Shown here piece after piece: positions 1 through 64,000 of a stretch of DNA of 64,000 bases; the first letter of the stretch is position 1; each line of letters starts with the position of its first letter. A program made the translations under genes and the position numbers. The notes below the pieces were generated by a model. The model saw only the letters and a program-made list of their open reading frames with translations, was not told the DNA's origin and did no database searches. Origin of the DNA: the human T2T-CHM13v2.0 reference genome, Homo sapiens; assembly GCA_009914755.4 (NCBI GenBank), contig CP068257.2, positions 12,000,001 through 12,064,000 of the forward strand. Direction: 5' to 3'.

Positions 1-1536
1 ACAGTAACCTATAATTTGTACTATACCAACTATGGTATAAAAACCTTAAAATGTATATTTCTGTTTCCTCTCTCCTTTATACTATTTATGTCATGCATTA
101 TAGTCTCAAATATTATGAATTCCATAATATAAAGTTACTTTTTTAAAAAAAAATTAGACAATCAATTATCTTTAGAGCAATGTAAAATAATTGGGTTATA
201 TATCTTTATATCTTCTCTGGCATTATTTATTTCTTTGTGTAGTTTCAACTTTCACCTGCTTCCATATTCCTTTTGCCTCAAGAAATGATTTTGACATTTA
301 TTTTAGTGCATACCTGTTAGCAAGGGACTCTTCCAGTGTTAATCTGCAAATGTCATTTAATTGTTATTTTTGCTGTATTACAGTTAATGGATATAAGATT
401 GGGGGTTGACTTTTCTTCAGTTATTTAAGAATTTTGTATCATTGGTTTCTGACTTGTAGAGTTACTGACAAGCAGTTCATTATAATGTTTGTTTCTGTTT
501 ATCTCTCTACACAGTGTTCCTATTTTTTCTGTGACTGAATTCAAGATTTATGGTAATCATTGGTTTTCAGCAGTTTGACTAGTGTGATTATTCTAGCGTT
601 CTTTAAATTTTGTATTAATCTTTCTTGGATATTTTGAGGTTATTTGGTCTCCTTAGTCATCTTTTTCAAATTTTTCTTCTCTCACATTCTGTTTTTACTT
701 TCCTTCTGTAATTCCAATTAATTATATTTTAGTTAATTTCATATTACCAGAAAATTCTTGGATTCACTGGAGTATTTTATTTGCTTGGTTTATTGGTTTA
801 TTTGGTTTTTCTCTTTCCTCCCTTTGTGCTACCATTCAAATGATTTGTATTGACCTAGTATAAAATTTACTGCTTCTTTCTTTAACTCTGATGACCAGTC
901 TGCTAATCAGCTTGCTGATGTAATTCATCTTTGTTCTCATGCTTTCACTTATTTCTAGATTTTGCCTTTTACTGTTCCCATCTTTGCTGAAATTCCTCAT
1001 TTTTCCATACATGTTGTATTTTTTAACTAGATCCTTTAACATTTTGATCATTATTATTTTAAATTACTTGCATTTAGTTCCAACATCTGAATTATCTCTG
1101 AATTTGATTCTGTTGACTTTTTATCCTTTGAAAATATTATAACTCATAACTCAAATTTCTAACTTGCTTTTATGTGTCTCCCAATTTCTAAAAAATGCAA
1201 ATCATCTGATGTAGAAAAACAGTAGATCATGAGATAATTATGTCGAGATTGTTTTATATTTCTGTTTCATTTTTATGTCATGCTATTAGTGTGGGCAGGA
1301 ACAAAGGTTGCTTTTTGCTGCGGTGTCTGAAACATTCAGTGACCAATGTAACTCAGATTTCTCCAGCAGTAGGCTGCTATGTGATGTGCCTTGTGTGGGG
1401 CCTTAGACTCTGGAGAGCATATGCCAATGATCCTGTTCCACAGTTAGCTTTCGGTAGTCCTTACCACCTATGTTATAGAGAGGGTCTCTCTCCACTTTCT
1501 TGTTCCTCTCTAACTGTAGAACATCATTTTGTGTAT

Positions 1537-1559
1537 ATGTGTGTGTGTGTGTGTGTGTG
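1537..1559. repeat. (TG)n microsatellite
   Basis: Uninterrupted gtgtgt run seen directly. Confidence 0.9.
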
Positions 1560-3375
1560 ACTAGGCAAAAAATTCAGGTTGGGGACAGAGGGATGATTCA
1601 TGTTATTTTTGAGCCAGTTTCATCATTGGACACTCACAGAAGGGGTATTTTTAACACTTCTTGACTCTTATTCTAGTGGGAGTCAAACTGTCACTTACCT
1701 GTGTTGTTTTTTGCAGAAGAAATAATACCTTACCCTCCTCCCACCTCAGTAGTAGAAAACCTCTGATTTATATCATTGCAAGTTTTCAACCCCACAATAA
1801 GGACAAACTCTTTTATTTCTCCTTCCATAGGAACAATATACCTTTGTCTGTGGTCACTGGATGGAGACTTTCCAAACCTTTACCACAGTAGCACGACTCT
1901 GCATTAGTGCAAAATCCTGGGCCCCAAAACAATCCTTGTTCCTCTCCTGATGGAGGAGTATTTTTCTTGCATCCCTCTCCCAGAAGCAGTGATCCTTTGC
2001 CTGGTATCAGGTGGGGTAGGGTAGGGTATGAGAGGTTTCTTAACCTTCTCTGAAAGCTGATGTGTTTTGCTTCTTCTTATCTCCCAGAAACAGTAGACTT
2101 TTGCATGGGTTCATGGACCCAGATGCTTTTTTGCCACAGCAAATTAAGGGTTTTGATTCTTAGGAGAGAAGCAAATGTTCATGTAGTCAATTTTTTTCTT
2201 ATTTATTTTTTGCTTTGTTTTCTTATTTCAGTAATGATGAGTTCAATATGATCATTATTTTCCACTTACACTGCTTGCAACTCTAATGTTTTGTTTTTGT
2301 TAGTCCCCCTTTGACAGTTCAGCACTAAATCAAATGCAGATAATCATCAGTTGTGTGAATAAAGTGTTTTTAATTGAGAACAAAATTGTTGATATAGACA
2401 CAAATTTGGATATTATCCTACTTAGCACAATATGTCGCTGGTTCAAAATGTAAAAACCTCTTTAGGCTGAAGAAAGAATGGTTCTTGGAACTATTGTCCC
2501 TTTTTGACAAATAAAATAAAACCCAATGCTTTTTATCTCATGGATAGATTATTAAAATAACTACATACCTGATCTTCATTTTATGTTCTCTCTCTTCAAG
2601 ATATTCCTTCAAAACTACTTTGACTGATTAGTCTCTTTTGAATTATGTTAGACTCTGTATTTTCTCCACAAGCTCATCAGGGTAAATCCTGCCTTTACAT
2701 TTTTTATAAAAATTCTCTTTTTTTTTCAAATCTTAGTTGAGCTGAAAGATTTCCACCAAATGTCTCCTATGCCAGAAAGCCTTATTTTACTTATCTCCCC
2801 TGTCCTCCTTGCTCAAGCTCATTTAGGAATATTTTAATTAAAACATTCATGCAATACTGTTTTTTAAAAAATCTGAACATATAGTATTTTCAATCTGAAT
2901 ACAAAATAGTGCTCTAATTTGAAAACAAGTTTTAGAAGCAAATGTTTCTAGAAGGAGAATCAACAGTGTCATAAATATCATAATCCAATTTTCCTGTTTG
3001 TACTAAAACATTAGCAAATATTTATTGAGAAATTGCCATCTGCCTGAAAGTATAATGCTTTTGATGCACATTATATCATAAAAACTAGGTACTATTATTA
3101 GTAGTATCTTAAGAGTAAAAATATTGAGTCTTAGAGAAGTTAAGCAATGTGCGCAAATAGCATAGGGAAAGTTGGAATTCTGAAATTCTGACTATGCTGT
3201 GCGTAGGTTAGGAGAATCAAGGCTTGTCAAATGTAACTGTTAAGTCATTGTGGGGATACGGAGGCCTCTGATTGCTAGGGTCAATACACTTAAGCAGATC
3301 ATGTCACTACTTAGTTAAATCTATTTCATTAAAGCAAAATTCCGTAAAGATTATTGGCACCAAAACTATTAATTT

Positions 3376-3480
3376 TCCTTCCTTCCTTTCTCTCTTTCTT
3401 TCCTTCCTTCCTTCCTTCCTTCCTTCCTTCCTTCCTTCCTTCCTTCCTTCCATCCTTCCTTCCTTCCTTCCTTCCTTGTC
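3376..3480. repeat. (TTCC)n/(GGAA)n microsatellite abutting the T-rich end of an antisense Alu
   Basis: ccttccttcc... run over ~100 bp. The ORF-track peptides FLPSFLPS and KEGRKEGRK are translations of it. Confidence 0.9.
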
Positions 3481-3804
3481 TTTCTGTCTTTCTTTGAGAC
3501 AGGGTCTCATTCTGTTGCCCAAGCTGGAGTGCAGTGGCACAATCATGGCTCACTGCAGCCCCAGCTTCCCCAGACTCCGGTGATCCTCCCACCTCATCCT
3601 CCTGAATAGCTGGGACTACAGGCAGGCAAGCCACTATGCCTGGCTAAATTTTCTTTTTCTTTTTCTTTTTTTTTTTTTTTTTTTTGTAAAGATTGGGTTT
3701 CACCATGTTGCCGAGCCTGGTCTGCAACTACTCAGCTCAAGCAATCCACCTGCCTTTGCCTCCCAAAGTATTGGGACTCCAGGTGTAAGCCACATGCCTG
3801 GCCA
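3478..3804 (-). mobile_element. Alu SINE (antisense)
   Basis: T-rich start then gagacagggtctc...gctggagtgcagtggc... and ends ...gccacatgcctggcc. Internal T-run is the reversed A-rich linker. Confidence 0.9.
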
Positions 3805-5289
3805 AAAATATTATTTAACAAGTTCAATTTAACTATTAGATTTTGGACAATGAGGGATAGAATTTTCTACATCATAAATCATCTTGTGTTCTTTATTTAA
3901 AGTAATATGTAAGGATTTCAATTTGATTCAAATATATTTATTAGCAAATTAAATGTCTTTTTCAGGATTCCAAACTTTTGTTGAAGACATAAATGTTAAA
4001 TGATGTCACTAATTTTAATTAGATTAGCAGAAAGGTACTCTGGTGTTTAATAACAATGACAGAATGGGCTATTAATTTTATTTTCTTTCCCTTTCTCCCT
4101 TTCCCCTTTTTAAAATATTTTACTTTTTAGGCTCTTTGGAATCCTGTAGATAGAGTTTTGGAGAATTAGACAAAACACTCACAGAAACTGCCAACCCTTG
4201 GATGAAATATATTGTTACTGTGCTTTGGGATTAAAATAACTACAGTTTATAGAACTTTTGTACTGATACACAGACACTAAAAAGGGAAAGGGTTTGGATG
4301 AGAAGCTCTGCTATGCAACCAGGAATCTCAGCCACTCATTTCTGTCGGAGCTGCAGGAGCTCCCTGTAAAGAGAGGTTATGGAGTCTGTAGCTTCAGGAA
4401 AGATACTTAAAACCCTTCAGAGTTTCTCCATTTTTCCCAGAGTTTCCCCAAAAAGGTTATGACATTTTATAAGAATGCTTCACTTGTGATAAACTAATAT
4501 CAAAGTCTTCTTGTAATTTATATTTAAGGATAAATCTTTATCCCATGTTTAATTTATTTAGCTTACCCTGTAGCTAATATTTCATGCTGAACACATTTTA
4601 AATGCTGTAAATATAGATAATATAATTTATGGATCATTAATGCCTCTCTAGTAGTTTAGAGAAAATGTCAAAAGAAATGGCCCCAGAATAAGCTTCTTGA
4701 TTTGTAAAATTCTATGTCATTGACTCAAGTTTGTATGGCATCTCAAAATATAAATATAGACATCTCAGAAAATATATTTGAAATAGCAAATTCCTGTTAG
4801 AAAAGAATAGTACTTAACTAGATAAGAATAACAAGTCACCATTATTTGAATTGTCTCCTATTAATTTTTGTTGTGTTGTGTTACTCATGTTTTACTTATG
4901 GGGGATATACATAACTTCTGCTGTTTTCAGAATTATTGTATGCAGTCAGTATGAGAATGCAATTTAAGTTTCCTTGATGCTTTCTCACACCTCTATTACT
5001 AGAAATAAGAATACAGTAATATTGGCAAAGAAAATTGACCAGTTCAATAAAATTTTTTAGTAAATCTGATTGAAAATAAACATTGCTTATGGCTTTCTTA
5101 CATCAATATTGTTATGTCTTAGACTACCTTATGTGAAATTAAGGCTTTGAAATTCTAATTATGTGCAAATGTGTAAAATAGCATCACCTAACGCTATATA
5201 ATATACTCTATTTCTATACTGTGATGGCAGGTTTATAATTCTGGAAAGATATACACAACATGAAATTTACCTTTTTAATCACTTTAAGT

Positions 5290-5760
5290 GCACAGTTTTG
5301 TGGCATTAAGTATATTTGCACTATTGTGCAACAGTCACCACCATAGACCTCCAAAACTTGTCTTCTTCTCCAACTAAAATGCTTTACTCATTGAACACCA
5401 ACTTCCCATTCCTCTCCCTCTCCTTCCCCCTAGCAATCACCATTCTACTTTCTGTCTCTACAACTTTCACTAAGTAACTCATAGAAGTGGCATGATAGAA
5501 TGTTTGAATTTTTCTGACTGGCTTATTTCACTTAGCATGTCTTCAAGTTTCATCTATTTTGTAGCATGTGTGAGAATATATTTTAAGGCTGAATATTATT
5601 ATGTTGCCGTATATACCACATTTTGTTTAACCACTCATCCATCAATATTCACAAGGGCTGCTCCCTCCCTTTGATTATTGTGAATAATATTGCTAATGGA
5701 CACGCTGCACAAACATCTGTTTGGTCCCTCTGCTCATTTATTTTGGATATGGATTTGCAT
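5290..5760 (-). mobile_element. L1 3'-end fragment (antisense orientation)
   Basis: Motifs ...ccaccattctactttctgtctcta...ggcttatttcacttagcat...catccatcaatattcacaag... typical of the reverse complement of old L1 3' regions. Confidence 0.45.
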
Positions 5761-6349
5761 TTTAATACAAAGGAGAAATTACACAGCTTTTTAAAAGTGT
5801 CCAGATAAAAAGGAGCACAACATCAGTAAAATATTAGAACGTAGATTAGGGGGAAAAACAGGGAAGGAATTGAACCAAAAGTCAATAAGCTGCATAAGAG
5901 AGTTTCAAGAGGAGGAAAAAATTGACAATATTAACATAGAATTAAAGAGCGATAGGTAGATATTTAGAAAATTGTCTCATGTACTTATATGTCGCCTGTG
6001 AACTGATATTTACATTATTTTATTATTCCAGGTTTCCAAAAGTAAGTGCAATATGAGAGTTTCATGATGCTAAATAAACTGAAACATGCTATATATTTTG
6101 ATATATTGTCCTTGAGAGGAGGCTGAGTGGTAATTAGTGCAATTTTAAATTATGATATGATAATGCAGTCAATCTGCCAAACTGACAAACAGTATATATA
6201 CAATATGTATACATTTCTCGCAAAATTCAGTTTTATCATACAATTAAATTATGATTTAAAACTACCTGACAATTAATGGAGGAAAAAAATAAAACAACAT
6301 TTGCATTAATATTACCATAATTTTGATATTATTGTAAATATCAAAATAT

Positions 6350-7030
6350 GTACTTAGAGATAAACCAGCAAAAAAGAGAAACATTTGAAAACTACAAAAC
6401 TACAAAATATTGCTAAAATAAATGAGACCTAAATAAATGGAATTTATGAGTCATAAATCTCTATATTGTTAAGATGTCTACTCTTCCCACATTGATCTAT
6501 AACAATTCCAATCAAATCACAGCTGGATTTCTTATTTTAGAAATTGAGAAACTAAAATTCTGAAATGTACATCAATGGGTAGAGGACCTATAATGGCAAA
6601 TTACTTTGAAAGGAAACAGTTACTTTGAAACCAGGTGCTGCTGGAGAATAAACAGCACCTGGATTCAAGACTTAGAACGTTACAGTAATACTTAAGACAA
6701 TGTAGTACAAATATAGATATACACATGTATATCAGCTATCAGCTAATTTTTGATAAAGTTCTTAGACCATTCATGGACATAACATTTTCAACAAATGCTT
6801 CTGAAACAATTAGATATCCCAGTATATATTTGTGTGTATGTGTGAAGCTCAATACTTCACACCTGAGAGGTATGAGTGTGCATTACAAAAGAGAACTAGG
6901 AAGCTTTGAGAGTATTGGATATGCTCATTGTCCCCTTCATGGTGATTGTTTAATGGGCACATGTACATATCAAATTCATCTCATTTACACTTTAAATATT
7001 GGAAGTGTGTTTTATGTTCGTTAGACATGA
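6350..7030 (+). mobile_element. Old L1 (L1M-like) ORF2 fragment, sense
   Basis: Frameshifted translation resembles L1 ORF2 (e.g. YQLIFDKV... ~ YGQLIFDKGAKTIQW). Heavily diverged. Confidence 0.4.
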
Positions 7031-7649
7031 ATAAAGCTGCAAAATGTTACCAAATATTCACTTACTATGCTTTTATTCATTTTCCTCTCTCTATAAACCT
7101 TCAGATAGAAAATGCAGTTGAAAGATATTTCATAAAGGAAGAAAAGAAGTATGAATACAGGTGAGAGATATTACTGAGATTTTTTTTCAGTGCAATCCTG
7201 GGCTTTTCTGACTAGCAATATTTTTATGTGCAGAAGTAGTAGAAAAGATAAATATTTTGTACAGTAGAAAAACACATTATTTCTGTGCCATGGAAGAGAG
7301 AACTCACAAAGATGACAGCTTCTGGCTATGTTGGATACTAACCAGTACTGTAAGTACCCAACGATCTGACTTTAACACTGGCTGTAAAGCTCCTTTAATG
7401 TTCCTTGCAAGGATTTGAACCTATTTACTGGAACCCTCATCGCTTATTGAGTTGAAAAACATTGTTGATATGTGTTTATCTTATATTTGCAGTAGAGTCA
7501 TAATTTTACTTTTTAGAAAATTATATATTAAACAAAAAAAGACACATGAAATTGTATATTGTTTAATGTTTCAACTGTGATATCACTCCATATGCATATT
7601 TAAATTCCTATTTGATAAAGGATAGGAAATACAGAAAGAATTCTTGTGA

Positions 7650-8810
7650 TAATAGCGAACACAGAACTGTTGAAAGGTGTTGAAGCTGAGCTGGAGAGAG
7701 TCACCAAGGCTGGCGCCAAAGCTGGCAAGGTCGGAGGGTTTCCTGCCTGGGCGGCACAGCTTGAGCTCGCCCTGCGTCACGAGTGGTGGAAACTGCAGAC
7801 CCAGCTGGGCCCTGAGGTCTCTGCCTCAGCCTCCCGCCTGCTAGGAGCTGCGCTGAGGTCCCAGATAGGCGACGCTGGCGGGGTGCCCCTGAGCGAAGGC
7901 AGCCCATGTGTGGGACAGCAGCAGGAGACCAGGGTCCAGGGACCCACCTCCCACCGCGGGAACCTCGAGCCTCCCCTGGCACCCCTAGCTTGGTCCGCCT
8001 GGCCTCCGGAGCCCGGTGTGTATCCTGGTCATGGGGACGCCCACCAGGTGCCCGGGAGTCCCCCTCGGCCACAGCCTGCGGCTCCGCCGGCCCTCAAGCC
8101 CGGTGTGGGGACTCCAGCCCTGCCGCCTCTGCTCCCGCCAGGCCGGGACCTGTCCTCCTCCTGGGCGCCCGGCAGTAGGGGCGATGCACACTGCCCGCTG
8201 CCCTGCACAGCCTTTCGCCGCACATCCCCTCTCGCCCCTCTGCCCCGGGCCAGGACCTTCCTGGCCGCACAGAACCCACCTTCCTTCCCGTTGTAGAGCT
8301 GCTCCGCTTCCCCAACCCACAGGGAAAAACGGCAGATCTCCAACCAAACAGAAATCTGTGTGTGACTCCTCTGGTTTGATACTGCCAGTCCCCACATTTT
8401 CTTCCGGGTGTTTTCTTGGCAGAATGTGCTCAATGTTTGATGTTTCACCAGCAATGAGGCTGAAAAGTGACAGCAATAGAGAAACACATCAGGCTTTCCG
8501 TGACAAACATGACCTTCCCTTCTTCAAAACTCAGCAATCTCCACGGCACACAAAGGACTTAGGACAAGATGACCGAGCTGGAGTGCTCGCCCCAAAATGC
8601 AGGCCCGGAGTGGGTCACCTCCTTAGGGCAGGCCCAGGCTTGTCCTGGCTGCCCCGGCGCCTTTCTCCTCCCACCCAATGCAGGGGACCCCACAAACTCG
8701 GCTGTTGGGGCTCCCTGCTCCTCCCTCCACAGAAGCCACCTCCTGCCCTCCAAGCTGGGGGTCTCCTGGGGCGTCCTGGGCTGAGAGGGAAAGACGCCAG
8801 CTCCGCAAGC
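7650..8810. other. GC-rich, CpG-dense unique block with a sharp AT-to-GC transition at ~7640
   Basis: Abrupt composition change. Many CG dinucleotides. Open frames on both strands without recognisable protein homology. Confidence 0.5.
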
Positions 8811-8814
8811 CAGG

Positions 8815-9392
8815 AAGGGAACACCGCCACATTGTTACACGCACACACCACCACACTGTCACATGTACAGACACACGGAGACATTACCACACGGACACAC
8901 CGTCACATGGACACACTGGCACATTCACATGGACGGACACACAGACATACGGAGAAATCCACACGGACACACCACCACACTATCACAGGGACACACAGAC
9001 ACACGGAGACATCACATGGACACACCACCACACTATCACAGGGACACACAGACACACAAGAGACATCACTACACTGTCACATGGACACACCATCACAGGA
9101 ACACACAAACACACTGCCACATGGACACTGCCACACACAGACACACCGCCACACTGTCACATGGACACACCTCCACACTGTCAGACACCACCACACAGAC
9201 ACTGCCATGTGGACACAAGGACACACAGACATTGTCACATGGATACACACACTGTCACACGGAGACATCACCATGCAGATACATGAACACACCACCACAT
9301 GGACATAGCACCACACAGACACTCTGCCACACGGACACACCACCACACAGACACACCACCACGCTGCCACACAGAGACACCACCACATCGTT
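8815..9392. repeat. Degenerate CA-rich minisatellite (~53-54 bp period, two near-identical units at ~8960-9066)
   Basis: Recurring cacatggacacaccaccacactatcacagggacacacagacacacggagacat units. Gives His/Thr-rich pseudo-ORFs in three frames. Confidence 0.8.
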
Positions 9393-9473
9393 GCCACATT
9401 TTCATGTGTCAGCTGGCGGTGTGGGCCCCACGACTCTGAGCTCTAATAGATAAATTACTTAGGCATATAGTGA

Positions 9474-9775
<302 letters not shown>

Positions 9776-10186
9776 AAGAATTTCTTTCCATCTCCTGTGT
9801 TATTGCTTTGGCAGTGGAAATGCGCGTGGCCTCTAGAGTGGGTCCCAAGGTCATGAAGGCCTGTAAGGTGGAGGGCAAGGTCTCTCTTTCCAGGCTGGAA
9901 TGGAGGAAGATGTGGTGGCCGAGGGGCTGCATGTCCTCCTCGCGGCAGGCCCCTGAGGACCTTTATCCTCCTGAGCCGCAAATGTCCCTCAGGGGTGTCT
10001 AAAGCGCTGGGTGGGGCCCTTATAGGCCTTACGAGCTCTGGCCAATTAGTGGTCCGTAAAACGCAGAGGTGAACACCATAGAACCACAGGTCCAGGAGAA
10101 TTTTGCAAAAGCTCTGAGGATGCCCTTTTTTATTCTCCCACTGCAAAATTGTTTTAAAAAGCAAAAAATCCAGCAATGTCCGGGGA

Positions 10187-11930
10187 AAGTCAATACTGAG
10201 TGTCAGCGCGGGATGCTGCCGCTGATACGGTCCCGGCGTCCTGGCCGAAAGTGGCCTCCTCGGGGACCGCATCTCCGCGCACCATGGCAGCAAACGCCAG
10301 CGGTTTGTGGGCGGATGGTGTCCCCGTGGCCATCCCCGCTCCTGAGTGCGGAAGGACAGACAGGAGCGGGGACTTCTGGGTGTTCCTGGTGTCAGCCAGC
10401 TTGACGCCGTTGTTCCTCCTGGAAATCCGGGATTTGGAGAAGCACCTGGTTCCTGATGGAGGCCGTGGGCCTCTTGGTCCCCGCTTACCAGGCAGCGGCG
10501 CCAGCCTAGTTCTCAGCCCCGTCCCTGATGGGCGCCGCCTTCCATCAGGCCAAAGACTTTCCTCCAAACTACCCTTCTTGGGGCAGGGAAGCAGCATCCT
10601 GGGCCTTCCCTGGGGCCTGTGGTGCTGGCAGCAGCTCCACGTTGAGGTCGCCTGCAGCCCGCACCGCGGAGCGCTGGAGGTTCCTGAGCCCGGTCTGGGG
10701 AGGCCAATCCGCAGGTGCCTGGTGCCCGGTGCCTGCCGCAGTCTCAAAAGCGCCTGGAGGTGACATCCAGGAGCACCACTGCACCACCCGCAGGGAGACC
10801 CACGGCGAGGCGCGCCCCCTAAAGCGGCCAAGGAAGAAGCAGAAGGATAGGAAGGCACCCAGAGCTTGGGGTGATCTCAGGCCGCCCGCCCCGACCAAGT
10901 TCCTGGTCTCCGGGAGGTTTTTTTTTAATTTCTTCCATATTATTATCTTTATTATTATTAACTTTTCAAGATGGATTAAAGACTTAAATGTTAGATCTAA
11001 AACCGTAAAAACCCTAGAAGAAAACCTAGGCAATACCATTCAGGACATAGGCATGGGCAAGGACTTCATGTCTAAATCACCAAAAGCAATGGCAACAAAA
11101 GCCAAAATTGACAAATGGGATCTAACTAAACTAAAGAGCTTCTGCACAGCAAAAGAAACTACCATCAGAGTGAACAGGCAACTTACAGAATGGGAGAAAA
11201 ATTTTGCAATCTACCCATCTGACAAAGGGCTAATATCCAGAATCTACAAAGAACTTAAACAAATATACAAGAAAAAATCAAACAATCCCATCAAAAAGTG
11301 GGGGAAGGATATGAACAGACACTTCTCAGAAGAAGACATTTATGCAGCCAACAGACACATGAAAAAATGTTCATCATCACTGGCCATCAGAGAAATGCAA
11401 ATCAAAACCACAATCCGGGAGGTATTGCCAAAGACGATGTGGGCTTTCTGGGCAATGTCCGGCCTGAGCTGGAGATTCTGGGACGCGGTCAAGTGGTCCT
11501 TTGGAGATTCCACGGCTTCGGATCCCTACTGCAGGATGCTCCGCTGTGTCTGACAGCCTCTGGCATTTTGCTGAGGGGTAACCTCGGAATGTATAGACAT
11601 AAGAACACTGGGATGGCCCAGTCGTGCCCCAGGCATTCCCGCACACAGTGGTGGCAAAGGCAGGCGCTGAGACAAAGTGCCCAGTCGGCTTGGTGAGAGT
11701 TCTTTACAGGTTAGTGACAGACTTGGTCCCGTGCTTGTGTTTTCTCATGTTTTCAGTTAACCTGCGGATGCCCAGGGGCTCCTCCATCTCCAGCCTGTTC
11801 TCCTCGGGCTGAAGCCCAAAGTCCCCCATTTTCTCCTCAAACAGCTCACAGAGCCACTTCTGCAGGCAGGAGGACAGCGGTGGGCTCAGTGGCTGACCTA
11901 GGAAGCCACATCTGAAGGAACTGCTGGGTG
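10187..11930 (-). pseudogene. GRAMD4P: GRAMD4 processed pseudogene (5'-truncated; 3' half of the CDS including the GRAM domain), split by a later retro-insertion at 10918-11414
   Basis: Minus-strand translations match recalled human GRAMD4. Examples: KWLCELFEEKMGDFGLQPEENRLEMEEPLGIRRLTENMRKHKHGTKSVTNL ~ [79 protein letters not shown] ~ EPPKEDLTVSEKFQLVLDVAQKAQNLFG; LSVLPHSGAGMATGTPSAHKPLAFAAMVRGD ~ LSVLPGSGMGIAVSTPSTQKPLVFGAMVHRD; ending ...SAAASR. It is continuous across what are many exons in the parent, hence processed. Frameshifts are present. Locus number not determinable. Confidence 0.7.
10918..11414 (-). mobile_element. Poly(A) retro-insertion on the minus strand carrying an antisense L1-ORF2 segment (the L1 reads sense on the + strand), flanked by a 9-bp TSD tccgggagg
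   Basis: + strand: ...ggtct|ccgggagg|ttttttttt aatttc...ttcaagatggattaaagacttaaatgt... (L1 ORF2 C-terminus, [31 protein letters not shown]) ...atcaaaaccacaat|ccgggagg|tattgcc. The tail lies on the minus strand, with AATAAA about 20 nt upstream of it. GRAMD4 homology resumes immediately on both sides. Confidence 0.6.
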
Positions 11931-12902
11931 ACTATGGCCATAAGTCAATCAAAGCAGACTCCCTGGCTTGCTGCGCTACATTGATTTTGTTTTCATTTTT
12001 TAAAAGACGCAGAAGGGAGGTCCTAGGAAATTTGCCCAATGCAGATGCTGACAAGAGTGGTGACATGAAAAAGATTACCCAGAAGGAAAACAAGAGCTAT
12101 TTTCTAAACATCTGAAATCTGTATAGGCTTTTGGAAAAGTGAAACTAGATGCAAAGCACAATGATATAATTCTGGCAATTTCCACTGACACAGAACTCAG
12201 TCAATCTGAATTAATCTAAGGGTTATAAGGAAAATGGCACTCCAAGAAGTATCTATTAACATCACTCAGCTGCTGTGAAATAGGCTTACAGACAACACGG
12301 AGTGTCAATTATCCAATGTTTAAAGTCAGTGATACAGATTGGACTACAATCTCTATGGCTCATAAAGTCTTCTTTAAAGGATTGACAGATGATTTATCTC
12401 ATATGTAGACAATGATTCTCAGCAGTTAGCTAGCACAACTTGCTAATATCAATTGCTTGAGAAAATCAGATAATTGCTTGAGAAAATTAGGACATTGCTT
12501 GAGGATGTTAGGTAATTAAATAAATTACTTTTTTAAAGAATAGTTTAATGTTTTGGCAAGTAGACTTTAAAATAGATTGGTAATATTTTAAAGGCCACTT
12601 TTAAAGAAGTAGCAATATAACATGTGGAATTATGAAAAATAATAATGTTGGAAACAATTCAATTTTCTATCACAGATAATTTCACAAATATAGAAATACC
12701 ATCTCAATAATTAGAAGAAGTAGCAGCAATTTCTGTCATTTTTATGCAAGTTACTCCTAGTCCATTTATCTGGTCTTAAATAGTGTTTTTAAAATTTGTT
12801 TTCAAACAAGTCTAATCATAAATAATAGAATATATTTTACAATAGTTGAAGGTAACAAAAAATAAGTGCTATTTAAAAAATTGTATTAGATTGTTTAAAA
12901 AT

Positions 12903-14623
12903 GTTGTGGGTACATAGTATGTGTATGTATCTGTGGGGTCCCTGAGATGTTTTGATACAGGCATGTAATGTGAAATAAGCACATCTTGGGGAATGGGGTA
13001 TCCCTCCCCTCAAGCATTTATCCTTCAAGTTATAAAAAATGCAATTACAGTCTTAGTTATTTCAAAATGTACCATTAAATTATTATTGGATATAGTCACC
13101 CTATTGTGCTATAAAATAGTAGGTCTTATTAACTCTCTATTTTTATACCCATTAACCATCCCCACCTTCCCACAAACCTCCCCCCAGCTACCTTTCCCAG
13201 CCTCTGATAACCATCCTTATACTCCATATGTCCATGAGTTTGTTTTGATTTTAGATTCCACAAATAAGTAAGAACATGTAACATTTGTCTTTCTGCGCCT
13301 GGCTTATTTCACTTAATATAATGATCCATAATGTTCCATCATTGTTACTGACAATGACTGGATCTTGTTCTTTGTTACAGCTGAATAGTCCTCCATTGTG
13401 TATATGTACCACATTTTCTTTATCCATTCATCTGTTGATGGACACTAAGGTTTCTTCCAAATCTTAGTTTTGTAAACAGTGCTGCAACAAATATGGGAGT
13501 GCAGATATGTATTTGACATACTGATTTCCTTCATTTTTGGTATAGACCCAGCAGTAGGATTGCTAGATCATATGGTAGCTCAACTTTTAGTTTATTGAGA
13601 AACATCCAAACAGTTCACCTTGGTGGTTTTATTAATTTACATTCCCAGGAGCAGTGTACAAGTGTTCCATTTTCTCTGCATCCCTGCTAGCATTTGTTAC
13701 TGCCTGTCTTTTGCATACAAGTCATATAAACTGTGGTGAGATGATATCTCATTGTAGTTTTGATTTGCATTTCTCTGATGATCGGTGATATTGAGCACCT
13801 TTTCTTATACCTGTTTGCCATTTGTAGGTCTTCTTTCGAGAAATATCTATTCAAATCTTTTGCCCCCTTTTTTTTAACCAGGTTATTAGATTGTTTCTTA
13901 AAGAGTTGTTTGAGCTTTTTATATATTCTGATTATTAATCCTTTGTTGGATGAGTAGTTTGCAAATATTTTCTCCCATTCTGTGGATTGTCTCTTAACTT
14001 TGTTGATTGTATCATTTTCTGTGCAGAAGCGTTTTAACTTAATGTGATCCATTTGTCCATTTTTGCTTTGGTTGCCTGTGCTTGTCGGGTATTGCTCAAG
14101 ATATTTTTGCCCAGACCAATGTCCTGGAGATTTTTTTATAGTTTGAGGTATTAGCTTTACATCTTTAATCAACTTTGATTTTACTTTTGTATTCGGTGAT
14201 AGATACTAGTCTGTTTTCATTCTTCTGCATATGGATATCCAGTTTTTTCAACACCATTTCCCACCAGTGTATGTTCTTGGCACCTTTGTCAAAAATGAGT
14301 TCACTGTAGGTATATAGATTTGTTACTGGGTTCTCTATTGTGTTCCATTGATCTATGGGTCTCTTTTTATGCCAGTACCCTACTCTTTTGGTTACTATAA
14401 TTCTGTAGTATAATATGAAGTCAGATAATATAATTCCTCCACTTTTATTTATTTATTTATTTTTGCTTAGGATAGTATTATTTCTTATACTGAAAGCATT
14501 CTATGTTATTTATTATTAGGCTAATTTTGTAGTTTACAATGCTATCCTCTTTTACAAAGCTGTGATCAACTCAAAGTCCAGATCAGGGTCAATTGTAGCT
14601 ATTTGCAAAAGTAGCAATATTCT
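12903..14623 (-). mobile_element. L1 (3' UTR + ORF2 C-terminal region), antisense
   Basis: Minus ORF 13687-14172 is L1 ORF2 C-terminus (...[38 protein letters not shown]...). 12903-13690 is the reverse complement of an L1 3' end (gggtatccctcccctcaagcatttatcc..., tggcttatttcacttaatataatg). Confidence 0.65.
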
Positions 14624-14922
<299 letters not shown>

Positions 14923-15229
14923 CTATACTGTGTAATTATTGACAGCATAATTCACTATTATGTGGATCAGAGAGCAGAGGATTCTGAATGCATGAACATA
15001 TCTTTAACATTTCAATACATTACTCATAATTACTAATGAACTAAAGAGAAACCAAGAAATTATGGTGGTAGTTATATTGACCTGGAGAAATGTAGACACA
15101 AAAGAATGGTAAGATGAGAAATGTGTTAACACAGGCTATAAGGGCATGCAAGAATAAAAATAGGGGAGAAAACAGGAGAGTTTTTCAAGAGCTTTCTGGT
15201 CATGTAAGTCAATTTGTATCAGTTAATTT

Positions 15230-15790
15230 TTAAAAGGTTTATTTACATGCAATAAACTGCACATACTTCAATTGTACATTTTGATAATTCTTGGCATTTG
15301 TAGCTCTACAAAACCAACAACATATTAAAATAGCAAACATATCCATTACCTTTACCACCAAAGTTTCCTTGTGCTTTTTCTACTCACTTTTTCCTGCCTA
15401 TCCCCATTCCATCCACAGGCAACCACTGATCCACTTCCAGTCACTATCCATGAGTTTTTATTTCCAAATACATAAAATCATAGGGTATGTATACTTTCTG
15501 ATCACTCAGCATCACTATTTTTGAGATTTATTCATGTTGCTACATCTATCAATTGTTCTGTTCTTACTAGGGAGTATTATTTCATTATATACAGATACCA
15601 TAGTAAGTTTATAAATCACAAATTCACCTGTCCATGGATATTTGAACTGTTTTCAGGTTTTGGCTGTTGCAAGTAAAGCTGCTATGAAGATTCATGTAAA
15701 ATCCTTTGAATGGTCATATGCTCTTAGGTTTTCATCTCTACCGGAAGTGGAATAGATAGCTATATGGCTATCATGTCTGTAATATGCAAA
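15230..15790 (-). mobile_element. Old L1 3'-region fragment (antisense-type)
   Basis: tttatttacatgcaataaactgcaca...ggcaaccactgatccacttccagtcactatccatgag... resembles the reverse-complement pattern of L1M 3' ends. Confidence 0.4.
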
Positions 15791-17769
15791 CACAAAGCCT
15801 GACAAAACTGATTTCTAAAGTGGAAATTCCACTGAAGAACCTTGACTCCAACCTGGCTTTTGAGATTATCTCCTATGTCTGGTGCAATGATTGGTCCTGG
15901 GGTAGCCACATGACCCAAGGGGGACCATGTTTAAACTTCTGAGTTTTCACTGAGATTAACATGCATTTGTTGAAAGAGAAACCCCTTTTCCCCTACTCCC
16001 CCAGCTGCAAATGCTTTCAGGGATTACATCATGTTGGAACATTTGGTTACAGTGTTTCCTAAACTTTGAGGGTAAAAATTGTTCAAGTAGGTAAAAATGG
16101 AGCACATACAAAGAAAAAAGGAGTCCAGAAATATCAAATAAAGAAAGGGCCTCCATAAAATCATTTGAACTTATGATTAATTCATTAGTCATTAAAATAA
16201 GTTTAGTGTACAAAGAATCATCCCCCCAACCACCCTTTATTCCTTCACCAGGTTTAAGTTACATTTTTTAACTTGCAAACAAAAGATTTGTCATTAACTT
16301 AGACATCAAAATCCCTTGTCTCCAAGAGCAATCATTCAACTCTGTCCCTCTCATTATTACAATAATATGTTCACTTTATTCTGCATACACCTGCTCTTTG
16401 CCCTTGTCTCCCTATTCTATTCTGTTAAACTTATATCCAGACATTTATTTCATTTTATATCAAAGAAACTGTATACATGTTTTTAATCTTAGAAAAATTT
16501 CTGAGTAATCTTTTGTCTCATATTCGATTTTAAGCCACCCAAGAAGCATTATTTTTTCATTTAGCATTTTAACTTTTCTAACCCAGGACTTTTATAGTAG
16601 ATATTATGTCTTTTTCTAAATGTCCTGCTTCAATTTACATTTTAAATCTAATTTTTAAAAAGTGTATGTTTTGAATATTAGCATCATGCATCTCAGGCCT
16701 AAATATCCCTTGATAACAAATATTGTCTTTTTTTCTCTACGTTTTTCACATATTTCAATAGGGAGATATATTGCCTGCAACAATAAAAGTTTTTGTCAAT
16801 ATAACATAACACATAGGCAAAATATTGTTTCCAAGTGATTGATGATGTGGTGCCTTCAGTCTAGTCCCAACCCCTCAATGTAATCATCCCTAAATCTAAT
16901 GAAATATGAAATAAATATTTCATTTTGTTTCTAAAATTCAGCAGAAAAATATATAGCCTGTCACATATAGCCTGTAACACCAACATATAAAAATTAAAGC
17001 AGTTCCTTCTCCACTCCCACTGCTTCACTTGACTAGCCTTAAAAAATAATAATAATAAAAAATAAAAGCAAAATTGTTCCTTTACTTATCTTTGAAATCT
17101 AATGGGTATACTATCAGAAAAGCTCTTATATATATGGAGGGCCTCTATAAAATATAGACTCTTAACTAGAAAAGTAGACTTATATGATAGTTAAATTTAA
17201 AACACAATTGTATATGGTACCTTCCCAAATGCACCAGTACTTATTTCAGAATGCATGATGTAATTGACTAAACCATTTAGGGCTAGACCTCTGAAATAAA
17301 AGGCATTCACACTTTGTGATTCCTGGGGAAAATATTATTCAAAATAGAAACATGCAGAACCTTTACCTGATCGTGATAAAAAAATGTTCCTACTTGTTAA
17401 TATGCCACAGCTTTTACAAGGTCAGCAAAAAGAGATTATCCCATAATATAAGCTGATGGCCGAAATTATCTGCCTTACTTTAGTTACTATAATATCTATT
17501 AAGTGTAAATTTCTTTTGAAAGAAAACAGATACATTTTTCTCAGAAATGTCTTTAGATGAAGATCTAGCACATCTGTGTTTCTCACTTTTTAAAATGTTG
17601 ATTTTATTGATAAATAAATATATATAGGGTACAATGTGGTACGATACAAGTAAATATTGTGAAATGGACAAATTAGGCTAAAAAACATATCCTTCACCTC
17701 AGATATTTATTACATTATGGTGAAACATTTAAAATGTACTATTTTAGCACTTTTAAGATATGCACTACA

Positions 17770-20275
17770 TTATAAGTGACTGCAGTCACTTTGCTGTGCA
17801 CCATATCACCAGAATGTCTTTCTCCTAACTGAAGCATTATCCCATTGAATATTTCCCCTTTTTCCACCCCTGCCCCCCACCCTGCTCAGCCTCTGATAAA
17901 CCACCATTCTACTCTTAACTTCTATGAGTGCACAGTTTTGGATTTCACATATAAGTGATATTAAGAGATATTTGTCTTTCTGTGTCTGGCTTATTTTACT
18001 TAGCATAATGTCCTCTAAATCCATCCATGTTTTTGCAAATGACAGAATTTCATTCATTTATAAAGATAAGCCGTATTTTTGTATGCATCCTACATATACT
18101 TTTAACTTTCCACAGCTTTATTGAGATATAATTTATACATTGTGTAATTCACTCATTTAAAGTACAAACTTCAAATTCTTTTAGTATATTAACTGGATGG
18201 ACAAATAATCATCATAATATAATTTTAGAACATTTTAATTCTCCTTAAAAGAGACTTGCACCCATTAGCAATCTTCCCCATTTTCTCCAGCTTTTTTTAA
18301 ACCCCTCCTAGTCTAGGCAACCACTCGTCTACTTTCTGACTATGAATTTGCCTATTCTGGACATTTCACATAAATGGAATCATAATAACACATAGTCACT
18401 TTTTACTCACATCTTTCACTTAACGTATTTTTAATGTTCATCCATTTTGGAGCATGCATTAACAGTTTTTTACCTTTTCTTGCTAAATAAGGTTCTGTTT
18501 TATGGACACACCACATTTTATTTATCCACTCCTCGGCTGATGAACATTTCTGTTGTTTTCTACTTTGTGTTGCTATAAACATTTGTGTACTACTGTTTGT
18601 GTAACATTTGTTTTATTTTCTTTTTGGTAAACACACAGAAGTGGAATTGCTGGGTCATGTGATAACTCTATGTTTAACCATTTGAAGAACTGCCAGACTG
18701 TTTTACATTTTAAAGTCTCACCAGTGGTGTAGAAGGGTTCCAATTTTTCCACATATTTTTATCCATTTTTCAGTTGATAAGCACTTAGGTTGTTTCTAAT
18801 TCATGGGTATTATGAATAATGCTGCAACGAACATGAAATTGCAGATGTCTCTTTTTGACATACGGATTGAAATTCCTTTGGACATATATCCAGAAGTGGG
18901 ATTGATGGATCATAGGGTAAATATACTTATAATTTCTTGAGGAAACTTCATACTGTTTTCCAAGATGGCTGTACTAATTTCCATTCCTACCAACAGTGTA
19001 CAGGGTTTCTTTTTCTCCACATCCTCATCAACACTTATCTTCCGTCTCTTTTTATAATAGCCTTAGTAAAATGTGTGAGGTGATATCTCATTGTGGCTTT
19101 GATTTGCATTTCTCTGATAATTAGAAATGTTTTTGATTTTTTCATGTACCTGTTGGCCTTTTGTATGCCTTAGGAAGTGTCTATTCTGGTTCTTTGCTTA
19201 TTTTTTTAATAAGCATAGTTTTATTCTTATTTTTGAGTAGGTTGAGTTACTTATATATTATTATATGAGCCCTTTATCTGATGTATGGTTTAAAAATGTT
19301 ATCCCATTTGTGGGTTCTCTTCATTCTATTATCGCTTCTTTTCCTGTGGAAAAGCTTTTTAGTTTTATGCAATCTCATTCGTGTGTTTTTGCTTTTGTTG
19401 CCTGTGCTTTTGGAATAATCTACAGAAAATCATAGCTCAGGCCAATGTCATACAGTCTTCTTCTATATTTCCTTGTAGTAGTTTTACATTTAAGTCTTTA
19501 ATTTTGATTTGATACTTGTATAAAGAGCAAAAGGAAAGTCAAATTTTATTCTTCTGTATGTGGATATTCAGTTTTTTCTACACCATTTATTGAAAATAAT
19601 TTTCTTTCTTCATTGTGTATTTTTAGTCATTTTATCAAAAAATCAATTGACCACAGACACACGGACTTATTTACGGGTTCTATATCCCTTTGCACTGTTC
19701 TACCTGTCTGTTTTTATGCCACTGCTATGTTGTTTTAATTACTATGGCTTTGTAATATAGTTTGGAATTGGGTAGTCTGATACCTCCAGCTTTGTTCTTT
19801 TTGTTCAAGATTGCTTTGGTTAGTCGGGGTCTTTTGTGGTTCCATACAAATTTTAGCAGTAATTTTTCTATTTCGGGGAATTTGATAGTGGTTGCATTTA
19901 ATCTGTAGATTGCTTTGGGTAGCATTGACACTTTTACAATACTAATTTTTGAATCCATCAATAAAGGATGTTTCTCCATTTATTTATGCCATTTTAATTT
20001 TTTTCATCAATGTGCTATAGTTTTCAGTGTGCAAATCTTTCACATTCTTGATTAAATTTACTCCTAAGTCTTTTATATATTTTTATATCTGTTTTGATTC
20101 TATTATAAATTGAATTGCCTTATTACTTTATTTTTCAGGTAATAGTTTGTCATTAGTGTATAGAAACAATAATGCTAGCTGTATGTTGATTTTGTAACTA
20201 TTAACTTTATTGAATTTCTTTATCAGCTTTAACCATTTATTTTGGTGGAGTCTTTAAGATTTTCTCTATCTTGAG
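17770..20275 (-). mobile_element. L1 (ORF2 + 3' end), antisense; same element continues at 23545-23775 after the CXADR retrocopy
   Basis: Minus ORFs 19725-19979 (...[50 protein letters not shown]...) and 17806-18057 are L1 ORF2 pieces. 17880-18100 is reverse-complement L1 3'-end sequence. The left flank of the CXADR insertion (ggtggagtctttaagattttctctatc) matches antisense L1. Confidence 0.65.
20256..20275. repeat. Left copy of target-site duplication for the CXADR retrocopy (aagattttctctatcttgag)
   Basis: Near-identical copy (agattttctgtatcttaag) at 23545-23562 directly after the retrocopy's short A-tail. The motif occurs once in the L1 consensus it derives from. Confidence 0.6.
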
Positions 20276-23200
20276 TGCGCGAGGCGCGGGGAGCCTAGGA
20301 CCTGGAGCGAGAGCCGCCTACCTGCAGCCGCCGCCCACGGCACGGCAGCCATCATGGCGTTCCTGCTGCGCTTCGTGCTCCTGTGCGGAGTCGCGGATTT
20401 CACCAGAAGTTTGAGTATCACTACTCCTGAGCAGATGATTGAAAAAGCCAAAGGGGAAACTACCTATCTGCCATGCAAATTATGCTTAGTCCTGAAGACC
20501 AGGGACCACTGGACATTGAGTGGCTGATATCACCAGCTGATAATCAGAAGATGGATCAAGTGATGATTTTATATTCTGGAAACAAAATTTATGATGATTA
20601 CTATCCAGAACTGAAAGGCCGAGTACATTTTAAGAGAAATGATCTCAAATCTGGTGATGCTTCAATAAATGTAACGAATTTACAGCTGTCAGATATTGGC
20701 ACAGATCAGTGCAAAGTGAAAAAAGCTCCTGGTGTTGCAAATAAGATTCAGCTGGTAGTTCTTGTTAAGCCTTCAGGTACAAGATGTTATGTTGATGGAT
20801 CAGAAGAAATTGGAAGTGACTTTAAACTAAAATGTGAACCAAAAGAAGGTTCACTTCCATTACAGTATGAGTGGCAAAAATTGTCTGACTCACAGAAAAT
20901 GCCCACTTCATGGTTAGCAGAAATGACTTCATCTGTTATATCTGTAAAAAAAATGCTTCTTCTGAGTACTCTGGGACATACAGCTGTACATCAGAAACGG
21001 AGTGGGCTCTGATCAGTGCCTGTTGCGTGTAAACGTTGTCCCTCCTTCAAATAAAGCTGGACTAATTGCAGGAGCCATTATAGGAACTTTGCTTGCTCTA
21101 GTGCTCATTGGTCTTATCATCTTTTGCTGTCGTAAAAAGCGCAGAGAAGAAAAATACGAAAAGTAAGTTCATCACGATATCAGGGAAGATGTGCCGCCTC
21201 CAAAGAGCCGTACATCCGCTGCCAGAAGCTGCATAGGCAGTAATCATTCATCCCTGGGATCCATGTCTCCTTCCAACATGGAAGGATATTCCAAGACTCA
21301 GTATAAACAAGTACCGAGGGAAGACTTTGAACGCACTCCTCAGAGTCCGACTCTCCCACCTGCTAAGGTAGCTGCCCCTAATCTAAGTCGAATGGGCGTG
21401 ATTCCTGTGATGATTCCCGCACAGAGCAAGGATGGGTCTATAGTATAGAGCCTCCATACGTCTCATCTGTGCTCTCCGTGTTCCTTTCCTTTTTTGATAT
21501 ATGAAAACCTATTCTGGTCTAAATTTTGTTACTAGCCTCAAAATGTATCCAAAAATAAGTTAATCAGGAGCTGTAAGGAATATATTTTTTTAAATTTTTC
21601 TTTGGTTATATCGAAATAGTTACAGGCATTAAAGTTAGTAAAGACAAGTTTACCATCTGAAAAAGCTGGATTTTCTTTAAGAGGTTGATTATAAAGGTTT
21701 CTAAATTTATCAGTACCTAAGTAAGATGTAGCACTTTGAATATGAAATCATAAGTGAAGACATTGGTGAACTTACTTGCATACCAAGTTGATACTTGAGT
21801 AACCATCTGAAAGTGGTACTTGATAATTTTTACCGTTATTTTTAGGATGTGTATCTCATTTATTTATGGCCCACTAGTCTCCCCCAAATTAGTACAGAAA
21901 CATCCATGACAAAATTACACATGTGTGTTTGTACTTGTTTTCACAGCTCCTTGGAAAACTCTGTGTTAGGAATATCTCTAAAAACATAGAAAACTCTACA
22001 GTGGTTTAGAAATTACTAATTTTACTTCTAAGTCATTCATAAACCTTGTCTATGAAATGATTTCTTAAATATTTAGTTGATAGACTGCTACAGGTAATAG
22101 GGACTTAGCAAGCTCTTTTATATGCTAAAGGAGCATCTATCAGATTAAGTTAGAACATTTGCTGTCAGCCACATATTGAGATGACACTAGGTGCAATAGC
22201 AGGGATAGATTTTGTTGGTGAGTGGTCTCATGCCTTGAGATCTGTGGTGGTCTTTAAAATGGTGGCCAGCCAGATCAAGGATGTAGTATCTCATAGTTCT
22301 GGACTAAATACTGGCTTTCCACTTTAGGTGATATTTTTCTTATTAGAAAAATATTATAACTCATTTATTGTTTGACAGTTATAGATTGAAATTTCCTAAT
22401 TCTAAATTTTAAGTGGTTCTTCAGTTTCAGTGCTTTATGTTGTTTGTTGTTGGTTTGGCATGGCATTACATATTATATGTTCTAGAAACATGTAATCCTA
22501 AATTTACCCTCTTGAATATGATCCCTAGATGATATTTTTATCATAAATGCAGAATAATCAAATATATTTTAAGCAAGTAAGTGTCCTCCATCAATTCTGT
22601 ATTCCAGACGTGGGAGGATGTACAGTTGCTGTTGTGTGATCAAGCATGTCTCTGTGTAGTTCCAGCAAATCAAGCTGAGCTTTGAAAAAGTTTGAGTCTT
22701 AGTTTTGTGAAAGTGGTTTATTCTCAAAAAAAAAAAAAAGAAAAAGAAAAAGAAAAAAGATAAGAAGAAGGAGTAAAGGGACTACTCCTCCTTGCCAAAT
22801 GTGCTAAATATCATTTTAGGAGAAGAAAGTGGATTTATTGTATTTCCCTTAAGATTGTGAGGGAGTGTGGATACAGTAGAACGAGCCAACAGTTTCTTTA
22901 TAATAAATACGGTCTGCAATAAATTATTTCACTAGCTGTAAAACCTTTCCCTAGATTTTAGTAGGGAGTTGGTTTCTGTTAATATCTTTGGTGCTGTGGT
23001 GGTAAATGCTACATTATAAACAGTGGCATGTATTTACAGTTAGAGTATTGTGTGTACACTTTTTAATGGTAAACTTAAGCTGAATGTGTAATGGATTTGT
23101 CTATAGTTTTACATATTTGGAAGCATTTTAAAATAGGTTTTAATCTTACATAAAATTACTTTTATACTTGTGTTAACATTTTCTTCTGTGCCTTTTGGGT

Positions 23201-23544
23201 AATTTAATTTCTGTTATGAATTTCTGGTGCCTATGAGCTAGCTATCACCTACCTGAAAGGTGCTTAGAGGTGAAGGTACTGTTTCTAAAAACACATCACT
23301 GTGACACCTTTCTATCCTCACATTTTCAAGCTTGCCTCTTTTCTGTTCTTTGTGGATATAACGTAAGTGATTGTGTTATTCATAAAGATTTAGAAATTTC
23401 AATATTCCCAACACTCTGACTATGTTTCTGATTTTATAATAGTAGCCATTTTTGAATGTCAGATGTTTGGCCTGTTTTATATGAATAAAGTTTATTTATA
23501 AAATATTATAAAAATAAGTAAACAGAACATTAATAATAAAAAAA
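20276..23544 (+). pseudogene. CXADRP: CXADR (coxsackievirus and adenovirus receptor) processed pseudogene: 5'UTR, CDS homolog 20354-21448 with at least three frameshifts and premature stops, and a long 3'UTR ending aataaa...aaaaaaa
   Basis: Intronless match to CXADR mRNA from 5'UTR (gagccgcctacctgcagccgccgcccacggcacggcagccatcATGG). Full-length protein similarity: [36 protein letters not shown]..., [22 protein letters not shown]...[41 protein letters not shown], ...[23 protein letters not shown]. Frameshifts at ~20476 and ~20950; GAA to TAA at ~21166. By eye roughly low-90s % identity to parent. Locus number (P1/P2/P3) not determinable. Confidence 0.88.
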
Positions 23545-23775
23545 GATTTTCTGTATCTTAAGATTATATTTTCAGAAAACAGAAACAATCTTACCTCTTC
23601 CTTCCCTATATGGATTTCTTTTATTTCTTTGTCTTGTGTAATTGATCTGGCTAGGCAATTACACATAATGTTTTCAGCATTTGTAATTTTACATCAAATC
23701 CATCCATTGTAACACATTGATTGCTACTTTTCAACTTGTAAACCTGGACATTTGTCACTACTCTTCCTCCAGTAC
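23545..23775 (-). mobile_element. Continuation of the antisense L1 after the CXADR insertion (includes the right TSD copy at 23545-23562)
   Basis: ...cagaaacaatcttacctcttccttccctatatggatttcttttatttctttgtcttgtgtaattgatctggctaggcaa... matches antisense L1 (...ttgacttcctcttttcctaattgaataccctttatttctttctcctgcctgattgccctggcc...). Confidence 0.55.
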
Positions 23776-26255
23776 AGGAGTCCATGGCGCGGTGTGGGCC
23801 CTGCTGTGCCACAGTCCAGGGCACGGCTGGGCGCAGGTTCTCTCCTGCAAGAGTCCGCGGCTCTGCAGAGCAAGAGTTCTCCAGTGCCTTAGTCCAGGGT
23901 GAGGCAGGGGTGAGGCTCCTTCAGTAGCTCAGTCCAGGACGCAGCCCTGCGAGGGTCCTCCTGTGCAGGAGTACACGATGCTGCGGGGTCCTACTGTGCC
24001 TTAGTCCAGGACGCCAGGGGGCTGGGTCCTCTGCTGCCATAGTCCAGGGCGCGAGGGGCTGGGTCCTCTGGTGCCATAGTCCATGACGCAGGGAGGCTGG
24101 GTCCTCTGGTGCCATAGTCCAGGATGCGAGGGGCTGGGTCCTCTGCTGCCATAGTCCAGGGCCCGAGGGGGCTGGGTCCTCTGGTGCCTTAGTCCATGAC
24201 GCAGGGAGGCTGGGTCCTCTGCTGCCATAGTCCAGGATGCGAGGGGCTGGGTCCTCTGCTGCCATAGTCCAGGGCGCGAGGGGCTGGGTCCTCTGGTGCC
24301 ATAGTCCATGACGCAGGGAGGCTGGGTCCTCTGGTGCCATAGTCCAGGATGCGAGGGGCTGGGTCCTCTGGCGCCATAGTCCAAGACGCCAGGGGGCTGG
24401 GTCCTCTGGTGCCTTAGTCCCGGTCGCGGGGAGCTGGGTCCTCTGGTGCCATAGTCCAGGGTGCGGTGGAACAGGAGTCCTGCGGAGCAGTAGTCCAGGG
24501 CGCGCTGGGGCGTGGATCCTCAGGTGCCACAGTCCAGAGCGCGACAGGGCGGGATTCCTGCCTTGCTATATCCAAGGTGCAGCGGGGCGGGGGTTCTCTT
24601 GTTCAGGAGTCCAGGACGTGGCAGAGCCGGAGTCCTCCGTGTAGGAGTCCTCCGGTGCTGGAGTCCAGAGCACAGTGAGGCTGGGTCCTCCCGTGCCATA
24701 GTGTAGGGCATGGCGGGACAGGGATCCTGCCCTGCGATAGTCCAGTGCTTGAGTCCGCAGTAAGGCAATGGTCCTCCAATGCTGGAGTTCACGGCGTTGT
24801 GGGGTCGGGGTCCTTTGGTGACTTAGTCCAGGGCGTACCAGGGCGGGGGTCCACAGTTGCCATAGTGAGGATCTTGGAGGAAGGTGGTTCCTGCCTTGCT
24901 GTAGTCCGGGGAGCAGGGGGCAGGGGTCCTCTCTTGTCAGAGTCTCTGGCGCGGGGTGGGGGTGGAGGTGGGGGTTTTCCTATGCGATAGCCCACGGGTC
25001 GGTGAAGCCGGGTCCTCCCGTGCCTTTGTCCAGGGCGCAGGGGGGCGAGGGTCTTCGGTGGTGGAGTCCGCGGAGCGGCAGGACGGGGGTCCTCCAGTGC
25101 CATATTCCAGGGCGCGGCGGAGTGGGGGACCTGTCCTGCAGTGGTCCAGGGCATGTGGGAGTGGTGGTCCTGCTGTGCCTCAGTCCAGTGCGCGGTGGGA
25201 CGGCGGTCCTGCTGTGCTGTAGTGCAGGACGCGGTGGCGCAGGGGTAGTCCAGAGAGCGCCGTGGCAGGGGGTCCTCCAGTGCTGGAATCCAGTGCAAGG
25301 CGGGTCAGGGGTCTTACCGTGCCGAAGTCGGTGGCAAGGGTCCTCCCGTGCCATAGTCTAGGGGGCGACGGGGCAGGTTTCTCTAGTGCAGGTGTCCAGG
25401 GTGTGGCAGGGCAGGAGTCCTCTTGTGCAGGAGTCCAGGACGTAGCCGAGGAGTCCTCCAATGTCAGAGTCCAGGGCTCTGCGGGGCCGGGTTCCCCCAT
25501 GCCAGAGTGTAGGGCGCGTTCAGGTGAGGGTCTTGGCGTGCAGTAATCCAGGGTGCGGTGGGGCAGGGGTAGTCCAGACCTCCATGGCGGGCGTCCCTCT
25601 GTGCAGGAGCCCAGTGCCTGGCGGATCGGGGGTCCTTCTGTGCTGTAGTCCAGGGCACCGCAAGGTGTGGGTCCTCTGGTGCCCTAGTCCAGGGGGCGGC
25701 GAGTCAGAGGTTCTCCCGTGTCTCAGTCTAGGGCCTGGTAGGACTGGGGTCCTGGAGTCCACGTGGTAGCCCAAGTTGCCGCAGGACCAGGTACTCTGGA
25801 ACCACAGTCCAGGGCGCTGAGGGGCAGGAGTAGTTCAGGGCGAGCCGGGGCCCAGGTCCTCGGGAGCCAGAGTCCAGGGTGTGGAGGGGTGGGGGTTCTG
25901 CAGTGGCACAGTCCAGGACACCGCGGGGCGGGACAGGGCGGGGATCCTCCCGTGCCTTAGTCCAGGGCTGAGCCGCGGGAGAGGTCCTTCAGTAGCACAG
26001 TCTAGCGCACGGCGTTGCAGGTGTCCTCCAGTGCCTGAGGCCACGGCAGGTCGCGGGTCCCACTGTGCTCTAGTTCAGGGCGGAGTGGGTCTGAGGTCTT
26101 CTCCTGCCTCAGTCTAGGGCGCTGGAGAGCGGGGATCCTCTGGTACCGGAGTCAATGGATCCACGGGTCCGGGTCCTCCCATGTTTTAGCCCCGGGAGGG
26201 GAGAGGCGGGGGTCTTCCTTTGCCCTAGTCCAAGGCATTGTGAGGCCCCGCTCCT
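23775..26255. repeat. GC-rich minisatellite-type tandem array, unit ~37 bp (a few 38-40), ~60+ units. Homogenised 3-unit (111 bp) higher-order core at ~24020-24440; diverged flanks.
   Basis: Direct reading: gccatagtccagggcgcgaggggctgggtcctctggt / gccatagtccatgacgcagggaggctgggtcctctggt / gccatagtccaggatgcgaggggctgggtcctctgct, repeated in that order about three times with near identity. Monomers diverge progressively toward both ends. CpG-rich. Confidence 0.85.
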
Positions 26256-28529
26256 GCATTCTTAACTGTCTGTGCCTCTGCCGCCGCGGGGTAAAACTGC
26301 ACCATCTCAGGCAAGCCTAACAGAGCAGCTGTCCTTAAAAGATTCCCAGTTGAGTGTGGTTCGGAGCAGGCCTGAGAAGTGTGCCCTTAGTTGGCTTCAA
26401 GGGCTCTGGGCAGTGTTTAAGGAATCCAGCTGACCTCAGTTACTCCAAGCCCTTTTCCACTTGTTTTCTTCAGGCCTCCTTTCTTTGTGCCAGCATCAAT
26501 GGGTTTTTGGTTAAAGTTTTCAGCAGCTGCCTGCAGTTCCATTTTTCTTACCAGGTAAGAGACATAGCTTCATGAAAACAAAGGGAGAAGGCTTGTGACC
26601 AGAGAACTCCCAGTCCTCTCCCTGCATAGGAAAACTGGACTTCTCCGGAGGGCTCCAGCTCCTGGGCAAATCTCTAGGGCCACTTAATTGGGCTGTCCCC
26701 CACCTTTGTTTCTGGTTTTGGAGGGGCCAAGGTTGGGAATCCTTTCTAAGTCTCTACACATGGAGCCCTTCTTTGGTGGGATAGTCTTGACATATACCAG
26801 GATTCTCATTGACCTTTCAGAGCCTTCAAGAATCCTGAGCTGCTTTGGCTTCTGTTCCTGGAAGAGACGCAACTGAACTGCTCTGGAGCTGGAGTTCAGG
26901 TTCAAATATTCATCACTGTTACTAAGCCTTTACATAGCATGTGATTTCTTTCCGGCAGGCTCATGGTCACTTAGGTTTGCTTGTATGTAGATGGAGGGTC
27001 TGCATCCTCATTCAGGTAACACCCTCAGCCTTTCATGCTGAGATTAGCCATTTTATTTGTAACTCACTGTACAATCCATTTGCTCTTCCAGTGTCCCTTA
27101 GAAGGATGCAGAGTGTTCTGTAGAATGCCATAGAGACCTGGATTTAGGGAAAATATTTGACCAAAAGTCTGCCAACTCACATGAGTATCTCCCAACAACT
27201 TGTACAGTGCTAGTCTCTGGGTATATAGCAAATGAAACCGTGCCTGAGCAGATGTTACAAACACCCTCCCCTGAGAGACTCCAGGGCTGCTTTATTCAAG
27301 CAAAACGGTGTGCTCTAATAAGCTCAGTGTTGAGAGGAACAAGTTTTCATTCCAGCTTTCTCAAAAACTCCCTTTGTGACTTTAGACATAATAATAATAA
27401 CACTACCTAGGTAGTGAACACCTCTGCCAAGAAATATCATGATCATTACCTGAGTTGTAATTCTCACAGTAGTCCTGCAGGACAGCTGCTGTTACTGCTT
27501 ATTATGCAGATGGGCAACCTGAGGCTCAGATGGAGTTAAGTGGCTTAATTGGTAGCAACAGAGCCAGGATTTGAACCCAGGGCTGCCTGATCACCAAATA
27601 AAATTGTACTCAACATGATGCACTTAACTTTTCTGGCCTCATTTCTCTCACCTGTAAAAATGCAGGTTTCAGATGTTGGTAATATTTTACCTGTGGTTGA
27701 AAGAGTTACCAGCCCTTCCTTGATCACCCATGGTAAGACCCATGAGCCTCTGAATATAATTATAGAAAACATTTGGAGAGGGATAGAGAGAGACAAGATC
27801 ATGCCTCCTTTGATAATGTCAAATTTTCAGTGCACGAAGCCATACATAGTGCAGTTTTCTAGCTTCCCTTTCACACATGGCATTGAAGAAAGTAAATTAA
27901 GCAACTCAGCTAACACTGGGAATGCAGCAGAAGTAATCGAGTTCAGTGCTGGGAGACAGTTGCCATGATATTCCAACATGGACACCAGGATCACAGTCGA
28001 TGACTATGCCCTCCCTTGAAGATGGTGGCTTGCCTCTCTTTCTGTAAGCACATGTCATGTCATAACAATATTAAACAATTGAAAGTAATGTCCCCATCTT
28101 CTTCTACACTGCCTTTGAATTATTATTTTAGATCTGCCAAAATAAATTGCAAACTCATTAACAAGAAAGGGGGGGTGCATGCATCCCTGCCTTCCCGAGT
28201 AGTCTATTCACCCAAAGACAAAAGGGTGACCAGCCTCCATCTGGGATATTCAAAGACACAGTCACCTTGCCATGCAGCCTGAGGCCAATCCCCTTTTTAA
28301 GAAGCTTGTTAGATGAGCTCCTTAAACATACAACCACAAAGGAAAAGCACAGCTGGTGTGAGCGAGGCTGATAAAATGGGCATTTTGTCTGCTTCAAGGT
28401 TAGAATGCAACTTGTCTATCAAAATGTGGTTATCTGACCTCCACAATGCTGCAGTCCAGCTAAATCATGCAAATATTCATCCACCATTTACTATGGATAA
28501 AACAATAATGTGCTGTGGGGAATCCAATT

Positions 28530-28576
28530 ACACACACACACACAAAAGTGCACACACACATGCATGCACACACACT
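28530..28576. repeat. CA-rich imperfect microsatellite
   Basis: cacacacacacacaaaagtgcacacacacatgcatgcacacacac. Confidence 0.8.
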
Positions 28577-30454
28577 GCTCCTGCTGTCTCAGAGGTTCCA
28601 GGCTGGCAAGGAAGAAGTGCAAACATTAGTAGGTAAGTCCACTAGCAGGAGGAATGTGATAAGTAGATCCAACAGGGTACAACACAGTATGATAGAAGCA
28701 AACAAGGTAGAAATGAGTTCTGACTTCCTTTCACTTATGAAACTGATTATGGAATAGTGTATGAAAGGCTTGCCTGAATGAATCTCATATTTTCCAAGTG
28801 TTTTCTATCCCAGCGATTGGAACTTTCATTCATTTATACCATTGTCCAAAAGGAAAATACAGGAGATTTTCCTAAGACCATCCTCTGTCTTATCGCTCAT
28901 ATCATATCCCCAAACATCACCAAGCCCTGCCCACTTTTACCTACTCAGTTTCTCTCCAGTTGTTCTGTTTTCTCCATATGCACTAGTGGTACCTTGGCTA
29001 CATGAAGACCACCAGCAGCAGCTGGGACAACCAGCACCCTGTGGAACTGCACAGCATGCATAGAATACGTCCTCCCTTCAGTTGGCTTGGGTCAGCTTAG
29101 GTCATGGGCCACTTGGACTGATAGCAGTTTCCACAGAAATGCCTCAAGATGGTAGAATAATCCAGATCTCTTTGCATGGGGCATGGTGTGGCTATCTGAG
29201 AAAATCCTGGCTTTTATAGGAAGGAGAAAGAAGAATGCTTCTTGAGGGGAAGAAACCAACAGGAATGTGCCTCAGGGAAATGTCACCAGAGGAGAGTGAG
29301 CTGTAATAAGTATTTTGGCAGATTGCATGTTTCTTGTGTTCCTTGGCCCTGCACAGAGCTACCGTTTACTCATTTGACAAATATTTGAGTAGTAGACTCC
29401 AGGGTTCAATAGTGAGCAAACATGCACAGAATTTCTTCTCTAGTGGAGCTGAGAGTCTAACAGAAAGAGCTGACATTAGTCACAGAATTATGTAATAAGG
29501 GAAAGTTCAGCAGACCCAGGGGTGCTACAAGAGCCTGGGAAGGCGGACTGACCCCAAGAGGGAGGCAGGAAAGGTTGCCCCCAGGAAGTAGCACTTGAGC
29601 TACAATCAGGGAGAAAACTAGGCAAAGACACAGCATTCAGGAGAAGGTAGAAGCTGGCCCATGAGGATGGTGGTGTGGAGAGGTGAACCAATACCCAGGT
29701 CTTGGATTTATTGTTGAGCTGCTGAATTAACCAGTGCTGGCTCTCTCCCAACCTCTGCACTTCTTTTTTGCAAGGTTATATATTTTTTTATTTAAAAGCT
29801 AGTATGAGTTGGGATCTGTTGCTTTTCTGAGACCCCATCCTGTGAGGTAAACAGGGGGCCTCACTGTACTCTGGGGAAGCTAAAGATGGAGAACAGTTTT
29901 AGAGTGCCTGGAGAAGAGGCCCTTTAATAGATCATTTAAGAAGAGGGTGCTACCGCTAGACTGCCCAGATTCACTTTCTGGCTTTGTGACCTTGGGCTCT
30001 CTGTGTCTGTTTTCCAATCTGAAAAATGAAATAATGATAGTATCTGCCTCTGCCTGCAAGACCCTGACCTATCAGACCAACTACCTTTTCACTAGAACTC
30101 TCTTCCTGCACTGTACCCCAACTGGACCCTCATTAACACTTAAAATGGGCATGTTTCCCTTTTCTAGATTTTGCTCAAGACATTTCCCTCATCAGAATTA
30201 ACTTTGGTCCATCTCCCTCTATTGAAATTCAACCCATTCTCCAGAAATCAGTTCAAATTTTATCACCAGAAAGCCTCTCTCAATTATACCAAGCCTCTTT
30301 TATACTTTGTGCCATTTCTGCCATGATTTCTTATGTTTTCCTTTTTCACTACATATTGGTATAGGTACATATGATCTCCACTTCCACTCAAATGTGAGGT
30401 TACTGAGGGCAATCCCTATGGGTATAGTCATATCCCAAGAGTCCTGGGCAGAGG

Positions 30455-30730
30455 GTGTCCCTCTTTCACCCAGGTTGGAGTGCAGTGGTGCGACCAGAGC
30501 TTACTGCAGCCTTGACCTCCTGGGTTCAAATGATCCTCTCACCTTAGCCTTTCCAGTAGCTGGTACTAAAAGGCGGGCACCACCATGCTTGGCTAATTTT
30601 CATATTTTTCATAGAGATGGGGTTCCACCACGTTGCCTTGCTTGGTCTCAAAGTTCTGAGCTCAAGCAATCCACCTGCCTCGGCCTCTCAACATCCTGGA
30701 ATGACAGCATGAGCTACCACACCTGGCCAA
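30455..30730 (-). mobile_element. Alu SINE (antisense)
   Basis: caggttggagtgcagtggtgcgaccagagcttactgcagccttgacctcctgggttcaaatgatcctc...catgagctaccacacctggcc. Confidence 0.9.
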
Positions 30731-32143
30731 ATGCCGAATACTTTAGTCATATATGCCTGACACTTCCAGGGCATGCAGAACTGCCTCGCTTACTTTTCTT
30801 TTGACACAGTTAATAAATTTTCTTAATTTAAATTTTAATTTCAACATGTATACATCTTTGAAATAAATAAAATAATCTCTTTGAATGTTTGGCATAATGT
30901 AGAAGAAATTGACAAATGGATATCTTTACTTCATTTTCCATCTCAAAATGTGGTAGAAATATGCTCCCCTAAAGTGATCCCAATTATTACATAGCCATCT
31001 TGCTGTGGTTAATGTAGAATCTTTTTGCAATATCACATTCATGACAGGGCACATCCAAGAAACATTTAAGTGAAGATAATACTAGATTCTTGAAAGTATC
31101 TAGACACTTAAGAGCAGGTAGTGATGATGTTAATTAACAGTAACAATGTCGAGGGACTGGCTTTTGCCCTTCCCTAATAAACATAAACAGCATAGAAACT
31201 CAGCAAATTTGCTCTTATTTTCTTCATTATTTGGTTGTTGAATCAGTAAATGCTTTCCACAGGGGTCATCTTGTTAGTCATCTTGTCATTTTGCTGTGTC
31301 CCTTCTTCATCCTTGCACTTTTTCCTTTCTCTCATTTTGGCATGTATTGAGAGGAGTGTTATGTTGATGGAATGCCCTATCCTGACTTGCCATCTGATTA
31401 GAACTTCCCTCAATTTTTAAAATGCTTCTTGAAATGGTTTGGATTTGTGCACCCCCCATCCCCAATCTCATGTGGAATTGTAATTGCCAGTGTTGGAGGA
31501 GAGGCTTAGTGGAAGGTGTTTGCATCATGGAGGTGGTTTCTAATGGTTTAGCCTCATCACCCTAGTGCTGTCTGATGATAAAGTTCTCCCAAGATCTGCT
31601 TGTTTAAAAAGTGTGTAGCACCTCCCCTGACTCGTTTCAGCCATGTGAATATGTGCTTGCTTCCTTTTCACCTCTGCCATGATCGTAAGTTTCCTGAGGC
31701 CTCCCTATAAGCATAAGTCTGTACAGCCCACAGAACTGTGAGCCAATTCAATCTCTTTTCTTTTTCAATTACCCATTCTCAGGTATGTCTTTATAGCAGT
31801 GTGAGACAGACTAATACACTCCTCCTCAGAAAGCATTCAATTTAGCTGTGTCTAAAGGTATGCCAGCTGTCCTGGGGCATTATCTTAGCCAATCATTCTT
31901 CCTCTTCAGCAAGATCTATTTGCCTATCACAGCTTGACCTGCAGTTCCTGCCATACTTGTCAGTAACAAGTAGCCTATAATATCTGGAGGGATTTCATTG
32001 AAATCACAGAGGTTCCTTGGCTCTTTACTTTATTAACAGGCATTAGGAAAGCACATCGACTTTCTTATTTAATAAAATGCCTGTTGCTTTGAAAAATTGC
32101 TCAAAAGAAGAAAAGAGAGGGTTACTTAAAGATATCACTATAG

Positions 32144-32460
32144 GCATGGCATGCTGGTCCACACCTGTAATCCAAGTACTTTGGGAGGCTGAGGAGAGAG
32201 GATCACTTGAGTCCAGAAGTTCAATACCAGCCTAGGTGACATGGCAAAACCCCATCTTTACAAAACAAAACAAAATAGAAAAAATATTCAGGCACAGTGG
32301 CATGTGCTTGTATTCCCAGTTACTCAGGAGACTGAAGTGGGAGAATCACTGAGCCCAGGGAGGTTGAGGCTGCAGTGAGCCATGATCGTGCTGCCCCTCT
32401 CCAATCTGGGTGACAGAGCAAGACCCTGTCTCAAAAAAAAAAAAAAAAAAAAAAAAAAAG
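32144..32460 (+). mobile_element. Alu SINE (sense) with long poly(A)
   Basis: ggcatggcatgctggtccacacctgtaatccaagtactttgggaggctgagg...gcaagaccctgtctcaaaaaaaaaaaaaaaaaaaaaaaaaa. Confidence 0.9.
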
Positions 32461-33194
32461 GCTATCACTATACTATCTATAACTATTCTTAATTAGGATA
32501 ACTAGGTATTTTCCAACAGTGGAAACTCCAAACAGACTAAATTGTTGTACATCAAGGTGAATTGTCATAGTTAATTCCTTTGCTTGCAACTGTCCAATAA
32601 ATGGATGAGGACTCACTTCACCAATAAATAAGAAATGTGAACAGCACATGGGGCCTGTAGATGCCTTTTGCAGGGCCCTCTTTTTCTCTTCCTAAAGTTG
32701 CAATTTGCGTGTTTCTGTAGATGGGCACATCATAGAAACTGTCATCCTAGATCAGAGCCTGGAGAGAGAGATACAAGTGTCATGCTTACATATGCAGAGT
32801 GGGAACAAGCCCAGAGAAATCAAGATGATTAAGCAGAAAGTTTCCATACTGGAGATAAACCAGCTGTGTAAAAAATCATGCTTATTGAACAAAAAAGCAT
32901 TGCACAGCTGAAATAACTGCTTTAACTAAGAAGTGAAGAACTGACACCTGAACAGAGCACAGATAGCCACACAGACAGGAGCTGCATTTCAAACAAGGTC
33001 ATTGCTGTTGTCCCCACTCCAAATTAAGTGTCTCTGCTTCACCCTTCCTTACCAAAGTTCTGCTTGATCATCCTTTTGTTTTGTTTTGTTTTGTTTTTTG
33101 TACTTCACTTCTTTGAGAAAATATAAACCAAAATTTTACATGAAACAGGAATTCGGCTTTTGACAATGTTAGCCATTGAAACAACAACAAAAAA

Positions 33195-33380
33195 AGTTTC
33201 TATTATTTCTCATCTCTGTGCTATCCAGTGCAGTAGCCAATAGCCACAGGTGACTATTAAAATTAAAATTAATTCAAATAAAACAAAATTTAACATTAGC
33301 TGGTCAGTTGTACTAGCCACATCTCAATTACTCAATAGCCACATGTGGCTAGTGGCTACTGAACTAGGCAGCATGAATGT
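33195..33380. mobile_element. Possible hAT-type DNA transposon fragment (MER5-like): internal inverted repeat around ccacatgtggctagtggctact
   Basis: Palindromic agccacaggtgact...agccacatgtggctagtggctactgaac resembles a nonautonomous DNA-transposon family I recall as MER5. Not verifiable here. Confidence 0.3.
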
Positions 33381-34522
33381 AGAACATTTTCATCATCATA
33401 GCTTTCTAGGTCATGGAAAAATTGCAGAACTCAATTTCCAGTGTGCACATTTATTTGCATGCCTAGGAGCTTTCTGACCCTGTGTTGAGCTGCCTAACCA
33501 GCTTCCTGATTGACCTCCTGATATTTCTGCAAATGTGGACTAAGAGGCCAGGAGTCCTCAGGGCCCAGGTGACTCAGGTTATTCAGTAATTATGTTTGGA
33601 CTAGCAGGCCTCTACTTAATTTGGGATGCAAAAGGGGACTTCTCTTCCTAATTGCTAAAATAGCTTTTCAAGGTTCACCTCTCATCGTGGTAAGAGTCTC
33701 ATTTCCTGAGACTCTTATTTCTTTCCATGACTTATGTTATATTCTGGAGAGAGTGGATTCACATGGAAAAGCTGGCTCTGTGCTGGTTTTCCAGGGGTCA
33801 GCCCTCTTGTGAGTGACAAGTCTGCCTATTTACATGATGTACATTGTGTCCCACTACTGGTAATAGAAGCTCAGCAGCTGATTGACTGTTAGGTTATTTT
33901 CAAAGCTCAATATTCACAATAATCTAACAGACACCCACACAACCACAAAGACAGACAAGGCTCTCATAACCTGCAAAAGACAAGGTGCACATTTCTTCTT
34001 TCCATCCCAGCAACAAATTGCCAACCCAGCCAGCACTTAAGTTGGGGTAAAAATTAATTAAAAGAAGAATCTACCAATGTAGATAAAAGAACAAAAAAGC
34101 TATTGCAGCTGTCTTCTCCATAACAGAGGCCTGTGATTTGAATTTTAATGTTTCAATCTACTTTCTGCTCTTGTGTTTATTTTATTATTTATTTTTTGTC
34201 ACTATCTCTTATTTGTAGATACAAATTTTTCACATTTAAAAGCTATTTTAAATATAATCTTTAAAAGGAGAAACATTATTTTTTTTAATTGCACAAAATA
34301 CTGAAGGTGAGATCCACTGATTGGAATGCAAAATGGGACAATATCTCTGGAAGCAATTTTATCCAGATAAATCAATAGCTTTAAAACAATTCAAAACCTT
34401 GGACCTAATACCTCTACTTCTAGGAAGCTAGCCTATGAAGGTTTCTGCTGAAGGATGTTTATCACAGTATTATTTATAATGCAAAAAAGCCAAAGAGGAG
34501 ACCTGAAATGTTTCAAAGATGA

Positions 34523-34830
<308 letters not shown>

Positions 34831-35178
34831 ATAAACAACGTATTTAAACACTAGAATATTATGCAAAAATTCCAGGCATGCTTTGGAAAAACTATTAATC
34901 CCACAAAAGATGCTTATGTTATTATACAGACTAAGAGACCAAGATTCTCCAGGACACTTACTGTGTTACATGTCTGAAGTACAATATAATGCTGTATATA
35001 AAATGTGACCTCAACTCAGGCCCCAGTCTTTTCATCTGGAAAATTCTATTAATTATACTGCCCTTCCCCTTTTTAGATTTTCTGTAGGAGTTAAATACAA
35101 TACACTTTGTCAATTGCTTAACACCATGCTCAACACTGGTCAGAGAGATATAAATGTCAGCTATTGTACTATGTGCCA

Positions 35179-35236
35179 AAAAAAAAAAAAAAAACCACAC
35201 AGACAGACACACACACACACACACAAAGACACACAT
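35179..35236. repeat. poly(A) + (CA)n-like low-complexity tract
   Basis: aaaaaaaaaaaaaaaaccacacagacagacacacacacacacacacaaagacacacat. Confidence 0.8.
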
Positions 35237-35435
35237 GGAGGGAGAGGAAGTAAAGATTAGAAAGCAGCACATAATGTTATGGTAGGCAATGGGACCACTA
35301 ATGATTTTCATATTCTTTTTTATTTTCTTCTTTATACTGCTTACATTTTTCAGTGTATACAATGAGCATGTATTACTTCTGTAACCAGAAGAATGTGGTA
35401 TAAACCTCACCTTAATATAATAAAACAAAATTACT

Positions 35436-35775
<340 letters not shown>

Positions 35776-37523
35776 TTATTACTTAGATCCCACATGCTGT
35801 CTTGGAGCCATTGTAGCATTGCAGGATTCAAGAGACTGGAGAGACCAATGGATGAGACAGGAGGATTTTATTAAAGTGGCCACTGGCCTAGTGGATTCGC
35901 ATCCAAAAGGCTGAGCTCCGAACAAAGATGGGGCCTGGTTTTTAAGCATGCAGCTGCGTGAAACTCACAGGGCGGGATGGCAAGCTTATAGAAGCAGAAC
36001 AAAGGCAGTTAATCAAACAGTGACAGGTGTATGACTCAAACATGCCTGGTGACCTCTGCTGGGCTGCCCAGCAGGCTCTCAGTGGATGGTCACTATTTTA
36101 GGCTTGCTCAGGCATGTCTTGTGACCTTCTCAGTGTTGCACAGATGGAAAACAGGAACTTACAAAATCCTTACAAACTTACAGAAATAGTTACAAAAATA
36201 ATTATGAGAGCAGAGCAAAGACATACTGGCCTAGGAAAGAATCTCAAAGGGGGAAGCTGATAAGAAGAACTTATTTTTCTCATCCCCGTTCCTGGAGTCC
36301 GTTCCTTCTGTGCTCTGCTTGACCTTGTACATAAAGTTAGCTTAGTCTTAGCAGGGCCTTGGAGTGAGTCAGCCTGGTACAGGCAGGAATTTAGGTTTTT
36401 CTCCTTTTAATTTCTGCTTTTGTAAGCCAGGGTTCTGATTGTCACTGCTGAGAAAGTAAAGTGTGTTCAGGCTGTCCATGGTTCTGGGCTCCCTTGGGTC
36501 TCTGAGGAGGATTGTCCCCTCCATCACAGAGAATATCAGGACACTAGCCTGTTCCTAGTTATACTTACACACTCTTCTCATGTTGTCTATGGAGTGGAGG
36601 CTGCAGGGAGGGTGACATCCTAGTTAGTCCCAAGTGCCAGACTGCCTGAAGCTCACTGTTAACAAGTCCTGCCTTGGAGAAGAAGGAAGGGTGTCTTTGT
36701 GAACCTCCCACCTGGGCCAAAGGGAGGCCACTCTCTCCTCTGCTTCTCCCCAACCTTGGTCTTCTGCACTCCTAGTGAACCTCTCACCCCCTGCCTACAG
36801 GCCTGGAATCTCAAGACCATGATGGCCTCTCATCACCCCTGAATCCAGAGCTTTCCCTTTACAAAGGGGAAACTGAGACCTGGAGCAGGGCTGATGTTCA
36901 GCCAGTGCACAAGGGAATAGATGAATTGGTGGTGAAATACTGAAATAGTTCCAGGGTGGATGGAAAGGGGCCGCTGCCCTGAACATCTCTACCCCCCACC
37001 TCAGCCCGTCCTCCAGGACCCTGGGTCAGCACCAGGAGCATCAAAGTGGCCAGGATTGGCTGAAGCCCATGCTAATGGCTCTGCCAGCTCTTCTCCCCAC
37101 TAGAGAGGGCAGGGGAATTCAGGCCATCTGGAGGTAGCGCTGTGACCGTGTATGCAGTAGTCAAACCTTGTGTGCCACCATCCCTGACTTTGTTGATAAG
37201 GGCATCAGGCTACATCCCTCGGGTACTCAGTGGTAAGCATCTAAAATCTTAAAGAAAAAATTTAAAAAGCTTTCAAAATATAGGACTTAACATATAAGCC
37301 TGCATAAACATCTCTTTAGCAGTTGTCCAACTGGTGCTTCTGGTTCTGCCTCCCCAGAGAGTGGATGACCTGGGCCACCCTCCACCACTGCCCCGTAAGG
37401 CCACTGGACACGCAGCCCATCAGTTCTCTTCACGTGGTCATCCCCCTTTAGATGGGAGAAAATACACCTGCCTCATTTTTGTACCTTCTGTGTGGACATT
37501 CCATGACAGAGCTTCACTAAATG

Positions 37524-37590
37524 TATGATGAAGAACTGAATGAATGAATGAATGAATGAATGAATGAATATGAGAGCAAATGAATGAATG
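37524..37590. repeat. (GAAT)n/(TGAA)n microsatellite
   Basis: tgaatgaatgaatgaatgaatgaatgaatgaatat...aatgaatgaatgg. Confidence 0.9.
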
Positions 37591-38526
37591 GCTCAGATCC
37601 TGGGCTGGAAGGCTGTGTATGAGGATGGTGGGTAGAGGAGGGTCTGTTTTTCTTGCCTTTAAGTCATTACTTGTCATTTTGGGGCAGGAGCACAGGCTTT
37701 GAATGCCGACTGACTGGACTTTAATCCTGGCTTTACTAGCTGTGATTGTGTGACCTCGTACATGTTACTTAAACCCTCTGTGCCTGTTTCTTTATCTGTA
37801 AAATGGAGACAATAAGATGACAAAGGACTGTGGTAAGAATTAAATGCTTTAAAAAAATCGCAGTTTGTATTAAGTCCTCAATAGATTGGGTTTAGCATCA
37901 TGAGTGCATGTGTTTCTGCAGCAATGCTCATCTTGGGCTGGATGGTACCTACACAGAGAAAGACTCTGGCCTCTTCTCACCCACATGTATCTGTCTTATG
38001 CCTGGTTCCCATTCCCAGATCCTTGGAAGATCCATATTGCTGAAATGGTGAAGGGTGATGGGCACCTCAGGACAACTAAGCGGCTCCCCAAACATCTTCC
38101 CCCTCCCAAACTCTCCTGTGGTCTTTAGCATTTAACAGGAATCTCTCGACACTCTCAAGGGGTGATCTTCTCATGGAAGACCAGTGGGGAGGAGGCTGCA
38201 GGAAAGGTCAGGCACTGTGCACTTACTTCCCTGACAGCTGCAAGTGGTTCTGTTTCCAAGCCCATGGGTCACTATGAATAAGGCAAGTTATATGACATAA
38301 TAATGTGATTCTTTGGTGCCTCAGTCCACACTGGCACTTTAATACTCCTAGAGTGGATTGCATGGTGGTCTATCAAAAGATATGTCTACCTGGAACTTGT
38401 GAATGTGCCTTTATTTGGAAAACAATCTGCAGATGTAATTAAATCCAGCACCTTGAGATGAGGGCATCTCATCTTGGATTAGGATGGGCCCTAAATCCAA
38501 TGACAAGTATCCTTATAAGAAAAGCG

Positions 38527-38804
38527 GCAGGTAGGGCAGAGTGGCTCAAACATATAATCCCACCACTGAGGAAGGTCAAGTTGGGAGGATCGCTTGAACT
38601 CCAGGCGTTCAAGACCTGCCTGGGCAACATGGTAAGACCCTGTCTCTCCAAAATATATATAAAATATAACAGCCAGGCATGATGGCACCTGCCTGTAGTC
38701 CCAGCTACCAGCTAATCAGGAGGCTGAGGTGACAGCATACCTTGAATCTGGGAGATTGAGGCTTCAGTGAGCTGTGATCATGACACTGCCCTCCAGCCTG
38801 GGTG
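38527..38804 (+). mobile_element. Alu SINE (sense), 3'-truncated exactly at the start of the ~300-bp tandem array
   Basis: ggcaggtagggcagagtggctcaaacatataatcccaccactgaggaaggtc...gagctgtgatcatgacactgccctccagcctgggtg, then GC-rich array sequence with no A-tail. Confidence 0.85.
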
Positions 38805-41800
38805 GCCCCTGGCCCCTCCACAACCTGCGCTAGAAGAGCTGGGCCCTGGCTCTGGGCACCATGCAGCCTCTAAGGTGGGGCTGAGCGCCAGTTCCTGCCC
38901 TCCTGCAGCTGGGGACCAATACCCTGACTTAGGCGCTGTGGAGGCTTCTGGCCCAAGGGTCCGCACTGCTGGTGGCACTGGCAGGGTCAGAGTTTGCCAC
39001 AGCTGCTGCTGCGCGCCTTGTGCAGGTTACCACTGCAGCTGAACCTACAGCAGAAGCAGGCAGGGCTGGTCCCAGACAGCCTGGGGGTCTCTAAGTGCAG
39101 GGCCCTTTCACCCTAGAGTCAGCTCTTTCTTGCCGGCACCCATAGCGGGGTGTGCAGGCGCTGGGTACAGGGCAGCAGCCAGGAAATGGCTGAGCGGCCT
39201 GTTCCCGCCCTCCTGCAGCTGGGGCCTGACCACCTGAATTAGCCGCTGGGCGAGGTCTGGCCCTGGGATCCGCCTGGCTGGTGTAGGAGCACGGTCTGGG
39301 GTTGCCTCCAAGGCTGCTGCGCGCGCCATGTGCAGGCAAGGGTTTCCCAGACAGCCTCAGGGTCATGGAGTGGACCACTGTCCCAGCCTGGAGTCCGCTC
39401 TTCCTTTGCCTGCTCCCAGAGTTCCGGGTCGCGGGCACTGGGAACTGTGCCGCCAAGGGGACTGGGCCGAGGGCAAAGGTTTCTGCCCTGCTGCAGCTGC
39501 GGGGCTGACTGCCTGAATTAGGCGCTGAGGCGGCGTTGTCCCTGGTGTCCTGGCTCTTGGTGGTGCAGGCAAAGTGCCCGGTTGCTCTGCTGCTGCGGCG
39601 CCGTTGTACAGGTGGCAGCTGTAGCTGAGTTCTCAGTAGGGGCCGGCAGGGTTGGTCCTAGAAAGCGTGAGGATCGCCGAGTGCACTGCCCTCCCAGCCT
39701 AGGGTCCACTCTTCCTTGGCCCGAGCCCAGAGCTCGGGGTTTCAGGCGCTGGGCCCTGTGCAGCTGCCCAGAATAGGCTGAGCGGCAGGTTCCCGCCCTG
39801 GCAAGGGATCCAGCAGTGGAATCCTCACTGCTGTTGGCTGCGGGCAAGGTCAGCGGGGTTTCCATCGCTGCTGGTGGGAGCCACCTGGCGGTGGTAGCTG
39901 CAAGTGAGCGCGTGGCAGAGACTGGCAGGGCTGGTCCCAGACACCCTGAGGGTCTCTGGGTGCATCGCCCTACCACCCTAGGGTCTGCTCTTCCTTAGCC
40001 TGCTCCCAGGACGCGGTGTACGAGGGCTAGACTCTGAGCAGCCTCCAGGATGGGGCTGAGCAGCGGATTCCTGCCCTGCTGCAGCTACAGTCTGAATTAG
40101 GCGCCACCGCAGTATCTGGCCCTGGGGTACGTGCTACTGGGTGGCATGGACAGAGATGGGGGCTGCCACAGCTGCTATGGGGCTGAGCAGCCGATTCTCG
40201 CCCTGCTGCAGCGGGCGACCGCTGCAATCCCCAGCGCTATGGGACCGACCACCTGACTTAGATGCCTTGGAGGCATCCGGTCCTGGGGTCTTGCTGCTGG
40301 TGTCTGCGGGCAGGGTCACGGCTGCCACTACTACTGCTGTGCGCCATGGGCAGGTGCCAGCTGCAGCTGAGTCCGAGGCAGATGCTGTCAGGGCTGGTCT
40401 GAGGTTGCCTAAGGGTGGCTGAGTGCACCACGCTTCCACCCCAGGGTCCGTTATTCCTAGGCCGGCTCCCAGATTGCAGGGTTGTGGGCGTTGGACACTG
40501 TGCAGCCATGAGGATCTGGTTGGGTGCAGATTCCCGCCCTCCTGCAGCTGAGAAGCCAATCTCATAACAGGCGCTGCAGTGACCTCTGGCTCTGCGGTCC
40601 GCGCTGCTGCTGGAGCTGGCAGAGAACAGAGCTGCCACCGCTGCTGCTTCCAGGAGTGTGCAGCTGGCAGCTGCAGCTGAGCCCGTGGCGGAGGCTGGAA
40701 GGCCTTATTCCAGAAGCCTTGAGGGTCCCCGAATGCACCGCCCTCCCACCCTAAGGTCCAGTCTTCCTTGCCCGCGCCCAGAGAGTTGGATTGCAGGCGC
40801 TGAGCACAGTGCAGGTGCTGGGATGGGGCTAAGCTGAAAGTTTCCGCCCTCTGGCTGCTGCGGGGCCGACAGCCTGAGTTATGCGCCGCGGCGGCTTTTG
40901 GTCATGGGATCCGCACTGCCGGTGGCTTGCACAGGGTCGGGGGCTGCCACAGCTGCTATAGTTCACCGTGTGCACGTGGCAGCCGCCCCTGAGCCCACCG
41001 CTGAGGCTGCAGGGCTGGTCCGGTCCCAGACGGCCTGAGGGCCATTTGCCCGCGCCCAGATCCGGGTGGCTGCGCTGGGCACTGTGCAGCCTCCCGGAAT
41101 CCGCTGAAGGGCACGTTCCCGCTCTCCTACAGCTGTGGGCCGACTGCCTGATTTTGGCCACTAGGTGGAGTCTGGCTCTAGGGTTTCGAGGCCGCTGGTG
41201 TTGGTGGGCGGAGTCCGGGTTTGCCACCGCTGCGCTCCATGAGCAGGTAGCAGCTGCAGCGGAGCTTTAGACCGAGGCTGGCAGGGCTGGCCCCAGACGG
41301 CCTGAGGGTCAGGGAGTGCAGGGTCCTCCCACCCTAGGTCCGCTCTTCCTTTGCCCTTACCCAGAGCGGGTTGTGCGGGCTCTGGGCTCTGTGCCGGCGC
41401 TGGGCTCTGTGCAGCCGCCGAGATGGGGCTGAGCAGCGGATTTCCTCCCTGCTGCAGCTGGAGGACGATTACCTGCACTAGCCGCTGAGGCGGCATCTGG
41501 CCCTGGGTTACTGCAGCTGGTGACGCGGGCAGGGTCAGGGTTGGTTGCAGGTGGCAGCTGCTGCTAAACCCATTGCGAGCCTCAGGGTCACCAAGTTCAC
41601 CGTCCTTTCATCATAGTATCTGATCTTTGGCCCGCGCCCAGAGTGCGGACTGGCCTGCGCTGGGGACTGCATAGCTTCTGGGGGCCGGTCAGCGCCAGTT
41701 TCACGTCCTCCTGCAGCTGCGTGGCCTAAGGTCTTAGGCGCCGCGGCGCTATCTGGCCCTGCTGTCGACGCTGCTGGTGGTGGGGACAGGGTCAAGGGTT

Positions 41801-42150
41801 GCCACTGCTGCTCCCGTGCGCCATCGGCAGGTGGCAGTTGCAGATGAGCCCACAATTGAGGCTGTTGGGGCTGCTCCCAGGTTGTTAGAGGGTCGCCGAG
41901 TTCACCGACATGCCACCCTAGGTTACGCTCTTGGCCCGCACCCAGAGCGCCGGGTTACGGGTCCTGGGCCCTGTGCAGCCACGGGGATGGTGCTGAGTGC
42001 AGGTTCCCGTCTTCCTGAGATGCGGGGCGACCACTGGAATTAGCCTCTGTGGTGGTATCTGACCCTAGGGTCCGAGCTGCTGGTGGCGTGGGCGGGGTCG
42101 AAGTCGCCTCTGTTGCTGCGGCGTGCCATTTGCACCGTCCTCTGGTACAG
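38805..42150. repeat. GC-rich macrosatellite-like tandem array, unit ~270-345 bp, ~11 diverged copies
   Basis: Landmark motif ctgagc(a/g)gc(g/c)..ttcc(c/t)gccct(c/g)ctgcagctg(g/c)gg recurs at ~38877, 39190, 39470, 39780, 40050, 40530, 40830, 41110, 41430, 41690, 41995. Also recurring: ctgaattaggcgctg, ggtccgctcttcct, ggctgccacagctgct. Copies look ~70-85% alike by eye. Confidence 0.8.
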
Positions 42151-45100
42151 GCTGGTCTGTGCTGTGCATGGTCAATGTAGTCTTCTCTGGGCATTCTTCA
42201 CAGATATCTGCTGGCATGGCTCATCTTCTCTTTGATTTTGCATGTATTGTCACCCACTGATGAAGTTTCTGGTCACCTGCCATTTTCCTCTAGCCACCAA
42301 GACCTCACATTCTGAGGCCAGCATGTCCCACCAGGGGCCCCCACTGGCCCTGTCAAACCAGTTGTGAGTCCCCCTCCCACCAAGCTTGGAGAGACTGGCT
42401 TTTCAGACAGCACTCACAAGCTGAGAGTAAGGGAATTGATCTCTTAGGCACTTCCCCCTGTCCTGCCACTCTGTCATTCCTGGAACACCCTATGTGCACT
42501 AGAGAAGTAAGACATCAGCCTGCATATTTTCTCATCTTTCTTTAACTGTCTATTTTTTCCTATCTATCTGTATGAGTGAGTCCCAGGAAGATGTTGGGGC
42601 TGAATACCTGATCAGAGACACAGGCAGAGCCATAGTCACATCTCCTGGGAACTTTCTTCTTCCTGTGTAATTAAAAGCTCTTCTCTTCCTCTTGTTCATA
42701 GAAATTCCCCTTACACTAAACCTTTGAAACCATCCCCTCAGCTTGATAAAATTTTAGACAGGATTATTTCTGATTCTTGGCTCCTGGCCTCTTTTATTAG
42801 CATATTTTAGAAATGTTATCATTGTAAATTCTCTCTCTGCCTCTTTGATATATAAATCTTTTTAAGAGCCCATCTGCCAGTTTTACACTTCAGAAATGTC
42901 CATTTCAAGGACCTCAGAGCCATTCCTTTGAAATGTAATCCTCAAGAAAGATAACACCATTATCTCCCAGACTCCATAAGAGAGTAAGAGCCAAATTATG
43001 GTGGGCATATTGCTCTGATTTGTAAAATTACCTTCTGTCATAAAGATAAGATAGTTTAATGTTCCTTTGGAAAAAGACAACTGTCAAAAACAAGTGGCCT
43101 ATGATCACCCCCTCATCCCAGCTCTTAAAATCTCTACTGCTGTTTGTTTCAGTGGAGCTGAGTTCAGACTAAGTTCTGGCCTCTTTGTCCTTTTGCAATA
43201 GCCTTCAATAACAGCTTTTTTATGTGTTTAACTTTGTCTGGTGCAATTGTTTTCTTTGACACTTTCCACCCTAACTAGAACTTCCATTAAAGTCATAGTA
43301 GGATTCAAGGCAGCCAAACTCGACTCACATACGTAAAAAAACTTCTTAGGATGTAGAAACCCATATTCTCTTCAATAAATTGTTTCTTCAGACCATTGCC
43401 TTATTAAAAGTTTCTAGTTCTTATTTTGGCATTGAAAAGCAGAACACCAATTTTTAAATAAGTCTCTGCTCACTTTTAATTTCTGCTATAACAATTTTAT
43501 TGCTTTCCATGGCTGAACAACGAGAAGACCAGAACACAATTTTAAATTAAATTTTATTTAATTTTTACTATTACAATTTTATTTCTTTCTCTGACTGAAA
43601 GAAGAAAACTCGAATAAAGTAGTCTAGTGTATAAAGTGAAGACTAGAACAAAGAATAATGTCTTATTAATACATTTCAGAAAGTTACCTCCATTTAACAT
43701 CAATGGTGTCATTTAATATTCTTAACTTTCCTATCAAGTAGATGCTATTATTATCTCTATTTTATAGGATATTAAGTCTTATATATTATACATAACCAGC
43801 TGAAGGTCATGTAGCATGTAGATATGATAGGAATACAAAGAAACAATGACATTAGAAGCAGAGGAGGGAGAAGGATTACAAGGCTAAACCTAGGTCAGTT
43901 AAGAGAAAAAGAAAAACTAGGAGAAGACAAATTCTTGTTAGAAAAAAAAAAATGATTGAGGCAGAGCAAGACAGTGGTGCAGACCTCTCCAGCTATCGTA
44001 CCCCTATAGAAACATCAATATGAACAACTGTCCACATGTGAAATTACCATTACAAGAGCCAACAGAACCTCAATACATGAACAAGGTTATGAAGCACCTT
44101 TAGCCTGTGAAGATGGGTGAAACCATGGCTTATGCAGTGAGAGAACCAATACTCTGTGACTGTGATACTCTTCCCTCAGGCCGTTATGGTACCATCTGCA
44201 GAAACTCCCACAGGGCTTATAGTTTTTACACTGAAGAAAGTGAGCAGGAGTTTGATATTTGTTTTTTCCACTATATTGAGTTCTTTCACAGTAGCCTCAC
44301 TCCTGTATCAGCCCACAAGTGGCACCATGAGTGCCAAAAGGGATGAACCACCTGAGGCATGTTAATGACATAAGAGGAGGTGGGGCCAGCGACAGCCACC
44401 ATGTGAAACATAATACACAGACTCTACAGGCTTGACGGCCTGACTTGTTCTCCCCCATAGCCAGGGGCTCCCTGTGGATCACCCATGGGCCCAGCCAGCA
44501 AATGTTGCATCAGTGGAGCCATTGGAAGACTTACGTCTAACATGGGATTTGGGCTCTCTCTAACGTTAAACTGGAATACGATGATAAGTCCACTCAAAAT
44601 TTCTTAATAGGCCCACTTAAAAGTAGTCACAAGCAAACCCAGACTGAGAAGACTCAAATAAACATCTAATTCATCAATGTGTAGACAGAGATGTATATCT
44701 ACATATAATAATGATAGCTTAGGAAAAGTTCCCTCTCCAAATGGACAAAACAAGGTGTCAGCAACTGAACTTAAAGACATACAGATGAATGATCTGGCAG
44801 GCAAATAATTCAAAATGGCTGTCTTAAGAAGAGCCTGAACACTGAGAAGCAGAGACACAATTCAGAAATTTACCAGAGAAATTCAACAAAGAAATCAAAA
44901 TAATGGGAAAAATCACATGTAAACCCTGGAGCAGGAAAGTTCAATGAACACATTGAAAATCCAACGGAAGCCATCAACAGAAGGAAGAACTGATCAAGCA
45001 GAAGAAAGAAACATTGAGCTCAAACAACAGGCTCTTTGAAAATACATGGTCAGAGTAAAATGAAAAAAAAGAATGAAAAGAAACAAAGAAAGTTTATGAG

Positions 45101-47482
45101 ATTTGTGGGACACCAACAAAAGAGGAAATCTACATATCATTGGTGTTAAAGTGGAACTAAGAATGAAAAAGAGATAGTTTATTCAAAGAAATAACAGAAA
45201 ACTTTTTAAACCTGGAGAAAGATTAAAATGTTTAGGATGGTCAAAGTGCCCAATCATATTTAATCTGAATAAGACAACCAAAGACATATTATAATTAAAC
45301 TCTCAAAGGTCAAAGACAAAGAGAAGACCCTGAAAGGACTAAGAAAAAGGAAACAACACATAAGAGAATTCCATTATGCCTGGCAGCAGACTTCTCAGCA
45401 GAAGCACTACAGGCCAGGAGAGAGTAGGATAATAGATTCAAGTGCTGAATTAAAAAAACTGTCAACCATGAATAAAGTATCCAGCATAGCTATCATTTAG
45501 AAATAAAGGAGAGATTGAAACATTCTCAGACAAACAAAAAGCAAAGGAATTCATTGTAATCAAACAAGCCTTACAAGAAATGCTAAATATTGTTCTTCAA
45601 ACTGAAAGGAAATGGCAGCAATATGTAGCACAAAAAATCTGAAGGTATAAACCCACAGATAGAAGTGAGGATTCAGACAAATTTGGAATGCTCTAATACG
45701 GTAATAATTGGATGTAAACCACTTATATATCCTTAGTAGGAAGGTTAAAATACAATACAAATAAAATAATAATTACAATAATTTGTTAAGGAATAGAATT
45801 ATACAAAGATGTAAATTAAGACATCAAAAATGCAAAATGTGAGGGAGTGATGAAGTTAAAGAGTAGAGTGGTTTCTTTTCCCCTTTTTTTGAATCAAAAT
45901 TAAGTTGCTATCTCTTTAAAATAACTTACTGTAACCATAAAATGTTCTTTGCATGCCTTGTGGTAACCACAAAGCAAAAACTTTTAATAGATACTTTAAA
46001 AATTAAAAAAAAAAGAAACCGAAACACACTGATAGAGTAAATCACTTAATCACAAAGGAAGATAGTGAAATCAATCAATCAATCAAAGTATAAATTTTTA
46101 AAAAACATGAAAACAAGTAATAATATGGCAGGACCAAGTCCTTGCCTATGAATAATTATCTTGTATGTAAATGGATTATCCCATTTAAGACATATAATGG
46201 CTACACTGATTAAAAACAAGACCTAACTATAAACTTTCTACAGGAAATTCACTTCATCTGTAAATACACACATAAATTGAAAGTGATCAGATGGAAAAAT
46301 ATATTTCATAAATATGGAAACCAAAAGAAAGCCGGTATAGATATATTTATATCAGATAACATATACTTCAAGCAAAATCCTATAAAAACAGACAAATATG
46401 GCCATTATATAATGATAAAGGGGTCAATATCACAAGATAATATAATTGTAAATATATATGCCCTCTATATTGAAGCCCCTAAATATATAAACCAAACATT
46501 AATAGATCTAACAGGAGAAACAGCAAGCAATAAAATAATAGTAAGAAATCTAAACATTCCACTTTCAGCAATAAACAGATTATCAAGACAGAAGATCAAC
46601 AAAGAAACATCATATTTAAAATGAACTCTAGACCAAATAACTTAGTAGTCATTTACAGAACATGTTATCCAACAATTGCATAATTCAGTCTTCTCTACTG
46701 CGCATGGAACATTTTCCATGATGGATCATATATTAGGCACAAAATGAGCCTTAGCAAATTCAAAAAAGATCAAAATTATATCACGTCTTTTCTGACAATA
46801 TAGAATAAAACTAGAAATAAACAACAAGAACTTCAGAAATTGTGCAAATACATACAAATTAAACAATGTGTCCTTAAACAATGGGTTAAAAAATAAATTT
46901 TGTTTCATTTTAAAATTTCTTAAGACAAATGAAAATGAAATCAGAACATATAAAAACTTAAGAAATACAGCAAAAAAAGTCCTCAGAGGGAAGTTTGCAG
47001 AAATACATTTCTATATGAAAAAAAGAAAACTCTCATTAATAACTTAAGAATGTATTTCAAGGAATCATAGAAACATGAACAAACTAAGCCCCAAATTGGT
47101 AAAAAAGAATACAAATAATAAAGAATAGAGCACAAATAAACAAAATGGAGACAAAAATATGAAAGATCAATGAAATGAAAAGTTATTTTTTGAAAAGATA
47201 AACACAATCGATATGTATTTAGTCAGATTAAGAAAAAGAGAAGATTCACATAAATAAAATCAGATGAAAAAAGACATTGAAATGGTTACTACAGAAATAC
47301 AAAGAATCATGAGAAAGTACTACAATTATATGCCAATAAATTAGAAAACATAGAAGAAATAAATAAGTTTCTGAACACATATAACCTATCAAAATTGAAG
47401 AATGAAGAAACACAAAATGCAAACAGACCAATAACAAATAATGAGATTGAAGCATTGTCTCTCAATACAAGAAAATCTGGAG

Positions 47483-47770
47483 GGCCTGTCACAGTATCTC
47501 ACACATGTAAACTCACACTTTGGAGGCCATGGCAAGAGGATTACTTGAAGCCAGAAGTTCCAGATTAGCCTGGGGAACATAGTGAGACCCAGTCTTTACA
47601 AAAATAAAAATAAAAATTAGCCAGGTGTAGTGGTGTGCACTTGCAGTCCTAACAACGGGAGGCTGAGGCAGGAGGATCACTGAAGTCCAGGAATTTGAGG
47701 CTGCAGTGAGCTATGATTGCACCACTGCACTCCAGCCTGAGTGACAGAGGAAGACCCTGTCTCTAAACCA
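47483..47770 (+). mobile_element. Alu SINE (sense), nested in the L1
   Basis: ggcctgtcacagtatctcacacatgtaaactcacactttggaggccatggcaagagg...gcactccagcctgagtgacagaggaagaccctgtctc. Confidence 0.85.
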
Positions 47771-47774
47771 AAAA

Positions 47775-47839
47775 TATTTAATAAGAAGAAGAAGAAGAAA
47801 GAAAGAACAAAAGAAAGAAAGAGAAAGAAAGAAAGAAAG

Positions 47840-47874
<35 letters not shown>

Positions 47875-47925
47875 GAGAAAGAAAGAAAGAAAAAGAAAGA
47901 AAGAAAAGAAAAGAAAAGTAAAGTT
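47775..47925. repeat. (GAAA)n/(AAAG)n microsatellite grown from the Alu tail
   Basis: aagaaagaaagagaaagaaagaaagaaag... Its translation gives the KKKERKRKKER ORF at 47741-47950. Confidence 0.9.
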
Positions 47926-49082
47926 CAGGATCCGATGCTTACACTGCTGAATTCTTCAAAACATTTAAAGAGGAACTTATAGTAATTATTTACAAATTAT
48001 TACAAAAAAAGTGAAAAGGAGGAAACTCTTCCAAACTCATTCTATGAAGACACAATTACCATATTCCAAAATGAGACAAGAACAGTAAAAAACTAAACTA
48101 CAGGCCAATATCACTGATGAACATGAATGCAACAATTCAAAACCAGCAATGCTAGCAATCATAATTTGGAAGTGCATTAAAAAGATGATTCACCATAATC
48201 AGGTTGTATTTGTTCCAGGGAGGCAAGGAGGGCTTATGATATGTCAATCAATAAATGTGATACACCACATTTGATAAGGGAAGATAAAAAAATAGTCATT
48301 TAAATAGATACAGAAAAAGTATTTGACAAAATTCAATGTTTTTTGTAAACATAAGATCTCTTAACAAATTAGTTATAAAAAGAACATAGCTCCATAAAAT
48401 AAAGGCCATATATGATAACCCACAGCCAACATGATACTGAATAAGGAAAAATTGAAAACTGTGTCTCTAAGGTCTAGAACAAGACAAGGATGTTCACTTT
48501 AATAACTTCTCTTCAACATAGCACTGGAAGTCCTAGCCAGAGCAATTAGGCCAGCAAAAGAAAAGACATCCAAATTGAAAAACAAAAATAAAGTCAAATT
48601 GTCCCTGTTTGCAGATGACATGATCTTATGTATAAAAAACCCTAAATACTCTACTGAAAAAACAGAAATAGTAAATGAATACAGTAAAGTTTTAGAATAC
48701 AAAATCAGCATAGAAAAATCAGTCGCATTTCTATACCCAACAGCATACCATCTGAAAAAGGAATCAAGAAACCAATCCCATTTAAAATAGCTATAAAAAA
48801 ATGCCTGGGAATAAACTAAGCCAAATAAATATGTCTAAAATGAAAACTATAAAACATTGATAAAAATCAATTGAAAAAGATACAAATAAAGGGAAAGTTA
48901 TCCCATTTTTATGAATTAGAAGTATTAATACTGTTAAAATGACCATCATACTCAAATCAGTCTATAGGTCCAATACAATCTCTAACAAATTTCCAATGTA
49001 ATTCTTCAGAGATGTTAAAAAAGGTTTTAAAAATCGTTCTGCGGATGTTAAAAGGATTTTTAAAACGCTTTTTTCGTTCTGC

Positions 49083-49960
49083 AGGCGAAGGCTGTGGCCG
49101 TGCTCCCGCCGGCCAGTTCCCAGCAGCAGCGCATTGCCCCTGCTCCACGCCTTCGCTCCAGGCCCGCAGGGGCGCAGCCCCGCGGGAATCAGCACTGAGC
49201 CGGTCCCGCCGCCGCCCCAGTGTCCGGGCTGCGACTGCGGGGAGCCGATCGCCCAGCGATTGGAGGTGGGCGACGAGGCCTTCCGCCAGAGCGAGTACCA
49301 GAAAGCAGCCGGGCTCTTCCGCTCCACGCTGGCCCGGCTGGCGCAGCCCGACCGCGGTCAGTGCCTGAGGCTGGGGAACGCGCTGGCCCGCGCCGACCGC
49401 CTCCCGGTGGCCCTGGGCGCGTTCTGTGTCGCCCTGCGGCTCGAGGCGCTGCGGCCGGAGGAGCTGGGAGAGCTGGCAGAGCTGGCGGGCGGCCTGGTGT
49501 GCCCCGGCCTGCGCGAACGGCCACTGTTCACGGGGAAGCCGGGCGGCGAGCTTGAGGCGCCAGGCTAGGGAGGGCCGGCCCTGGAGCCCGGCGCGCCCCG
49601 CGACCTGCTCGGCTGCCCGCGGCTGCTGCACAAGCCGGTGACACTGCCCTGCGGGCTCACGGTCTGCAAGCGCTGCGTGGAGCCGGGGCCGAGCGGCCAC
49701 AGGCGCTGCGCGTGAACGTGGTGCTGAGCCGCAAGCTGGAGAGGTGCTTCCCGGCCAAGTGCCCGCTGCTCAGGCTGGAGGGTCAGGCGCGGAGCCTGCA
49801 GCGCCAGCAGCAGCCCGAGGCCGCGCTGCTCAGGTGCGACCAGGCCCTGTAGCTGTGACTTGGCTGTGGGGCTGGCCCGCCTCCCTGACCCCTGTCAGGC
49901 GGAGCAGCTGGAGCTGACCCACGGGCCTGGGCTTTCGAGCGCTTTGTCCAGGCGCTAATG
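49083..49960 (+). pseudogene. LONRF2P: LONRF2-like 5' coding-exon fragment (N-terminal region + first RING finger), CpG-rich. Looks like an unprocessed duplicated fragment with an in-frame stop and frameshift.
   Basis: ORF 49134-49568: ...EPVPPPPQCPGCDCGEPIAQRLEVGDEAFRQSEYQKAAGLFRSTLARLAQPDRGQCLRLGNALARADRLPVALGAF...LRPEELGELAELAGGLV..., then ...LLGCPRLLHKPVTLPCGLTVCKRCVEPGP...LQRQQQPEAALLRCDQAL. This matches my recollection of the LONRF2 N-terminus. Beyond ~49960 homology is lost; aag|gtgaaaggtggg donor-like and ttttgtcttttccag|g acceptor-like sites follow, consistent with genomic rather than mRNA origin. Confidence 0.55.
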
Positions 49961-51289
49961 ATGGGAAGGTGAAAGGTGGGGGTGGCCACACCCTGCAGTC
50001 AGGGTGGCAGGTGTCAGAGGCCACATGCAACCCACTGGTTTTGTCTTTTCCAGGATGCTGATAAGTTTCCCGCGGCCCCCGGAGCAGCTCTGTAAGGCCC
50101 TGTAATTGCCTTTCGTTCCCTTCTGCTCTATTGAGGAGTGGGAAGATGACAAAGTGTTTTTGCTCAACCCGAAGGAAAATGCACATGGGAGGACACACCG
50201 GGTTACTATTTGAGTAGCCCAGACAGGAGAGCAGCGGTCTGCTTCAGCCATGAGACCACCTCAGGCGAAAATAGACTTGTGGTTGTTTTACTTCTTTTCA
50301 CCAAATGGGTCTTTTTGGGGTTTGTGGTGTGTCCCATGTAACGATGATCTCTTGGTTCCCCTTTCTCATTCACACCCGGGAGCTGAGGTGGGGGGTGGGG
50401 GGCAGGGAGTGGCCACCTGCGCCAGGTGTGAGAGAAGCCACACCTGAGACCAGCCCCTCTGTCCTCCTGCCTCTGCATCGAGCGTCCCTGCAGGAGGCAG
50501 AAGGGGTGAAAAGTAGCCTCGATATTAAAGTGCTTGTGTGTCCCTGAGGGGGTAAGCAAGTCACAGTCGGGACACTGGTTCCTGTCATCAGGTGTAGCAC
50601 AAAGAAGGACCCCAGGACATGGGGTGCAGAAGGGAGCACAGAGAGGGTGGGTGCTACTGGGGTGCACAGGCAGCTTGAGGAGGATGCAGATGGCAAACTT
50701 CCCTTTGTCACGCCAGGTGCATGTTTAGGGCCGGAGGACCACCAGATCCCCAAAGCCTCCGGTGCTTCTGAGGCAGAGGAGAGGCAAGGCCAGTGGCTAC
50801 CGGTGTCCAGGGACCTGGCAGCCACCACTGAGGCCTATCTGCTTGTCCCTCAGCCCACTGGCGGCCACACTCCAGGTCTCTGGGCTCTGCCTAGGACGTG
50901 TGTTTGGGCTTCTCTCCCGAGCAGAAATCATCTGCGTACCCTCTGCATCCCATGGATTTGCTTTGTTTCTGAGGGAATAATTAAGGAATGTTAGTATGAC
51001 ATCCGAAAATAGCTAATTATGGTGAAGAGCTAACAGGGCGATCTGGGAAGTTGTGGAGCTCTAGTTAGTGATGACAGAAGAGGAACATATTTGACTGTTT
51101 TGTGCTACACCCAGGTTCTCAGGAGGTGGCAAGGGAGGAGACTTGGCACTGTGCCATGCTCAGAGCCCCTGGTCCCAGGGACTCTGTTTCCCTGTGGGAG
51201 TTTGGATGAGAGACAGTTGGCTGGGAAGCTCAGGGTGGAGTGAGGAAGAACAAGTTGAGGTTCTTGGGTTGGAAAGATCTAGTACCCCA

Positions 51290-51640
51290 GGAGGGGCTGG
51301 ATGTGGCCTGCGCCCACCCCAAACTCACACACTCTGTCATGCTCACACAGACACACACACTCACACACACTCATAGGCCCAAGCTCACACACCACACTTA
51401 CATGGCTTATTCACACACTTACACACATTAACACACATACGCACTCATATTTACACATCCACACGCAGTTATATTCCACATACACACTCATACTCCCAAG
51501 TTCAAACACCATTATTTCTTCACAAACATTCACACAATAACTCACATACACACTCTCACACATGTACACACTCACCCACACACTCTCCATTACACACATT
51601 TACCTGTCTGTTCTCACACACATGCACAAACACAAAGCCA
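51290..51640. repeat. Degenerate CA/ACAC-rich low-complexity block
   Basis: ...cacacactcacacacactcat...cacacttacacacattaacacacatacgcactcat.... Gives HTHTH-type pseudo-ORFs. Confidence 0.75.
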
Positions 51641-54600
51641 AATTAGAGCCATTTTCCTGGTCCCACACAAAGAAAACTGATACCTCAGTTTCTTGGTCTT
51701 GACCAGAACTGGGTGCATGATTCCATCCAACCACAAGGTGGGGTGGGAATGAAATCCTATCACGTCCTCAGGCCGTGGAGAAAAAAAAAAAAACTATGTC
51801 AGGCCTCTCTAATGCCTCCCACAAATGAGCAGGAGGGATTGAAACAGAAAAGGGGTTCCTCCTGACATGTGGCATTGATGGAGCCCGGTTCTGCCTCATG
51901 CCAAGCCCTGCCTTGCCCCTCGATGATGGAAAATGGTTGTGTGTCTTGTTTCCTGGCCCCCATCTCTGTCTCGGTACAGAGTAGAGATTTGAGTCTCAGT
52001 TTCAAAGACAGGAGTCCCACTAAGCTGACCCACCCACTGACAGATGAAATCTTGCCATCTGCTGACCAAGTTCCCCAAGGCCCCTTGAGACTCAATTTCT
52101 GAAGAGGGTCTGCTCAGAATTCCCCGTCCCCATGATCTGCCCGGCTGTCGGGACACTGGTGAGCCTGCTCAGTGGGGAGTCCCTTTTCAGCTCAGTCAGC
52201 AAGCGGCTCTTCTCTATAAAGAGGCAGGGGATGAACCTCCTCTCTAGTTTTAGCAGCAGAGGCCATGAGACCCATGGCAGAGGCCAGAGCTGTGCAGGCT
52301 GTAGGAGGTACCATGTCAGGGATTTCAAACGGAGGAAGGTACTTTCCAGAGAGTACTGCAGGGAACCAAGCCATATCCACCGTAGCTGCAATAAAGCCTC
52401 TGAGGCTCAGCTTAAACTCAATCTTAGAAATGAAGTCCCAGCACAAGCTTTGCAGGATAAGCAAAATCTAGAGAAGAGAAAATGCAGACCCAGTCAATGA
52501 TAAATATAAGTCATCTGGACCAGCACAGAGCAGATACAGTGCCTTCTCCACATGCAGTGAATGAGGTTCTCACGTCTGTTAGTGTGTGGAATTGAACATC
52601 AGTATCAGAATCATTCTGTGTTACCTACAGCTGGTTTTATGTTGTTATGCCTGTCACCTGATGAATGTGTATCTTTAGCCAACCCTTTCACCCCAAAGCT
52701 CCTGCCCCAACCCCTCCTCCTGGAAGTGCCCATCGCTGGTCTCGGCAGGAGGCTGTTCTTCCCAGCCTGTGGGGTGGCCACCTTGCAGGCTGTAACCCTC
52801 TACAAGAAATAAAGTCTTCTCTCCTTTTCCAAATTTCGATATTCACTTAATCCTTAGCTTCTATTTTTCAAGATTTTAAACTGCTTTTAGGTCATGGCCT
52901 CTTCTCTGTAGGGTCTGGAGGCTGAGAGATGTTCAGCAGGAAAGAGCTGCTAACTAATTCCAGTAGCACTGCTCTTCTGCCTAACGGAGGTGTTTAAATG
53001 TTGATTTTGGCAAAATCTATGAGCAGGTTGCTCCCCATCTCCCGAGATCTCTCACAATACTTTGTAAAACCCAATTTAGCGCATCGTCTGTGAGAGCAGC
53101 TTTTACTGGTTCTGCAGCGATCTTCCTTACTCATAATCTATTGAAATATTGTAAAGCGATGCAGATTTGTGGCATGTGAGGAGAGCATGTAGACACACAC
53201 TCCGCTGTGATTCAAAGTGCCCTAACACCTTCCTCTTCCCTACAGGCTGTGATAGGAGGGTGCTCTGGGTCACTGAAGAAGGGGAGTCATAAAGGAGCAG
53301 AGGCCCCACGTCGTGAGTGCCATCTCTCCTTGAGTGTGGCCTCTTGTTCTAGCCCACAGGCCCACCATGGTCTGACTAAATGCTGGCACTGCTCATACAT
53401 CCACTTTTAAAAATTGAGTTGAACATGAGAACATGATCATTCATATTTTATCCATTTGCATGTATTCAATAACATCCTTTCCCTGTTCTCATCTCTGCTT
53501 TACTGCCTTTTTCTTTAAAGAATGAATGTTTCCATGTTTTATATCCACAGAATTTCTGGCTTTTCCCTTTGGAGTCCAAGGAGCAAGGGCAGAATGAGGA
53601 ACAGGATGTTTCTTACAGACTCATGAGGCCGCAGCACAGAAACTGCAAGAAATGTCAGTCATAAAGTGTCCCAGTGCATTTTAAATTGATGATTATTAAA
53701 ATCCTTCTTTATCTATAGGGGATCTAAAAAATTAAACAACTCATAATTTAAACACGGTTGCCAGTAGCCTGAGTCAAAAATCAGGAGAGGCTCTGTGGTC
53801 TGAAGTCTCCTATTGCTCACCTTGATGAGGGTCTAGTTGCCTAATGGGTTGGTGTAATGATGTCATTCAACACAAGCAAAACACAACTCCCTTGGAGTTG
53901 TTCAAAAAATCAGGAAATAGAAAAAAAATAAGGGAGAATAAAATATTGACAGGAGAGAAAAATGAAGAGTTACTTGGAGATTTGAAGGAGGTGAAATGGG
54001 CAAAAAGTAAATTTAGCAACTAGAATTTAAAGTCAGTGGATAATTAAGTCGAATAATTTATTCTTATGTCCATGTACTTTGGTTTTAAAGTTTTGATTAA
54101 TACTCATTCAACACTAATTTCTAACAAATTAGAATATTTCCACATTGTCTATTTTTACCAGTGAGCTTGTAATAAAGATCCGCTAGTAATTTTAGTACAT
54201 CATAACCTTTCAAAAGAAGCCCATAGAATAAACTAATTTTTAAAGAGTCACATTTTATTCAATGTCTATTTATACATGTTACTAGCAATAAACTCTTTTA
54301 TCTTTAATTTTGAGAAGCTTTACAAATACAGAAAAGTAGAATGACTAATACTCCCGGTAGCCAGGACTCAGATTGGAAAAATAGGTCTAATCGGTTGTTA
54401 CACTGTGTTTATGTCATACATTTCACTTATTTTTATCAAATAAAAATTAGAATTTATAAAATGTTGATTAAAAGGAAAACAGTAAAGTTTAGTCCCATGT
54501 TTCTTCCTCCAAATCTCTTTGTTCTACATTAACAGGTCAGGAGAAGTATGGATGGGGAGGCTGGAAAAGGGGCATCCTTCCCCATGCGGTCCCCAGAGCC

Positions 54601-54799
54601 ACCTTCTCCAAGCAGGACTTGGGGAACATCCTCCTCCATCCAGGACCTAAGGGGTGTCCTTTTCTGTGCTTCCTTGGATGGCAGCCTTTCCTGTGCAGTC
54701 ATTCAGAAAGTCAGGCTGACACATGTTGTCGTCTTGAACTCTGGGTGAATCCCTTCATGTTTATAGTGATTTACCATTAAATCACTGTGCCGTTTTTTC

Positions 54800-56400
<1,601 letters not shown>

Positions 56401-59400
56401 TTTTATGGGGTTTTCTTTTTTTTTTTTAGTATGGATTTTGTACCCTGTTTTTTTTTTTAACTATGACTTTGTTTCATTTATTTATTTTTGGTGAGTTGTT
56501 CAGAAATTAAAATATAAATACTTAATGTATATTAAATATCATAACACTGTATATAAAATATAAAAACCTTACCTTACCATCCTCTCATCTTTTGTGCCAT
56601 GTTGTCATAGATTTTTCTTCTGTACGTGTTGTAATTCCTGGAGGATGTCATCCAAACAGTAATTTCCCCTCCACATATTTACTATTTTTGGCACATTTTC
56701 ATCTTTTCTGTGAACTAGAATTTCCAATTATTATTTTTCTTCATCCTGATCAAGTTTCTTTTGCATTTATCGTGGTTTGGGTTCGATGGCAACACAGTCT
56801 CACAGACTTTCTTTAACTGAAAATGTACTTTTCTCAACTTCAGTTCTGAAGGCTGCTTCAGCAGGTTCAGAATTCTAGGGACACTTTTGACTTTGAACAG
56901 CATCTCTGGGTACCATCTAACATATTATTATATCCAGTTGTGTCAAATCTGTCATCGGCCATAGAACCCTTTGACAGGTGCTTCTTGTTGCTTCAGTTCT
57001 AAGTATTTCATAGTCTTCAGAGACATGGAGAAGTAGCAGTGCTAGTAACAGTACTAGTGAAACCAGGTTAAGCCCTAAAATAATTAAGAAGCCATTGCAT
57101 GCACACACGTGAACGTTTGACTTCAGCTAAAATGCTTTCAAATGTACTATTTTATCTTTATACAAGGCCATAACACAAATTACAATTTTAAAAATACTTT
57201 CACTTTACATATGTGAAAACTGCAGCTCAAAGAATTTAAAAGACAAGATTGAAATCCCATGAGTAGGTAAAGATGGTCAAGTCTGGAGCCCGCATGTCTT
57301 GGTGCCCCCCACACCCTGTTACAGAGAGTGCGAGGCTTCACCAGAAAGCTCTTTCGGCTCAAGGATTAGCTCTGGGGAAGTGCAGCAGGCAGGCCTGCTT
57401 TGCAACCTTTTTTCCAGCAGAAATCCAATGTTTGTTCACGTTTCTAGTTCTTTTAGTTTTGTTTTGTTTCTTACCAGTATGGCTCTGGGAGTTATTTACA
57501 AAATTTAATTTTAAAAGAGACACTCCCCATCATTAGGGTTCCTTGGAAACTTATAAAAAAATAAATAAATACTGGTAGATGAGAAACTTCTGCAAAATTG
57601 TTAGTTATATGTGTAATACATCTAATTGTAACTAAAGAAATGTGTATTACGGTAATAATTTAATTTATTATTGTCATTTTCTTGCCAGATTTGAGGGCAT
57701 TTTTTTAAGCTCTCCACATGTGGTTTACTGTGGACCAAACACTGGCAGCTTCAGGCTTACAATCTGCTGACAAATCCTTCTTAGTTCGTTCACTTTGAAG
57801 AATGTGAGCATGCACTGCTCATGTGCGTGGCAAGCATGCAACCTGATCAGGAGAAGGACAGTGACCACTCACGTCATCAGGTGAACTTGTGACGAGGCCA
57901 TCAAGAGGCTGCACATGTGCTCCAGAAAATGAAATTCCCACTATCAACCTATTTTCCATTTCCACCCAATGGCCCACCCCTGCTCCAAAGCCGTGTCTCC
58001 ACCTCTTAGGAATGCTTGATTTTCAGTATTGCTGAACAGGGGTCAAAGAAAACAAACTGAACAAAGAAACAAATAAAGCCTTTAACCCGGGAGCAAAGAC
58101 ACAGCACCTCCCCACTCCGCAACAGCTCCAGAGCTGCACAGCTGCTGCCAGAGCCTGAGCACAGGCCTGAACTCTGGCCCATGGATCTCACCAATGCATT
58201 TCTTCCCTCTGTGCCAAAAAAAGTATCGATAAATGGGATTCATTTACTTGGGACATAAAATAATGTATACCTATAGTTTTCTCCCAGAACTGTGTAAACC
58301 GGCATGCTGTCTGCCACAATACAGTCCTCACCCTGCATCAGGAGCTCAGATGGGGGAAGCCAGCAGGGCTGGATGCCTGAGAGTCACAGGTGCTTGGAGG
58401 GGAGAGAAAAGCACCACGGAGAGCCAGGCCCTGCCTACAAGTCACATTTCTAGGGGTCTAATGGTCTGGGCAGGCTGGGAGATGCTCTCTAAAGGAAAGG
58501 CAAGAAATATTGCCCCACGTCTCCCACCACCAAACAGAAAGTGCAGGTGGTCAGCCCCAGGGCTCACCTGCCCTTTGCCAGGGTCATGAGTCAGGCCCAG
58601 GCTGCGCCCTCCACACAATCCTCAAGGAGAGTTCCTGCCAGGCTGGGACAACTGCACTGGGACCTGATGCCCTGGGAAGGACAGGGTTGCATTTAACAGA
58701 AACAGCTAAACCTGAAGGGATGAGTTTGCCTTTCCCCGGGGCCATGGGATGGTTTATAGAAAGTTCTACCCATCAGGACAAGACCTCACATGACACCATC
58801 AGAGGAACTGATTTCACGCCACAGAGGGAGGAAGAGGGCACATGCCATAGGTCCACTGGTCACAGCACACACATGCTCCTGGGAGCTTCAGACCCAGCAG
58901 TGTGGCTCAGGTGCCAGGTCAGGATGTGGGAGGACACAGTGTCTGCATGAATCTGTCACCTTTGTTAGCTGCCTTGTCCCACCAGGTAGAAGATGTGGCA
59001 ATTGGAGCACAGCAGTAGGAAGCCCAGTGTCCCCCAACCTTCCACATCATACCCAGGACCTCTGAGGTGCATCTATATCCTGCACATCTAGGCTCTGAAA
59101 AGCAGGAGGTCCTGGTTTCCACAGCTGTGGGGCTTCTAGCCAGGGCAGGGCCAGGTTCTCTGAAAAAAACAAGCTCTGGGTGCTGCTTTGTCCTCAGGCT
59201 GCTCCTCCATGGGACCTGCGGGCAGAAAAATGGGTACCACCTGGACCATGGTGTCAGCAGGAGCAGGGCTGCGCTGCCTGGGGAAGAAAGGGCTCCACGC
59301 AAGTACCTCCTGGTACACAGCACTTGATGGCATGTGGACAAGTGCGGGAGCCCTAGACCAAGGACTCTGTGGTGGGCAAGGCTGAGGGCCCCTTAGGGGT

Positions 59401-62400
59401 GAGGGCCTGGGTTACACCACCAGGGGGTCACCAGGACCCTCAGCAGAAGGTGGAGGGGGTGGTGATCATTACCTGTGCAACCCTGAGATGGGTGGCAGCC
59501 ACAGAACCTAGGGTTCATTGAACCCCCCTTTTGTAACTAGTGCCCAGGAAAAGGCCTAGAATTTAATAAAGACAAGGCCCCTGTCAGTGGAGTGCTGGAT
59601 GGGGCGCACCCCCTGGGGCACACCTGAACCTCCCCCAGGGCCTTGGCTGTGAGCTTTGATTGTAGACACACCTATGCCACGGCCCCTTCAGACTGCTCCC
59701 TTCACCTCTGAAAAACCAAACAGGATGCTTCTGTTCCTGGAAACGTGAATGCCCTTCGTGTGTTTTTTACTTTGACTAGAAACTCATCTGCAGCTGAAAT
59801 ATATGCAGAGACCTCGTGTGCTCCCAAGATTTCCAGGCATCTCTGAGAGTTTGCTTTTCAGTTCCCAGAAGGTGTGAGAGCTCCAAAGCATGTGCTGCTG
59901 GTTTCTCAACTTAGTGTATTTTAGCTCCCTGTGGACAGCATGTTTCTAGCCCCCTTGCACACGCTTGGATCGGATTTTTGAAAAAGCCAAGGGTGGGAGG
60001 CAGAATGATGTGGAATGGGCAGAAACTATGACTAAAGGCTGGCCTCATCCCAGGAGGAGATAGAATGCATTAGCCCAGTGACAGTGCCAGGGAACCCATG
60101 CAGCAGCCTAGGGAAGGTCATGGAATGGAGCTGGGGTTTCGGCTGTCACCATCCCAGGGTTAGACTCAGCCAGGTGAACAGCTGATTCTCCTCCACAGAA
60201 CCCTTGGGCTGGCACAAAACATGCAATTCACAGTGAGAGAAAGACCATTCCTGTCCACCCCTTGTAGCCTCCACACACCTGAGCCCATACCTGACATATC
60301 CCAGAACAAGACTCCACAGCTATGCATCTGTTCTCTCCAGGGCATTTTATGATGAGAGAGGGATTTACTTAATATGATGAAAATAGAAGAGGAAATGACC
60401 TTGACAAGTACATAGTTCCACACCCGCCATCCAGAGCCTAGGAATAGTGCTCAGCCAGGGCCCGGCCCTTCTAGGGCTCTGGGAAGCTGCAGTGAAGGTG
60501 GGGTTGGGACAAGCAAGAGTGGCCATTTGCAGGCAGTGTGGGCACCAGGCCATCTGCAGGGGAAAAGCCCAGTGGGAGGATGAGACGACAGCAGAAACCT
60601 CGCAGGGGCTATGCACCCCCTCCCCGTGGGAAGGGGATACCCTCCCAGGTGGAGCCACTGTTTACATTGAAATCACTCAAGTCCATCACCAGGAAACACA
60701 AAGAGGACTGTCTTGCCAGAGATTAGTGATCTGGGACTTAAACAAAATGCCAGTCAGCAAATGAGAGGATTCTTAGTTCCACAGGCCTCATGTCTATAGT
60801 TGCAGTAAGCAAGACTGAACTCAGCCATGCTCACCTGCAGACACTGAGATGCTTGCTAGGAGGCTGTGGGGTGGAATACAAGACACGAGGGCTGACAAGG
60901 ATGGGAAGAGCATCCCTTTCCTGGCTAGGGGCCTTGGCCAATTCAAAAATAGATAACATGGGGTCTCAGAGCTCCTGAGGCAAGAGCTACGTAGGCATTC
61001 AGAGATACCTGGATGATGGCATTGTCTTCAGTAGAACCTTGAAAAAGCACCAGGGACTCCCAGGCAACTTAGCTTAAATCTGTCTTGAGTAGAGCTGGTC
61101 TTTGGGATCTCCATCAAGTGGGTGATGCCTTTACCACCATGATAGCACATTATAAAGTTGGCCTTGCTAGCAGCAGGGACAGGCCTGATGTCACTGATCC
61201 TGAGGCAAGCATCTTATAAACCCATATAATTTAATTTTGCATAGGCTCAAGCTCATCACTGAGATCATCCTTTGTATGATGATCCATGAGGCCACCGTGA
61301 ACAGCATGGATGGACCCAGGCCATGGAGGGGCCCTCTTCATCCTGGATGAGGAGCCCACAGTGGCCATTGCCCCTCAGTCAGAATAAAATCAAGACAAAA
61401 GCAATCAGAAGACCCATACACCATGAGGCTGAGCCATTTTTCAAAGATGTCAAAATAGGAAAATACTAAAATGGAAGAAAACCCAGAATCCCATCCCCTG
61501 ACTTGCTCCAGAGGCCTCCCCAACTCCAGGCCACCAGGAGCAGGGGCCCTGCAGAGGAACTCTCCCTGGGTAGAAATTCGCTGGTTTTTGCCTTCCACCA
61601 GATGTTGGCAACTTCAATTTCATCTTTTTTGGCATTAGAGCTAATGTTAAAATGACTCAGGTCAAAAAAGAGTGATGTGCTGCAGCCCTGACAATGCTCC
61701 CAGTGAGAATTTGTGCAAAACTCTTCCCTGGATCTACAAAACCAGGTCCAGGCAGGGTGTTGGGGCTGTGACGACTGCATCTCTGCCTCCTCCTCTCTGC
61801 AGTGCGGCCTCTTCACAGGCAGAGCATTCATTCCTCTTTAGCTTCTCACCAGCCCAGGATGCAGGGAAGAAGTAGCTTATCAGCACAGTCTTGGAATATT
61901 TTTACCTTACCAGCTGGGCTCCTATGAACAATGTGTCCAGCTATAGGTAAACAATGTGTGCAAATAATGTGAGAGTGACAGCACCATGTCAGAACCATGC
62001 AAGAAGCTGGCCAGAGGCACAAGCAGCAGATGGGATGCTGATGGGGGTGACCAAAATACAGTATGGGGCAGCTGCGTGCCATGATCAATCTGCAGGGGTA
62101 GGGAAAAAAATAACTCTCGGCCTGGCTAACATTTGCGTGGGGGAACAGTGACCCAAGTCCCCAGGAGAACGTTGAAGAGAACCACGGTTTATTGTGAAAG
62201 GGAAAAGTAACCGCAGAGGCAGAGTTTTCTTTCTGCTTCTAAGCAGATGGGAGGGGTGTAGCCTGCAGAACCAAGGGTGTGGGGGTCCTAGAATGTTGTT
62301 GGTGGTTGTTCAGCAAAGGGCTTCGCTTCTCGGCCTGCAGAACTTTCCGCCCGTGAGTGTGGGTTACATCTATACATACACAGGAAATCATATACTCCCA

Positions 62401-62586
62401 CTCAGCCACCCACATCTAAACATGGTAGTATTAGGAAAAATAGGAAAGCAACATCCTACTAGATTACATTGTTTACAGTGAAACCATTTAAGCCCCTGAG
62501 CCTCTGTGTCACCAATTAACACTGTGTGTAAGGAGAATGCCTGCCCCGTGGGGGTTTGTAAAGACAAAATGTAAAAATAAAATGTA

Positions 62587-62745
62587 GGCTGGGTGCGATG
62601 GCTCACGCCTGTAATCCCAGCACTTTGGGAGGCCGAGGAGCACGGATCACGAGATCAGGAGATCGAGACCATCTTGGCTAACATGGTGAAACCCTGTCTC
62701 TACTAAAAAAATAAATAAATAAATAAATAATAAATTATAAAATAA
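62587..62745 (+). mobile_element. Alu-derived partial element (left-arm only, FLAM-like) followed by (AAAT)n
   Basis: ggctgggtgcgatggctcacgcctgtaatcccagcactttgggaggccgaggagcacggatcacgagatcaggagatcgagaccatcttggctaacatggtgaaaccctgtctctactaaaaaaataaataaataaat. No right arm. Confidence 0.75.
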
Positions 62746-64000
62746 AATGTAGTGTGCTTGGTAAACTAAAGTTCTAAATAAATATTAGTTGTTACTATTA
62801 CTATGTCAGAAGTACTAGTCACAAGACTGGAATACTTCACTTGAATAAGAACTCAGTGCAAAGAAGTTGGACAAATCGGTGAGTTTGAAACTGCAACAGG
62901 ACTAAAAATATGCCAATTAATTTATTAATGTATTCATATTTATTAACTTATTTATATTCAAATGAATTAAATATTTAGTGCATGCTTGGACCTGGGAACA
63001 CACAGCCATCAGTGCCACACGAACTCTGTCCTCACTGCAGTTGTTTTCAGATGACCTCAGAGGAAAATAAGAGGGAAACCACTGGCAATTTCCTTCCGTT
63101 GATACCTTAGCTGACTACATAGCTCATGTTAGGTCGGTCTTAATGAGGAAATCAGAATATTCGGGGCTTCAGTATTAAAACTACAAATCTCTATAGCAAG
63201 CATTCAGAGCTCTTTGGATTAGACATCAGTGGCTGCAGTAATGTTACCTGAGAAACCCACACACTTTCTGAACACTGGCATGAGTATCCTTTCCTTTCGG
63301 TCCACTATATATGGAAAAACACTTTCACCCATCACCCTAAGTGTCCCAAACTGCAGAAGAGGCAGATAGTAGCCAGCTAGTCCCTGTCAAAGGCCCATTG
63401 CCTTTTTCTGGGTCAGCCTGGTCCACCCAGCCTGAGGTGCTCTCTGAGACAGCCTAGCCACCACGCCACATGCCCTTCAGCCTAATCAGAGCATCAGGAT
63501 GCTGTGCACGGCCATTAGCTGGGGTGACTCAGAATTATCTGCTGTAGAACAGGGCTCTGAGTGAAGGATGTGGTCACTCAGACCACATAGATGGTTCAAG
63601 CTCTTACTCCTCTGTCAGCTCAGAGCCTGCACAGTGGAAAGGAAGTGCATCTATTGATTTCTTGGCCAAAAGAACTAGTTAATACATTTTTAAAAACTTT
63701 GACATTTTGTTTTAAAGCAACAGTGGGCCTTGTTTAACTAAAATCTCATTTCTCCAGCCTAATTTTGCTGGAAAGGCCCCAAACCAAGGCAAGCCCCTGG
63801 AGGAGAGAGAGCAGCTAGGATGCTGGCACCAGATGGCTTTGTTCCCCAGCCTTCAATATACTCAGTTAGAAAATAACCACATCAGAGGTTTGATAAGATT
63901 ATCCCCCAGGCCATTTTTCAGGTCTAAATGTTACCATATTTTATACGAGAATACGGTATTTGAATCAACTCTCAGGGGACCCAGCCTTCAGGAGACACTG

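What the first reader, a model, noticed from the sequence alone, without database searches (positions are those of the whole stretch)
38527..42150. ~300-bp-unit GC-rich tandem array that begins exactly at a truncated Alu
About 11 diverged copies of a ~270-345-bp GC-rich unit with recurring landmarks (ctgagcRgc..ttcccgccctSctgcagctg; ctgaattaggcgctg; ggtccgctcttcct; ggctgccacagctgct). The array starts at 38805, immediately after an Alu that stops at ...ctccagcctgggtg with no A-tail. So the array or its seed was placed into or next to the Alu, or the Alu was cut by the duplication that brought the array. A ~135-bp spacing at ~40050-40185 suggests a partial unit or internal deletion. The array is unrelated in sequence to the 37-bp array 12 kb upstream. 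The dense both-strand ORFs here (39091-42194) are repeat/GC artefacts.
Basis: seen in the sequence. Interest (0 to 1): 0.55.

Follow-up and report, generated by a model that had tools for sequence, protein, structure and literature searches.

The report
Old decayed ~300-bp repeat array in duplicated DNA
This is a real but very old and decayed, non-coding run of about twelve ~300-bp GC-rich repeats, related to repeats found just upstream of ANKRD20A-family genes, that was cut off at a broken Alu and then copied many times as part of a primate segmental duplication; it is ordinary genome debris, not a new kind of element.

Summary
Window 38805-~42140 is a head-to-tail array of 12 unit matches (10 near-full units of 259-325 bp, one 195+266-bp partial pair, one 3'-truncated unit). 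It is 65% GC, and units are 71-83% identical to each other. It starts directly after an Alu that lacks its last ~20 bp and A-tail. TRF misses the array; k-mer spacing, a single-unit BLAST and a unit HMM all find it, and only there in the 64 kb.

It is not an active satellite and does not code for protein. The same Alu junction, unit order, partial units and right end recur in many human-metagenome contaminant contigs that are 91-96% identical to the window and 1-10% different from each other. So the architecture was fixed before a module of at least 10 kb spread as a multi-copy segmental duplication.

Diverged homologous units (4-5 copies) lie directly upstream of the promoter and exon 1 of ANKRD20A-family genes in human contigs and a langur assembly. 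The window holds no such exon, so its array is an orphaned relative of that 5'-flank repeat. The Alu end resembles the in-phase end of a unit, which suggests a microhomology-assisted breakpoint.

Identity with named satellites (LSAU, SATR) could not be tested by sequence. Interest is low.

The parts
38527..38804 (+). Old Alu truncated at its 3' end. It is intact at the 5' end and stops at about consensus position 260-265, with no A-tail. This is the left breakpoint of the array-bearing segment.
   Evidence: The sequence was read directly. No orphan Alu tail occurs in the window. The same junction is present in L002, L005 and the other covering paralogs.
38805..38838 (+). 34-bp junction stretch (GCCCCTGGCCCCTCCACAACCTGCGCTAGAAGAG). 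It occupies the place of the first ~35 bp of a unit but is poorly alignable. It is either a badly decayed unit start or filler at the breakpoint.
   Evidence: Alignments A1 and A2. Similarity to L003 stops at window 38839. L003 is suspected to be a chimeric contig, and its ANKRD20A-type sequence begins near this point, so this end of similarity is weak evidence for a breakpoint.
38805..39980 (+). Units U1-U4 (310, 278, 311 and 277 bp). U2 carries a window-specific deletion of ~30-35 bp at about 39338.
   Evidence: nhmmer hits at 38812-39115, 39124-39389, 39393-39701 and 39704-39980. Paralogs carry 30-35 extra bases at 39338.
39981..40443 (+). Partial pair. One unit is truncated at model position 207 (39983-40177) and is followed by a unit that starts at model position 73 (40177-40442). 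This equals one unit with an internal ~130-bp duplication, or two units with a ~180-bp deletion.
   Evidence: nhmmer model coordinates. Landmarks lie 127 bp apart, at 40068 and 40195. The same arrangement is present in L010, L016, L019, L011 and L017.
40444..41917 (+). Units U7-U11 (310, 275, 325, 259 and 305 bp).
   Evidence: nhmmer hits at 40446-40753, 40756-41043, 41043-41336, 41338-41612 and 41617-41920.
41918..42150 (+). Last unit, U12, truncated at model position ~223. The right end of the array falls in mid-unit. GC content drops beyond it.
   Evidence: nhmmer hit at 41927-42134, model positions 13-223. The same truncation occurs in L010, L016 and L019. Composition profile.

Best explanation
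The feature is a fossil tandem array: a ~300-bp GC-rich non-coding unit that was amplified head to tail, presumably by unequal exchange or replication slippage, long before the human/Old World monkey split. It then stopped exchanging between copies, and the copies have since decayed independently to about 75% identity.

The unit family also occurs as 4-5 diverged copies directly upstream of the CpG-island promoter and exon 1 of ANKRD20A-family genes. The window's array is a 12-unit relative of that repeat. Its promoter-side end lacks promoter and exon 1 and is instead joined to a 3'-truncated Alu.

The last ~20 bp of the Alu resemble the in-phase end of a unit. The join was therefore probably made by a microhomology-assisted rearrangement, of the Alu-associated kind common at segmental-duplication boundaries.

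After the junction, the unit order and both truncated ends were fixed, a module of at least 10 kb containing them was copied to many sites as a segmental duplication.

In this window the array most likely does nothing. It has no promoter partner, no coding capacity and no known RNA.

Shown: the periodicity, the shared architecture among paralogs, homologous units upstream of ANKRD20A-type exon 1, and the absence of coding signal. Inferred: the mechanism of amplification, the direction and mechanism of the Alu join, the ages, and the lack of function.
For: Array and its limits.

Unit relationships:
- All units are roughly equidistant at 71-83% identity.
- There is no lag-2 excess (lag-1 mean 76%, lag-2 mean 74%), so there is no recent homogenisation and no higher-order repeat.

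Paralogs:
- 18 distinct contaminant contigs from metagenome or Logan assemblies are colinear with the window at 86-96% identity and differ from one another by 1-10%.
- L019 covers window 45179-36193 and L016 covers 46392-38914, with only small indels.
- L010, L016 and L019 show the identical 12-hit architecture, including the partial pair and the truncated last unit.
- The same Alu/array junction occurs in L002 and L005 and in the other covering contigs.

Gene-linked relatives:
- An exon-1 peptide found on L003 is 100% identical to a Homo sapiens hypothetical protein. Its relatives are named ANKRD20A5 (Trachypithecus) and C21orf81.
- Independent human-metagenome contigs L021 and L022, and the langur assembly locus L007, each carry 4-5 unit-HMM hits (E 1e-8 to 1e-23) ending 500-600 bp upstream of exon 1.
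- L021 and L007 are colinear through these units at 83-89% identity.
- These units are 70-84% identical to the window's units, the same range as within the window.

Orphan status: no ANKRD20A-like or POTE-like exon is found in the window.

Microhomology: the Alu's last 24 nt score highest in the whole array at in-phase positions. The score is 16 at 39677, against a null 99th percentile of 12 over 3290 windows.

Non-coding:
- No Pfam match.
- Substitutions by codon position are 16/9/11, 6/4/6, 6/4/8, 7/4/9 and 6/5/7.
- No Rfam family matches.

Background: Alu elements are enriched at segmental-duplication junctions (PMC2566985, citing Bailey et al. 2003).
Against: - No contig matches the window at ~100% within the array, so the window's own locus and species are not pinned down. 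The best array match is 95.5-96%; a LONRF-like ORF 7 kb away has a 99% match.
- The paralog set comes from low-coverage (2-4x) metagenome assemblies, which can be chimeric. L003 almost certainly is. The count of at least 12 paralogs is therefore soft.
- The link to ANKRD20A rests on diverged units (25-77 bits against 114-261 bits for the window's own). It shows common descent of the unit family. It does not show that the window's array was copied from an ANKRD20A gene.
- In-phase similarity to the Alu end is strong at one unit boundary and modest at the others (scores 9-12).
- Lack of function is inferred from absence of evidence. No expression, methylation or binding data were available.
Confidence: 0.72

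Rival explanations
1. The array is a member of a named human GC-rich satellite family (LSAU, SATR1/2 or gamma-satellite-like). It would be behaving as pericentromeric satellite DNA.
For: - It is GC-rich and tandem.
- It sits in a mosaic that looks pericentromeric: a CXADR processed pseudogene and a LONRF-like exon fragment. The pericentromeric assignment itself is from memory.
Against: - Gamma satellite has 220-bp units embedded in alpha satellite (PMC7767330). Here the period is 259-336 bp, and TRF shows no 171-bp or 68-bp arrays in the window.
- Units are only ~75% alike, number 12, and have the same architecture in every paralog. A homogenising satellite would not look like this.
- The unit occurs nowhere else in the 64 kb.
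- Sequence identity to LSAU or SATR consensus sequences could not be tested, because no Dfam/Repbase library was available.
Confidence: 0.07
2. The array was born where it now lies, next to an Alu that was already truncated. The first tandem duplication began inside the Alu's last ~25 bp, so every unit carries an Alu-derived end. The gene-linked arrays would then be derived from this locus rather than the reverse.
For: - The Alu end is most similar to the in-phase ends of units.
- The window-type array is longer: 12 units against 4-5.
Against: - Similarity of the Alu end to most unit ends (9-12 of 24) is far below the ~75% identity between units.
- The unit consensus as a whole shows no Alu similarity above shuffled controls (score 11 against 10.5 +/- 1.1).
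- This model leaves the Alu truncation itself unexplained.
- The langur and human gene-linked arrays show no adjacent Alu at that end.
Confidence: 0.15
3. The array is a functional cis-element or RNA source. Candidates are an E-box-dense tandem enhancer, silencer or insulator, or a small-RNA or lncRNA template. On this view it is retained upstream of ANKRD20A-family promoters and preserved in the orphan copies.
For: - 21 CAGCTG palindromes lie in 3.3 kb, against 32 in the other 60.7 kb.
- The unit family persists next to ANKRD20A-type promoters in human and langur.
- Unit number is unchanged among paralogs.
- CpG observed/expected reaches 0.5-0.7 in the right half.
Against: - The E-box excess follows from repeating a unit that contains the motif.
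- Stable unit number is expected once units are only 75% alike.
- Paralogs diverge at about the same rate inside the array (94-96% identity) as over the contigs including their flanks (91-95%). Some paralogs have lost three or more units (L005, L017, L020).
- The window copy has no promoter partner.
- No Rfam match.
Confidence: 0.08
4. The array is, or recently was, a protein-coding repeat: an exon encoding ~100-residue tandem domains.
For: ORFs of 110-152 aa lie on the minus strand. Gene callers predicted 84-242-aa products on paralogous contigs.
Against: - No Pfam match.
- The only homologs among 5.8 billion proteins are six ORFs from contaminant contigs.
- Unit lengths (310, 278, 311, 277, 310, 275, 325, 259, 305) break the reading frame.
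- Substitutions show no third-position excess.
- ORFs occur on both strands, as expected at 65% GC.
Confidence: 0.02

Closest known systems
Tandem repeat in the 5' flank of ANKRD20A-family genes (ANKRD20A1-4, ANKRD20A5P, C21orf81/ANKRD20A11P)
   Same: Homologous ~300-bp units are detected with the window-derived HMM immediately upstream of the promoter and exon 1 in L021, L022 (human) and L007 (langur). Identity to the window's units is 70-84%, the same range as among the window's own units. Their orientation relative to the gene places the window's Alu junction on the promoter side.
   Different: The gene-linked arrays have 4-5 units and continue into a CpG-island promoter and exon 1. The window array has 12 units, no promoter or exon, and ends at a truncated Alu. 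No one-to-one correspondence of units was found. I found no published description of this repeat.
Segmental-duplication (duplicon) junctions at Alu elements
   Same: A module of at least 10 kb is present in many copies at 90-96% identity. One internal boundary, the array start, lies exactly at a broken Alu. Alu enrichment at such junctions is established (PMC2566985, citing Bailey et al. 2003).
   Different: Here the Alu junction lies inside the duplicated module and predates its spread. It is not the edge of the copies sampled: paralogs stay colinear for at least 3.9 kb to the left of the Alu.
Gamma satellite, LSAU and SATR GC-rich satellites
   Same: GC-rich tandem DNA in what looks like a pericentromeric setting.
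   Different: The period is ~300 bp, not 220 bp. No alpha- or beta-satellite is associated. There are only 12 highly diverged copies with fixed architecture. Sequence identity to these families was not testable here.
Minisatellites/VNTRs and macrosatellites (D4Z4, DXZ4)
   Same: Head-to-tail, CpG-containing repeat near a gene promoter in its gene-linked relatives.
   Different: Classical VNTRs and macrosatellites have highly similar units and variable copy number. Here units are ~75% identical, and copy number is the same in all full-length paralogs. The unit is about ten times smaller than macrosatellite units.

Membership tests
Tandem repeat array (generic) | Head-to-tail copies of one unit with a regular period, beyond chance | tested here: met
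   Twelve HMM hits abut one another from 38812 to 42134. A single-unit BLAST hits only inside the array. k-mer offset peaks lie at 270-310 and 580-590 bp.
Gamma satellite | 220-bp GC-rich unit embedded in alpha satellite | tested here: not met
   Units are 259-336 bp. TRF reports no 171-bp or 220-bp array in the window. The definition is taken from PMC7767330.
LSAU | Sequence similarity to the LSau consensus (the part of D4Z4 that hybridises with LSau probes) | not testable with these tools
   No Dfam/Repbase library or D4Z4 sequence was available. LSau is used as a D4Z4 probe in PMC1852401.
LSAU | Association with 68-bp beta-satellite or D4Z4 blocks | tested here: not met
   No 68-bp-period array appears anywhere in the 64-kb TRF output.
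Polymorphic minisatellite/VNTR | Highly similar units and variable copy number between alleles or copies | tested here: not met
   Units are 71-83% identical. L010, L016 and L019 share the same 12-hit architecture. Allelic variation within a population was not testable.
Segmental duplication | At least 1 kb present at more than one locus with at least 90% identity | tested here: met
   Thirteen loci from one scan, plus six earlier ones, are colinear over 1-9 kb, almost all at 90.6-96% identity (L005 about 86%). They are mutually distinct. Caveat: these are low-coverage contaminant contigs, not a reference genome.
ANKRD20A-family 5'-flank repeat | Units homologous to those upstream of ANKRD20A-type exon 1 | tested here: met
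   The window-unit HMM hits 4-5 units in each of L021, L022 and L007 (E 1e-8 to 1e-23), ending 500-600 bp before exon 1. The exon-1 relatives are named ANKRD20A5 and C21orf81.
ANKRD20A-family 5'-flank repeat | Array adjoins the family's promoter and exon 1 | tested here: not met
   tblastn with the exon-1 peptide, and blastn with the L003 promoter region, find nothing in the window. An Alu occupies that side.
CpG island | GC above 50%, CpG observed/expected above 0.6, length over 200 bp | tested here: inconclusive
   GC is 62-66% in all units. CpG observed/expected is 0.19-0.70 per unit and reaches or exceeds 0.6 only in U8, U11 and U12.
Alu-derived tandem repeat | Unit alignable to the Alu consensus | tested here: not met
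   The best local score is 11, against 10.5 +/- 1.1 for shuffles. The unit HMM hits none of the window's other Alus.

The most novel reading that the evidence does not exclude
The ~300-bp unit family could be a conserved, E-box-dense tandem regulatory or epigenetic module of ANKRD20A-family promoters. The orphaned 12-unit copies scattered by segmental duplication might then keep some activity, such as enhancer or silencer function, heterochromatin nucleation or small-RNA production, at many pericentromeric sites.
Probability: 0.06. Interest if true: 0.45.

Novelty: new member of a known kind. Interest (0 to 1): 0.15.

Why it matters
The main value is for annotation. TRF does not detect this array, and gene callers turn it into spurious ORFs in contaminated metagenome assemblies: six such "proteins" are in the public protein collection. 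Recognising it as a fossil repeat carried by a multi-copy primate duplication explains those ORFs.

It also gives a datable internal marker for reconstructing the history of ANKRD20A-related duplicons: a fixed Alu junction, a partial unit and a truncated end. It does not open a new biological question unless the units prove to have promoter-linked activity.

Tried and rejected
- TRF at minimum score 30 found no ~300-bp array. The copies are too diverged, so k-mer offsets, MAFFT and an HMM were used instead.
- Dimeric higher-order repeat. The strongest k-mer peak is at 580-590 bp. The identity matrix shows no lag-2 excess. Each short unit has a different deletion, and one of these is window-specific. 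The peak comes from alternating unit lengths, so this idea was rejected.
- Unit derived from Alu: rejected.
- Coding repeat: rejected.
- Known RNA family: none.
- The bacterial-type promoter/terminator scan is irrelevant here.
- L003 first seemed to show the window-type array running straight into ANKRD20A-type exon 1. Its positions 300-935 are nearly identical to L019. From position 969 it matches L021 and L022, whose upstream units are much more diverged. I treat L003 as a probable chimeric assembly and rest the gene link on L021, L022 and L007.
- Look-up of the human protein P0007 for its chromosome-scale contig failed because the gene is not on record.
- The scan of bacterial genome contigs found nothing.
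- The Mandrillus C21orf81-like locus L027 has an inverted duplication at exon 1 and no units, so it was uninformative.
- L007's 45-bp repeats are unrelated to the window's 37-bp array.
- Literature searches on ANKRD20A with tandem repeats, and on CXADRP3/POTEC, found no description of this array.
- The (GCC)2 "colony" reported in ANKRD20A5P intron 15 (PMC10880355) is probably unrelated, since by eye GCCGCC is rare in the array (not counted).
Full report
**Setting.** The window is primate DNA. It has many Alus. It carries an intron-less CXADR copy at 20354-21445 that matches solved CXADR structures at E 4e-95. An ORF in a CpG island at 49134-49568 is 66% identical to the N-terminus of a RING-type-domain protein of Marmota and has a 99% match in a contaminant contig. 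From memory it looks like LONRF2 exon 1, but that name was not tested. GC content rises to 64-66% across 39-42 kb.

**Check of the observation.** TRF reports nothing with a ~300-bp period, even at score 30. The array is nonetheless clear by other methods:
- The repeat finder returns families of 4-9 copies spaced 270-330 bp or multiples of that.
- 8-mer offsets peak at 270-310 and 580-590 bp.
- Twelve segments align into one consensus.
- An HMM built from the units gives 12 abutting hits from 38812 to 42134 and no hit in the remaining 60 kb.
- As a non-circular check, unit U7 alone finds nine other places by BLAST, all inside the array.

Ten hits are near-full units of 259-325 bp. The ~135-bp spacing is a unit cut at model position 207 followed by one starting at position 73 (39983-40177 and 40177-40442). 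The last unit stops at model position 223 (42134).

It ends at CCTGGGTG with no tail, and no orphan Alu tail lies elsewhere in the window.

**State of the array.**
- Pairwise identity between units is 71-83%.
- Neighbouring units are not closer than distant ones, and there is no lag-2 excess.
- The 580-590-bp k-mer peak therefore reflects alternating unit lengths, not a dimeric higher-order repeat. The short units carry different deletions, and the one in U2 is specific to this window.
- The pattern is a single old amplification followed by independent decay.
- CpG observed/expected is 0.19-0.70 per unit at about 65% GC.
- The ORFs of 110-152 aa have no Pfam match.
- Unit lengths break any reading frame.
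- Differences from five paralogs are spread evenly over codon positions.
- No Rfam family matches.

**Related sequences.** A protein search with the 152-aa ORF found only six ORFs, all from metagenome or Logan contigs. Those contigs, and 13 more from one metagenome scan, are host contamination. They are colinear with the window at 86-96% identity. Apart from one duplicate, they differ from each other by 1-10%. That points to a multi-copy segmental duplication, with the caveat that 2-4x assemblies may be mosaics.

L019 spans window 45179-36193 and L016 spans 46392-38914, with only small indels. L010, L016 and L019 show the same 12-hit architecture, including the partial pair and the truncated last unit. 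Every contig that reaches the left end has the same Alu/array junction. The junction and the array layout were therefore fixed before the module spread.

Some copies have lost units. L005 lacks about 955 bp. L017 and L020 join window-equivalent 41233 directly to 53352.

**Link to a gene family.** Beyond its array part, contig L003 carries a CpG island and an exon encoding MKLFGFGSRRGQTAQGS...DKQHR. This peptide is 100% identical to a Homo sapiens hypothetical protein. Its relatives are named ANKRD20A5 (Trachypithecus) and C21orf81.

L003 itself is probably chimeric. Its positions 300-935 are almost identical to L019. From position 969 onward it matches two independent human-metagenome contigs, L021 and L022, whose upstream sequence is different. 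Those two contigs and the langur assembly locus L007 each carry 4-5 diverged units (HMM E 1e-8 to 1e-23) that end 500-600 bp before exon 1. L021 and L007 are colinear through the units at 83-89% identity.

Gene-linked units are 70-84% identical to the window's units, the same range as within the window. The unit family therefore predates the separation of the two kinds of locus.

If L021 and L007 are orthologous, inter-unit divergence is about 2.5 times the human/Old World monkey divergence. That would place the amplification roughly around early primate evolution. This estimate is an inference.

The orientation of the gene-linked arrays puts the window's Alu junction on the promoter side.

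**The junction.** The Alu's last 24 nt resemble the sequence that precedes unit starts. The best score in the whole array (16) is at the in-phase position 39677. Other top scores are also in phase, against a null 99th percentile of 12. The unit as a whole is not Alu-like.

I read this as a microhomology-assisted join between an Alu 3' end and a unit. That fits the known excess of Alus at duplication junctions (PMC2566985). The alternative, that the array arose in place with a first duplication starting inside the Alu, is less likely. Most unit ends match the Alu end far less well than units match each other.

The 34 bp at 38805-38838 remain poorly explained.

**Comparison with known families.**
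- Gamma satellite (220 bp, embedded in alpha satellite; PMC7767330) does not fit by period or by neighbours.
- LSAU is part of D4Z4 and its beta-satellite blocks (PMC1852401). No beta-satellite is present, but sequence identity could not be tested.
- It is not a VNTR or macrosatellite in behaviour: the units are diverged and the copy number is fixed.
- It qualifies as part of a segmental duplication.
- It qualifies as a relative, not a member, of the ANKRD20A 5'-flank repeat, because the promoter and exon are missing.
- I found no paper that describes this repeat.

**Verdict.** This is a real, ancient, decayed, non-coding tandem array. It was orphaned at an Alu breakpoint and carried passively by a multi-copy duplication. 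It is ordinary in kind, and useful mainly for annotation and for reconstructing duplicon history. The regulatory reading rests only on the enrichment of CAGCTG motifs (21 in 3.3 kb) and on the persistence of the units next to ANKRD20A-type promoters. I give that reading about 6%.

Noticed in passing
window 20354-21445 (+): Intron-less CXADR (coxsackievirus and adenovirus receptor) copy with an interrupted reading frame.
   Followed up: partly
window 49134-49568 (+), CpG island ~49000-49700: 144-aa ORF in 70%-GC DNA. It is 66% identical to the N-terminus of a Marmota RING-type-domain protein (PF15227) and has a 99% match on an ENA contaminant contig. From memory it resembles LONRF2 exon 1, so it is likely a duplicated exon-1 fragment.
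   Followed up: partly
window 23986-24537, within GC-rich 24000-26000: 37/75-bp tandem array (7.3 copies of a 75-bp unit, 83% matches) inside a 65-67% GC block with ORFs on both strands. It is not related to the 300-bp unit or to the 45-bp repeats of L007.
   Followed up: partly
window 8888-9400: Complex CACACGGA-type repeat with nested 8/16/24/40/53-bp periods. It produces long His/Thr-rich artefactual ORFs.
   Followed up: no
L017 1062/1063 and L020 1222/1223, equivalent to window 41233 | 53352: Two independent paralogous contigs join the array at window-equivalent 41233 directly to window-equivalent 53352. This is a 12.1-kb indel relative to the window. It removes the last three units, the right flank and the LONRF-like CpG island.
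   Followed up: partly
L003 1-3105: Probable chimeric metagenome contig. Positions 300-935 are almost identical to window-type paralog L019, and positions 969-3105 are ANKRD20A-type promoter and exon 1 as in L021 and L022. The switch lies in a conserved unit motif.
   Followed up: yes
L007 6900-8000 (Trachypithecus francoisi VVIV01000501.1): A run of ~45-bp tandem repeats lies just distal to the 300-bp units upstream of the ANKRD20A5-like exon 1. It has no counterpart next to the window's array.
   Followed up: partly
L027 9248-10410 (Mandrillus leucophaeus KN973055.1): The C21orf81-like exon 1 sits at an inverted duplication: L021 2090-2482 matches L027 9638-9248 in reverse. No 300-bp units lie upstream.
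   Followed up: no
window ~39338 and ~40236: The window lacks 30-35 bp at about 39338, in unit U2, that all five compared paralogs have. It also differs from two of those paralogs by a 25-bp indel at about 40236.
   Followed up: partly
window 38906-41719: 21 CAGCTG palindromes (E-box core) lie within the 3.3-kb array, against 32 in the other 60.7 kb. This is most simply a by-product of repeating a unit that holds 2-3 copies of the motif.
   Followed up: partly
public protein collection: P0001-P0006: ORFs called on human-contaminant contigs of metagenome and Logan assemblies over this array are stored as 84-242-aa proteins. They are spurious proteins created by host contamination.
   Followed up: partly
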